Positions 1 to 64,000 of a DNA stretch of 64,000 nt are shown piece after piece. The position numbers and the translations under genes are program-made. Origin of the DNA: Convolutriloba macropyga (taxonomy: Eukaryota); contig NC_134470.1 in the NCBI RefSeq assembly GCF_964194025.1, positions 16,740,001 to 16,804,000 on the forward strand. The letters are read 5' to 3'. The notes under the pieces are model-generated. The model was not told where the DNA came from and ran no database searches. It saw only the letters and a list, made by a program, of their open reading frames with translations. Within the stretch, counting starts at the first letter, position 1. Each line of letters starts with the position of its first letter.

Positions 1-563
1 TAAACGATGGAGGAATGACAACCTTACGGATAACTTCCGTTAGTAAACCGAACAGTTTTCTTAAAATTATAAACAGTTAAATTCTAATGAATAGGCATCA
101 TCGATCCATATCAATCTTAAAAGATACATGTCATGAATAATTACCAGATCGCGCTTCAGAAACTCAACTTTCTAAATTTGTCATTTGAACGCTTACTTTT
201 AACGATAGTAACTTCGTGCAATTGCCAATTTCAATTCTTAAATTTGCTCAGCTCCCCCAAGGGGAGTCGGCCACTCTAACTATTTGGACAAAAAAGACCT
301 TACTAACACTTAGAACACAAAGCCCAATTTTTCAAAATTAAATTTCAACGATTACTCTTATAAAATTCATTAAGCATCAAATATCCCTTAAAATCCTTCT
401 TCTATAAACCGTATACGCCTACATCAATATAATATATCAGTTCCTCATAGCTATATTCATTTCAGAACAGAAAGGGTTGCAAGCAATCTAGCTAAATGAA
501 GAAACCTGAGCTCATCATAACCCAAATAGAGCTTTTCTAATGCAAATTTAATAAACTCAGTAG

Positions 564-1091
564 TCAGGCATTTGAGGTTGCTGCCATGTTAGACGCTGCT
601 ACATCATTCAAATTGTGTACTTTCATATAATGCTTCTTAATGGCAGATTTAGTCTTGATAGTAATCTCACAAATCTGACACTTCATGATCAAATCTGCAC
701 CACCGAAATGCTTCAACTTGTAATGGGTCTTCAAGTGGGTTTTCTGGGTTGCTGTGTAATTGCACATTTTACAACTAAGATCGCTATTTGAAATCTCGGG
801 CATTAAGCCCATTTGTGTCAAATCATTGTGTAAAGCTTCGAAGTTGCCTTTGATTGGAGCAACGGCTGCCCTTTTCACAACAGATTGCTGGTTTCTCGGA
901 GCTGGTCTTTTCACGCCAATTGGCGGCAAACTTAAATCATTGTTCCCTAAAGGGCCGGTGATTTCGCTGAACGTCATTTCTCCAATGCATTCTTTACTTT
1001 GCCTAATCAATATGTCCATTACTGAATCAGATCTGATCAACTGCTGGAAACAATCTTGCAGAATTCTTATTTCAACTGCGTAAGAAATCAT
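564..1091 (-). CDS. C2H2 zinc-finger protein with two C-terminal fingers; may be the terminal exon of a longer gene
   Basis: CKMCNYTATQKTHLKTHYKLKH and CQICEITIKTKSAIKKHYMKVH fit C-x2-C-x12-H-x4-H. The true 5' end is uncertain; a possible acceptor (ttcttacgcag) lies near 1076. Confidence 0.75.
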   Translation of the reverse strand: MISYAVEIRILQDCFQQLIRSDSVMDILIRQSKECIGEMTFSEITGPLGNNDLSLPPIGVKRPAPRNQQSVVKRAAVAPIKGNFEALHNDLTQMGLMPEISNSDLSCKMCNYTATQKTHLKTHYKLKHFGGADLIMKCQICEITIKTKSAIKKHYMKVHNLNDVAASNMAATSNA

Positions 1092-2104
1092 AATGGCTGA
1101 AATCTCACTAAAAATGCCTGGTCAAGTCATAATAGCTCAACTGTTTGTTCATAAAACTTTCGTAAAATTTTAAAAATTGTTTCTTTCTGAACAGCCTTTT
1201 GCCGAAATCTTCTTAAGATTTACTGCTCAGATGCCTATTAAACTCTCTTTATCGAAATAACTCGAGGAAGTATTAATTGCAGTCCCTAATAAGCAAATTT
1301 TGAATGAACGCGGGGGTGGTAAATAAAGCAGCAAATAATCAAGTTAACGACATCCTGTTTCTCAAACCCAACTTATTGTGGAACCGGTTATACCCATCCC
1401 TATCATACTATTCCTAATGGAAAATTCCCATCATACCATCCCCATCACAAAATTCCTAATGGAAACTGTTTAATAAATAGGTTGTAAACAATTAGTAGCA
1501 AAGGAGGTCCAGAAAGGGGCGCATCTCAGGTCCAGTTCATGAATATCAACAAACGTAAACTTTGGATAAAAACTGATTTCGAATAAATTGAATTATGGAT
1601 AGCTTCAGAGAACAGATGTGAACATAGAATAATTTTCAACTAAGGGGTTAAGATTAAAATATCTACGGCACAGTTTGCAATTCACAGATAAGCATTTAAA
1701 GACATTACATAACATTCGCAATATTTTTCTAGCACAATTGTTGAACAAATTCAACTTTTCTCGATAATGGATGTAAGCAGGATAGTGGATCACAACCTAC
1801 GTGCTGTGTTGTGTGTATTGTTAGTTAGGGGAGCACTGACTAGCACAAAGCGGGACTCGCACGTTATAACCTGAACTATACTACTCATAATCCAGGTGGT
1901 TATAACTCCAAATCCTACGTCATATCGAATGCTGATTGGGTTCTGATTGATTTGTTTTATCATTTGGCAATTGTAAGTGATATCCAAGCACAAGTTGCTA
2001 AACTACTACCATTCACACGTCAACGTACGGTTAGCGCAGCTATGTCCGATAAATACAACTACCCACACACGCATCAGACATCTGCTTTTATTGTTAAAGG
2101 GATG

Positions 2105-3277
2105 CTATCTAGCTTTGAACTGGACGCTTTTTAAAATCAATATTCTTGACTGCAGAAGGCTTTTGAGAACTTCGCAATGAAATCTGTCATCATCACTTGT
2201 CCTCTTCAGATCTTTGAGTTGCTCTAACTGTTCTTCGTACTGTTTGCGTTTGAAGTCGAGAACTTTGCGCAATAGTATTGGTTGCTTGGGGAACTCTAAC
2301 TCGCCTCCGAAGTACTGTCCCAGAAAGTAATCGAAGTCGTTCGTCTTGAGAGCTGCTAGCATTGTTATCAACGTCCAACTTGGTTCCGCGTCTTGTATGA
2401 AGAAGAGTTCTTTGCCACAAAGTTTCTCGAACTCATTCGAAGGTCTCATTTTGTCACTGTAAGATTTGAGCGATGAGAGCAGATCTTCTTTAGTGAAAAT
2501 TACACAATCGTGTGAGTTGTTGTGAGAGATAAAGCCATATTCAATGAGGAGAACGTAATTGTTATGCGCACCGTAATGCAGAAATATTTCTGCGTCTTTC
2601 TCGATATCACTAGTCGCGAAAATGTCACAACCATCTACATTGACATCATAGTCTGTCGATACGTCAGGGCTGTGATTACACATGTCCAAATAGGGTATCA
2701 ACACCATGTTGTTCTTAATTCTAGAACAATCTAGAAGAGGGTTTAGATGTTCTGCAACGTAGAAACACCTTGTGTTCACGCAGCAGAATGCCCACATGAT
2801 ATCAGCAGCAGTTATGTCTAGAGTGTATTCGCACGCAACTCGTTCCAGCTTTCGCGAACAGACGTCGACATAATCACAGAAATCTGAGTACTTAGTGATC
2901 ATTTCGGTGGGTAGAAGTTGTCCGACTTCTTTACGCCACACGACAGGAAGCGAGAACTTCTTGGGCAAACTTTGAACAAAGTGCTTAAAATCAGATTGAG
3001 CGCCTTTATCGAATTCAATGATGAGAAACGCCATCATTAGCTGCATAGGGTCAAGCTCTTGCGGATACTGCATTAGATACTTGCCAATTTGCGTCTGTCC
3101 GATTATAAACTGATTATTTATGATAAACTTGGGGGGACAAAAGAGAATCTTTTCACCCTTTTTAATCGACCGCGATGCCCGCAGACACCTTCCACCCATC
3201 TTAGGGTTCTCGTGAATGTAGGTCGAATCGGTTTTGATGCCATTTTGGGTCGCCCAAGTGGAGAACTCCCGGGACAT
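2105..3277 (-). CDS. SETD4: SET-domain lysine methyltransferase, SETD4-like (Rubisco-LSMT family), intronless
   Basis: Motifs GRCLRASRSIKKGE, WAFCCVNTRCFY, LIPYLDMCNH, EIFLHYGAHNNYVLLIEYGF. First ATG is at 3277; the ORF-track start at 3316 is a TTG. Confidence 0.85.
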   Translation of the reverse strand: MSREFSTWATQNGIKTDSTYIHENPKMGGRCLRASRSIKKGEKILFCPPKFIINNQFIIGQTQIGKYLMQYPQELDPMQLMMAFLIIEFDKGAQSDFKHFVQSLPKKFSLPVVWRKEVGQLLPTEMITKYSDFCDYVDVCSRKLERVACEYTLDITAADIMWAFCCVNTRCFYVAEHLNPLLDCSRIKNNMVLIPYLDMCNHSPDVSTDYDVNVDGCDIFATSDIEKDAEIFLHYGAHNNYVLLIEYGFISHNNSHDCVIFTKEDLLSSLKSYSDKMRPSNEFEKLCGKELFFIQDAEPSWTLITMLAALKTNDFDYFLGQYFGGELEFPKQPILLRKVLDFKRKQYEEQLEQLKDLKRTSDDDRFHCEVLKSLLQSRILILKSVQFKAR

Positions 3278-3610
3278 CCAACCAACGCAAACTGAAACGT
3301 TCACTTCATTGATCAAGATTGGTGTTCATATAAACAACAATAGACATTTTTTGAATATCGAAAAAGCGTTCCATCTCATCAACGGTCTTCGATATATATT
3401 TAAAGTACTATAGCATAAGCATTAAAAAGAAAGTCAAACTGTATCGCTAAGCTCTGCCCCCCCCCCCCCCCCCACCAACCTGTCGCTTTAAGAGATAAAT
3501 ATCTTTAGACCATCTATATAAAAGGTTTGTTCGTACTCTAATAAACCAGTACACAACTCTAATGGTATTCTAATGACCTTAAAAACATTACTCAAAGAAG
3601 GGAAACTTAC

Positions 3611-3744
3611 TTAACACGAAACGCGCACGTTTTAAAATGACGAAAGTCAACGGAAGTCAACTTCTGGCTAAATAGCAACTTCTGGCATTTTGACTTCTGG
3701 CACTGTACTTTCGGCATTTTAAAATGTGCACGTGAGTGTTTTAA
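3611..3744. mobile_element. Small inverted-repeat element (MITE-like) between the divergent SETD4 and EF-hand genes
   Basis: gcacgttttaaaatgacgaaagt ... actttcggcattttaaaatgtgc inverted pair enclosing three acttctggc repeats. Confidence 0.55.
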
Positions 3745-4131
3745 CATGAATGACCAGTGAAGTCAATCTTAAAGTCACGCGACGGCTGCTGACAACAGCA
3801 AAAGATCACGCCCATTATATTTTAATCGATATCGGAAAATTAGCACAAAATTGCTACCAAAAATTTTGCCTCAATTATCGTTTTGTCCGGTACGACTACA
3901 CAGAAAAGCAGTTATTACGTCACACAATCTCGAATCGAGTACACAGAAGAATCATTTCCGTTATAACCCCCATTCATGGCTCCGCTCATGGGTTTTTCCC
4001 ATTTTAGCTGCTTTAGCAGCTTTAGTGAATATAATCATGTAAATAAGTTTTTGTGAATGCGGGAATTGGGAATGACAAGGGATGGTAGGCAATTAGCGGA
4101 AAAGATGAAAAAAGTAGAGCTATTGGGAAAA

Positions 4132-4273
4132 ATGAACATATTTGCGGACATGCCAACAGAGGGGGAGATAGAGGAATTGTACGGGGAGTTCTGCCAGATA
4201 GACAAGAAGGAGACTGGCACCATACCAGTTGACCGGATGACCCAACTGATGAGCAGTGCTACGAATACCAAAG
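4132..4273 (+). CDS. Calmodulin-like / myosin-light-chain-like EF-hand protein, exon 1
   Basis: MNIFADMPTEGEIEELYGEFCQIDKKETGTIPVDRMTQLMSSATNTK resembles calmodulin helix A and EF1. Ends AAG|gcaact (phase 1). The start could be 4132 or 4150. Confidence 0.75.
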
Positions 4274-4279
4274 GCAACT

Positions 4280-4423
4280 GGAATCTTTTCTGTTTGTGCC
4301 CCCAACACCCCCCCCCCAAGCTTAGTGGGTGCACACTCGCCAAATGTGCCATTTTTTTAGCTGCATAACGTACTGAGCTGCATAACGTACTGCGTGGATT
4401 GGGGGCACGAACGGATAAGATCA
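4280..4423. mobile_element. GGG-ended poly-C/poly-G MITE copy just after the exon-1 donor
   Basis: TIR ggaatcttttctgtttgtgcccc ... ggggcacgaacggataagatc; internal agcttagtggg motif shared with other copies. Confidence 0.7.
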
Positions 4424-4665
4424 GGGTAACGTTTCCTCCTCATGGCCTTTCAGACTTAAGCGAAGTATTTCAGACGACACAAAATTATGATCGAAAGGCC
4501 ACATGAGGGTCTATTTTCATAGGGAAAAAACCTCAATGCAATGGGTTTACACATTAACAGAAAAGATCGCATCAAGATATTAATAGATATACGAGATAAT
4601 ATTAATAACTGAGCACATCTCTGCTTACCACTCACAATTTTTCCATTTATTGTCTGAAAAAAAAC

Positions 4666-4821
4666 GGTTCTTCCCCATTGTAGCCCCCCTCCCCATTATG
4701 GTATGCTCGCTCGTTGGGGGGGGGGGGGTATGTGGGGCTATACGTTATACGACGACTAACCTGGGGGGATACATATGACCAATAAGCTGGGGGGGGGGGG
4801 GGGGATAATGGGAAAGACTCG
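4666..4821. mobile_element. MITE, CCCATTATAG TIR variant
   Basis: ggttcttccccattgtagccccc ... gggggataatgggaaagactc; related to 19110-19231. Confidence 0.65.
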
Positions 4822-4952
4822 AAAAAATTTAATATCACATGACTTACTCCTCCATTAGCATTTTAGTGGCCTCCGTTACCATTTTAGTGGAAAAAATTTA
4901 TTTGTCTTAGAATTATCTCCAATCCTGAATAGATCTTGGTTAATACACTAAT

Positions 4953-5111
4953 TGGATCTTCTCCGTTTGTGAGACCCCCTCCCCCAACGTTCTTCTTTGT
5001 ATCCCCCAGACGCACATGACATATTTTTACACAATGATTTGGTATGTATTGGTACGTTCTCTGTAACTGGGGGTCCTAACATAATGGGGGCGGAACAAAC
5101 GGAAAGGTCCC
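4953..5111. mobile_element. MITE copy, CCGTTTGTG TIR variant
   Basis: ggatcttctccgtttgtg ... acaaacggaaaggtccc; internal cccccagacgcacatgacatattttt. Confidence 0.65.
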
Positions 5112-5229
5112 AATCTAAAAAAGGGAGGTAGTCCAGCTACGTTCCACTGCAGGAATAGCACAGAGAACGTAGACAATTACCTTAAAATGATAAGAGGAAG
5201 CAGTATCTTAATGCCGCATGTATTGTCAG

Positions 5230-5394
5230 ACTGGACTGAAGAGAGCGTGAAGCAACTTCTCGAAGAGTGTGACGTCACACCCTGCGAGGAATACGAATTT
5301 GAGGACTTTCTTCACATCCTCACCATTTACAGAACAAAAGAGAACAACAATAAACTCATCTCCAAGCTCAAAGAAGCCGACACAGATCATAAAG
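5230..5394 (+). CDS. Calmodulin-like EF-hand protein, exon 2
   Basis: tgtcag|AC TGG: (D)WTEESVKQLLEECDVTPCEEYEFEDFLHILTIYRTKENNNKLISKLKEADTDHK(G). Ends AAG|gcaaaa (phase 1). Confidence 0.8.
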
Positions 5395-5475
5395 GCAAAA
5401 AACTTCTTTAAAAATCCCTCCTCCCCTAACCTCGTCAAAAACCAATTCTGCATTTCAGATAAGTTGACCGGTCTG

Positions 5476-6003
5476 GTATACCAATTTTCCATCCTTATTT
5501 AAATCCCCTATCATTTCGCCCCCATTTATTCACCCCTCCATCATTTCACCCCGAGGATCTTTTCCGTTTGTGCCCCCCCCCCCCCCCCCCAGTACGTTAT
5601 GCCCCCCCCCCCCTCAGTGACAGAACACGTGCCATTACATAGTAATTCATTATGTAAAAATATGGCACGAGCGTCTGGAGGGTGCAAATAATATGCGCCC
5701 ACTAAGCTGGGGGGGCACAAACGGAAAAGATCCCCCCCCCCATTTTCATCTTGTATAATTAGGACCATTAAATTAGTAAAATAATCATTGGCCATGATCA
5801 TCTCTCAGCGGCGCGTGGGACTTGACCTGAAACTATCACAATCCACCATGAAATCACGTAATCCGCTTGGTAATGACAAAACATGTCTCCAATGTCGACT
5901 GCTAACTGGCGGGTTGAAATGATAGAGGGATTAAATGATAGGGGGTGAAATAACAGTGTTAAGATATGCGGGTTTAAATGAATCGGGATGAAAAAAGTAG
6001 AAC
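5476..6003. mobile_element. Older inverted-repeat element hosting the MITE at 5556
   Basis: Left cccctccatcatttcacccc versus right gggttgaaatgatagaggg; degenerate terminal inverted similarity. Confidence 0.4.
5556..5733. mobile_element. Well-preserved MITE with perfect ~25-bp TIR
   Basis: ggatcttttccgtttgtgccccccc ... gggggggcacaaacggaaaagatcc. Confidence 0.85.
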
Positions 6004-6424
6004 CTTTAATCAGGTACCTTTTTCTCGCCGATTGCGGAGTCATCAAGAGTCAACTCGAGCTCTCCCAAAATTAAACCCAAATATTTAATACAAGGCAAAA
6101 CGGTGTTTACTGTGCAGAGTACATCTTTTCAACACAGATTTTCAAAAAAGCGCCCTAACTAAAAACCGCAAAATTTAGGGATCTTCTTTGCTTGTGCTCC
6201 CAAGCATAGTGGGCACATACAGATATTAAAAGTCTAGCAATCGATTCTTTCCTTACCGACAAGTTGTACAATTTGTAAATGACCTGGAATTCAGTCAAGC
6301 GTACCAAAAATAAATAACCAAATAGACGAAACTCCCTAAATGCTATCAAAAATTGATAAGGAGGGTACAAAATTGATTGAAAATACTTAACGCTTAACTC
6401 AAGGCCAAGTGGTACAAAAAACTG

Positions 6425-7708
6425 AACCTAACCGACTAAAGTCGGGCGAAATGCTCTCAAACGACGGTTGAGCGGTTGGCTTGGGTAGTAGTCAAGCTGG
6501 GGCTTAGGTATGCTAGCATTGGGAGGGGTGAGCGGAGTGGGTCAAGCAATGGGGGGAGGGTTGTGCGAGAGCTACGCTGGAGGATAGTAGACGGGGGTGT
6601 GTCGGTGAGGGGTTGGGTGACTGAGGGGAGGTGTCAAACTTCTAAGACAAATAAGCTCCCACTCATATCCCGAAATTCTATTCAAAACTTTGTCAATTTT
6701 GGTGGATCGGATACTCAGAGACTAAAAAGGCGTAATATTCTTTGAATGCTGCTCGGCCACTTAATGCTATACTGCTGGTCCGTACATTAGATAACGACGG
6801 GGTTAATCGCGGGACCACATGTATAACTAGAGAGTTCAACCCCTAGTTTTACTTTTGGTATATAGTTGAGTATTAAAGAAAGTTAAATGCCAATATGAAT
6901 TAATTAGTTATGTTAAATGGCATCAAATATGAACCGAGCATTAAGGGATAGAATAGTTAAAGTTATTAAAATTGAGATAGCACTAGTTAGCACAGGTTGA
7001 AATATTCTAAGTTAACTTATAACTTAGATAGAATTTAAGAGATGTTAAATTATAACTTAGAGAATTTAAGCTGAACTTACCTGATTTCAAAATTTGTGCT
7101 AAGTTAATATTTTCTGACTTAGAGAGTTCATAAAGAACTTGTCACAAAATATTCTAAGTTAAAATCTATCTCAAGTAAGCTTGAGATTTAAGCAAGGGAG
7201 CAATACGGGAGTATGATTTAAATCAGAAGTTACCAGGGACCAAATTGTGCTGGTGGTTGAGCGTGCAAGCTCCTTTTATACTTGCGGCCACGTGGTTCTC
7301 TAGTATCCTATTGGATAGAGATAGCAGTGTCGACAGAGTTACCAAGGTTAAGTTGGTGTTCTCAAAGTGGCGTGATAACATCACGTCATGGTATTCTCAG
7401 TTTGAGTTATTGATCTTAAAACAGTAGTTTATTTGAAACTACTTAGTAATTTGTTCACACGTTAAACTGGACTTTGTCCAATTCAAGTTTGTGCTTCACG
7501 CACTATAACGTAAATTCTCAAAAAAGCACTAAGGTTATCGAAAAGTGTTACTGAGTGTAGCACACTTCAGTACAATGCCCTCTGAGCGCTACCTGATCGT
7601 CCCGTTTTTGAGGACGGTCAAATGGGTCAGATGAAAAATCAGTCAGGCGAAAAATCGCATAAAAGACAGTACTAATATAATTGCTACAAACTTCGTTTCA
7701 GAGCAATA
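6425..7708. mobile_element. Helentron-like non-autonomous element (family A) interrupted by a solo LTR
   Basis: Terminal hairpin ccgac-taaa-gtcgg, subterminal IR tgctctcaaacga / tcgtttcagagca, and aattgctacaaacttcg end; same ends as 61188-61449. Confidence 0.6.
6768..7574 (-). mobile_element. Solo LTR (~807 bp)
   Basis: Termini tatactg ... cagtaca (TG..CA with one change); 4-bp TSD ATGC at 6764-6767 and 7575-7578; minus-strand CCAAT (~7310) and TATAAAAG (~7273-7280). Removing it restores the cacttaatgccc sequence seen near 61297. Confidence 0.7.
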
Positions 7709-7849
7709 AATAACCGTAACAAACAAAAACTTCCGGAGTAATAATTGAATTGCTATTATAAATTTTTTAACAGCCTTTTTGTTGGTCTTACTCATATACG
7801 CTAGTGTTGACACGTTTCTTAGAGGCAGTAGTAGCTCGAAAGAGTTGTC

Positions 7850-8335
7850 ACTCAGATTACCAGAAAATAGCCGCAATAGCTTCGTAGATCTGCAGTCCCG
7901 AAAAGAAAACAGACCAAAAAAATTTCTTTTTTAAAATGCTGAGATCATATATTTTGATTAGGAATCTGTTTAAATTATTGCTGCTTCTAATAGTTGCTCT
8001 CAATTAACCTTCAATTAGAGTGACACGCACTCACTTGAGCTTATCTCTGAGTTAAAGTAAAGAAAAGTCAGTTTCAGAGTGACGAAGTCATTTTTGAGAG
8101 TGAGGTGAGTTATGCGTGACCAAAAACTTAACCGCGCGAATGAACAAAAAACTCACTCCAATAAGAGTGAAAAATAACGTCACGCTCGCAATTCAGTTGA
8201 AATTGCATGAACGAATGAACAAAAAGCAGATTTTGATTGTGACGTCATATGGTCGTAACAAAACTCTTGACAATGAAATAAAAAAAACCAAGAGAAGGCC
8301 AATAATAGACCCAGCTATCGCTGTGCGGCTATTAA
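7850..8335. mobile_element. Helentron-like non-autonomous element (family C)
   Basis: Subterminal IR aatagccgca ... tgcggctatt; core shared with copies at 49397, 50763 and 56075. Confidence 0.65.
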
Positions 8336-8942
8336 TAAGAAATGATGTTATTACAGAAAAATAGCTTTCATAGATGGTCTAAGAAATTGTATTTTATTTA
8401 AAATCTGACTCAAAATAATAAGTTTAGGAATGTCGACTAAAGTAGTGCGGTGTGAATCTTATGCTGGGCGAAGGGTCCTCTAGCTTCTAACTGAATAATT
8501 GAAGTTGAATGGTGTAGAAAAGTCGGGATTTCAACTCAAATAAAACAATTTAGATCATCCAAAAATTCCTATTCGCCGAAAATTTCTAGCAAAAATTCTA
8601 AATTCCTTAAAACTAGGCACAAAAAAAAAACAAAACACCACCGGGACAGAAAAAATGCATTAAAAAGACATGAATTAAATGCTAAAATTTTTGTTTGAGC
8701 AGAGAAAGCAATGTTTTACATCAAAAGAAACTTATCCTTCCGACATTGGTCTTATCTTTACGTTCAAAAGGGCATAAAATAATAGTTTAATAATAATATA
8801 TATAGTTTAATAATAATAATAATAATATTATGCTTCAATGATAATGCGAATTTTTGTCACATTTTCATAGGTTAGTCATTAGATTACGTTGAATGATGTT
8901 AGGAAAAGAAATGAATGACAAATTAATGGGGAGAAATTTCAG

Positions 8943-9094
8943 GATTTCTGAGCCCAGCCATCCTGGAGGAAAAGATGAGAGAACTGGACAAGAGCTTTGA
9001 TGAGGACGACATCAAGTACTGGGTAGACGAAACAAGCGTGAACGAGGCCGGCGAAGTGAACTACGAAAAGTTTTTGGAAAATTACACCAAATAG
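8943..9094 (+). CDS. Calmodulin-like EF-hand protein, exon 3 (terminal)
   Basis: tttcag|GA TTT: (G)FLSPAILEEKMRELDKSFDEDDIKYWVDETSVNEAGEVNYEKFLENYTK*. The spliced CDS is 142+165+152=459 nt, giving 152 aa (calmodulin-sized). Confidence 0.8.
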
Positions 9095-9309
9095 ACCTCG
9101 ATAAAGAAAGAGAAATCCATCCATGGACACCAGCAATAGATATCATCCTTATAACAAAACGCTAGCTTTTATATGGTTCAGCTAAATAATGCATTAATGC
9201 AGTTAATTGATGGGTTGTAAAAACTTAACCATTTGCCTTGATAATTTGAGCCCTATTTGTACTGAAAATCTCAACCATCCAAAAGCTTAAAGCCGATTAG
9301 ACATTGAAT

Positions 9310-11307
9310 TCAATTTACCGAAATATAAGCAGATGGATTTCTGATATTAACAAATTTTTTACTCGATACGCTTTTAGCTAACATCTGACTCAGCTGCAGT
9401 TTTAAACCTCGCAATTTTTTGGTTGATTTGTGTTCTCCGAGATTTGCATCTTCTTCGTATTCTATGTCTAGGTCTTTAGCTAACCCTTCAATCCACGATT
9501 TTTCTTTGGACACCTTGTGGTTTCGATGTTCTATTTGCTCAATCTCTTGAGCTATTGTTATTCTTGAACTCAATGTTCTAACTAGTTTGGCATCTGCTGT
9601 AATGGTTTCAATGCTATCTTCGTGTTTGTTTAAAGAAGTGACAATTTTGACGAACAGCTTCACTTCGGGTGGTGAGACCAGCATTATGGACGTACCATCT
9701 AAACCACTTCTAGCGGTTCTGCCGCTGCGATGGACATAGGTCTCGTATGTTTTGGGCAAATGGTAATGCAAAACATGGCGCACGTTTTTAATATCTAAAC
9801 CGCGCGCCGCTACGTCAGTACAAAACAATACACTATTCTCGGACTTCGAAAAGGCTTCTAAGTTCTTCAAACGTTGACGTTGTTGCATGTGGGCATGCAA
9901 GCATCTGCAGTTGAACTCTAAAAGCGTGAATAAGGAATGTAAGCGACGAATATGGTCAATAGAATTAGCAAAAACAAGTTTTCGTCCTTCTGGTAACGTT
10001 TGGCAGCAATAGTAAAGGTAGAGATCCTTCTCGTTAGGAGCACAGAGAATCTTTTGTTCGCTCAGTTTCTCAGCAGTCACATCTTTTCTCGTAATATCAA
10101 CTATTTTCAGGGTGTTGCAAAATGAGAGCTTAGCCAGCACTGGTGCAATCGCTGATATTGTTGAATCGGTTGAAGAGTTTTTCGCAGAGGGATGCTGATT
10201 TGCAACAGTCAAAGTGGCGCTAAGCACTAATGTTTGACGTTTCCACTCAACTCTACTTTCACTCTCTGTTTCCTCCTCATTCGCCTTAGATTTCGCATAA
10301 ACAAATTTCAAAATACTCTCAAGGTCTTTAAAGTGTCCCGCTTCGCACAATCGATCAGCTTCGTCTAACACCAAACATCTGATATTGTTCAGGTTATCTA
10401 AATGCTCTATATTTTTGGACTGTAACAGCTGATTGAGTCGCCCTGGTGTAGCAATAATTATTTCAGGGGAGCCCTTCCGCAATATTCTTTCCTGCTTGTG
10501 CACTGCCAGGCCACCCACTATTGTTACGTGAGCAATTTTGGGCGTAATATCAGCAACCAATGCTTTCACGTGTTCCGATACCTGAACTGCTAGCTCTCTG
10601 GTGGGAAGAAGTATTAACACCTTCGGCTCTTTCCAATTGTTTTCTGTTGATTCGCGACATTCGAAAATCCTTTTTAAAGCAGGAATGACATAGGCTAAAG
10701 TCTTGCCGCTACCAGTTTCTGCAGCACCAATGATGTCAAATTTTCCGTCAATTGCTATTGGCAGAACTTTTCGTTGAATTTCAGTTGGTTGCAAAAAATT
10801 CAATCTTAACAAATTTTTTAACAAAGGATCTGGGACACCGCAAATTTGAGTCCAGACCTTGTCCAAATCCTTACCCTCTATAGCTTTTCTCGAGCCATGG
10901 CTATTTATATTTAACCAATTTTCATGTGAAACTGATTTGTTTACCTTCTGTTTTACAGAAATTTTTTTCTTCCTTTTAATAGGCCCTTTTTCATCGATTA
11001 CACTATCAGCAACTGTTTCGTCGATTACAATATCAGTAAGCAAATCGTTTCGCTTAGCTGCAACGTCACATATTTCCAAAGTATTCACTTCATGAATCGC
11101 ACTGTTTTCAGCAATTTTGCTGACATCTTGGCCAGAAGTGTCTAATTTTCTCTTCTTCTTCTTTGGCGGCACCGACTCCGGTGCTTCAGCTGGTTCTGCT
11201 TGTTCGTCACTTTCAACGTACTCTTCAATTCCAAAGCAGAAAACTGCGGACTCATCATCACTAACGCCAAAATTATCATCCAATACAACTTTTTTCCATT
11301 TACCCAT
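9310..11307 (-). CDS. DDX24: ATP-dependent DEAD-box RNA helicase DDX24/MAK5, intronless
   Basis: Q motif PTEIQ, AETGSGKT, PTRELA, TPGRL, DEAD, SAT, TDVAARGLDI, YVHRSGRTAR. DDX24-typical VFANSI, LHAHMQQRQRLKNLEAF and N-terminal GKWKKV...EE. Confidence 0.93.
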   Translation of the reverse strand: MGKWKKVVLDDNFGVSDDESAVFCFGIEEYVESDEQAEPAEAPESVPPKKKKRKLDTSGQDVSKIAENSAIHEVNTLEICDVAAKRNDLLTDIVIDETVADSVIDEKGPIKRKKKISVKQKVNKSVSHENWLNINSHGSRKAIEGKDLDKVWTQICGVPDPLLKNLLRLNFLQPTEIQRKVLPIAIDGKFDIIGAAETGSGKTLAYVIPALKRIFECRESTENNWKEPKVLILLPTRELAVQVSEHVKALVADITPKIAHVTIVGGLAVHKQERILRKGSPEIIIATPGRLNQLLQSKNIEHLDNLNNIRCLVLDEADRLCEAGHFKDLESILKFVYAKSKANEEETESESRVEWKRQTLVLSATLTVANQHPSAKNSSTDSTISAIAPVLAKLSFCNTLKIVDITRKDVTAEKLSEQKILCAPNEKDLYLYYCCQTLPEGRKLVFANSIDHIRRLHSLFTLLEFNCRCLHAHMQQRQRLKNLEAFSKSENSVLFCTDVAARGLDIKNVRHVLHYHLPKTYETYVHRSGRTARSGLDGTSIMLVSPPEVKLFVKIVTSLNKHEDSIETITADAKLVRTLSSRITIAQEIEQIEHRNHKVSKEKSWIEGLAKDLDIEYEEDANLGEHKSTKKLRGLKLQLSQMLAKSVSSKKFVNIRNPSAYISVN

Positions 11308-11396
11308 AATTCTAAAACCAAAACGAATAAGGTTAAAAGATATAACTTAAAAATTGAGCAACAAGGAGTAAAGTAAATTCGCAATAAATTTCAAAA

Positions 11397-11600
11397 TATT
11401 TTCCGTTTGTGTCCCCCAACTCCCATTCATTATGCAAAAATATGGCACGTGCGTCTGGGGGTGCAAATAATATGCACCCACCAGGCTCAGGGGCGCACAA
11501 ACGGAGATTTTACATGATGTTTTATTATGCAACAACGGTCACTGTAACCAAGGGTTGCATAACTTACTGGGGGTGGGGGTGCACAAACGGATAATATGCC
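11397..11600. mobile_element. Decayed MITE copies just upstream of DDX24
   Basis: ttttccgtttgtgtcccc ... ggggcgcacaaacgga, with internal aaaatatggcacgtgcgtctggggggtgcaaataatatgc as in the 5556 copy; a second right end at ~11590. Confidence 0.65.
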
Positions 11601-14279
11601 ACAACAAGGCGGCTCGGTAATGTGCAATGGCACATAAGGTTCCGACCCCGCCCATCCACAATTTTGGCATAATTGTCTACCAAATGAGGAACAAATAGAA
11701 AAACCCAAAAATTATTTTTTGCGAATCCCAAAAAAGCCCAAGTCTTTTTCAAAAAATTCTGTATGAACGATAAGATAACCTCCAAAACAAATAACTCAGT
11801 GGAGTAAAAATTGATGCATTAGATTGCTGTAATATGTCAATATTAAGAAAGCGAGTCAAAACGAACAGCAAAATCAAACAACAACAACAACAACAAACAT
11901 TAATTACATCAAAAAATTTATGTCCCTCTTAAAAACTAAATTTAATAACAAAGTCAACATACCGTCAGATAAACCTGAAACTAAACAAAAATAACTTATA
12001 AATCACCAGAAAACATATGCGACCAGTCCATAAAAAGGTTTGGTAACAATTATACAAAAAAGAACAAAAACAGTAAAGTAAAAAAAAATTAACTTATTTT
12101 TTTGAAACAATTAACTTCAAAGTAATAAATACCATTAGGAATAAATTAATATTACCACAAATTTGCGATTACCACTGCTTCTATAGAAGGGCATTAAGAC
12201 CTGACCTTATTCATTTTTTAGAGCGGCTAAAAAGAACAACAAAGAACAAACAAAATTTCAATTGAAACTTGCCAGAAAACGCTGTCAAAACCGTCAAGCC
12301 AATTTTTGGCACTCAAAATATATTTGATTGCGCCTTCTTCAAACATCTATAATGTAGTACGTGGCCATTCATTAGTAAGACTAGGTAACAAGTAGACAAA
12401 AAAGCGAAGTGCTAAAGTATGTAATACTTTAATTTTTTTTCGAAACAAAATTACATTCAATGTCATGAAAGGCATTAATTACAAAAAGAGCTATTTAAAT
12501 ATCGTCGTTTATTCATGAAAAGGAAACCCTCGAGACCTGTAATTATCCAGAATATTTCTTGCATCTACAAAAAGAACGTCAAATATGACAAAAATCAAAT
12601 TAATTTACTTTTTTTTTTGTGAAAAAGCGGTGTCGAAGCCAGTAAGGTCATAACAAAATCTTTAAAAAGATTTTGGGACACCAATCCCTTTTATTCCCTT
12701 GACACCCATAATGTCATATTTGACCTGTAATCAACTAACGAGATTAGGTAACAAAAAGAAACATAAAAAGAACAAAATTGCGAAGTTAAAAAAGTTTTTT
12801 TTTTAATTTTGGAAAACGATGGGTTTGAAAGTCATAAAGCCATCAGCTATCTGCTAATATCAGAATATCGGTTTTTCTATTCTTCCATGAAAAGCCAATG
12901 AAAGCTATCACTATACAGGAAATTTCATACGACCGAAACAACAAAGTATAAATGACAGTTAAGACAAAATTAAAAAATTCAATTGATTTCTTCAAGAAAG
13001 AGGCGTCGAGGCCATTAAAACGATGATTTATATCTTTCAGGATTTTAATATGTTCAATTGTGCTTTAATTTGAATGCTAATAAGGTGACATGAGAACTGT
13101 CAATAATGTGATAATGTGACAAAATTAGAAAACGTGAAAAACTGGCAAATATCAAAACAAACAAAAATCTAAAATCTTGTAGTATCAAAGCCAGAAAACA
13201 ATAATTTCAGGCTTAAAACTGCAACCGAGAATAATGTTAACTCAGTAGAAAGAAGAAGCAGTCCTTTTTTGCTGACACTAAGCTGGAAGTTGAACAAATT
13301 AAGAAAAAAATAGAGGAAAAGTTAATTAAGCCATTATTTATTGAAAAGTCAATTATTTTTAAAAAAGAAACAACCATAAACTTTCAACTAAAAAACTAAA
13401 TGCATTAGCCTGGAGCTGTTTAGCAAGCGATTTGATTGGACCTATCACTCCTGAGCTTTGATTTCATGTGTTCTGTTCTTTATTATTAAAAAAGTCTTTT
13501 TTTTTAAAAAAGACCGACTGATTAAAACCCGATTTTTCTTGGATTGTAACAGTCCTAGAATGGCCAAAAACAAGCCCTAATAATACTTATTGTCCCTTAG
13601 GAATAACTGCTTTTTCGAATGTTGTAGATATAGATAATTTGTTAGTTGAAAACTCAAAATAAATTCTGCATTTTTGATAATCAACAAGTAAAGTTGGCAA
13701 AAAACGGCAAGGTTTTAACTACAGTGCGCTCTCAGCGGACTCTGAAGTAGAAATAGCCCCCCTCTGAGTCTACAAAGATTTTTTGAGTGTTGTTTGGGGG
13801 TGTACTGTAGGCAAATTTAATCAAAGTGGACTAAAGTAGCTTATTTCGTGCTGTTGTTGATGAAAAATGCTAAATTTTGAAATGTTTATCCAGATTTTTT
13901 GACCAAAAAATTAAATCAAAACAATCAACAATGCTTGTTCGTCTTCAAAAACAAAATCAACGACACTATTCTTAAAAATTATAACAAATTTTAGCAAAAT
14001 TGACGAAAATTTAGGCAAAAATTCCGGAAAATATGAATAAAAACAACGTGAATTCACTCTTCTTTTCTCAGAAGTTTAAGCCTCGATAACTCCCTGTAGA
14101 AAACGAAAATTAAGAAAATCTTTTTAATTCCATATTCTACGCTGGACGAGCTTTCTAATGATACCAGTCTCAACTCTCTACGATGAATATATCGAGCGGC
14201 GAAAATTCACGGAACAAAAAAAAAACCCAGTTGAGTATATAGTTCCTCCCCACTCAAGAGGGTCGGAACAATTAAGTGT

Positions 14280-14398
14280 CATATATATAGTTTATTGTTG
14301 AGCCCCTCCTTACGGGCGAGGATTTCAGCCGTCTCGTCTGTTGTAGGGGAAGTTCTGGTTCAGTATCGTTAGCAACTTCAGTTGAAGCAACATCAGTT
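14280..14398 (-). mobile_element. Short 5'-truncated retroposed insert
   Basis: 14-bp direct repeat gaacaattaagtgt at 14266-14279 and 14399-14412; minus strand ends aataaactatatatatg. Confidence 0.6.
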
Positions 14399-15969
14399 GA
14401 ACAATTAAGTGTTAACGAATGCTTATTGTTTGCACAGACGGCTAATCAGTTGAAATTTAAGTAATTTAAGATACCGGCAGCCTGTACTATACGAAGAGAA
14501 AACCCAAAAAAATACAGTTTCTCATTAGCCGTCACCGCGCTGAAGAGAAACCGGATAAGAAACAAAGTAAAACCAGTCTTTTGGACGGCATGTAGATGCA
14601 ACAGTTAACGCAATTAATCGCTAAAAAGAAAATACTGGAATGACCGATCGATTTAATACCATAACAATAAAATGTCAAAACGGGAATCACAGGAAGTTGA
14701 TCATTCGCTTTAGTGATATTGGCCGTCCGTTCAGAGGACGTTCTAAATTCTTGATTTTCAAACGATTTCAAGTCAAGTTCATGAAGTAAAGAGTTCGTTT
14801 TCTGCGTTATTGAGAAAAAAACAGAGGGCTGAGATTTACTTCGCTCGTCTAGTTGTTAAGCTTAAAAATTGCCTGTTCTTCGGAATCCAAGATTTCTCAG
14901 CCTCACAAGCAGGTATAAATTCGATTTCGCAGATTTCAATGCGTTGTTAACACGCGCTTCGAATAAAGTTTTACATCGAAAATTATGCCCAAAATTTTCA
15001 TTTCCTTCACTGGCTGTACACAAGAGATCGACCTTAGACACGCACGATCAGAGGTATTTCTAGAGAAGGATATGACGATTTCCTTTGACTTTCCTTTGTT
15101 AAGCTTCAGGTTTTTACTCAAAAAATCAGAATGGAGCTCTGTGAGGATTGGCTCTACCATATCTCCATCCGAGAACGACCCTGGGATAACAGATTGGTTG
15201 TCATCCACAAAAGTAGTAAGTCTTGACGATGGGCATGAGTGAGACATCATTGACAGTTTCGTTAAAGGAAGTGGGACCACCCACTTTGCCCTGCGGAACA
15301 CCTTGATCTGTTTGCAAAATATCGGAACAGGCGTTGTTTATGGAGTTGAAGTTTATCCTTCCAGAGAGCAAGTCCGCTGCCCAATTGTGCAACGACGGCT
15401 GTAATGTTTCAAGCCCAAAGATGATCGCCGAATGTGTTACGGTGTTAAATGCTTTTGACATGTCCAATGCTACCAGTCCTACATTATCGTGCTTCAGGTG
15501 CAAGGTTTTACGCATCATTAGCAATTTTGAAACAGGCCGACGATGTGGATCCGTTTCTTATGAATCTGAAGTGTGTTTTAGAAACGCTATTAAGGTAACT
15601 CGGGGCTATAAATCGGCGGTGTATAGATCGCTCGGCACTTCTGGGCACAATATTTGTGAGTGAGACGGGGCGAAAGTCCTTTTCCTGCGTTGGAGCAGAA
15701 AGTTTCGGTACCGGCACAATATTGGCTAGTTTCCAATAGGTTGGAAAGATGGCAGATTACAGCGAGAGATTCAGAATATGGGCAAATGGTTGGCAGATAT
15801 ACTCTGCATTCTCTCTAAAAATCCAGTACCATAATCCATCTGGCCCGGCTGCAGTTTTTTTGAGCGCTGCCAGCTCTTTGAAAGCTTTCTAGTAGTGCAT
15901 CTCACCGAGTTATTTCAGTCACTATTGCATTTGTGGTATTCATGGTGCTACTGGAGGTGTGTACAGGTA

Positions 15970-18137
15970 TTATTATTATTATAGGTTTACGCACCATTTA
16001 CAAACTCAAAAGTGCATTCAAAATCAAATATTAAATAAAAAAAGTTTTCAGTTTTCTGCGATAATCAAATTCATGGGATATTAGTTTCATCTCAAAAGGC
16101 AACTTATTCCATTCGAAAGGAACAGCAAAACTGAACGATCTTCGCCCAAATGCAGTTGTGACAATAAGAACCTTCCAATTGTATGCATATTGGCATCTAC
16201 ATATATACATCGGAATTTTCCACGGATGGTGAACTAAACGGTGACCAAAAAGTAGAATTTTGTAGAGGATACGTTGTTTCATCGGTAGCCAATGAAACTC
16301 TTTGATAGTTTGCTCTTGGTGAACCAGGTGATAGCCTAAAAATGAGACGACATGCTGATTTCATTATACGCTGTAATTTCTGTATAAAATACACCGGTTG
16401 TCCATAGTACAGTGAGTTGCAGTAATCTAATTATTACCCGAACTAACTCGATCAACGACTTTCTGCCGACGGTATCTCTGATCGAATAAATTTTTCGCAG
16501 CAAATAACATCTACGGCACACAGAACTAACTTGCTTTGTATATGAAAGTCTGGAATCTAAGTTGAAGTCCTACAGGGTAACATTGTTACAAAAATTGGCA
16601 TCTGTTGGAACTTCAATACCGCCATTTAAACTATTCTTTCTACTAATAAAAATGTATTCAGTTTTATTCGTTTAACAGGAGCTTAGCACCACTTTTGCAG
16701 AGTAGTAAGTATCCAATCCAAAGCCCCCTGTTTTATCGAGGCGTGGTAAACAAAATTGATAACAGTGTCATCGGCATAAAAAAGATAATTGACATCAAGA
16801 CGTTCAAACAGATCTTCCAGAGGGACAAGATAGCTTGAAAAAAGAACGGGACCTAGAACAGATCCTTGAGGAACACCCGTTTTTATAGTTCTTGGCATCG
16901 AATACTCGCCATCAATCAACACTTTTAGAGATCTACTACTCAGATAACTATTTAAAAAGCTAAGCACTTTATCTTTGAAACCCAAACTTGTTTTAAGAAT
17001 TGAAAGAAGTAATTCATGATCGAGAGTGTCAAAAGCAGCTGATAGATAGGGTCCAATATGAAAAATGCTCTTTGTCCTATCTAAATTGAGGAGCAAATCA
17101 TTTGTCACCTTATTCAGCGCTGTTTCTGTAGAAAACTTCCTGTAGGCACTTTGGTATTTGCTAAAGAGACTATTCTTTTCGAGGTGTTCACGCATTTGCA
17201 TGAAAGCCGCCCGTTCTAATAGTTTTGAAATGTAAATTAGGTTTGAGATAGGTCGATAATTTGAAAAATCTTCATTGTCAGAATTTGCTTTCTTCAAGTG
17301 GGGCTTAACAATGGCCCTTTTAAAGGACTGGGGGAAACATCCCGCCTTCAGTGAAAGACTAAGAAGTTTCAGGAGGTCGAGAAAATAATCTGGAAATGAT
17401 TTTACAAGATGTGTTGGAATGATGTCCAGTGGAGATGTACTGTTTGACGACGCCGAAATCAAATCTCTAAACTGACTTATCGAGAACTCCGTGAACGAAT
17501 TCATTTAGTTAACTTCAGTTTTCTGAATTTCAGGACCCATCGCAGTGGGAATCGATGCAATAATACTTTCCACTTTAGATATAAAGAACTCGTTGAAGTC
17601 GTTTGCAAGCTGTTTTTTGTTTTCATATTTCGGGAGCTGTTCTACATCTTGACCAAGAAGCAACTTAAGGGTGACAAGCTTTTTACGGCTACAATTTTCC
17701 ATCAACGCAATCTCAATGTATAATCTACGCTTCTCTAAGAATTTTTCAAAATACATATGGGTAATATTTTCATATTCAGATTTCAGTACAGATGTTTTCG
17801 ACTTTGTATTTACGCTCTGCTTTTTCTTTTCTTTCGTTTCAATCTCAAAAGCTCGTCGTCAAAGAATGGGCATTGAAGTATAGTAAATGTTTTTATTTTG
17901 AGTGGTAGAACGGAATCCAAAATATTCTCTTCAAACCTTAGATACATATCCCATGCTTCATCAATACTTGAGGCAACATCAAACTTTAAGCACAACTTCA
18001 ATAACTTAATAAAACCTTCAGAGTCAAACTTCTTCCAATTTCAATACATCAAACATTGTTGAGATTTGCGTTGTTTCACACTGCTGAGCGAGAAACAAAT
18101 AAACGAATGGTCCGAAGAAGTAATGAAGCTATTCGAT
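15970..18137 (-). mobile_element. 5'-truncated L2/CR1-group LINE nested in the LINE above
   Basis: RT NYRPISNL, LSAAFDT, GVPQGSVLGP, YADD; (TAA)n tail at 15970-15982; 8-bp TSD TACAGGTA at 15962-15969 and 18138-18145. Confidence 0.85.
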
Positions 18138-19023
18138 TACAGGTAAATTCATGGTTATTCGTGACAGGTAAATCACGATCAATATACTGTTGCTTTACTG
18201 AGGTGAATTCTGAGCGGCTGACTCGATTGTAATATTCATTCAGCTGATTTGCCGAGAACTTTATTTCGAGTTGCTCGTTTCTTTTCCTTCTAGTTAGGGT
18301 ATTAACGTGATTCAACCATCCTTTTGCTCCTCTTTTGTGGCATCCTCGCGAGTTCTCAAGAATCCTTAACCAAATCTATTCAGCAATATTTCTTGATTGC
18401 GCCGCTCGACCATTCGCATCAAATCAATTCTTTCTCTACTGCATGAGTTTAATTACTGGGGTCATGTACGGCAGGTCTTTATTAGTCAATGTAACAGTTC
18501 GCTGCGGGCAGCATTGCATGAATAGATCAAACAGGCATGTGAAAAATGCTTCCGTGCAGAAATTCACGTCATTGGAGCAATATTTTCTCGAAAGATCTAG
18601 GTCCTTGGTACATTGAGAGAAGAGTCGCCGGTATTTGAACCTTCGGTCTCGGCATGTGACCTTCTTTTTGATCTCTGGCTTTCGCTTTGAGGTGGCAAAA
18701 CGACACCTTGATTATCGGTATTTATGGTTGGCTGAAATATTAGATACTCTGTAAAGACGTCAGCGTCCGAAACGAGTTTTATCCAAGCTTCTACTCTTCC
18801 TTGTTGGAGAATGAGTTGCCACTGTAAACGCAGAGCCTTCTGTTATTGCAGAAAGATCAAAATGGTTGACACAACCCGAAACGAACTTTCGGAAATTCAA
18901 GCGTCAGATCATCTATACAGCTGGTAATACGACCACTCAGCTCTTCTGAGCGGAGATATTGAGGAGGCACATAAACCACAAAAAGTATCATTTGAAGTGA
19001 AGGCAGTAAACCCAAAGGATTTT

Positions 19024-19753
19024 GGGATCTATTCTGCCCCCCCCCCCCCCCCCCCCAGCTTAGTGAGCATAAATTTTTAATGACCCCCAGGCGCACGTGC
19101 TATTATTTCCGGGTCTTTTCCATTATAGCCCCCCCCCCAGCTTAGTGGTCAGATAACCTATAGCCCCCCCCCCCCCCCCAATCATGGTAAATATACCATA
19201 ATGGGGGGGGGGCTATAATGGGAAAGACCCCTATTTTCTTACATGGTAACCTGCTATATAACAACACATAATTTGTAATTGGGGGTCATAAAAACACAGG
19301 GGGGGCCGAAACAGGGCTTTTTTCTGTTATTGCCCCCCCCCCCCACGTCCGTTTGCACCCCCCACTTATACATGTTATAGCATATTGGTTTCATTTCATA
19401 CACTAACATATACAATTATATACAAACGGCATTTTCAATTCAATTGTGCAGCCAAGTTTTGAAATTAAGACGTATACGGTAATCAAATTTTGCTTATAAT
19501 GCAAGCAGACAAAGAATAATCGTGTTTTTAATATTTTTTGCCTTTCTTTTGCAGGAATAGCTCTATGGTACTAATTTTTTTGACAACCGGAAACAAAAAT
19601 TCATCCATTCGTCTACCGGTACCGGCAATTTATTATGAATAAAATAAAGGATCTCTAAGGCCCAAAAAGGACATATTTGGGGGGTGCAAATAGACTGGCT
19701 ATATAAGGCTGGGGGGGCAATAACAGAAAAGAGCCCGAAACAGAATAGATCCG
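19024..19753. mobile_element. Nest of three GGG-ended MITEs
   Basis: Outer copy 19024-19753 (TSD GATTTT), inner 19110-19231 (TATTTC/TATTTT), inner 19314-19736 (TSD GAAACA). Confidence 0.85.
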
Positions 19754-20520
19754 GATTTTGAAAAACTCTTGTCCGAATGTTTTTAGCACTCTGAACTGTA
19801 TATCTTCATTTATGTACATATACCCCTCCACCTCCTGTCTTCGTGGAACTAAACCTCGTTCTGTCATGTCTTACAAGGATATATCCTGGTAAAATGAGGT
19901 CAATTAAGAGAAAGCCCCTCACCTAAAAGGGTAGTCGAATTCCTTCCTTCCTGGTAAAATAAAATTTTTGTCTGGAATTCCTTCCTTGAGCCATGTTTCC
20001 GCGACACAACAGATTTTCACATCACTTCATAAGCGATCTGTGTGCAACTCGACAACTGCATTGGGTTTCTTTAATGATCGGACATTGAGAAGTAGAAAAG
20101 TGCAGCAATCTAGTCATAACGATACTTCCTTGTTATCCATGAAAAGCTTCATCCCTCGGAGCTTGATTCTATGCTTTTCCACTCCGTCGCTGTTCAATAA
20201 CTCACACCGTTTCCTCGGGATGGCCTTTTCGACGAGGAACTCTTCCTTTGTGAGTTCTTTGGAAACAATATTGCTACCAGCTTCTTCGTTGATTTTTTTG
20301 AGCATGTGTGTGTGTTTGACAGTCTTCTAATTTCCCAGGAGTTTCAGAATTTCACAATCACTGCTCGGTGCTGTCTTTGGTCTCTTCTGTACTTGCCTGC
20401 GCGGAATACATCAGCAATTGCTGATGATGCCTTTGAGTTCATCTTATCAAGGATTGCCTCAATGTTCGTTCTTTCTCGGCAAAAGTTTCCAGCGAATTTT
20501 TCTGAGTTAGCGGTTGTATT

Positions 20521-21890
20521 GAGAGAGAGAGAGAGTTTAGGCTTCTGTGGGTCTTTCCACGTGGGTTTGCACCCTTCATATAACGACTGAGCTGAGCTTC
20601 TGCACCGGGTTACAATGTCCACAGCTGCAGTTGAAAGCCCAGGAACATAAGTTGACTTCCGAATAACTTTTGAAGAAGTAGTTCCAGTATATTTTTGTTA
20701 AATATTTCTTATCAATTTGATCGAGATCGACGTTCCCTACTTTTCGTATTATATTTAGTAAATAACTGGTTCTTTTCCAGAAGTTTTCATCAGCCTTCCT
20801 TGTTCTTGTTTTATTAATTGTTATTAGCTCGTTTTGACGTGTGCTTAACAACCCTTCATTATTGTTTATTTTAATGGGTAATTTTATATTGTAAGATCCT
20901 TTAAGCAGTGAGATGAGCATTAATAGATCATGCAATTCGAAGTAATATGACAAAGGCAGCAACTTCAGTGTGGTCAGTCTTTGCTTGTAACTAATTTCCC
21001 AGTTACTGATTATCCACGACGTTGCTTTTCTTTGAATGCGCTCGATGTCTTTGCTTTCGGTCTTATTCGCGAACCATGCTTGTGAGGCATAACTTATGAC
21101 TGGTATAACGTAGCCGACATATGCATTGAGTTTTGTTGTTTGTGATGCAAGGTTTGATATGTTTCGTTTTAGGAAATAAAACGCTTTCCAGGCTTTGCTA
21201 CAACGTTTCTTTATATTCGCTTTCCATGATAACTTAGTAGCCATAATTATACCTAGATCTTTTTGCTCGCTTTTATTTGAGAGAGTTTTAGAGTTAAGTA
21301 TGAAGGAGTGCCAGTTTTTTTCGTTTACTTTAATCGGCAGGATGTGACATTTGCTTTCATTGAGTTGCATTTTGTTGTTATGGCACCATTTTTCGTTTTT
21401 TTTCCAGGTCACTTTGTATATTTGCTGGATTTGTTGATACAAGCTTGAAATCATCTGCGTATCCAAACGCAGAGCATTTTGATGTTTGTTGTGGAAGATC
21501 GTTTATATATATTATGAAAAGTAGGGGACCTAGGAGAGATCCTTGGGGGACACCACTGGTTACTGGTACAGTTTCAGATTTCGAGTCATTTACTTTCACG
21601 TATTGTTTTCTATTTGATAGGTAACTGGCTACAATCTTTAAGAAATTTCCCCCTACACCCAGGTTCTCCACTTTGTTAATCAGAAGATCATGAGGAACTG
21701 TATCGAACGCTTTTTTGAAGTCAAGGTAAAGTACAAATATTTCGTTGTCTTTTTCGTCGAATTCATTATACAACAGGTCTAGGAAAAGCAACATCTGGGT
21801 TACTACTGATCTATGCCTTCTAGATCCGTGTTGTGATTCTTCTAGCTTTGTCTTGACAATTTCATATAGTTCGTCGAAAATTAGTTGACA
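20521..21890 (-). mobile_element. Relatively young 5'-truncated CR1-group LINE (RT 3' half) inserted in ORF1 of the host LINE
   Basis: [42 protein letters not shown]-terminal CSCGHC; one frameshift near 21390; (CT)n tail at 20521-20535. Confidence 0.85.
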
Positions 21891-22639
21891 ATCGTATAAT
21901 ATCTTGAGGAGGTTCCAAATTCTATCCGCAACAGGCTGTTGGGCACAAATGGCTTCGGAGCAGCCGGAACTGAGCCTACTTCTGGTGTTTTGTCAAAATT
22001 ACCAATCTTTTCGAGAAGTTTATCAGTCTTTTCTAGAATCGAATTCAACTCATCGTGGCTTTTGAAGACTTCGTTGTCAATGCAGTCGTCGCAGATCCAG
22101 TAGAAGAGTTCTTTTTCCTGCCCTGCATTCTCACTGCTTCAAAGCTCAAATCCACGCATTTGCCATGAAACCATAGACTGTATTTATTTACTGCAGCTTA
22201 TCCCGTCAGCAACTTGATACTTCACTGCTTTCGTCCACAGATACTTCTTCACTTGATCGTCCACAGTTGCTGGAGGATGCTGGGACAGTTCTGCCGCTCA
22301 TACTATCTATTTAATAAGTTTATCACAACAATTAGGCTGTGACTTTCACAGCTGAACCACTTTCACAGTTGCACTTTCACAGTTGAACGAGATAGTCCGC
22401 TTGAAAAGTCAACAACCTTTGCATAAATTAGAAATCACATTAGAGAAGGCAGACGCAACGGTAATTTGCCTAATTGTTAGGACAAACTTTTTGAATAGCT
22501 CCGGCTGTTTAATATGTATGCTCAGACCAACTGAACCTCAAAATCAAAACGAGATAAGTCATACGCAAAATAGCAGCATCCAAAATTGGGCAAGAAAGGG
22601 TAGGAAAGAGGCCACCAAATCGATCATCTACAAAAACTT

Positions 22640-23476
22640 TTAATCTAGGCACTTCCTGTGTTGTTCGGGAACTGGAAAAGAAGCGTTGCTCTGCTGTGGA
22701 GAGGACCTGTCTTTAATCATAGAGGCTGACAGCATTGAGCTGTACGTGTGCAGGGATTACGTGTGTATTATTGCTCTGGACGAGGAGCCAGGTGCGGATG
22801 TCTTTGCAAAAGTGGTGATTCTAGCTGAGCAAACCAGTGTCGTAATCACTGCAAAAGTTATAACATGTTATGACTTACTCAGAGCAGATACAGGCCCAAA
22901 GACGATTATTGCCAAGTTTGTCAGACATGATACTACACAATATGAGTCGATGAAGAAGAGTAATAAAAAACACATCACTAAAGTTTCTTGATGACCTGAG
23001 CCGAACTCGTGAAAAGATAAATCGTCAATCAAGGAAGCCCGTAAACGTTGCTGAATTTCATGAGAAAATAATTGTCTTTAGGTGGGACAATGATAAGATG
23101 GTGTTAAAAACTATGTTCACTTTCCAAAAAAGGAACAATGATCTGTTCTCTGATATGTAAGAAAGTAATTATCGTTTTGAAACAATGGGATATCTCACTC
23201 ATGCCTTTGCGCATTGACATTTATGTATTTATTAATTCTGAAGTTAAAGTGACCTGGAGGAAAATCCAGAAATTCCGAAAATGAATACAAAAACTTATTC
23301 AAAGTGGAGAAATATACGTAAAACCTACGTGTTCCTCATTTTAACCTCAAAAATGTTTCTAAAAGTCCTGAACAATTGGAGTTCTTGGTTAATGACACGG
23401 GTAAAAAAACTATTGAGGGTATATCAAAAAGATGATAAACGTCCCTTTTGAAGCTAACTTCAAGCACTAAAGAGCT
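22640..23476 (+). mobile_element. Decayed LINE, 5' part (ORF1 and endonuclease start), interrupted by Gypsy
   Basis: ORF1-like PKTIIAKFVRHDT; continues after the Gypsy TSD at 30231. Confidence 0.55.
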
Positions 23477-23850
23477 TGTGATACCCAAGGATATCATCCT
23501 TAGTAATTTATTTGGTGCAGTTTATAGTCCATACGATGTCTTAAATTAGTTCTTTCATTTGCCCTTCATAAACTGTTCATTAATTGTTCGTTTAGTACCT
23601 CATTTCCTTCTTGGTTTCCCGCTTCGTTATCAGACATTTCCGATCACGCCTTCACGATTTGTTGATTAACATTTTAATCATTCTCTCAACTTCGCAATTC
23701 AAATTCAGTTGAACAATTCTCTTTCTTAATCCCGCTCCGCGAGTAAGCGTTGAATACTCAAGTCAGGATCTCGCTCCGCGAATCACAGTCTAAATAAATC
23801 TAAGCGTACTCGCACCGCGAATAGCTACTCTAAATAACTAGAGTACGACA
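23477..23850 (+). repeat. 5' LTR (374 bp)
   Basis: tgtgatacccaagg ... gtacgaca; colinear with 29844-30230 apart from substitutions and a ~13-bp indel. Confidence 0.92.
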
Positions 23851-23864
23851 TGGCGCAGCCAGCA
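23851..23864 (+). promoter_or_regulatory. Primer-binding site, tRNA-Ser-like
   Basis: tggcgcagccagca directly after the LTR; resembles the complement of the animal tRNA-Ser 3' end (TGGCGCAGCGAGCA, from memory). Confidence 0.65.
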
Positions 23865-26800
23865 ACAACGTACACCTCTCGGACTCGATCCGTTCTGTGA
23901 CAAACCTACACTCTTCGCTGGGAGAAATGGAGAGTGCAATATAAATTGTCATTGTTGGCAAAAGAAAATATTATTCTCGATACACTACTTGGACCCAAAC
24001 CAGAGATGGTGGAACTTCCGCTCGAACCAATATACGAAGAAACTATCATTGATGCTTCCGCACAATCGGAGAGAGGGAGAAAAGAACGCCCGTAGCGCGC
24101 GGCAGAAAATGATTTGGCAAAGCAAATGCCAACGGCTAATTGAAGTCGGTATTATTTGTGGTGACAAACCGTGGCCATTGGCGGATTGCAAAACCGTATC
24201 TCTACTCTACCTAAGCATCGGGGTAGAAGGTCGCCGCATGCTGAATTGCAAGAACCCGCATATCATGATCGATACCCTTGCTACTGTAGACTTCTGGAAG
24301 ATCGTGGAAGAGGCAATCATCCGTCCTCGAAACATAAATTTCGATTGTCATGTTTTCTTGATTACGAAACAGCTTCGGGGAGAAACATTTCTATGGAAAT
24401 TTAAAGGAATTGGCAGAGAACTGCGACTTTGAGAACAAGCAAGAGACCCTGATACGCGATGTCTACATCACTAATCTGATGGACCCCGAAATCCAAAAGG
24501 AACTCCTTAAACAAACTGTTGAACCGCGTCAGGCATTAGAGCTAGCAATCAACATAGAACTTGGGATGCGAAATGAACATCAAATCCAACAGCACAACAA
24601 AATTGTCATTCCGGCCAACGTCAACGCAATCCAATTCGCCAATAATTCTCGAACCCCGAATTGGCAAAATATTAATAATGCTCCGAGACAAAACAACCAT
24701 TCCACACTCTACTGTTCAAACTGCGGAAGACTTTGGCTACCGAATCAGCGCGATAATTGTATCGCAAAGGGTAAAAACTGCAACAATTGTTTTCTTCTCA
24801 ACCATTTTGCGAAAGTTTGCAGAAGACAAACAATGTGAAACCCCAGAATTCTAAGAAAAAGATGGTAAGCGTTGTGGAAGAGGAACCGCATCCTGAGGAC
24901 TCAGTGAATTTCCTACAACCAGCCAAGCCCTACGAATTGGGTTACAGTAGCGGAGAAGACAATACGGTTGCGGTGATCGAGATTGCAGTAGAGAAAGTAG
25001 AACCCCTCAACATGCCTATTCAAATTGGCAATATTAACACTACACTACACGTGGACTCTGGTAGCACATGCAGTATTCTCAACCGTTCACTCGCATCGCG
25101 AGTGGTACAAAGCAGTCCTCGCGCTTTCTGGATCAGGGAAAAGGTGTCTCCACAACTTCGGACCTTGTCGGATGAACCAATTTAGGTCGAAAGAAAGATG
25201 CAATCTCCAATAACGAATATGTGTTGGACTTGTGATTCAGCGACATTCACAGTTGTAGCTGACGGACTATAATCTCTAATCGGCCATGACTTGTTTGACC
25301 AAATTGGACTAGCTGTGATTCAATCTACATCCCAAAAAGGTAATCGTGTCAATAACATTTCATCTCCAGAATTCTAAGAACAAATCGCAAAAACTTTTCC
25401 TGAATCGCGTATCGGAAGATTTCACAAAGATTTCCAACCTAGACACCAAAAGGTGTACGTATTCCAATTAATTTGCAAGAAAAAGTCAATATCGAACTTA
25501 AAAAAACTGTTAGACGAAAAACATAGCATAAAACTTAAAAGTTGTTTTGATAAATACTTCATTTCACCAATAGTGGTCATCCTAAAGAAAGATCAAACTA
25601 TAAAGCTTGCACTGGATTCAAAAGTATTGAACAAAAGTGTTCACAAGAATAAATATCAGATGCCAAATATTGATACGCTAATCGAATCCATTTCCCAGCA
25701 AATTAGTGCTCCCGCGTCGCAAAACACTAATCATTGTAACTTTAACATCACTAGTAGTGATATGACGGGCACTTACAGATTTCAAACAGGATTTTACGGG
25801 CCCAGAGATATGCCTGCAGAAATTCCAAAAACCATGGACTACACGCTAATTGGTCCAAAGAATACATATAGTTTTTTAGACGACATTTTGATCGTTAGCA
25901 AAAGTTCTCTGGATGAACATAAAAGCTATGTATTGAACTGTCTTAAACGTTTAGTCGATGGAAATCTTAAGATAAATATTCCGAAATGCCATTTTGGAAA
26001 GTTAGAAATTGATTGGCTGGGATACCATGTCTCGAAATCAGGTATTTCGCACCTCGATAGTAAAACAGCTGCAATCTTAGCACTTGAAGCTCCGAAAACT
26101 CTAAAGAAACTCCGCTCTTTTCTGGAGTCGGTTCATTACATCGGGAAATTTATTCCTAATCTTGCAGAAATTAGTCATCCCCTCCGCCCATTGCTGAAAA
26201 AGACATCAGAAATTATCTGGACAGAGGAACATGAGAATTATTTCAATGAATTAAAAAACCGCATCGCGAACGCAACCGAAAATAGCCACTATAACCCGCA
26301 ACTCGAAACACTTGTAAAATGCGATGCGTCTCGTTCCGGTCTCGTAGTTGCACTTAAACAATTGACAGTTGATGGGTGGAAACCAATCGCACTTACGTCT
26401 CGATTTTTAAATTCTTGCGAAGAACGCTATAGCGTAAACGAACTTGAACTTCTGGGTGCAGTGTGGTCAATTGAATATTTTAAAAAATTACTTGTATGGA
26501 AGAAATTTTACATTAATTACGGATCATACTGCCCTTCTATCTATCATGAAAGAAAAATAATTGAATAAATCATTCAACAGCAGATTAATCCGCTGGATCG
26601 ATCGTTTACTCCCATTTCAATTCGACATTGAACATCTTCCCGGGGCGAAAATGGGTTTAGTTGACTATATTTCTAGACACCCGTCTCAAAATCTAAAAAC
26701 AGTCTGCGCGTGTGATGAAGAATTCATTGTAGCCAAAATGAAGTTAATTTCTACATCTATTAATTCATTGGAATTAAATAACACAGAATCTGCATCTCAT

Positions 26801-29800
26801 TTACACAAATAATTAATAGCACACAACCTCGCATTACAAATCACACCTAAAAATGAGGAACACAATCCTACAATACAAACCACACCTAAAAATGAGGTAA
26901 GCTATTCCGCATTACAAGTCACACCTAAAACTGCGGCCAACAAAAAGGCGATAAACTTAATTAACACACACGCGGCACGAGTATATAAACATGTTTATTA
27001 TAATTCCCCTGCTCCACAAAAATAGCCTCAAATTCAACTTGTAATTTAAACAATTTCAATTATGTAGACCCCACGTCACAAAATACACTTAACACTTCTC
27101 TTGCTCAGCGAAATACCAGTAAGCGTAAAAAATTATTCCAAATTCGGAATGAATTAGCTCTCGCGCCGCGCGAGCTTCAAATTATTCAATCTAAAATCCC
27201 GCCAATTAGGAGACATTCCTCGAATATATTTGAAAATCAACACACAAAAATAAAATCAGTGATTTTTGCCTCTAGACATCCTACAATTCAGTCGTACAAT
27301 TTAAATTCAAAAAATTCTTTATCATCTAAATCATTGTCAGAAACAAACTACATAAACAAAATCAGTAACATAATGCCTTCCAAAAAGCGCACCACTCGCG
27401 TTTGTTTTAACGACGCATCTCGCACGGCAAATCAACAGTCATCTAATCAAAACGCAACTTGCCCCGCATGTCAGCGTTCTAATTCGCCAGGTAATTCCCG
27501 CACCGAAAGTCAGCGACAAGATTTTTCAAACAACACCCGCGCAGCAGGTTCCCCACCAACAACAACGCCAACATCTCCGGCTCAATCATTCAACGCAAGT
27601 GCCCCTCTCACACCCAGCCCACATGTACCCACATTTGAATACATCGCCTCAAAGATTTTTAATAAATCTCTAATTGCGTCACTGACCAGCAAGGACGGAG
27701 TCTTAAAAAAGGTCCAGGACTGCATCCTCTCACTAACAATGAAAGTCGCCTCAAAGCCCTAAACCCATACATACACTCATATTGGAGGAATCTCCATGTA
27801 CGTTCCGGGTGTGTATGTATCGATCAAAAGGTCGCCATACCGAACGTTCTGCGAGAGGCGACGACTGACGAAATACACTCCAGCTATCCGGACACATGGG
27901 GTATGATATGCATGGCCACGCACTGCTGGTGGCCATACATGCACCGCGAGCATATAGTTAAATCCACAGAATGCAAGCCTTGCGCGGTGATTGCTAAGAA
28001 TCTTAAATCGGTTATTGCCGCTAAGCAATTTAATCCTCACAAACCGTGTGTTGAACCAAATCAAGAACTTCAATTGATTTTGGAGGTTCAATTTTTGATG
28101 AAAAAGGTAATGAAATTTACTTCTTAGCAGCTATCGACCGTTTTTCTAAATACCCTACTGCACGTATTTATGACAAGGCTAACGGACCGAATGCTCTAAA
28201 GTTTTTGGACACGTATATTGAAAATCGCGGAATTCCACGATCTATTCGACTGAATCAAGCAAAATGTTTGGTTGGCAATCAAGTACAGACCTTTTGTAAC
28301 AAAAAAATATCGACAAAGTTGAATGATCATCGTGCTATTGGATTCGTAGAAAGACTTATTGAAACGATGAAAAATAGACTTGCATGTATTAAAGAGGAAA
28401 AATCGCATGCTAACGCTTTTCATGTAAAGCATGCATTAATGATAACAATACACCCATTGCGAATATGTAACCAAAGAACAACAAAAATCTCTCCTTTTGA
28501 AGCACACTTTGGAAGAAAACATAATACCCCGCTGATCGTGATATCGACAACGCCTAAATTGTCAAATCTCACATATGAAAACATTGGAAACGACTGTTTA
28601 GATGAAGACACAGTGATGCCGGAAGAAATCCATCCAGATGACAAGTGGGTGAACGGGTACCGCAGTGACATAGAGGTTGAATTTGGGATGTCAAGAGCGA
28701 CGCAAGAGGCGAAAGCAAGAGAACGGGCCAGCTTGACGGAAAATCACGTTTCCTGCGAACGACGGCCACTCGCCCCATTCCCCTCAAAGAACGAGCGGTG
28801 GAACTCAACATAGCCCGGAAAATCCATGGAAAACGCCGATCGAAGAAAAAATTGGAGGAATTATATGGAGTACTCGCGCCTGGCTCACATATCCTGAAAG
28901 TTAGCCCGACGACTTCCATAATCAAAGAACCCGGAAAACTTCTAGTAACGCTCAGGAACAGCGATATTGCGAAATTCGGAACGCAATTGCAAACCTCCGA
29001 GCGGCAAACCCCGTTAAAGGCGTACGCGGACCACAGGGGATCGAGATCGGGAGAAAAACTGGTGGAAGAGTTAATTCAGAGTCACGTCGAGGAATTCACA
29101 AGGAAACAAAAGGGAGATAAGAAAAAGAAACTTCGTAAGCGTGATCCGGGCAGCGGGGTATCCTCCTCAAAATCGAATGTCACACGTGCGATGCCAGGTC
29201 GAGTTCCCAAAATTCCGAACTTTCTCGCCATCCGAAATCAGCAGCCACAAGTCAGCACAGTTTCGCATAGCGTGCACTCAACAAACTCCTTCGCAAATAC
29301 ATCTGCCGCAGCGAAACGACCACAGGGATCATCAGACCGCAATCGGCGAAGCCCATTACGGCTTTAATAGCCCATCTCCTGACTCAACAATCGCAGCGCC
29401 CCCCAAACGACCTCAAAGAGGGGTTGACGTTAAAAATTACCAGCATCCACCCGAGTCCATTGTGGAAACGGTCCAAAATATTGCGGAACAACAGCCTGCA
29501 GAGACCAATATCTTCCCAGTAATTGGAGAGGTTTCGCCACTCGCCACGCGAGACCCTGCTCTTCACGAAATCGATACTCCAACGCTAGCCCATTCAATGA
29601 CTGTGTTTGAAGCCGAAGGACACAATTTGAACGAATGGGACAATTAGAAACTGAATTTCTCTAAAAACTTTGTCAATTAAGACACTTATAATTTAATAGT
29701 ATTTTTTTAGCTATGATAACCAGTACATATATTGCTATTATTTTGTTAACCGGGGACCAAGTACTAATTTGTAAATATTGTTATTAATTTTACGCATTCG

Positions 29801-29843
29801 AAAATTGTTATGGTAACATTTTTCTTTGTTGATGTAAAGGGTA

Positions 29844-30230
29844 TGTGATACCCAAGGACATCATCCTTAATAATTTATTTGGTGCAGTTTACATTCCATA
29901 CGATGTCTTAAAATAGTTCTTTCATTTGCCCTTCATAAACTGTTCAATAATTGTTCATTTTGTACCTCGTGATTTGTTCGTCATTTCCTTCAGGGTTTCC
30001 CGCTTCGTGATCAGACATGTCTGATCAGGCCTTCACGATTTATTGATTAACATTTTTTTCATTCTCTAAACTTCGCAATTCAAATTCAGTTAACGATTCT
30101 CTTTGTAAATCCCAATCCGCGAGTAAGCGTTGAAAACTCAAGTCAGGATCTTGCTCTGCGAATCACAGTCCAAACAATTCTAAGCGTACTCGCACCGCGA
30201 ATGGCTGCTCTAGAAAACTAGGGTACGACA
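29844..30230 (+). repeat. 3' LTR (387 bp)
   Basis: tgtgatacccaagg ... gtacgaca followed by TSD gagct. Confidence 0.92.
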
Positions 30231-32130
30231 GAGCTAGATGGGATAGAAGTGCATTACGATCATTAAAAGTTGGCGCGAAGCTTTTCCTGCCCTTAAAATT
30301 CGCTTAAATCTGTTTGATCAGTCAAAATACTACTCATTCTGTGTTGAATGTTTGTGCAACTTTTGCAAACAACCGCATGTCTAAAAATGCTTTTAAATAT
30401 AACAGAAAAACCCTTCATCTTATTTCTGAATGAGTTCCGTCAACAATATACGATTATTCTAGAAAATTTGACTTGCGAGTCCGTACCAATCACTTTGTTG
30501 GGCGAATATAACATTGACTGCCAGAATCTTCGTGAAAAAGACAATCTGCACACTGCAGTACCACAATACAGTTTCAAATTGTCCTATAAGTGTGTGTAAA
30601 AGAACAAAAACTCATATAGTTTTACATGCATTTTGAATGCAAATGTGTCCGAAGATTAAAAACATTGTAGGTTACAGTCCTTTGAAAACCGACCACTTTG
30701 ATATTGTTTGCCAGCATAAGCTGTTTGACGAAAAAGATCATAGTGTTAGGAAGGTTCGATGAAAACACCATGATGCAGTCTTGTTTTGCAAAAGATTTTC
30801 AGATATGCCAAGGCTCATATTATATGAATTTTCTATGGCCATTGAGATGTCCAAATTGTATGTTTATTTTCTTTCAATTGCAGTAGAAAAGTGTTAAAAA
30901 GATAAACAGCAGAGCTGCTAAACGAAACATGATTTAACTACAGAGCACAAACTACAGAGCTGATAAAAGAAACTTGATTTGACGAGGAATGCAAATCTTT
31001 ACTACGAGAAGGTCAATTAGCATCTGAGATTTTTTTGATTTCATTACTAGTAAATTGGTCTTTATACACTAAGCTTCGAAACAATCATCCGCATACTGCA
31101 TTCACTGTCCAATATTTAGCAAAACACAGGAAAATTTCTCCTGGATTTCTTTGGCTCACTTAATGATAACAAAGATTACTGGAGGTTTATCACTCATGTT
31201 TAAGGTACAAAAAAAATTGTAAATAAAAATGCAGTAAAAAACTCCTTCGGTGATATGTTCGTAGACCAAAAAATTATAGATAATTTTGATTACGTTTCCT
31301 TAAATTTAGAGCAGTACTTTGGCTTAAAAAAGAAAGAAGAACTATGTTTGCTGTTAACCACTGACCGTTCAAAGTTTGGCCATTGTCAGAAAAAGGTTGT
31401 TTGATATCATCAGAGATTTAAAAACCAACGAGCCCGCTAGCCTTTTTAGAGCACCCGCTTTTTGATATTAACGAAGATTCAGCCAACAGCTGACGTTTAA
31501 TCAAAATAAAGGCGTCATGCCTGAGTGTGTCTTTACAAAAATGCTCAAAAGAGCTGTCATAAACCCTATCTAATAGAAATATGACTTCATGGACCTGTAA
31601 AATTTCGTTTTTTTCAATAACTACTTGGTTTGCTAAAATGATGGAAACAGGCTAGCAAAACTAAGTTATATGTTCTATTGAGAGATGGAAATTACTATTT
31701 CTTGAAATTGGCTTTCTAGGGGATTGGTTACACCAGGTTTTTGTTAATGGAGTTAAATAAAAATGGATTGATCTAAAACAAGATGTTCCGCAGTGAACAG
31801 TTTTAGAACCACTTCTAATCAACTTACAGATAAATGGCATCCCAGGGCAGGTAAGTGAAACTGGTATGCTTCTGCATTATTTGGATGATTGTTTATCGTT
31901 TTTCAGTCACACAATCTCCAATTTTGCATTCAATTTTTCAAGGGAAACAAAAAAATTTTAGAAACCTACCATTTTGTTAGAAAATTGAATTTCAATGCCA
32001 AAAAAATGAGTTTAACAAAATCTCCGGAAAATGAGAACAGGCAAAAACTCTGAGACTTTAATCGCAGGAGAAACATTAATAAACTATCGAACAAAGTAGA
32101 TATTTAGGTTTACCCTCTAGAAGAATTGAA
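30231..32130 (+). mobile_element. Decayed LINE, endonuclease and RT part
   Basis: ITLLGEYNID (GDFN-like), KTDH, DVPQ*TVLEPLL (~31783), YLDD (~31878), YLG (~32101). Confidence 0.65.
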
Positions 32131-32166
32131 AATAAATAGAGATCTGTAACTTCTATAATTCATATA

Positions 32167-32297
32167 TGCTGCAGCAATCACGCTTAGTACGAGAGGAACC
32201 GTTTGTTCAAGCCTCTGGTGTCAACTTTTGACTGAAAAGTTGGTTGTGAAGCTACGCCTGTTGGATTATGACTTACGCTTCTAAGTCAGAACCCATA
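32167..32297 (+). pseudogene. 28S rRNA 3'-domain fragment including the sarcin-ricin loop
   Basis: cttAGTACGAGAGGAACc followed by gaagctac and ggattatgact..cgcttctaagtcagaa, colinear with eukaryotic LSU rRNA domain VI; no other rDNA nearby. Confidence 0.85.
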
Positions 32298-32558
32298 AGG
32301 TGTGAGCATTGATTGCGTTTCTACCTCCACATTGCAATCAACTCATTATTTTGAGTTCTTTTTTAGCCAACAAGCACCGCAACATACTTCGAAGCCTACG
32401 GCTCCGCTTTCAAACACAATTAACAAAGTTATTTTAATTAGTTAGTGGGAGTACTCTGCTTAATGTCTCTCTGAAACCGGTTCAACTTTAACGCTATCTT
32501 TAGGAAAAAACAGATAGATTTGTCCGCAAAATGAATATTTTTTGGGCCAATTTGAAGC

Positions 32559-35500
32559 TGTCAAAAGAATTGGCCTACAAAAAAGATTTCGAAGTAATAA
32601 TTCATTGATTATGAAATTAGCCGATTTTGTTTAACCCCAAAGTTTTGTCGATGTTTATATTTCATAATTGTTCGTTGATCTGGCTCTACTACTTTGCGCA
32701 CTATTTAACCACTGTCTGTTCATATTTTGTACTGACTTGTAACACAGACTTACCTTGATGAAACTGTTTTACGTTTACTGCTTCTTAAATTCAAATGACA
32801 AAACAAAACCTTCGCGTTTTCAAATAGGAAAGTATAAGTTCCAACAATCTTAATCGAAAAAGTTGAACAAGCTCAGAAACAATGGCATGCTAAGTGGTAT
32901 GCTCTGAGTCAAAACACCACCAGATACCCCGCATCGCTGGGAGCAATTGCGGATTAAGTTCAAACTAGCCATTCTTGCTGAGGAACATATTGTGATGGAC
33001 ACAATGCTTGGCGCGAAACTCAATACAGTACAACTCCCAGTTTACAATTTCTGCAAATAAATGATACCAGGATCGTTAGCACAGTGGGGACAGAAACATA
33101 ATGCACAAAACTTCCTGGAAAAGATGGACAGGCAAAAAAATTGTCTGAGCATTATTGAAGTGAGAATCGTTCCTGGGGATAAATTATGCACCTTAAAAGC
33201 AAATAGCAAATAACAAAGCCGTTACCCAATTATATTTGAGCATCGAGGTTTTTAAAGTACAATTTGACAGCATGTCACTTTTGGGGCCTTGTGGAGGAAG
33301 CGTACAACATGACAGGTTTCATGAAGTTTGTCCGTCATGTGTTCTTTAAGACTAAACAGTTAAAAACAGAAACACTGAAGGACTTCCATAGAAAACTCCG
33401 AGAGCTCGATGAGAATTGCGAATTCGAGAGCAAAGTCGAGATATTAGTTAGCGCCGTGTTCATAACGAATCTCACGCTACTCAGACATGCAAAACGTTCC
33501 TCTGAAAGAAACTATGGAACCTCGCAACGCACTTGAATTAGCAGTTATCGTAGAATTGAGTATGCGCAATCAACACAAAAGTCAGGCGCATAATAGTAGA
33601 CGAGTGGGAGACATGCAACTTCTTCCCTAAGCCAGTTTCCCAAAAACAACTGCCCCGGGCTGCCAGAATTGTTTGTTAGCGCGTGGTAAGCAATGAAAAA
33701 AATGGATTTTAAAGTAATTTGCTGAGGTATGCAGTAAACCTAGAAATTTCAATCAAACGCTCCAAAAAAATCCACTAAAAATCGGTATATGCACTTCATC
33801 AAATCAATGGAGCAAAAAACTTGGCCAATTTCGTGGAATCAGAAGCGCTAAATCTTAAAATCTCAGGCTCAGAGAGCAGAACGTCCAGCTTATATGATGG
33901 CAATCATTAATAGGAACGGCAAGAATTCGATCCACTGAGGACGCTATTGACCAATGACAATACGGCATTCACTATATTAGTATACTCCGGAAGTGCATGC
34001 AGCATTTTGGACCTGGCTCTTGCGACGCAAGTCATTCATTGATTGCACACAGCCTTATGGTTAGATAAAATATTTACTCAAAAGCTACGAACTTTTTCAA
34101 AAGAGTCAATCAGAATCATTGGACAAATCAGAGCACCAATAACGAAGAATGGTTGGTCAATTCCAAAAACTGACTTCACAGCAAAATTCAATGGTTTCCG
34201 ACCCCTTATTAGCAGAGTTCGCTGTTTTGAACACTAAGTTTGTGCATTACCCAATCTTTGTCTGATTTAGCATGAAAATCTTTAAAGATTATTAGTAATC
34301 AGTTTCCTATAAAAATCGGCGTTGCCAAAACTGATCCTAATTTGTAACTCAAAGTGGGTCTCATAATCCCATTTACTCCATTCAGAATTTCAGTAAAAAG
34401 TCCCACCAAAACTTCAAAATGGGAGAAGAATTGCAATTAAACTCATACATAAATCTATTGAAGAAAAATTCTTGTCTTTGTATCCCTAACATTAGTCAAA
34501 TTAAAACGAAATTTATCTATTAAATTTGCATTAGAAGGTAAATTTTTTAGCACAGCTAATCACAAGAATGAATGGCAAAGGCGCAATATTATACGCTAAT
34601 CGACTCAATTTATCAAAAAAATTGTGATCCTGCGTCGCGAGATACAAACTTATTTTCTATTGGCTTGAAATATGCGTTTGGTCAATTAACTTTGCATCCG
34701 GATACCAATAAACACTAAAACTTTATTATAATTAATAGTGACATGACAGGTTTACAGAATCTAAACTGGTCTTTGTATAATCAGAGATATGACAGCTCAG
34801 TTTCAAAAAGCGATGAAGTATAATCTCCTTGGACTAACAAACACGTATAGTTTTTTGTGTAACGTTTTAAATTTTAGTGAAATGTCAAAAGAACATCATC
34901 TAATTTGAATTTTTAATTGTATTGAACGGCTGGATTTGGTAAAAACGGAAAAATCTGCAAAAAGTCTATTATCTTCAAACTGAAATTGAATGGCTAGGGA
35001 ATCATTTTCCTCAATTTGTTATCTTGACTTTCAAAATCGAATCTTTTCTGGTCTTGGTACACTAAATACTTAAAATTATTCCTAATCTAGCCCAACTTTG
35101 TCTACCACATCGACCTCGTCTAAGACAGAATTTTAAACATTTATCTACACTGAAAGTCGTGATGAAAATTTTGCTGAAAGACAAAACGGCAGCACGAAGA
35201 CAGCAAAAATGAAACGAAAACCTGACCCTCGAAAAGCGCGTTAATTGCGACGTATTTGAATCTGGAGTAGGTGTTGCATCAGAGAAACTCAGCGTAGATG
35301 GTTGGACACCAATTGCTTTCACCTCTTGGCTCCTGAAATGTTGTTAGGAACTTTAATGATAAAATTTGTTAATAACGAATTAATAAAAATTTCAAAGATA
35401 GTAGACATCATCGAGCTCCAGATCCAATATTAAAAGAACATCGATCTAAAAAAATCAAATAAAGATCACCTGCCACGCTAAATTGATCGTCTTATTACAA

Positions 35501-38500
35501 ACCAAATTTCTATAGATAATTTGTCAGCGCTAAAGTGGGTTTAGTTGACTCTATATCTCGCCATTCCAACAAGCTAAAAAATTTTCTGCCTATGATGAAA
35601 ATTTATTGTCATAAAATTGGAAGTGGTATCTAATGGGGTAAATTCTCCTAATTTTTTTCGCCGACATATGCTCCACATTTGCATTCTCTGTATTTAGCGA
35701 AACCCATTTTCACCCAACAGGTTTGCATGCCAATCTTTCAGCCATCACGCGCGCGGCAAAGTCAACAACTAAGTAGCAATTAGATTTTAAGTATTGATAT
35801 GTATGCGTCAACCGCACGTCAATTACAAGTAATTTTATTTCTTACACCTCAAAATCATTCCAAAATTATAACACGACAACAAACGATTTATGCTTATGCA
35901 CCCGCTAAGCGAGATAATCTCATAAATTGCGAATTAAAATCTCGAAATCAGTCGCTTCTTCCTAATACTGACAGAATTGTTTGAAAAAAATGCAATTTTC
36001 ATCCCCATACCAAAAAATCTCTAATCGACCCAGTAGTGCAGCCACAATGGAATTCTTTAAGACTAAACAGTTAAAAAGAGAAGCACTGAAGGACTTCCAT
36101 AGAAAACTTCGAGAGCTCGCTGAGAATTGCGAATTCGAGAACAAAGTCAAGATATTACTTAGCGCCGTGTTCATTACGAATCTCACGCTACTCAGACATG
36201 CAAAACGTTCCTCTGAAAAAAACTCTGGAACCTCGCAACGCACTTGAATTGGCAATTATCGTAGAATTGAGTATGCGCAATCAAAACAAAAGTCAGGTGC
36301 ATAATAGTAGACGAGTGGGAGACATGCAATTTCTTCCTTAAGCGAGTTTCCCAAAAACAACTGCCTCGGGCTGCCAGAATTGTGTGTTAGCGCGTGGTAA
36401 GCAATGTAAAAAATGAATTTTAAATCAATTTGCTGAGGTATGCAGCAAACCTAGAAATTTCAATCAAACGCTCCAAAAAAAGCCCACTAAAAATCTGTAT
36501 ATGCACTTGATCAAATCAATGCAGCGAAAAACTCGGCCAATTTCGAGGACTCAGAAGCGCTAAATCTTAAAATCCCAGGCTCAGAGAGCAGAATGTCCAG
36601 CTTGTATGGTGGCAATCATTAAAAAGAAAGGCAAGAATTCGATCCACTGAGGACGCTATTGACCACTGACAAAACGGCACTCACTATATTAGTATACTCC
36701 GAAAGTGCATGCAGCATTTTGGAGCTGGCTCTTGCGACGCAAGTCATTTATTGATTGCACACAGCCTTCTGGTTAGATAAAATATTTACTCAAAAGCTAC
36801 GAACTTTTTCAAAAGAGTCAATCAGAATCATTGGACAAATCAGAGCACCAATAACGAATAATGGTTGGTCAACTCCAAAAACTGACTTCACAGCAAAATT
36901 CAATGGTTTCCGACCCCTTATTAGCAGAGTTCTCTTTTTTGAACACTAAGGTTGTGCATTACCCAATCTATGTCTGATTTAGCATGAAAATATTTAAAGA
37001 ATATTAGTAATCAGTTTCCTATAAAAGTCGGCGTTTCCACAACCGATCCTAATTTGTAACTCAAAGTGGGGTCTCATAATCCCATATACTCTATTCAGAA
37101 TTTCAGTAAATCCCCACCAAAATTTCAAAAAGGGAGAAGAATTCCAATTAAACTCATACATAAATCTATTGAAGAAAAATTTTTGTTTTTTTTATATCCC
37201 TAACATTAGTCAAATTAAATCTATTAAATTTGCATTAGAATGTAAAAATTTTAGCACAGCTAATCACAAAAATTATCTTGTTTCAAAAGGGAATATGTTC
37301 TGGTCTTGGTACATTAAATACTTAAAATTATTCCTAATCTAGCCCAACTTTGTCTACCACATCGACCTCATCTAAAACAAAATTTTAAAAATTTATCTGC
37401 ACTGAACGTCGTGATGAAAATTTTGCTTAAAGACAAAACGGCAGCGCGAAGACAGCAAAAACGAAACAAAAACCTGACCCTCGAAAAGCGCGTTAAATGC
37501 GACGTATTTGAATCTGGACTAGATTTTGCATCAGAGAAATTCAGCGTAGATGGTTGGACACCAATTGCTTTCACCTCTTGACTCCTGAAATGTTGTTAGG
37601 AACTTTATAGATAGAATTTGTTAATAACGAATTAATAAAGAGTTCAAAAATAGTAGACATCATCGAGCTCCAGATCCAATATTAAAAGAACATCGATCTA
37701 AGAAAATCAAATAAAGGTCACCTGCCACGATAAATTGAACGTCTGATTACATTTCTATAGATAATTTGTCAGTGCTAAAGTGGGTTTAGTTGACTTTATA
37801 TATCTCGCCATTCCAACAAACTAATAAAATTTCTGCCTATGATGAAAATTTATTGTCGCAAAATTGGAAGTGGTATCTAATGGGGTAAATGCTCCTAATT
37901 TATTTTCCCCGACATATGCTCCACATTTGCACTCTCTGTATTTAGCGAAACCCATTTTTGAGCCACAATGGAACAATCACCACCACTACCACATCCACCA
38001 CAAGTCAGAGCACCAATACATTCTTAACTTGGCTTCTCGTCTAATCCACGACCTTAACGTCAAGTCTTCATGATGTAGTTTGTCAGATCAACACATAAAA
38101 TCTTCAGCAAATCACTGATAGCTTCAATCAGTGACAAGGATGCGGCACTAAGTGAAGTACAAGAAGGTATTCTCACAAACAACGAGATCCGCCTCACGGA
38201 TATAGGTTCATATATCCATTTCTCCTGAACTGATCTCAACGTGAAATCGGGTTGCACTTGCGTGGACAGAGTCACTACATCTAATGTGCTGCGCGAAGCC
38301 CATATTGAAGGTTTTTACACAAGCATTCCGGGTTCACGGGGCGCGAATTTTATGCGCACACACTGATGGTAGCCCTCTATGAATTGGAAACTGATTGTCA
38401 AATCAGTCGAGAATAAACCGTGCCAAGAGCTTGGTAGATTGATAAGAATCCTAAATCTGTTAATTCAACTAAGCAACTTAAACCACAAAACCCATGTAGT

Positions 38501-40554
38501 TAATCAAATCAGGAAATTCAAATTAATTTTGGGTGACCAATTATCAATGAAAAGGAACACCAATTTTTTTCTATCTGGAGTTGATAGATGATCAAAGTAC
38601 CCTATATTCAAATTATTTGGAAAAAGCAAATGATCCCAAACTATTCGAACAATTTGCAGGATATATACAAAAGGACTCATGATGTGCTATGCTCCATTAG
38701 ACTTAATGGATCAGGGCATTAAACCGGCAATCAGGTTGAAACATTATGCAAATGCAAAAATACTCACTTTACAGAAACCTATATTTTTATTCACGGCGCT
38801 ATGGATTTATGAGAACATTTCATGCAAAAAATTAAAAGGTTCCCTGCTTGTTTAACGAAGAAAAGTTTAATATTTAGCTACACATGAAAAATGATTTGTT
38901 TTCTGTTGTGTACCAAGTACGCATCTGCAAAAAAAAACAAAAAAACATTTCGTTTTTCGAAAAACACTTCGCTATAAAACCAAATACTGCATTAGGCAAA
39001 ATTTCTACGATGCCAAGGTCATCAAAATCTAGCAAAAGAAAATAATAAATAATTTTTAAGACAATGAAGAAGGTGTATTCCCTTAGGACTCTTTCGCTCT
39101 GCGAATGCCTGTCGTCCAGTTGCGATCAAAGATAGGGCAGTCCAACTCAAATCGGTACAAAAATTTCCAGGCGACAAGAGATCAAGGAAAATTTAAAAAG
39201 GCTTCTTTGAACTATTGGCAGCAGGTTCTACAATAAAGAAACCAAGTAGCTCAACATCACAAAAAATAAACTGAGAAACCACCAGTGACGGTAAATACCT
39301 GCAAAATCTTAAAAAAAATGGCTCACGGAAGAACTGAAAACCGTCAGTCAAAACATTCGCTGAACGACGTGGCCACCTCAATGACAAAACTACTGAGGAA
39401 AAAATCTTTCCGCACCCTAATTTACCAAGAAGCGAAAAGGAGAAAAAGAGAATGCGACAAAAAAACGTGAATTAGTTAGCGGAGTGTCGCCTGGCAAAAG
39501 CAACATTTCACACGCGATGCAAAATCGCCTACCCAAAAAAGCCTAATTTTGCTTGGCGAAATGACGCTAACTTTTCAACATCACTACCAGCCCCACAAGT
39601 GATTTTGCCCCCGCAGTGAAAAGGCCTAGTTATGCTCTTCATCAGGTGAAAACTTCTAGCGAGTCACCGAATGTTGCTTCTAGATCCAGCGGCCGCACTT
39701 GTCTTAGCCCCAATTACTACGAGTATTTATCTGCATTGCAAAACCCCAATAAGGTTCCCATTCAACACACGCGATCAGACGATGTTTCAAATTTTCAACC
39801 AAAGTCTGCCCTTTTCAATTCTGTTGTTGAAACGATTCAGGATAGAGCAAATCTAACCCAGAACAAGTCAACTTTTCACCAACTATCGGTGCAGTATCTC
39901 CAGTGGACCCACGCATACGATCTCTGAGCGAGCAACGCGACTCCACTCCAGAATGCCTTCTTTTAATTTCGGCAGGCGAGGCAGAATTCCCAATTGACAA
40001 TTATTGCACTCACTGTCAAGCATAAACATTTCGAAGTTTCAACTTGTCTACAGCTATTCATAACCACGATGTATAGTGATGATATTTTTAACGGGCAAAT
40101 ATATAATATTTTTCTGTAAAGATGTTGTTATTGAAGCTTCGCGTCTCTTTCATTTCAATTCAAGAAACAGAATGGTATGTCATACATATGTCACACATGA
40201 AGTTTTTTGCTGTAAAATTTTAGTTGATTTCTTATATTAGTTCAATTTACATAACCCCTAAGTATTATTGATGGTTTTTTTTCAGAATTGTTCATTCACC
40301 TGGCTCTTTTAATTTCGCGCTGCTGGACAAATGTCTGCTCATATTTTATACTGATTTGCAAAACTGACTAACTTTCATAACCACCTTTTTGCTAATCAAT
40401 TTAACTTGACTAACTTAAGCCTTGCACTTGCGCCGCGTTTTCAAATAAGAAAAAATAAGATCCAGAGTACTGAGTCTGAAAGTTGTACCCGCACCGGGAG
40501 ATCAATTGTAGAAAGTACCTTCTTATTACACACCGATTATTCTCCCGTACGACA
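32559..40554 (+). mobile_element. Older, heavily decayed Mag-like Gypsy element related to the 23477 element, with internal duplication
   Basis: Gag RWEQLRIKFKLAILA (~32935); protease tactccggaagtgcatgcagc (YSGSACS); RT/RH remnants (DGWTPIAFTS); integrase remnants 38080-39000; 3' LTR 40178-40554 ending gtacgaca; weak 5' LTR ~32559-32882. Confidence 0.8.
36053..37960 (+). repeat. Second copy of 33342-35710 (gag to RNase H) with internal deletions
   Basis: Both begin ttctttaagactaaacagttaaaaa and end gcgaaacccatttt; near-identical ORFs 34043 versus 36755. Confidence 0.9.
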
Positions 40555-40589
40555 TGAATCGAGAAAAGGTAAATCAAAAATTGAATTGG

Positions 40590-41005
40590 CATAAACAGCT
40601 GAGCGGGTTGAAAACATTAACTTACTTCCTCCAATACATGAACGATTTGTAAAGAGTATTTCAACGGCAGCTTAAATTAACTAGGGCAATTTAAAGAGTT
40701 AACAAGCGTAATGACAGAACAATGGGGATAATTCCATCTGTCTCATCTCCCTCTAATGATTTTTTTCATCATATCGATGAAGTGGACTTCATTACCTTTC
40801 TAGAAGTGTAAGCTTAAAGGTATTTAATTTCAAAAAATTCATAGCCGCGTCAACAGCACTTCATATTCAACAAACTACGACATGGCTTGTTTTGCGCTAC
40901 AAATAACCTGCTACCAGCTTTATTTTAATAGCACTTAATTGCGTGTCTGCAAAAATTTAAATTTCTTTTAACTTAAGAGTCAGCTGTCCTAAAAATTAAC
41001 AAGTG

Positions 41006-41045
<40 letters not shown>
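40590..41045 (+). mobile_element. Possible LINE 3' remnant ending in a (CT)n tail
   Basis: (CT)n at ~41010-41045, like the tail at 20521; only weak coding similarity. Confidence 0.35.
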
Positions 41046-41048
<3 letters not shown>

Positions 41049-41089
41049 GAGGAACTTTCATTCGTTTAATTTTTAATTTTAAATATTGC

Positions 41090-42765
41090 CGATGGAGTAA
41101 AACCCGCTGAAGCAAAAACTGAGCACAACCAGCACAAATTTACGACCTGGCAAAAGTGCAAAAAGATTCTTTACGCGCTGCCTTCTCTGTGCCGGGTTTT
41201 ATGAACAACGATTTGAAAAAAGTGTTCACATACACCTTTTTGATGAAGTACCAAAAGCTGGCATCGAGATGTCAACGTTCAATGCGCGGAGAGAACTCGA
41301 ATTTATAGAATTCGGTCCTGATGAGAACATTGATTTTTTTGACGTAAAAAGCCTATTTGCAAACGTCCCAGTTTTCGAAACAATTTCATTTTTGAACAAA
41401 TTGAGTAAAACAGTCTTGAGGAGCTTGTATTCTAGTGACTACGCACCTAAGATTTCAAGATCGACCCTGAAATCACTATTGAAGATAGCCGTAACACACG
41501 TCTGTTCTAAATGCGTCGACAGTTGGTTTCTTAAGGTTTTATTTTTGCAATGGGAGCATCACTTGCAGTAATCCTATCCAAATCAAATCAAGTCAACAAA
41601 AAAGATCGTAAATTAACTCCCCCAAATTGAACTTGAGGCCTGCCATGAAGGCATCCGTACAGACACTTATAAAAAAAACGGAATCGAATTTGCAAAAACA
41701 CGAGAATTGGTTACATTCAGCACCAAAAATTTGATGATAAGATTTACGTCCGAATTTTGATGATCACTTCTACGCCAAAATCATAGACCTTATGCTGTAT
41801 TGCTCTAAATGCAAGAAAATTATAAAAGAGATGAACTGAAAACAAAAAGACAATTGTTCGAAAGATATGTAGACGAAATAATTTGCACTGTAAGCTCTGA
41901 ACTACATCGTTTGACTGAAAACGTCAACAACCTTCATCTTCAATATTTTCATCTGTCCTCAAAATTACATTGAAGACAGATAGATACGGCAATTTTCCAT
42001 TCTCAGACTTGAACATCGATGCAAGGTGAAAAAAAGGGTTTGACGAGCCCAACATAATCGAGAGTTGTCGAATCTTTCCGGAACTGTGCAACAATTGATC
42101 ATAAGAAAAACAACGTAGACATGATTGTTCACCGTTTTTTAGAAGCAACAGCACATGTCAAAGCTTTGACAACGTTATGCTGAAAAACAAAAAATTTGGC
42201 CAAAAGATCAATACGCAGCATGAAGGCTGGTCTTATAGAGTTATCAGTGATATTTTACTTAAAAAAATTGTAAACCAAAACTACAGCACCGAAAAAGTAC
42301 AGCAAAGAGAATACAAATCACTAGCGAAAGATGTTTAACTAAAATCCGTCCAGCAGTACTGGGAAATGTCACAATGCAACTGAAGCGCAAAACGAAATGA
42401 ATTGCGAAATGACTTGCGAAATGACGACAATATTAATCACGCGTATAGTTCTATTGTGCTTATCGACTCTGAAATCTTTTCTGGTCAACAAAATTGAGTG
42501 GTGTAAATGAAAATTCAGCTATGTCGGCCAATTTTGTTGACAATAGACCACGCTATTTTTATGGCATGAAGAAGTTGATTCACCAATGGGTAAACATGTT
42601 GTGGAAAGCTGTGGTGCTCTGAAAGCTTTTATTTATAAGATAATAGATCAAGGCCATTTTTCTAAGAGACTTATAACAATAGAAGCTCTAAAAAAGGAAG
42701 GCGCAAACCACAATTGAACACGAGAGACAGTTCCAACAGCCGGGATTTGAAATTAACGTATTGAT
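41090..42765 (+). mobile_element. Decayed Penelope-like element (RT plus GIY-YIG endonuclease)
   Basis: FFDVKSLFANVP (motif A), AMGASLAVIL (B', 41547), FERYVDEII (C, 41857), FPFSDL, VHRF, YVGQ (~42519), IEAL...KPQLNTRD (~42680-42730). Confidence 0.85.
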
Positions 42766-43249
42766 TTCAAAAATCATGTTCTGTATCAAGTTTTTGTTTA
42801 ACAAGGCACAAAATTAAACCGATTATGAAAACGGAAGTTTTTCATTAAATTCATATGAACAAAAATAATCATTTGAAATATTTTTTAAAGTACTGCAAAA
42901 TATTTTTAACAAAACTTTAATGCAAAACCTATTCAAATTTTAGGAAAATTTGAAACTGGTAATAGATAATCAATACGTGGTAAGGTATAGGGCATTCAGG
43001 CACCATTTTTTAAATGTTTCACAAAATTTTACCAATGCAAGTTTTTGCAAAATATTCAAATATTTCATCAATTTTATATCGATTTTTACCCCTGTTAAAA
43101 ATTTTCAAAATTTAACAAAAAGTTCACTGCAAAAAATTAAGTTCACTGTACGCGTACTGAAAATCCAGAAGTAGTATAATATGCTTAACAAGATTTATCA
43201 AATCCGTTTCAATTTTTGAAAGTTGATATGAGATATTTGTCATATTTTT

Positions 43250-44100
43250 TATGAAGATTTAATTGTTTTTTTTAGAATCTAATGCTACCTTTACTGTTTT
43301 CTTACCTCTAACGTCAATTACAATTGGGTATACGAAACTTTCGTCGAAGAAACTTTCTAGTGTTTCGAAATGTTCATTAATTTAGAGGTCTTTTCATTTT
43401 ATTATGAGTTGAAATTTAACTGGGACTCCTCCACCCTCTGGTGATCTGGTGTGAAATGTTTGTAGAATTTCATGCGGACGATACATTTTTGACATACACG
43501 AGATACGAGTTTAGGGAAGCATTTGTGAGTTTGTTTTTCCAGAAGCATTCTACTAATTTTCTAAAGAACGAATTGATGAATGAGTGTTGAATTGTAGCCG
43601 CCAAATTTGTTTTTCCCTAGGAGAGGTCTGTTGCAGCTTTAAATTGCAATTATGGGCACCAGATTGACTACTTGATTATTGAAGCTAACAGACCATTGTA
43701 TTTTGCCGATCAATTGTACTGTATCATAAGAATATCTTCCAATATTCTTTGATTTCGCATCGTGAATCTAGAAAAAAGTTCCACCGTTGCAACATTGCGC
43801 TGGACATTTAAGGCCTCGTTTATAGCAATTCCAACGCTATCCGAATCCACCATGACAACAATTTCTATAATACCCATTATTTACTTTCTTATTAAGGGTT
43901 CTATAGTTCGAAAGTCATTAGCAGTGGTAACAACACAGTTATCATGATGAATAATAGCAATCGTATTGTAGGTTAAAATTAACATGAAATTCAATAACTT
44001 GATCACCATTCGAGGGTTGTTGATCATCAACTCAATTCTGTAAATCAGTTTGTTCGTACCTTCTGTGCCTGATTTTTCAGTTCTGTGCTGATTTTGCGAA
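43250..44100 (-). mobile_element. Very decayed Gypsy gag/protease fragment
   Basis: Minus strand IEIVVMVDSD (DSG-like), then GRYSYDTVQLIGKI and RPLLG, as in a retropepsin. Confidence 0.4.
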
Positions 44101-45028
44101 GTAATCTTTATTTCCCCTGTTTAGACAGGCTTTTTTGTGGGCAGGATAAAATTTCTCATCCTTAGAGACTAGTTAATCACATCAACTACATACTTAGAGA
44201 TTAGAAGTTAATTCCCCTCATCGCGCTAGCTGTTTATTTCGCTTTCCAAGCGAAAAGTCAAAAGGACTGGACATTGAGCAACATCACGACGCGCAAACGC
44301 ACTGGAAAACACTCGGGTATAATTTAAAAAGATGTAAACACTACAAAAACTGCAAAATTTATTTTATTGTATTAAAATGTGTGCTATCGAGCCTGCAACT
44401 GTTTTCACTCAGCAACAATAAACAACAGATAACACTAATTGAACATTTGAGCACAAAAAATCTCAAGACATAAAAAAGAAAAACTTATATTCAGCCTATT
44501 TTCGTCAGCTAGAACAAGTATAAATTGACATCAACAAAAATAAAAGGCCGCTAAACCACCAAAAAAAAACTAGTTTCAACCAAAAGAGTCACCTCAGACA
44601 GTAAAAAACAAAAAAAGACTTCAAAAAACGCTAAATAGCATCTAAAACATCAAAATAACACAAAATTAGCTTTGAAATAGCGGTTTTGATATGAAACACA
44701 AAAATAGCAGTTTTGAAATGTAACTTTTATGTGACTTATATGGTCAAAAATGCTCCCAATCGTAGTTACTTGTAAATATGGTTTTCAAAGAGCAGTTTAC
44801 CCAAAACAAACCTAAGAGTGAGGACTAAGAAACTGCTTCGAAAAAGCAGCAAACTAAAAATTTAGTATGCGTAGCGAAAATGTCAAACCTATTTTTCTCG
44901 AGCTCTCAAAAATTACTAAAGAATATCGCTCTTTTCGTAAATCTTGACAGAAGGCAGCGCGTACTTCTGATTGCACAACTACATGTCGGTTGTTTAATTA
45001 GACATTAAATTTGGTTATGTGAAATAGA

Positions 45029-47125
45029 AAACATAGCCGGCAGATTGCCGGAATAGCAGCGAAAGAATAGACTTGAGTGCCGTATGATACAGAAACAGAT
45101 ACAGATATAAGTTGTAAAAATTATCGACGCCGCTCAAAAAGCTATGTAAAAAATTAAGTGATAAAATAATGAAGCTTGTTAATATCCATTGCGCAGAAAT
45201 CTTTTCAGTAGGGACCCTTATTACACATGAGTTCCTTTGACCGTATACTAATTCAAAATAAACTCAAATTTTAAAGTGCAAAAGTCATTTTATTGAGTGA
45301 GGTAGGTCAATTACGATCAAAATCTAATCACGCAAAAACTTTTTCTAGATAGAGTGAGAAATGACGTTACACGCGCAAAAGCAGTTAGTGAGAGGAAGAA
45401 GTCATTCAGAAAATTTGACTTTTCAGCTTTGAGGTGTGAACAAATGTAAAACGAAAAAAGAGCGTCAGACGACGAAACAAAAAAATATCCGGAAGAATTC
45501 CGGAAGCGACTCTAAGCGTCAAACTTCAAAAAATACCTCAATTTCAGCTGAAACCATCTGTGAAACATTTGTGTAAAACCATCAACTCATTGCTTCCCCA
45601 CGTCTGACCTAAAATTTGGTGGAAATTAAACAACTGTCACCAAGAGAAAAAACTGCAGCAAAACTGTATATTATTAAAACCGTTTGGTAACGTTATAAAA
45701 ATCCGAACTAATTAGGAGGGTTAAAATACTGATAGGTTGAAAAACTGACAGGAACATCAATTGCCCTCAATTAAGTCACGATTCCAATCTCAAAAGGCTC
45801 GTGATTCAAATATTAAAATTTTAAATTTGGAAATTTAAATTTTTCAAAAAAAGAATGCTCAAAATTAAGGATCAGAAAACCACTACAATTAGATATCGAA
45901 TCACTGCAATTAAGACAAAAACAACAAATACTTCTTCCTTTTTGTATTTTTTCTAGAAAACATGATTTCATACCAAATCAAAAATTTAATCATAGAAAAG
46001 ACATACGCAACCGAATAATATTCAGAGGCAAAATGTTTTAAAATCAATACCAAGGCCGGGCGAAAATGACAATAACCAGTTCAAAACATGATAAAGCTTT
46101 CTGGCAAACTCGCAGTATTGTCTTATGTCGAAAGAAATCAATTGCACGCCAAAGAAATGACGAAAATCGACACAAATCATTCAATTTTTTCAAAACTGAA
46201 AAAAACAACATAATGAAAGAAAAGTAGGTGCCAGGAAAAACTAGAATGATAAGAACTAGAATATGAAGAAAATGGACACAATGTAAGGACACTGTAACAA
46301 AAAAGACTATTAATTCTTGATTTTTGAAAATTAAAAATGAAATTTAAAATCAAAGAAAAACGAATACATTTCATTGTTCAGTATTCGAGACATAGAAAGG
46401 ACAACGATGCATCCGAGCCAGAGATCCATCCTTCTGAACAGAACAAAAAAAAAAGAAAATAAGCAGAATTCAAACAAAAGAAACATTTTGCAATAAAATG
46501 GTCAAATATTTTTCAGACTGCATTTTTGAAAAAAAAAATTCAGTGTTTCTCAAAAACTCAACGCCGAAAACGATTGAACTTTTATTGGAACGAAATTAGT
46601 CCCTCATGTTGCAAAAAAGACTTTAGTTTCTAGTAAATAAAAGCAAAATACAAACAAAAAACTGGAAAAATTGGAAAAAAACTACTAAAATCGGATTAGC
46701 ATATGTACAATTTTATAAAACCAAATTACACCAAGGTAGAAAGAGGCATTGAGTATATGAATTATATGAATTATGTTAAAGTTGCCACATTAACTAATGT
46801 TTGACCAAAAAAGTCTGAAATATCCAAAAAAAATAAAGAAATTAATTGCAAAAAGCCAAAAATTAACTACAAAAATCAATAACTATGTGCCAATTTTGAA
46901 CTTGAAACACATCCAATTAAAATTATTTCTACAAAAAATTAAGTTACAAGCAAAGAACCTGGGCCACTTAGACGAAAAAACGGCTAAAAATGATTATCTT
47001 TATGCGTCTGAACGAATAGTACTTCCGGTAAAAAAAAACCTTAAGAAAACCAATACTCCTCTTCGAGTTTAAAAAACGAAGAGCACCGCAATATAGCTCC
47101 GCTCAGCTTACAGCTTCGCAGCTAC
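45029..47125. mobile_element. Helentron-like non-autonomous element (family B), long copy
   Basis: Hairpin ccggc-agatt-gccgg, subterminal IR tagcagcgaa ... ttcgcagcta; same ends as 62907-63792. Confidence 0.6.
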
Positions 47126-48243
47126 AATAAAAAATTGTGAAAAATTATGAGTATGTCTCACTGCAACAATGTATGTTTCACTGAAAAACAACCAGTATGT
47201 CTCACTGAAACAATGTTGGCATAAATTTATTTTTACGCCTTCGTATTTTTTAGAGCTGTGAATGCGACGTCTTGTACATTAAACTGCACTTTCAGAGCGG
47301 CCTTTTCTTGTGAAGTGTTGCCAACTTGATTTCGCGTAAAATTCGGAAAGGGGGGTCATTCAGAACACCAGGAAATTTGAACTTCCCAATTTTTGAGAAC
47401 AAGCAATAACAGCGCTTTCAACCAGAACAGAGAATCAATCTTTCTTTAGCTAGAAAAGTTTCTCTTTTCTGCCCTTCAGTAGTTTGCGAATGAGGGAGTG
47501 AAATCATGTTTTCCTCGTATCACCGGGCTACGCTTTTAATTAAATATGCTAATCCTGTGTATTTATCTAAATCGCAAATGATATTTGCGTGCTAAATGCA
47601 TTAGCATCCTCGAATGGATTTTTCACCCTAGGTTAAAACAAATTTGAACAATTTTATTGATGAATATATTTAAAAGGATTAAGGAAATAAAGAGCGAATA
47701 AACTATGAGCTTAGTTAATCAAAATCAGTAGTATCTCAATCTGCCCGCTTGTTTAACTAAATTTACCAATAATTATTCTGACTTTGACGTTACCAAATTG
47801 AGATCACACCGATTTGATTTGCGAGAAAGTAAATTACAGTTTATATTCCAACTCAAATGAACAGAATCTAAGGTTTTAAAATGATTCTGAATAAGCAATA
47901 TAAATAATTCTGCCAATACAAGAGGTTACAATGAAAACTGATAGCAACGAATTTACATATTTTAACATCAGTTTCAAAACTAATTTGATTTTTCAAGTTT
48001 GTTTTTAAGGGTTCAAGTTTGCAAGGGTGTAATCCATAAACTTTGCTAGCCGTCGACAATCAAATGGTCAAAACGTGCCCCCTCCTCAATCAGTAACCAT
48101 TAAATCCATAATGACTTTTCAGAAGGAACCTTGTCACTTAATGCGTGGACTGAACCAAAATGTTCTGATCTTGAGCGGTAACCAGAATTGTGTGGTTATC
48201 ACAAGTACATGAATGAGAGAATGAGTTGTCCATTCCGTCAAGT

Positions 48244-48417
48244 TCAGATATATATGCGATGGAAATCGTTGGCTCCGAATGCGTGACTGCACTTGGGACA
48301 TTTCCTCTGCCGAGTGTCGTACCTCCTCTTAATGCAGGCATTGCAGAACACGTGGTAGCATTTAGTCAGCACTGTGTCTATTTGTTTCACGTTGCAACAC
48401 GGACACGTCAATTGCGA
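48244..48417 (-). CDS. BRE1: E3 ubiquitin ligase BRE1 (RNF20/RNF40), terminal RING exon
   Basis: ttttag|[57 protein letters not shown], the diagnostic BRE1 C-terminus. Confidence 0.96.
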
Positions 48418-48808
48418 CTAAAACCAAAAATGAGTAGTAGTCTTACGTTTTATTTTCCTGTTGTCACCGCAATGTTGGGTAAACAACGTTTACACTCAAC
48501 AATTGACACATACATAGCCGACAGGAAGAGCAAGGAGTTGAGCGGGGTGGGGGTCTCAGGGGTCAAGAGTGGAGGGCTACGGATGGAATGAGACGGTGGG
48601 GGGGGGGGGGGGGGTGGTCTGGATAGCTGGATGAGGGTGTCCAAATCGCGAGACGGGGTCGGGGGTGACAGAGAGGGTCAACAACATTCAGATGTCTTAA
48701 AAACTACATTAGAAGAGTCTTCGGCGGATCAGTGTTTCAAAAGTAAATGAGTCAATGCTCATTATCAACTTGAAAGAAACACGCTTGAAGTGTTTGGGTA
48801 TTTGGTAC

Positions 48809-48910
48809 CTTGTACATTCGGATCTCCTCTCTGAGAACTTCATCGGCCTGTGCTATGACATTGTTCCTCTTCTGACGCTCCAGTTTCCGCCTCAGTCTAT
48901 CAATCTCATC
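48809..48910 (-). CDS. BRE1: BRE1 coding exon
   Basis: tttgag|DEIDRLRRKLERQKRNNVIAQADEVLREEIRMYK|gtacca; 102 nt, phase 0/0. Confidence 0.9.
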
Positions 48911-49071
48911 CTCAAATCACAATGCATCATAAAAACTTCAATACTTTGTTCACTGCAAAATGTAAACGATTATTGGTGAAAAGTACGCAATAAAAGGTCA
49001 CAAAAAAGTTTAATTATTAGGAACTATAGCCCTGAGGAGGCTCTAACACAAAACTTTTTCAAAAAGCTAAC

Positions 49072-49212
49072 CTCTTTGCGCTTGATGGCAAGCTCCACCT
49101 CCTGCTGCTCCTCGACTTTCTCTGCAAGTGCCTTCTTTGCATCTTCATAACAGGAACTGATCTTCTCAATCTGCAGATTCTGCTCAAACACTGTTTGGGC
49201 GCCTTCAGTCGC
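49072..49212 (-). CDS. BRE1: BRE1 coding exon
   Basis: gttcag|ATEGAQTVFEQNLQIEKISSCYEDAKKALAEKVEEQQEVELAIKRKE|gttagc; 141 nt. Confidence 0.88.
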
Positions 49213-49396
49213 CTGAACAAAAAAGGTACAGAACGAGAAATAATTGAACTTCCAGTTGACATATGGTATGCGTTCCTCAATGAATCCTTTACGCGATCAA
49301 GAAGATTTGCACATCTATGCTTTCTCACAGCCAGTTCAAACTTTCCACTTGAATTAATAATCAAAGGGCAGACATAAAAACATTCAACCAAATCAA

Positions 49397-50113
49397 AGCA
49401 TAGCTGGCAGATAGCAAAAAATAGCCACGATAGTTTCGTAGATCTGCAGTCTCAAAAAGGTAAACAAAAAAGAACGAAAAAAAATTTATTTTCATCAATT
49501 GATGAGGTGTTGTATTTTTAATAAAATCTGTAACTTATTGCTGTTTCTATTAGCTGCTCTCAAATAACTTTCAAATTAGAGTGACACACACTCAGTAGAT
49601 CTTATCTTGAACTAAAATAAAGAAGTCATTTTGAGAGTGTGGTTAGTCACGTGAGACCAAAAACTTAATCACGCAAATGAACAAGAAAACTCTCTCCACT
49701 AGGAGTGAAAATGACGTCACGCACGCAATTCAGTCGAAATTGCATGAATCAATGAACAAAAAGCAAATTTGACGTAATTGTGACGTCATATATCAAAAAT
49801 CTTGTCGACCAAACAAAAACAAAACAAACTAACTAGGACTTGATTGGGAAAAAACCACAATCCAGGAATCGAACTTTAGTACAGATACTGTTTTCTCATT
49901 CCACTTCAAAACTAGAGTGCAAGAATTTCACGCAGTAAAACCACTCGCATTTTCCTCCAACTCCTGCTTCGGCATGGTCAAAATCAACCCTCGAACTTTT
50001 AAAATTACGAAAATAAACGAACAGTTCATTTGAAAACACCATCCCAATACAATTCAAATTCTTAAAACCAAGAGAAGGCTAATAATGGCGCCAGCTATCC
50101 CTTTGAGGCTATG
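49397..50113. mobile_element. Helentron-like element (family C) in a BRE1 intron
   Basis: catagctggcagatagc..aatagccac start, shared core, ccaagagaaggctaataat...ggctat end. Confidence 0.6.
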
Positions 50114-50860
50114 AAAAACAGAGCCAGCAGATTTCTGAAAAAGCTGCAAAAGTCTTACCCGCCGTAAATGGGAGATAGAAAAAGATAATGGGCTAGTTCA
50201 AGACGTTGCCGATGAGCATTTCAAGATTCATGTGTTTTCTAAAATACTTAACTTTGAGAACATTTATAATTTAATTCTTTCTCAAAGCCCTATTATTACC
50301 AGCCTCCGTCATATACGAGTCATTTGTTCACCTTGAAACGTCCCAGAGTAACCTCAATTGATCTTAACTATAGTGTCAAAACTGATTTAAAAGGAGTAGG
50401 TCATTAATAGCCAAAAAACAGTTACTGGGCTTTATGTTTACTTTGGCGTTTCGATATTGACACATTTTATTTTAGATTCCTTTAGGACTGCAACTGCTGT
50501 TAACAAAACTTCGAGCAGAATGAGCGAAGACTGAAACTAACCTACAAAAGACAAAAAGATAACATGCCGAAAAATCGTCCAAATTAAGTAAAGCGAATCA
50601 AATTTTTGTTTGAAGAAAAAAAAAGAGGCCCACAATAATATCTGGCTGAGAAGATGAGGTCAGCTACTGATAAAAAAAAATGCGCAATTCAGCTAAGATG
50701 CACTGATAATGGTGTAAAAAACGAGGTACCGCATATGAAAAAAAGGAAGACATACAAGTCAAAAACATAGCTGGCAGATTGCCAGAACATAGCGGCAATA
50801 GACTCGAAGATCTCCACTCTCAAAAAACAGTATAAGAAACAGACAAAGAAAATTTTTTTT

Positions 50861-51952
50861 ATTAAATGCTCAGATGTTACATTTTGATTAAGAATCTGTC
50901 AAAATTATTGCTGCTTCTAATAGCTGCTCTCAAATAACCTTCAATTAGAGTGAAACATGCTCACTTGACCTTATCTCTCTGAATTAAAGTCAAGAAAAGA
51001 CAATTTTAGAGTCAAGAAGTCATTTTTGAGAGTGAGGTAAGTCACGTGTGACCAAAAACGTCATCACGCGAAAATGGAGTTTTTTGTTCATTCGCGTGAT
51101 GAAGTTTTTGGTCACACGTGACTTACATCACTTTCAAAAATGACTGCCTGACTCTAAAATTGTCTTTTTTTTACTTTAATTCAAAGAGATAAGGTGAAGA
51201 GAATATGTGTCTCTAATTGAAGTGAAAGTTATTTGAGAGCAGCTATTAGAAGCAATAATAATTTTGACAGATTCTTAATCATAATGTAACATCTGAGCAT
51301 TTAATTAAAAAATATAGAATAGATTAACTTGAGGAGGGTTTATTCGAATACTGACGCGGGAAGTGCATCTCTTGTTTCCTTGATGACTTTTAGTTGGCAA
51401 GGTTTTTGTTTTTGATTATATAGATAATGTAGAACACGAAAACATTATTAATAGTCACGAAGCGATAGCTGAGGCTGTTATTGGCCTTGTCTTGGTTTTA
51501 TTTATTTATTTCGTCGTCAAGATTTTTGTTACGACCATATGACGTCACAACCAATTCAAATCTGCTTTTTGTTCAATCGTTTATGCAATTTCAACTGAAT
51601 TGCGTGCGTGACGTCATTTTTCACTCTTAGTGGAGCGAGTTTTATGTTCAAAGAGTGAAAAATGACGTCACGCACGCAATTCAGTTGAAATTGCATGAAC
51701 GAATAAACAAAAACCAGATTTGAAGTGGTTGTGACGTCATATGGTTGTAAAAAAATCTTGACGACGAAATAAATAAAAAACCAAGACAGGGCCAATAATA
51801 ACCTCAGCTATCGCTTCGCGACTATTAATAATGTTTTCGTGTTCTACCTTATCTATATAATCAAAAAGAAAACCTTGGCAACTAAAAGTCATCAAGGAAA
51901 CACTTCCCTCGTCAGTATTCAAATAAACCCTCCTCAAGTCAATCCATTCTAT
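50861..51952. repeat. Two abutting long palindromes derived from one family-C element
   Basis: Arms 50861-51072 / 51091-51305 and 51314-51628 / 51651-51952. Confidence 0.9.
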
Positions 51953-54704
51953 TTGTAAGCCATGATAATTTTATTCAAAATTGAACCATACTGAAAAGAA
52001 ACAAGCTGTTTTAATACTCGAAAATGAAATTAATGCAACAACTAAATCGCTTATAGGTCTTATCCAATCAACGAGACATGTACAATGTTAACTCAATTAT
52101 TTTCAATTTGTTTCCTGCAGCATCACTTTATATGTGTTCATGTAATGTCTGTTGCGCGGCTATTAATAAAAAAAGATTCCAGACATGAAGAAAACGGAAA
52201 ATTGTCAGAGGACGCACAAAAAGGAAGACCACGAGTACCGCAGATATTTTTTGCAGCAATCATAGAAGATATATCCTTAATAAACACAACTCTTTATAAT
52301 AGCAATTAGCCAAGCAAAAAAATACAAGAAATGAGGCCCAAGCTCGGCAATTCTCAACTTTACAAAAATATATACAAATCAATGAATTCAAATCTCTTTA
52401 CATGAGCAGCTACGCTTCACTTCGATTCTTTGAAGCAACTACAACAAACGCTGTACTGAGAGCGCATGACATAAAAAACTACCATGAAAAGAACAACAAT
52501 TCACAATTTTTTTAATCAAGGTCAAACTTAAAAGATCGGCGACAGAACTGTCAAGCAACTTAGACCTGCCTGGGGTGATTTGGTTAATTCGGCCACGGCG
52601 TTTATAGATGGGGGATAGGTAGTTTTGGGGTTTGTTAGCTGGGAGTGGGTTGGTGGTATGTTTGTATTGGAGCTGTCTTTTTTATTTTTTGTAATGTTTT
52701 CGCACATTTTTAAAAATTTCATTAGAAACCCTCAGCTTGCGTTAGTAATCTTTCAAGCGCTTATTGTGCTGAAACCACTGAGAAGGCCTAAATTCAAGGA
52801 TAAAAGGTCAGTTTAGGCAGTTTGAGCCCAAAATGTTGGGCTCAAAACGCCTAAGGTTTTGTTAGATAAGTCTTCAACTGACGTTTTGCTGATAAAATTT
52901 CTAAAGAGTTGGTGAAGGTCTTGGTCATTCAAGTTTTTAAAACTTCTGTCAGTTTTTGCGTTTTTCTATCTTTAGAGCCAAGTGAAACCTTTTCAGGGCT
53001 TGAAAAAGGGTAACTGAATTGTTTATAGAGAGAAGGTTCTTAAGATATTATTATCACGAATTTTGGCGACTTTCCAAAAAAATACAACTTAAAAGCCTTT
53101 TGAAATGTTTTTTTTCTTTCCGAGTTTTTTGCTCTTCAGGAGACAGTGAAAGCTTTTTAAGGTTTTAAAACAGTTTACCGCATACTTTCTCAGGGAAATT
53201 AAAAACGTTTTGAAGACAGAGTAAAGAAATTTAACGATTTTTCAATAAAATTTGCATTTCTTTCAAGTTTTTTTTTAGAAAATTAGGCTGATTTTTTTTA
53301 GTTTTCTATCCCTAAGTTTCAACCAAACATTATGGGCTTAATAATGAGCTACTGGTTAGTTTTAAACTTGAACGAAATTAAGTCTAAGATAGAACATCGA
53401 GACTTCAAGCAACTTTTTGATACAATTTGCAGCTTTCTTCAAAATTTGCCATTTCTCAGTTTTTTAAATCTGCAAGCGACAAAGTATCATTCCAAAGCTT
53501 ATACATGGGTTAATGCTTAAATTGTAGTGGCATAGATTTAGCCTCGAGGACATTAGCGTTAAAAACTTAGCAACTTTTCTTTAGTTTTAGCTAATTTTTC
53601 CGTTTTTTAAACCTTTTTCTGGACCGTGCTTGTTTATCCCTTGAGAGTGCAACCTTTTTGTTTCTAGCTTGCAAGCTTTTTTGTGCTGTCACTTTTAGCC
53701 CTCTCATTTTTAATTGTTTTGATCTCAAGTCGGTAAGAAAACATTTTGAGCTCGGCGCGGCTTTTATGCGTAAATTTGAACATGGCAGTTATTTTTTGGA
53801 GATACTGACACCAAGAAACTCTGGCGAACCTTTCTTTTTTCTAATTTCTATTTGTTGTTTCAACTACTAATTGTTGTTTTGCCTGTCTTTGATTGCCTCT
53901 TTTGTATCAAGAAAGTCTGCTTCGTATTTGCAAAGATTTCTACTCTCTTCTTATTGCATTTATAAAGACCTTGTTGTTGAACACACTGATTCAAAAATTA
54001 TATACACTTTGAATGCTTTTACTTTGATAATTGATATTTGAAATCAAAAACTCAAGACTAATACTCAAGAACTAGGGCATATAAGTTTGACACTACTTAG
54101 ATGCACACTATTGATCTTTAACTAGTAAATGTTCATAAAATTTAGAGAGAGTTCAGAAGTTTTTTTCTTGAGTGAGGTAATTCACGCAGTCAACCTAAAA
54201 ACAGAAATAACGTCCCGCACGCAAATTTTAACTGCAAAGCAGTAGAAGTCAGGTCGTAAGAATCATCGACGGAGACGACGAATTAAAAAAAAAACATAGC
54301 AGGACAAGTCCTGACGTACAATTCAAAGAATTTTCATTGACTAAAAAAACTAGACCTAAAACGGACTATGAATGGATTGGAAAAACCATTTAGAAAAAAT
54401 CCGATCCAAAAAATCGAAAAAACAGTAAAAATCAAAGTGAAATTGCCGCATGTGAACAAAAAAACCACTAGCGAGAAAGCGAATTTTTGTTCAAACACCG
54501 TTTTCTCACTCTACTTTAAATTTAGAGCGAAAAAATTTCACGCCGCAGGCCTAATATAATTGCTACAAAATTCTTGAGAGCAATTAAAAATTTTGTTACA
54601 GGAGCGGGAGGACAGTTCCAAACACACAGGAAGAAAGATTTCTGTGACAAACATTTCCATTAAATCTACGGAACGGGAGATTTGATCGATTAATAGGCGA
54701 GTAC

Positions 54705-54851
54705 CTTTTTCTTGAGTGTTTCGGACATTTGTGTCCTAAGATGTGCCTCTTTCTCAATAGCATGGTAGCTGTTCATCAGGTGTAGCTCCTTGTCCTCCAA
54801 CCTCCTTACCACTTGCACCTGACTGGTCACTTGTTGCTGAAGGGTTATCAC
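54705..54851 (-). CDS. BRE1: BRE1 coding exon
   Basis: gtacag|VITLQQQVTSQVQVVRRLEDKELHLMNSYHAIEKEAHLRTQMSETLKKK|gtactc; 147 nt; resembles the RNF20 coiled coil. Confidence 0.92.
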
Positions 54852-55735
54852 CTGTACACATTACAAAGAACTGTCCTTGGACGAAATCTACAAAATTTCT
54901 TTAAATATTCCGACACCAATTTTAAATGTAGGGAGAGCACTATATGCTCGACTGTTTTTTGTAAGGTCAATTTTGATCAATCGATATATTCAATGAAGAA
55001 AATTTTAAGTGGTATCATTTCAAAGTCAATGAAGCGTACAAACGTTGAGGATTTTTTCCGAATTTCACTTTTTGTTGAGTCAACGATGTTTAAAACTTTG
55101 CTAAGTTCCCCTACGGCTTCCGACATTATGACAAATACATTCTGTTACTTTTCCAAATCGTCTTACCTTCAAATTTTTTTAGCATTGAACAATTATTTGC
55201 AAGAAATTTCCAAGCTTTGGGCAACAGGTGACAACTTTTGGTGCCCTTCAGTTAATTTTGTAGCATTAAATGATGCTCTACAATTACTGGCTTAATAAGT
55301 GGAAGAGTTATTCAGGTTTCGATGTCCTAGCCCAGTTGTCTAACATGTTTTTTTTCAGAAGTCCGCTAAAATGTTTGTCCGCGTTAATATTTCTATTTTG
55401 AAACATTTTAGACCTAAAAGATCTGGTAACTACAGAGCTACCAGCATCTTTGTTACCAATTATATGCATCCATTGACTTTGAAATTTTTTAACAGATTTT
55501 CACAATATTTGAAAATCGAACTTTTTTGAAACTGTCACGTCGGATTCAATCATAACCAATTGTTCAAAATAACCAAAATTTGAATGTCCCATTCTTCACA
55601 CCAGGAGTGTAAACAGTAAAATGCATTGTATGTTTAAACAAATCAGTCAAAGAAATCTTATCAAATTTCGAGCTATCGTTGCTGCCATTACACTTGATAT
55701 TTACAGATTACAGCCTAGACGGGACTAAGAAGCTC

Positions 55736-55910
55736 AATAGTGAGCTTCAAATAACCACATTAGAGGTTAATATATATAACACTATTAAAATTTGAAGTGA
55801 AAAATGGTACCAGTTTCGGCGCACTTTTCATTTCACTTTAGTATTAAATTGTCGCCAATTGAGTTCAGCTGCTTGAAATTGTGATTGAGAGAGAATTTTA
55901 GATCACGCAA
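55736..55910 (+). repeat. Dispersed repeat, second copy at ~60115-60290
   Basis: aatagtg(a/g)gcttcaaataaccacattaga ... gagagaattttagatcacgcaaa in both. Confidence 0.8.
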
Positions 55911-56074
55911 AACGCAAAAAGTCAAGGGCGTAAAAGTCACTCGAAAAGTCAAAACCGTTAAGCAAAATTTTTGCATAAAAAAGACACGTTTACAATAATT
56001 GCTATGCACTTCGTTCAAGAGCAATTAAAAATGATCATTTTTTGGCACAGGAAAACCAACGAGAAAAAACGAAC

Positions 56075-58006
56075 AACAAAGCTGGCAGATTGCAAGAAAA
56101 CAGCCGCAATAGCTTTGAAGATCTGCAGTCTCAAACAAAACAGTAAAAAAAGACAGACCAAAAAATTACTATTTTCATTAAAGGACGAGATGTTGTATTT
56201 TGATAAAGAATCTGTAGAAGTAATTGCTGCCTCTATTAACTGCTCTCAAATAACATTCATTTAGAGTGAAACATTCACTTGACCCTATCGCTTTGAGATA
56301 AAGTCAATTTCAAAGTGAGGAAGTCAATTTTTGAGAGTGAGTGTGACCAATTTTTGAGAGTGAGTAAGTCAAGTGAGACCAAAAATTTAATCATACGAAT
56401 GAACAAAAAACTCGCTCCACTAAGAACAAAAAATGACGTTACACACGCACTTCAGTTGAAATTGCATGAACGAATGAACAAAAAGCAGATTTGAAGAGAT
56501 TGTGACGTCATATGGTCGTAACAAAAATCTTGACAACGAAACAAAAAAGCATAGCAGGACAAGTCCTGAAATACAGTCCAAAAAATGAATGAAAAACTGA
56601 GCAATCGCAGTCAAAAAGACAAAATCTTCAAAGTTGAGAAGTTGAGAAACCAAAAAAGTCAAATTAAAAAAATAATCATTGCTAACTCTTGAATCTTTTA
56701 CCCTGACGGCCAAATATGATACAATTCAATATACTCATTATCTCACGCACAAGCCCTTTCAGAAATTTAGTTGCAACTAAAGGTAGATAAACTCGATAAA
56801 TATGACAAACGCTTCAAAAAAAACTGATAATTGCAAACCTTAAAAAGTTTCAAAATTTTGCAGAAAAATTCAAAACCATTTGTCATGCAACCCATCAGCA
56901 ATACTTAAAAAACGATTTGTTGGCCAGTGAATATCGTTAAACTCAGAAAATGACAAAAATTGTTTTCAACTTCAAATTTAAAAACAATTGCAATTTCTAT
57001 TAAAATCATGCCAAAATTCGTGATTATTAACGTCAGAACTACTTAATTCAATGTCAACAGAGACTATTCAGTATCCCTATTTCAAGCCCTAAATAGTTTT
57101 ACTGTCAATCTATAAACTTGGAACAGGATAATTTTTACAGAAAATTCGAAAATTAAATTAATTCAAAAAATTGCTAAAACTCGAGTTATAAAAAAATGAT
57201 AACCATTCCATTACCTCTAGCAAGTATGCAGTAACTTTTAATTAAAACATGGAGGGGGCTCCTGGTGCCAGAAAAACTTCTAAAAATTCAAAAATTTTGA
57301 GAAAATATGAAAATAGCAAATTTTCTATTTAAAAAACCAATCCATTATGCAGTAAGTTATTATCCAACCCTAAAAGAGGAGGTGCCTATGCCCCTGCTTC
57401 CGAAAAACTAAAAAAATTGAACAAACAGTTTAAAAAAACTTGACAAAATTGCAAGTATTTTTACAAAAAACTGCTAAAACTAGTGATATTTTTGAATCTT
57501 GAAAAACAATTCATTACCTATAGCAACTATGCAGTGTCTGACCAATACAATCCAATGCTTGGATTGTAAAAAACCAAGAGAAGGACAATAATAGCCCCAG
57601 CTATAGCCATGTGGCTATTAATAAACGGAATAACGCAGGACACGTTTATCTCGAACGACAAGTTTTACAAAAAAAAACTGCTAAAACTAGTGATAATTAA
57701 ATCTTGAAAAACATTTCATTACCTCAAGCAACTATGCAGTGACTTACTATCCAACCCTAGAGGAGGAGGTGCTTGGGCACCTTCTGCCGGAAAAACTTTA
57801 ATTAGAGCTTTGCCTGTTTATCCCGTTTTGAGAGCTCTTAGTCATGAAAAAAGCTGTGAAAATATCTTACAAAAAAGGTAGATGACCAATACAATCCAAT
57901 GCTTGGAATGTAAAAAACCAAGAGAAGGCCAATAATACCCCCCGCTATAGCCGTGTGGCTATTAATAAACGGAATAACGCAGGACAGATTTATCTCGAAC
58001 GACAAG
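56075..58006. mobile_element. Family-C element with duplicated terminal segment
   Basis: Start aagctggcagattgc..cagccgcaatagc; end segment duplicated at 57539-57662 and 57883-58006. Confidence 0.55.
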
Positions 58007-59139
58007 CGTGTCAATTTAACTCAAAGGGGACTGTAGCCTCCGAGACCGGTTAGCCGCATGCTCAGACAAAATTTAATGCCCTCCGGGCGTTACCTGTTGA
58101 GCCCGTTTTTTAGGACAAAAAGTCAAAAACGTCAGACGAATAATCGGTCAACCGATATATAGCATAAAACTTTGTTTGAGAGCAATAAAAAAATTTTCAA
58201 AGTAGTAGACACCAAAAAATATCAATTAATTACGTTAAATGGTTTCATTTACACCTCTTTAGGATGGTCATAACATAAAAATCTCCACAAAATTGTGGTC
58301 AAAATGCTTTCAGACTACTGGCGAACGGTTGGTTTTAACAGTGGCCACCTGCATCTTAGGGAGGCTAGCTTTAGCTTAATTAAGGGGGTGGGGTGTGTTG
58401 ATCGGGAGTTGGCGAGCGGGGGTGAGAAGCGAGTGCGCAGGGTTACGGGTGGAAAGGTGGAGGAAACCGGCGTGGGGGGAGGTCAAAGGAGGGGGGGGGG
58501 TTGAAGGTTAAAGGGAAGGGTCCGTAATTATTGATACGTAAGGCTACAAAAAGAATTTGGTGCACTCTGCGCTCTATCTTTCTATCCAGTTTTTATGAAG
58601 CAGAAGTCATAAGCGTCTGACAAAAATCAAGTAAAAAAATCGTAAAAACCACAAGACTAATAATTGCTACAAACTTCATTTGAGAGCAAATAAAAGAAAA
58701 ACATTTTGCAAGCGAATTAGCCACAAAACGAGGCTTACCTATAGGTGTATTTCACGGAGATTCAGCTAGACCTGCTGTCTTCAAATATCTCATAGTTGAT
58801 CAAAACAACTTCTTCATAGGTTAGACCTGTGACAAAATCAAACGGTTAAAACCAGAAAAACTTTTCACACAAAAAGAGAAATCACAAAACTGATAAAATT
58901 CACAGTAATTAATTACGAATGAAAGTAACAGAAACGAATATGGAAAAGCTTCATATTTACTTCACTCACCTATGATTATGTCCTCAATTGACACAATTTG
59001 AGGACGAAAAACGAACCTCAATTCTTCCATCTGTAGGTCACACACAAGGATGAACAAACCAACTTTGAAGGACCGAAGAAATACTGGCCTACGATTCAAA
59101 AACAAAATACTACACGCTTTTTCGCTGCAAATCCTGTGA

Positions 59140-59545
59140 TGTGATAAGTTGAAAAAGTTATCGACGCTTCTTAAAAGCTATGTAAATAATTTCAGCGATA
59201 AATTAATAAAGCTTGTAAAAATTCATTGCGCAGAAGCCTTTTCTTTAAGGACCTTATTACACATATGAGTTCCTTTGAGCTTAAACTAATTCAAAAAAAC
59301 TTAAATTTTAAATTGCAAAATTCATTATATTGAGTGAGGTAAGTCACATATGATCAAAATCTAATCACGCAAAAAACTTTTCTAGAGAGAGTGAGAAATG
59401 ACATCACGAGCGCAAAAGCCGTTAGTGAGAAGAAGCCATTCAGAAAATTTGACTTTTTCAGCTTTGCTGTGAACAAATGTAAAACGAAAAAAGAGCCAAG
59501 AGCGCCGCAATATAGCTCCACTCAGCTTACAGATTCGCAGTTATA
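59140..59545. mobile_element. Family-B element, partial copy
   Basis: Colinear with 45105-45460 and 63000-63355; ends cagattcgcagtta. Confidence 0.65.
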
Positions 59546-60884
59546 AAAACAAAGCCGGTAGATTGCCGGAAAATAGCCGCCATTGATGCACTTTGGGATT
59601 GAAACAGAAAAAGAAAAGATAGAATTAACAGAATTTTTTCTACGTTTCAAAAATTGTTCTAACTCGGTGGGCAGTTTCAGTATGATTCTAAAACTACACT
59701 TAATTTAGATTTTAACTAAAGCTATTAAGCTTATTACTAAAATAAACTAGCAATCGCTCTAATGAACTTTGATAACCTAACGCACTTTGACTTAATGACC
59801 GTTCTTTATCGGTTTATCCCGTTTCTTTTGATTTTGCTCTTTTGACATTGACCGTATTCACTGCATTGCGTAATTCAATGGGTAAAAAGAATTTAAAATC
59901 CATTCAGTCGAAACATTGAGAGAGGTAAGTCACAAGATAAACGTAAAAATCGTGACTTAATTAAATTGAAAAACGTGATCAAAAGGTAAAGTGAATTAGA
60001 AAAACATAACCGACTAAACGTCGGAACAATCGCTCTCGAACGACTAGTGGGAGCTCTAATGAATTTAGGCCTGCTTCAGTCGGGGAGTGGGGAGCCTAAA
60101 TGAGAAAAAAAAATCAATAGTGGGCTTCAAATAACCACATTAGACGTTAACATATACCACTATTAAGATTTAAAGTAAAAAACGACACCATTTTCGGCGC
60201 ACTTTTCATTTAACTTTTAGTATTAAATTGCCGCCAATTAAGTTCAGCTGCTTGAAATTGTGATTGAGAGAGAATTTTAGATCACGCAAATTACAGTACT
60301 GGCTGAGGAGATTTAAATATAGTTTCTGTCATTACTTGAAAACAAATGTATACTGTAATGCATTTTGTTTAAGGGTTGACCATAAAAAACATTTAAATAA
60401 CCTCGTTTCAACATCTGCTAAATATCGTTTTAAAAAACCACTCTCAAATGACATCTGATGAATAGCTCGTATGATACATATTTTAGTAAAATAACGCCGC
60501 AAAGCATACATGAATAGATGCTTTTAAATTGAGGTTCTCTTAGACAAATTAGTTCATTTACGCAAGAATCATTAGTACTCTAACAAAGCAGTACATAGCT
60601 CTAAGGGTACCCTTGTGACTTTGCGTACGATAAAGATGAACATTTTGCATCAAAACTTGGTTACTTTAGTTAACACAAAAGTTCAATAGTTTTTGACAAT
60701 TTCAGCTTTACAATTTCTGTAGTGATATTGTTAATTTAAGCCATTTATTTGGCTTTTCGTGGGGGTGTACTTCCCAATTCATCTTCCCACAAAAATCAAT
60801 GGGTTTTAGATCTGTATAATTAGTAACGACTAACATTTCCATATATTCTGCAAACATGACATTATGCGTAAAGATGATAAAAAA

Positions 60885-61035
60885 CTCTCCGTTTCCGCCC
60901 AAGTAAAGCAAACCTCCCCCAGTTACAGAGCACGTGTCACTACATAGAAAATCATTGTAAAATTACAGCAAGTGCGTCTGAAGATGCAAATAATATGCAC
61001 CCACTGAGCTGGGGGAGGGGGTACAAACAAAAGAA
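60885..61035. mobile_element. Decayed GGG-type MITE
   Basis: ctctccgtttccgccc ... ggggtacaaacaaaag; internal gcgtctgaagatgcaaataatatgcacccactgagctgggg as in the 5556 copy. Confidence 0.6.
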
Positions 61036-61187
61036 AAAATGAAAATACAACTTGGCACCAAAGAATTTTACAGTGCGAACTATTTTGACTTCATTCCGTA
61101 GTTAGACAAACTCCTGTTTCTTAATGAGGGGATACGGGGACTAGAATCGATACCAATAGGCATTTAAGATAGTAACTAAGTCTTATA

Positions 61188-61449
61188 AACATAACCGACT
61201 AACGTCGGGCGAATTGCTCTCAAACGACCGGTGAGCGGTCGTTTGAGAGTCTCCAAAAAGTTTGAGCTGTGAAACAGAGCTGAAAGGCTCTAAGAGCACT
61301 TAATGCCCGCTGGGCGCTACCTGTTTATCCCGTTTTTGAGGACGAAAAGTCAAAAGCGTCAGGCGAAAAATCGGTCAAGCGAAAAATCGCATAAAAAAAG
61401 ACCAACAGGACTAATATAATTGCTACAAACTTCGTTTGAGAGCAATTAA
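61188..61449. mobile_element. Compact, apparently complete family-A Helentron-like element
   Basis: ccgac-taac-gtcgg hairpin; perfect 16-bp subterminal IR aattgctctcaaacga / tcgtttgagagcaatt, the second forming a hairpin with aattgctacaaac; A-rich flanks, no TSD. Confidence 0.7.
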
Positions 61450-62906
61450 CAACAAAGCTCAAGTGAAGGGCATCTAACTTTGGGCATTGTGTTTACACCG
61501 TTTCTATTCTTGATTTAAAACTAGCCTAGAGATGTCAAAAAAAGTTCACGCAGAAACTTGAACAAGCTGTGACTTGTGTTCAAGCGAAACATTTTTTTCG
61601 ATGGAAAAAAGGGCCACTATAATAACCGGCTGAGAAGATGAGGGTGGCTATTAGAAACACTTTAAAAAACTCAATATGTCTAATTAGAAAACCAATGAGA
61701 CCTAATTGTAGCACAACAATGCGATAAGAAAAAAATTACTGAGAGTCAATTCTGCCTCATTAGAACACCGATGAGACTTGTCGTTAATGAGAGTAAGTGA
61801 GAAAACAAGAATATACAAAAAACGACTAACGTCTGACGAATTGCTTTCGAACGAGGCAAACAATATAGGCTAGAGAAGCTTTTATGGTGTAAAAAATTTT
61901 GACCAGGGAGGAGTTAGCACATGCGACCTCTCGGATGTGAGTTGAGGAAATTAAACACTACTCTATGTACTACCGGGCTATGAACGGTCATCGCTCACAA
62001 TCTCACGTTTTTAATAATTACTTATATATTAAATTCTTATATATTAATTACTTATATACTAAAATTCGTTCGAGAGCAATTAACACCATATAAAGGCTAA
62101 ACTCAAAAATTCTTCAATATTTTTTGAGAGCAGTTAGTCTCAAAGTCATTAAATCCAAACGCTAAAAACCGATGCAAGTAATGAAATTCATTTATGCCTC
62201 ATAAAAAGCCGATGAGATTTGCCATGAACGATACTAAGTGATTCATACGCCAATGATTGAAGAGTTTATTGCCCAGCCAACGTGAAGCTGTCAGTGTAAA
62301 GACGAGCTTTTACTTAACCATAGCTTCAACCTGACCAATGTTTCCTGTATTGATGGTACCACGTGAAAGCTTCAGACGCAAAAAATTGACCTAAGTCACC
62401 AAAAAAGAACAATGCTGCTCATAAAAATATAGTCTGCAATGTGCGGAGTAATAAGAAAAAGCAGCCGAGAACAGGCCACTGTGGCCTGAAGCTGTTCTGC
62501 TGCGATAACGCAGAAACCACAAGTATTATTAAAGTGACAACAAATAGGACAACAGATAGGCGAAAAACAAAAATCACTAATTTATTGAAACAGTCATTAA
62601 ATCAATAGCTGCCCATTGTGTGTACGTACCATTGCATCTAAGAACCATTAGAACATATGTATAATCATTAGCAGCAATCGTGGAGAATTCACTGAAAACA
62701 GAACTCTGCCGTACGTGAAAATAAACCAAAAACTTGTTCAAACAACAATTTCTCACTTAAATTTAAAACAGTTTGTAAAAATTTCACGCCCATAAACTAC
62801 TCCCAGTGGCACTCCCTTTACCTGTCAAGTGTTATTAGAATTACTTCTCTAAATGTTACTTTTCACTGAGATCAAAAAACCCGAAAAATGTGTGAACAGA
62901 TCTTCA

Positions 62907-63792
62907 AAACATAGCCCGCCGATTGCCGGAATAGCTGCGAAAGAATAGACTTGCGTGCCACATAATAGAGATAGAAACAGATACAGATACAGGCCGAAAA
63001 AGGTATCGACGCCTCTCAAAAAGCCATGTAAAAAACATAATTATATATGTAATGAGCATAAATTAATAAAGCTTGTTAAAATTCATTGCGCAGAAGCCCT
63101 TTCATTAGGGACCTTTATTACACATATGAGTTCATTTGACCTTAATTTTATTCATATTAAACTTAAGTTTTAAAGTACCAAAGTCATTTTGTTGAGTGAG
63201 GTAAGTCACGTATGATCAAAATCTAATCACGCAAAAAAACTTGCTAGAGAGAGGGAGAGAGAAATGACGCCACGCGCGCAAAACCAGTTACTGAGAGGAA
63301 GAAGTCTTTCAGGAAATTTCAGCTTTGCTATGTGCACAGATGTAATACGAAAAAGAGTGTCAGCCTACGAAACAAAAAAACATAGCAGGACAAGTCCTGG
63401 CGTACAATTCAAAGAATTTTCATTGACTAAACAACAAAACTAAATCTAGAACGGACTATGAGTTAATTGGGAAAACCATTTCTAAAAAAATCGATAAAAA
63501 ACAAAAAAAAACGGCAAATCAATGTCCAAATGCCGCATGTAAACAAAAACCACTAGTGAGAAATCTCACGCCCCAAAACCACGCTCCATCCCAAAACCAC
63601 GCTCGCGTTTTCGCTCCATTTCCTGTTTCGGCGTGACCAAAATCACTACTCCAATTTCACTTCAAAAATCATGAAAATGTGTGAACAGATCTTAAAAAAA
63701 GACAGCGCCCCAAAACAATTCAAATTCTTTGAATTGTAAAAAACCAAGGACACCGCAATATGGCTCTGCTCAGCTTAGAGCTTCGCAGCTAC
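62907..63792. mobile_element. Apparently complete family-B Helentron-like element
   Basis: Subterminal IR tagctgcgaa / ttcgcagcta, terminal hairpin, shared core. Confidence 0.65.
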
Positions 63793-63983
63793 AAAAAAGA
63801 CAGCTCAAAAATACAATCCAAATCCTTTGGATTGTAAAAAAGGAGAGCGGCTAAATAATAGACGTTGAGAGGCTGAGGGCGGCTATTAACAATGATACCA
63901 ACTAATATAGGAACGAATCGTCTTTGTTGCAAGAGCGTCAATCATCGAAAATTTTGATCGAAAGCAGTGACGTCAATATTCAC

Positions 63984-64000
63984 CTGTTCACCCAACACCT
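63984..64000 (-). CDS. BRE1: 3' end of an upstream BRE1 exon, cut by the window edge
   Basis: (E)VLGEQ|gtgaat in phase 0; fits RNF20 ..EELADQ immediately before VLTLKTQV. Confidence 0.7.

Follow-up and report, generated by a model that had tools for sequence, protein, structure and literature searches.

Two GC-AG introns in an EF-hand gene of the acoel Convolutriloba macropyga and their resemblance to a known minor intron class

U2-type introns that begin with GC and end with AG make up 0.37-0.86% of introns in human, mouse, fly, worm and Arabidopsis (PMC1557818), and a share of ~1% has been given for human (PMC3167603). The GC donors of model species are compensated at the rest of the donor site, with G at +5 and T at +6, and the U12-type GC-AG subtype has the donor GCATCC (PMC1557818). 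Other departures from the GT-AG rule are found in the tunicates Fritillaria and relatives, which carry mostly non-canonical introns (PMC13326754), and among introns derived from transposons, which have been reviewed (PMC11282704).

The locus described here is an EF-hand gene, RefSeq LOC142336004, of the acoel C. macropyga, lying in a stretch of 64,000 nucleotides (C3:16740001-16804000; hereafter the window, with position 1 as its first letter). The original prediction was that both coding introns of this gene use GC donors. The sequence is as it described, and the in-frame joins are those of the public isoform X1. An alternative first coding exon and a third annotated intron belong to isoform X2.

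3976..3991, + strand: isoform X2, alternative first coding exon, which encodes MAPLM and base 1 of Glu (P0001 residues 1-5)
3992..4159, + strand: isoform X2 intron, GT..AG, 168 nt, donor ATGG|GTTTTT, acceptor CCAACAG|AG, pyrimidine content 0.38
4132..4273, + strand: isoform X1 exon 1, running from the ATG to base 1 of Asp48 (translation equal to P0005 residues 1-47)
4274..5229, + strand: intron 1, GC..AG, 956 nt, AAAG|GCAACT..TGTCAG|AC, mostly repeats
5230..5394, + strand: exon 2, from bases 2-3 of Asp48 to base 1 of Gly103 (P0005 residues 49-102), unique, with a depth of ~16
5395..8942, + strand: intron 2, GC..AG, 3548 nt, AAAG|GCAAAA..TTTCAG|GA, with a purine-rich acceptor tract
8943..9094, + strand: coding part of exon 3, with stop TAG at 9092-9094 (P0005 residues 104-152), Pfam EF-hand_7

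Translation of exon pieces 4132-4272, 5232-5393 and 8945-9091 meets no stop and yields the residues listed for the public isoform X1 protein (RefSeq XP_075240560 and others; P0005), which is identical to the three-exon model first proposed from the DNA. Comparison with the public protein gives the split codons as G|AC for D48 and G|GA for G103, and that of isoform X2 is G|AG for E6. The joined public protein contains an EF-hand pair (Pfam, E 6e-14). RefSeq holds five model accessions and two protein isoforms for the gene, which suggests transcript support, and the GC joins are the only ones listed. No paralogue suitable for a comparison of donors was found in a genome search with P0005, whose only hits were the gene and a single distant EF-hand ORF without introns.

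Logan contigs, drawn from four runs on two samples of one study, span both donors and both acceptors with zero differing letters, and the DNA contigs of both samples show GC. The GC is thus not an assembly slip, because independent DNA contigs agree letter for letter at these sites. The contigs are genomic, and none has a splice joint at an exon border. The GC introns of the EF-hand gene are present in the DNA and are already part of the public gene model.

It had further been claimed that no usable GT lies near either boundary. This is true of intron 2, where none occurs before the in-frame stop at 5409. Intron 1, on the other hand, has three frame-compatible GTs downstream of its GC donor, at 4292, 4325 and 4346, with a stop at 4366. 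These GTs, together with the use of GTTTGT donors elsewhere in the C. macropyga genome, are what can be said for a gene model that has an error at one join or at both (through another donor such as the GT at 4292, which lies inside the end of a miniature transposon, or MITE) or for a locus that is an unexpressed relic. We regard this as very unlikely. The three GTs of intron 1 lack a G at -1, would add 6-24 residues and would place Tyr or Asn where the homologue has Asp, a residue obtained at the first join from the GC donor only; for intron 2 there is no alternative GT at all. The two joins are spanned by T-D-W-T-E and K-G-F-L-S-P in the metatranscriptome homologues P0004 and P0008, which keep both residues that the GC joins alone encode. 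Three open exons, the EF-hand pair and the sole listing of the GC joins in RefSeq also argue against a faulty model.

Our preferred reading, which we hold to be probable, is that a real EF-hand gene of three exons plus an alternative first exon here carries two U2-type GC-AG introns of the ordinary kind. A U12-type origin (GC-AG subtype) was ruled out, as the donors are GCAACT and GCAAAA, with no GCATCC. Agreement of the GC donors with the U1-complementary consensus is confined to -2 to +4 (AAG|GCAA), with C or A at +5, and totals 6/9 and 5/9 positions, against a mean of 6.2/9 for 31 local GT donors. This is a poorer fit than that of the compensated GC donors of model species (PMC1557818). The weak pyrimidine tracts attributed to the acceptors of this gene were borne out, with values of 0.62, 0.31 and 0.38 against 0.69 +/- 0.13 in a sample of introns from elsewhere in the genome. 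Both GC introns are weak sites, without a +5 G and with pyrimidine-poor acceptors. The C. macropyga genome may thus be more tolerant of poor sites than those of model animals. At model-species rates, two GC-AG introns among two coding introns would be expected with a probability of 1.6e-5 to 7.4e-5 per such gene; this counts against the preferred reading, as does the lack of compensation at +5 and +6.

The claim that all six inferred donors in the window read AG|G also took in the BRE1 gene, three exons of which were placed by a PDB sequence search.

48247..48417, - strand: last coding exon of BRE1 (RING finger; human BRE1A 919-974, E 1e-26 to 9e-29; Pfam zf-C3HC4), acceptor TTTTAG|TCG
48809..48916, - strand: BRE1 exon region, donor AAG|GTACCA (matches human BRE1A 883-917, with no gap before the RING exon); the bounds are those of the open frame, and the acceptor lies inside it
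49072..49212, - strand: probable BRE1 exon, donor GAG|GTTAGC; the length of the open frame fits BRE1A ~837-882, and it has no significant match of its own
54705..54860, - strand: BRE1 exon region, donor AAG|GTACTC (human BRE1A 787-836, E 2e-5)

A Pfam search with single coiled-coil exons of BRE1 gave no match. The sequence CAGGTGAAT is present twice in the window, at 40294 and 63978, and only the copy at 63978 can belong to BRE1, because the last exon of that gene ends at 48247. The isoform X2 intron has the donor ATGG|GTTTTT, and therefore not every donor in the window is AG|G; where AG|G does occur, it is the ordinary local consensus.

For a wider view, 35 introns of HSP70, CCT and tubulin genes from other parts of the genome were reconstructed, leaving out the HSP70 gene of contig C3903, which has 54% G+C and may be algal symbiont DNA. 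Junctions were called automatically against intronless paralogues, and several cases without a candidate were settled by eye as GT-AG, resting partly on what we take to be the motifs of mortalin and the CCT subunits. An automatic GC-AG call in the HSP70 gene on C5 was false, the real donor being CAG|GTTAGT. The final count was 34 GT-AG introns, one GG-AG intron and no GC-AG intron, which for this small sample, biased to old conserved genes, sets a one-sided upper bound of ~8% on the GC share (0/35). Even at that bound, two of two introns being GC-AG would have a probability of ~0.7%. Among the 31 local GT donors, A stands at -2 in 20, G at -1 in 26 and T at +3 in nine, while an exonic AAAG, found before all three non-GT donors seen (the two GC donors of the EF-hand gene and the one GG), precedes only 3/31 of the GT donors.

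These figures bear on whether the acoel spliceosome has relaxed its recognition of donor position +2 throughout the genome, with GC, GA and GG accepted more often than usual, a pattern like that of Oikopleura or Eurytemora, and with the EF-hand introns as the subset without paired ends. We consider this unlikely. In its favour, two of the three annotated introns of the EF-hand gene are GC, with poor +5/+6 positions and pyrimidine tracts; a GG-AG intron does exist among conserved genes; AAAG precedes every non-GT donor; and the GT donors are themselves imperfect, both in their average match to the consensus and in the frequency of T at +3. Against this, GC-AG was absent from the sample, the great majority of sampled donors were GT, with a recognisable AG|GTAAGT-like consensus, and the sole non-GT intron of the sample has paired ends resembling terminal inverted repeats (TIRs), which the EF-hand introns do not. 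A literature search on acoel splice-site usage and non-canonical splicing found no paper. Of the original prediction of a relaxed splice code leaning on the exonic AG, the uncompensated donors, the pyrimidine-poor acceptors, the AAAG before non-GT donors and the existence of a GG-AG intron stand; a general relaxation is not supported by the sample.

The U6 box is canonical, GATACAGAGAAG (ACAGAGA), in all five full-scoring copies that were read. The canonical U1 5' end, ATACTTACCTGG, occurs in 12/25 copies and altered 5' ends in the other 13, the latter being a point in favour of relaxed recognition at +2. The U1 base that faces donor +2, position 7, is unchanged in all matches, however: a whole-genome search for the form with a base other than A (BCCTGGCGTCGGCCGTCCCC) returned 0 matches, against 17 for the A form, in a pattern search that misses copies whose body differs from the 19-mer. 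Altered U1 and U6 pairing, which had been put forward as a possible cause, is thus not borne out, and standard U1 and U6 are both present in the genome and available to the EF-hand introns. A further reading is that C. macropyga routinely splices weak, uncompensated donors beginning with G followed by any base, including those without paired ends, and that tolerance of poor 5' and 3' sites is a property of the acoel spliceosome. We advance this only tentatively and think it improbable; such tolerance might be aided by the numerous U1 genes whose 5' ends are altered. If it were true, the EF-hand gene would be a clean, hairpin-free test case.

Both GC introns contain MITEs, as follows.

4280..4421, no strand assigned: MITE copy starting 6 nt past the GC donor of intron 1, with inverted terminal repeats GGAATCTTTTCTGTTTGTGCCCCC / GGGGGCACGAACGGATAAGAT and raised contig depth; recognised from inverted repeats I6 and I11
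4951..5114, no strand assigned: second copy of the same family in intron 1, more decayed (inverted repeat I8, 29 nt, 72% complementary)
5555..5733, no strand assigned: MITE in intron 2 whose inverted terminal repeats, GGATCTTTTCCGTTTGTGCCCCCCC, are 25 nt long and perfect (recognised from inverted repeats I3, I2 and I10), nested in a larger inverted-repeat element at ~5497-5944

Summed contig depth reaches ~5e5 at the MITE of intron 2, compared with ~17 for the exons. The idea that the CA(G)ACTGGA repeat at intron 1 marks a transposon target site was considered and is unsupported, GGA being the MITE end and the homologue already having D-W-T. Rfam gave no match within the 64-kb window.

The MITEs, one of them so close to the intron 1 donor, raise the question of whether the EF-hand introns belong to a transposon-derived, hairpin-ended class in which pairing of the intron ends replaces a good donor. 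A precedent exists within the same genome, namely an HSP70 paralogue with a GG-AG intron in which 15 bases of the TIR-like ends are paired, yet we find this explanation highly improbable for the EF-hand gene. When the first and last 30 nt were compared against shuffles, no end pairing was found in intron 1 (dG -5.7, z +1.6) or intron 2 (dG -9.8, z -0.6), whereas the end duplex of the GG-AG intron has a dG of -18.1 and z -3.3; in this respect the EF-hand introns resemble GT-AG controls. No inverted repeat joins the ends of either intron. Moreover, the match of the ORF fragment P0003, from another assembly, ends directly behind the same Gly, consistent with an older intron at this place.

On the preferred reading of ordinary U2-type introns, the standard U1 5' end would base-pair to AAG|GCAA despite a C-A mismatch at +2, and the later splicing steps would follow the GT-AG pattern. 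In each intron, a T-to-C change in an earlier GT is the most likely source of the GC. Given that the sites are weak, short exons, the exonic AAAG and other context probably aid their recognition. We infer, from the indirect support of the RefSeq models and a metatranscriptome homologue, that both introns are removed from RNA. They look like members of the known minor GC-AG class cut by a normal spliceosome, rather than products of a new splicing code.

The locus therefore adds two examples, both already publicly annotated, to a well-known minor class. It is also a useful control, as its introns have neither end pairing nor the usual donor compensation; should their use in RNA prove efficient, they would help to tell hairpin-dependent tolerance of odd donors from a general one. 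In their GC..AG ends, AAG|GCAA core, lack of U12 motifs, standard U1 and U6 partners and joins that restore conserved residues, the introns are like the U2-type GC-AG introns of model species. They differ from these in lacking the compensating G and T at +5 and +6, in their purine-rich acceptors, and in making up both coding introns of one small gene. With U12-type GC-AG introns they share the GC..AG ends, but not the donor motif. An invertebrate genome with an excess of GA-AG introns likewise has recurrent non-GT donors beginning with G, for which a U1 variant is the proposed partner; the EF-hand locus, in contrast, has GC only, the 35-intron sample lacks both GC and GA, and no U1 was found changed at the +2-facing base. 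The parallels to the tunicates and to transposon-derived introns are the GG-AG intron with its TIR-like paired ends and the MITEs in the EF-hand introns. As differences, the ends of the EF-hand introns do not pair, their acceptors are still AG, and GT-AG is the rule in C. macropyga (34/35).

The gene that carries the two GC..AG introns is LOC142336004, annotated by RefSeq and single-copy in assembly G000 (1,175,981,408 bases, in which the window is C3:16740001-16804000). Its three EF-hand exon pieces translate cleanly, and when exon 2 alone was used as query, an exhaustive protein search returned four clusters headed by this gene. The exon translations correspond to residues 1-47, 49-102 and 104-152 of the public isoform X1 protein (P0005; 152 aa, four accessions), with split codons at the joins supplying D48 (G|AC) and G103 (G|GA). 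The intron ends match the exons and split codons of the public protein, and the GC letters noted in the original prediction are real in the DNA. The public protein contains an EF-hand pair (Pfam E 6e-14), and its protein atlas position is among small EF-hand proteins. The introns, with the additional features of isoform X2 (P0001), are as follows:

3976-3991, extra upstream exon of isoform X2
3992-4159, intron of isoform X2, GT..AG
4274-5229, intron 1, GC..AG
5395-8942, intron 2, GC..AG

All four splice sites are covered by DNA contigs from four runs (two samples, one study) with zero differing letters, indicating that GC is present in the DNA. Contig depth was ∼13-20 on the unique exons, versus up to ∼1e6 on repeats within the introns. 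These runs may belong to the assembly's own project, so their agreement rules out a consensus error but does not amount to independent biology.

Two marine metatranscriptome homologues (P0004 and P0008, ∼46-48% identical) run unbroken across both joins at T-D-W-T-E and K-G-F-L-S-P, a continuity of sequence that lends indirect support to both. The match to P0003, a partial ORF that comes from a different genome assembly, ends directly after the same Gly as the intron 2 join, which may be a hint of an older intron at that site. The original prediction that neither boundary has a usable GT nearby was only half right. It held for intron 2, where the stretch from the donor to the in-frame stop at 5409 contains no GT, but intron 1 has three frame-compatible GTs (4292, 4325 and 4346) ahead of the stop at 4366. 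Any of these would add 6-24 residues and change a conserved Asp to Tyr or Asn.

Introns of HSP70, CCT and tubulin genes were sampled from genome Pfam matches, using intronless paralogues as guides followed by checking by eye, and leaving aside a pair of duplicate genes and a contig whose G+C content is 54%. Among 35 introns, 34 were GT-AG, one was GG-AG and none was GC-AG, which for this small sample of old, conserved genes sets an upper bound on GC-AG of ∼8% (one-sided 95%). The ordinary rate of 0.37-0.86% found in five model species (PMC1557818) therefore remains compatible with the sample. The AG|G pattern noticed at donors in the window does exist but is not special: with A at -2 in 20 and G at -1 in 26 of 31 GT donors, it is merely the consensus. 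These donors match CAG|GTAAGT at a mean of 6.2 of 9 positions and the EF-hand GC donors at 6 and 5; the latter are of average strength for this genome, apparently without the compensation usual in GC donors. The predicted weakness of the pyrimidine tracts was borne out, as the EF-hand gene acceptors have contents of 0.62, 0.31 and 0.38 versus 0.69 ± 0.13 in the sample. Such sites could also reflect a general tolerance of poor splice sites in this acoel, which we regard as unlikely; the best reading, and a fairly probable one, is that an annotated gene holds two U2-type GC-AG introns of the ordinary kind, both rather weak. Poly(A) RNA-seq exists for Convolutriloba macropyga, according to its genome note (PMC13650328).

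T was present at donor +3 in 9/31 GT donors (loci L032-L090 and the window), with GTTAGT and GTTTGT recurrent; this seemed high for an animal. An HSP70 gene whose introns are short lies on the small unplaced contig of 54% G+C (C3903:18600-22053, L057 and L071), which may derive from the algal symbiont and not from the worm. A mortalin-like multi-exon HSP70 gene occurs twice on C5 (75854069-75868118 and 77306185-77310848), 1.45 Mb apart, the copies having an identical exon pattern over the part compared.

The altered U1/U6 pairing proposed to accompany a relaxed splice code was unsupported, with the U6 box standard and U1 position 7 unchanged in all copies found. Five U6 copies carry the standard GATACAGAGAAG box, and a whole-genome pattern search for U1 position 7, which faces donor +2, gave 0 matches with non-A against 17 with A. 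The canonical U1 5' end, ATACTTACCTGG, was read in 12/25 copies. The other 13 high-scoring copies (L004-L007, L019, L020, L022 and L025-L030, on C15, C7, C10, C5 and C1) have different 5' ends, including TTGATTACCTGG (4 copies), AAAACCTGG (2), ATTTATACCTGG (2) and ATACTAACCTGG (1). Many variants are preceded by a motif like CTTCTGAATTTAA, canonical copies by TTTC or AATC. GTTAGT donors would be perfect pairing partners for the ATACTAACCTGG end, and GTTTT donors for the A-rich forms; the intron sample contains donors of each type.

The minus-strand gene whose donors had been cited is BRE1. Its last exon (48247-48417) aligns to human BRE1A 919-974, exactly abutted by the match of the exon at AAG|GTACCA (883-917), while the exon at AAG|GTACTC corresponds to 787-836. 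The exon at GAG|GTTAGC has the right length for the BRE1 gap and no match of its own.

The EF-hand introns are packed with MITEs, one of which starts 6 nt past the first donor. Copies of one family lie at:

4280-4421, MITE
4951-5114, MITE
5555-5733 (and 5497-5944), MITE

The family has ends GGATCTTTTCCGTTTGTGCCCCC, long C/G runs and copies nested in one another, and its summed contig depth of 5e5-1e6, versus ∼17 for unique sequence, ranks it with the most abundant repeats in this genome. Positions +2..+9 of intron 1 (4275-4285) hold a direct repeat, CA(G)ACTGGA, which recurs over the acceptor into exon 2 (5227-5235). It is probably due to chance, since it is partly MITE end and D-W-T is already in the homologue. 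Neighbouring the EF-hand gene are a head-to-head SET-domain ORF (2108-3325, minus strand, 406 codons) and, just downstream, an apparently intronless DEAD-box helicase ORF (9313-11346, minus strand, 665 aa from ATG). Retroelement reverse-transcriptase and RNase H ORFs (16683-17504, minus; 25378-26565, plus; 28055-28810, plus) lie between the EF-hand gene and BRE1.

No inverted repeat joins the ends of either EF-hand intron. The sampled GG-AG intron belongs to an HSP70 paralogue:

C13:13843218-13843843, minus strand, GG-AG intron of 626 nt inside L067

Its boundaries are AAAG|GGCTCTTTTTTGAAG ... CTTTGAAAAAGAGCTCTGATCAG|AT, and the position of the join (K|D-V-C-P-L-S-L-G) is fixed by exact alignment to intronless paralogues. 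Its acceptor is poor in pyrimidines (0.38). The intron has TIR-like ends, its opening 15 bases pairing with a box located 8 nt ahead of the acceptor (dG -18.1). The ends of this intron are paired (z -3.3), whereas those of the EF-hand GC introns are unpaired (z +1.6 and -0.6), the same as in GT-AG controls.
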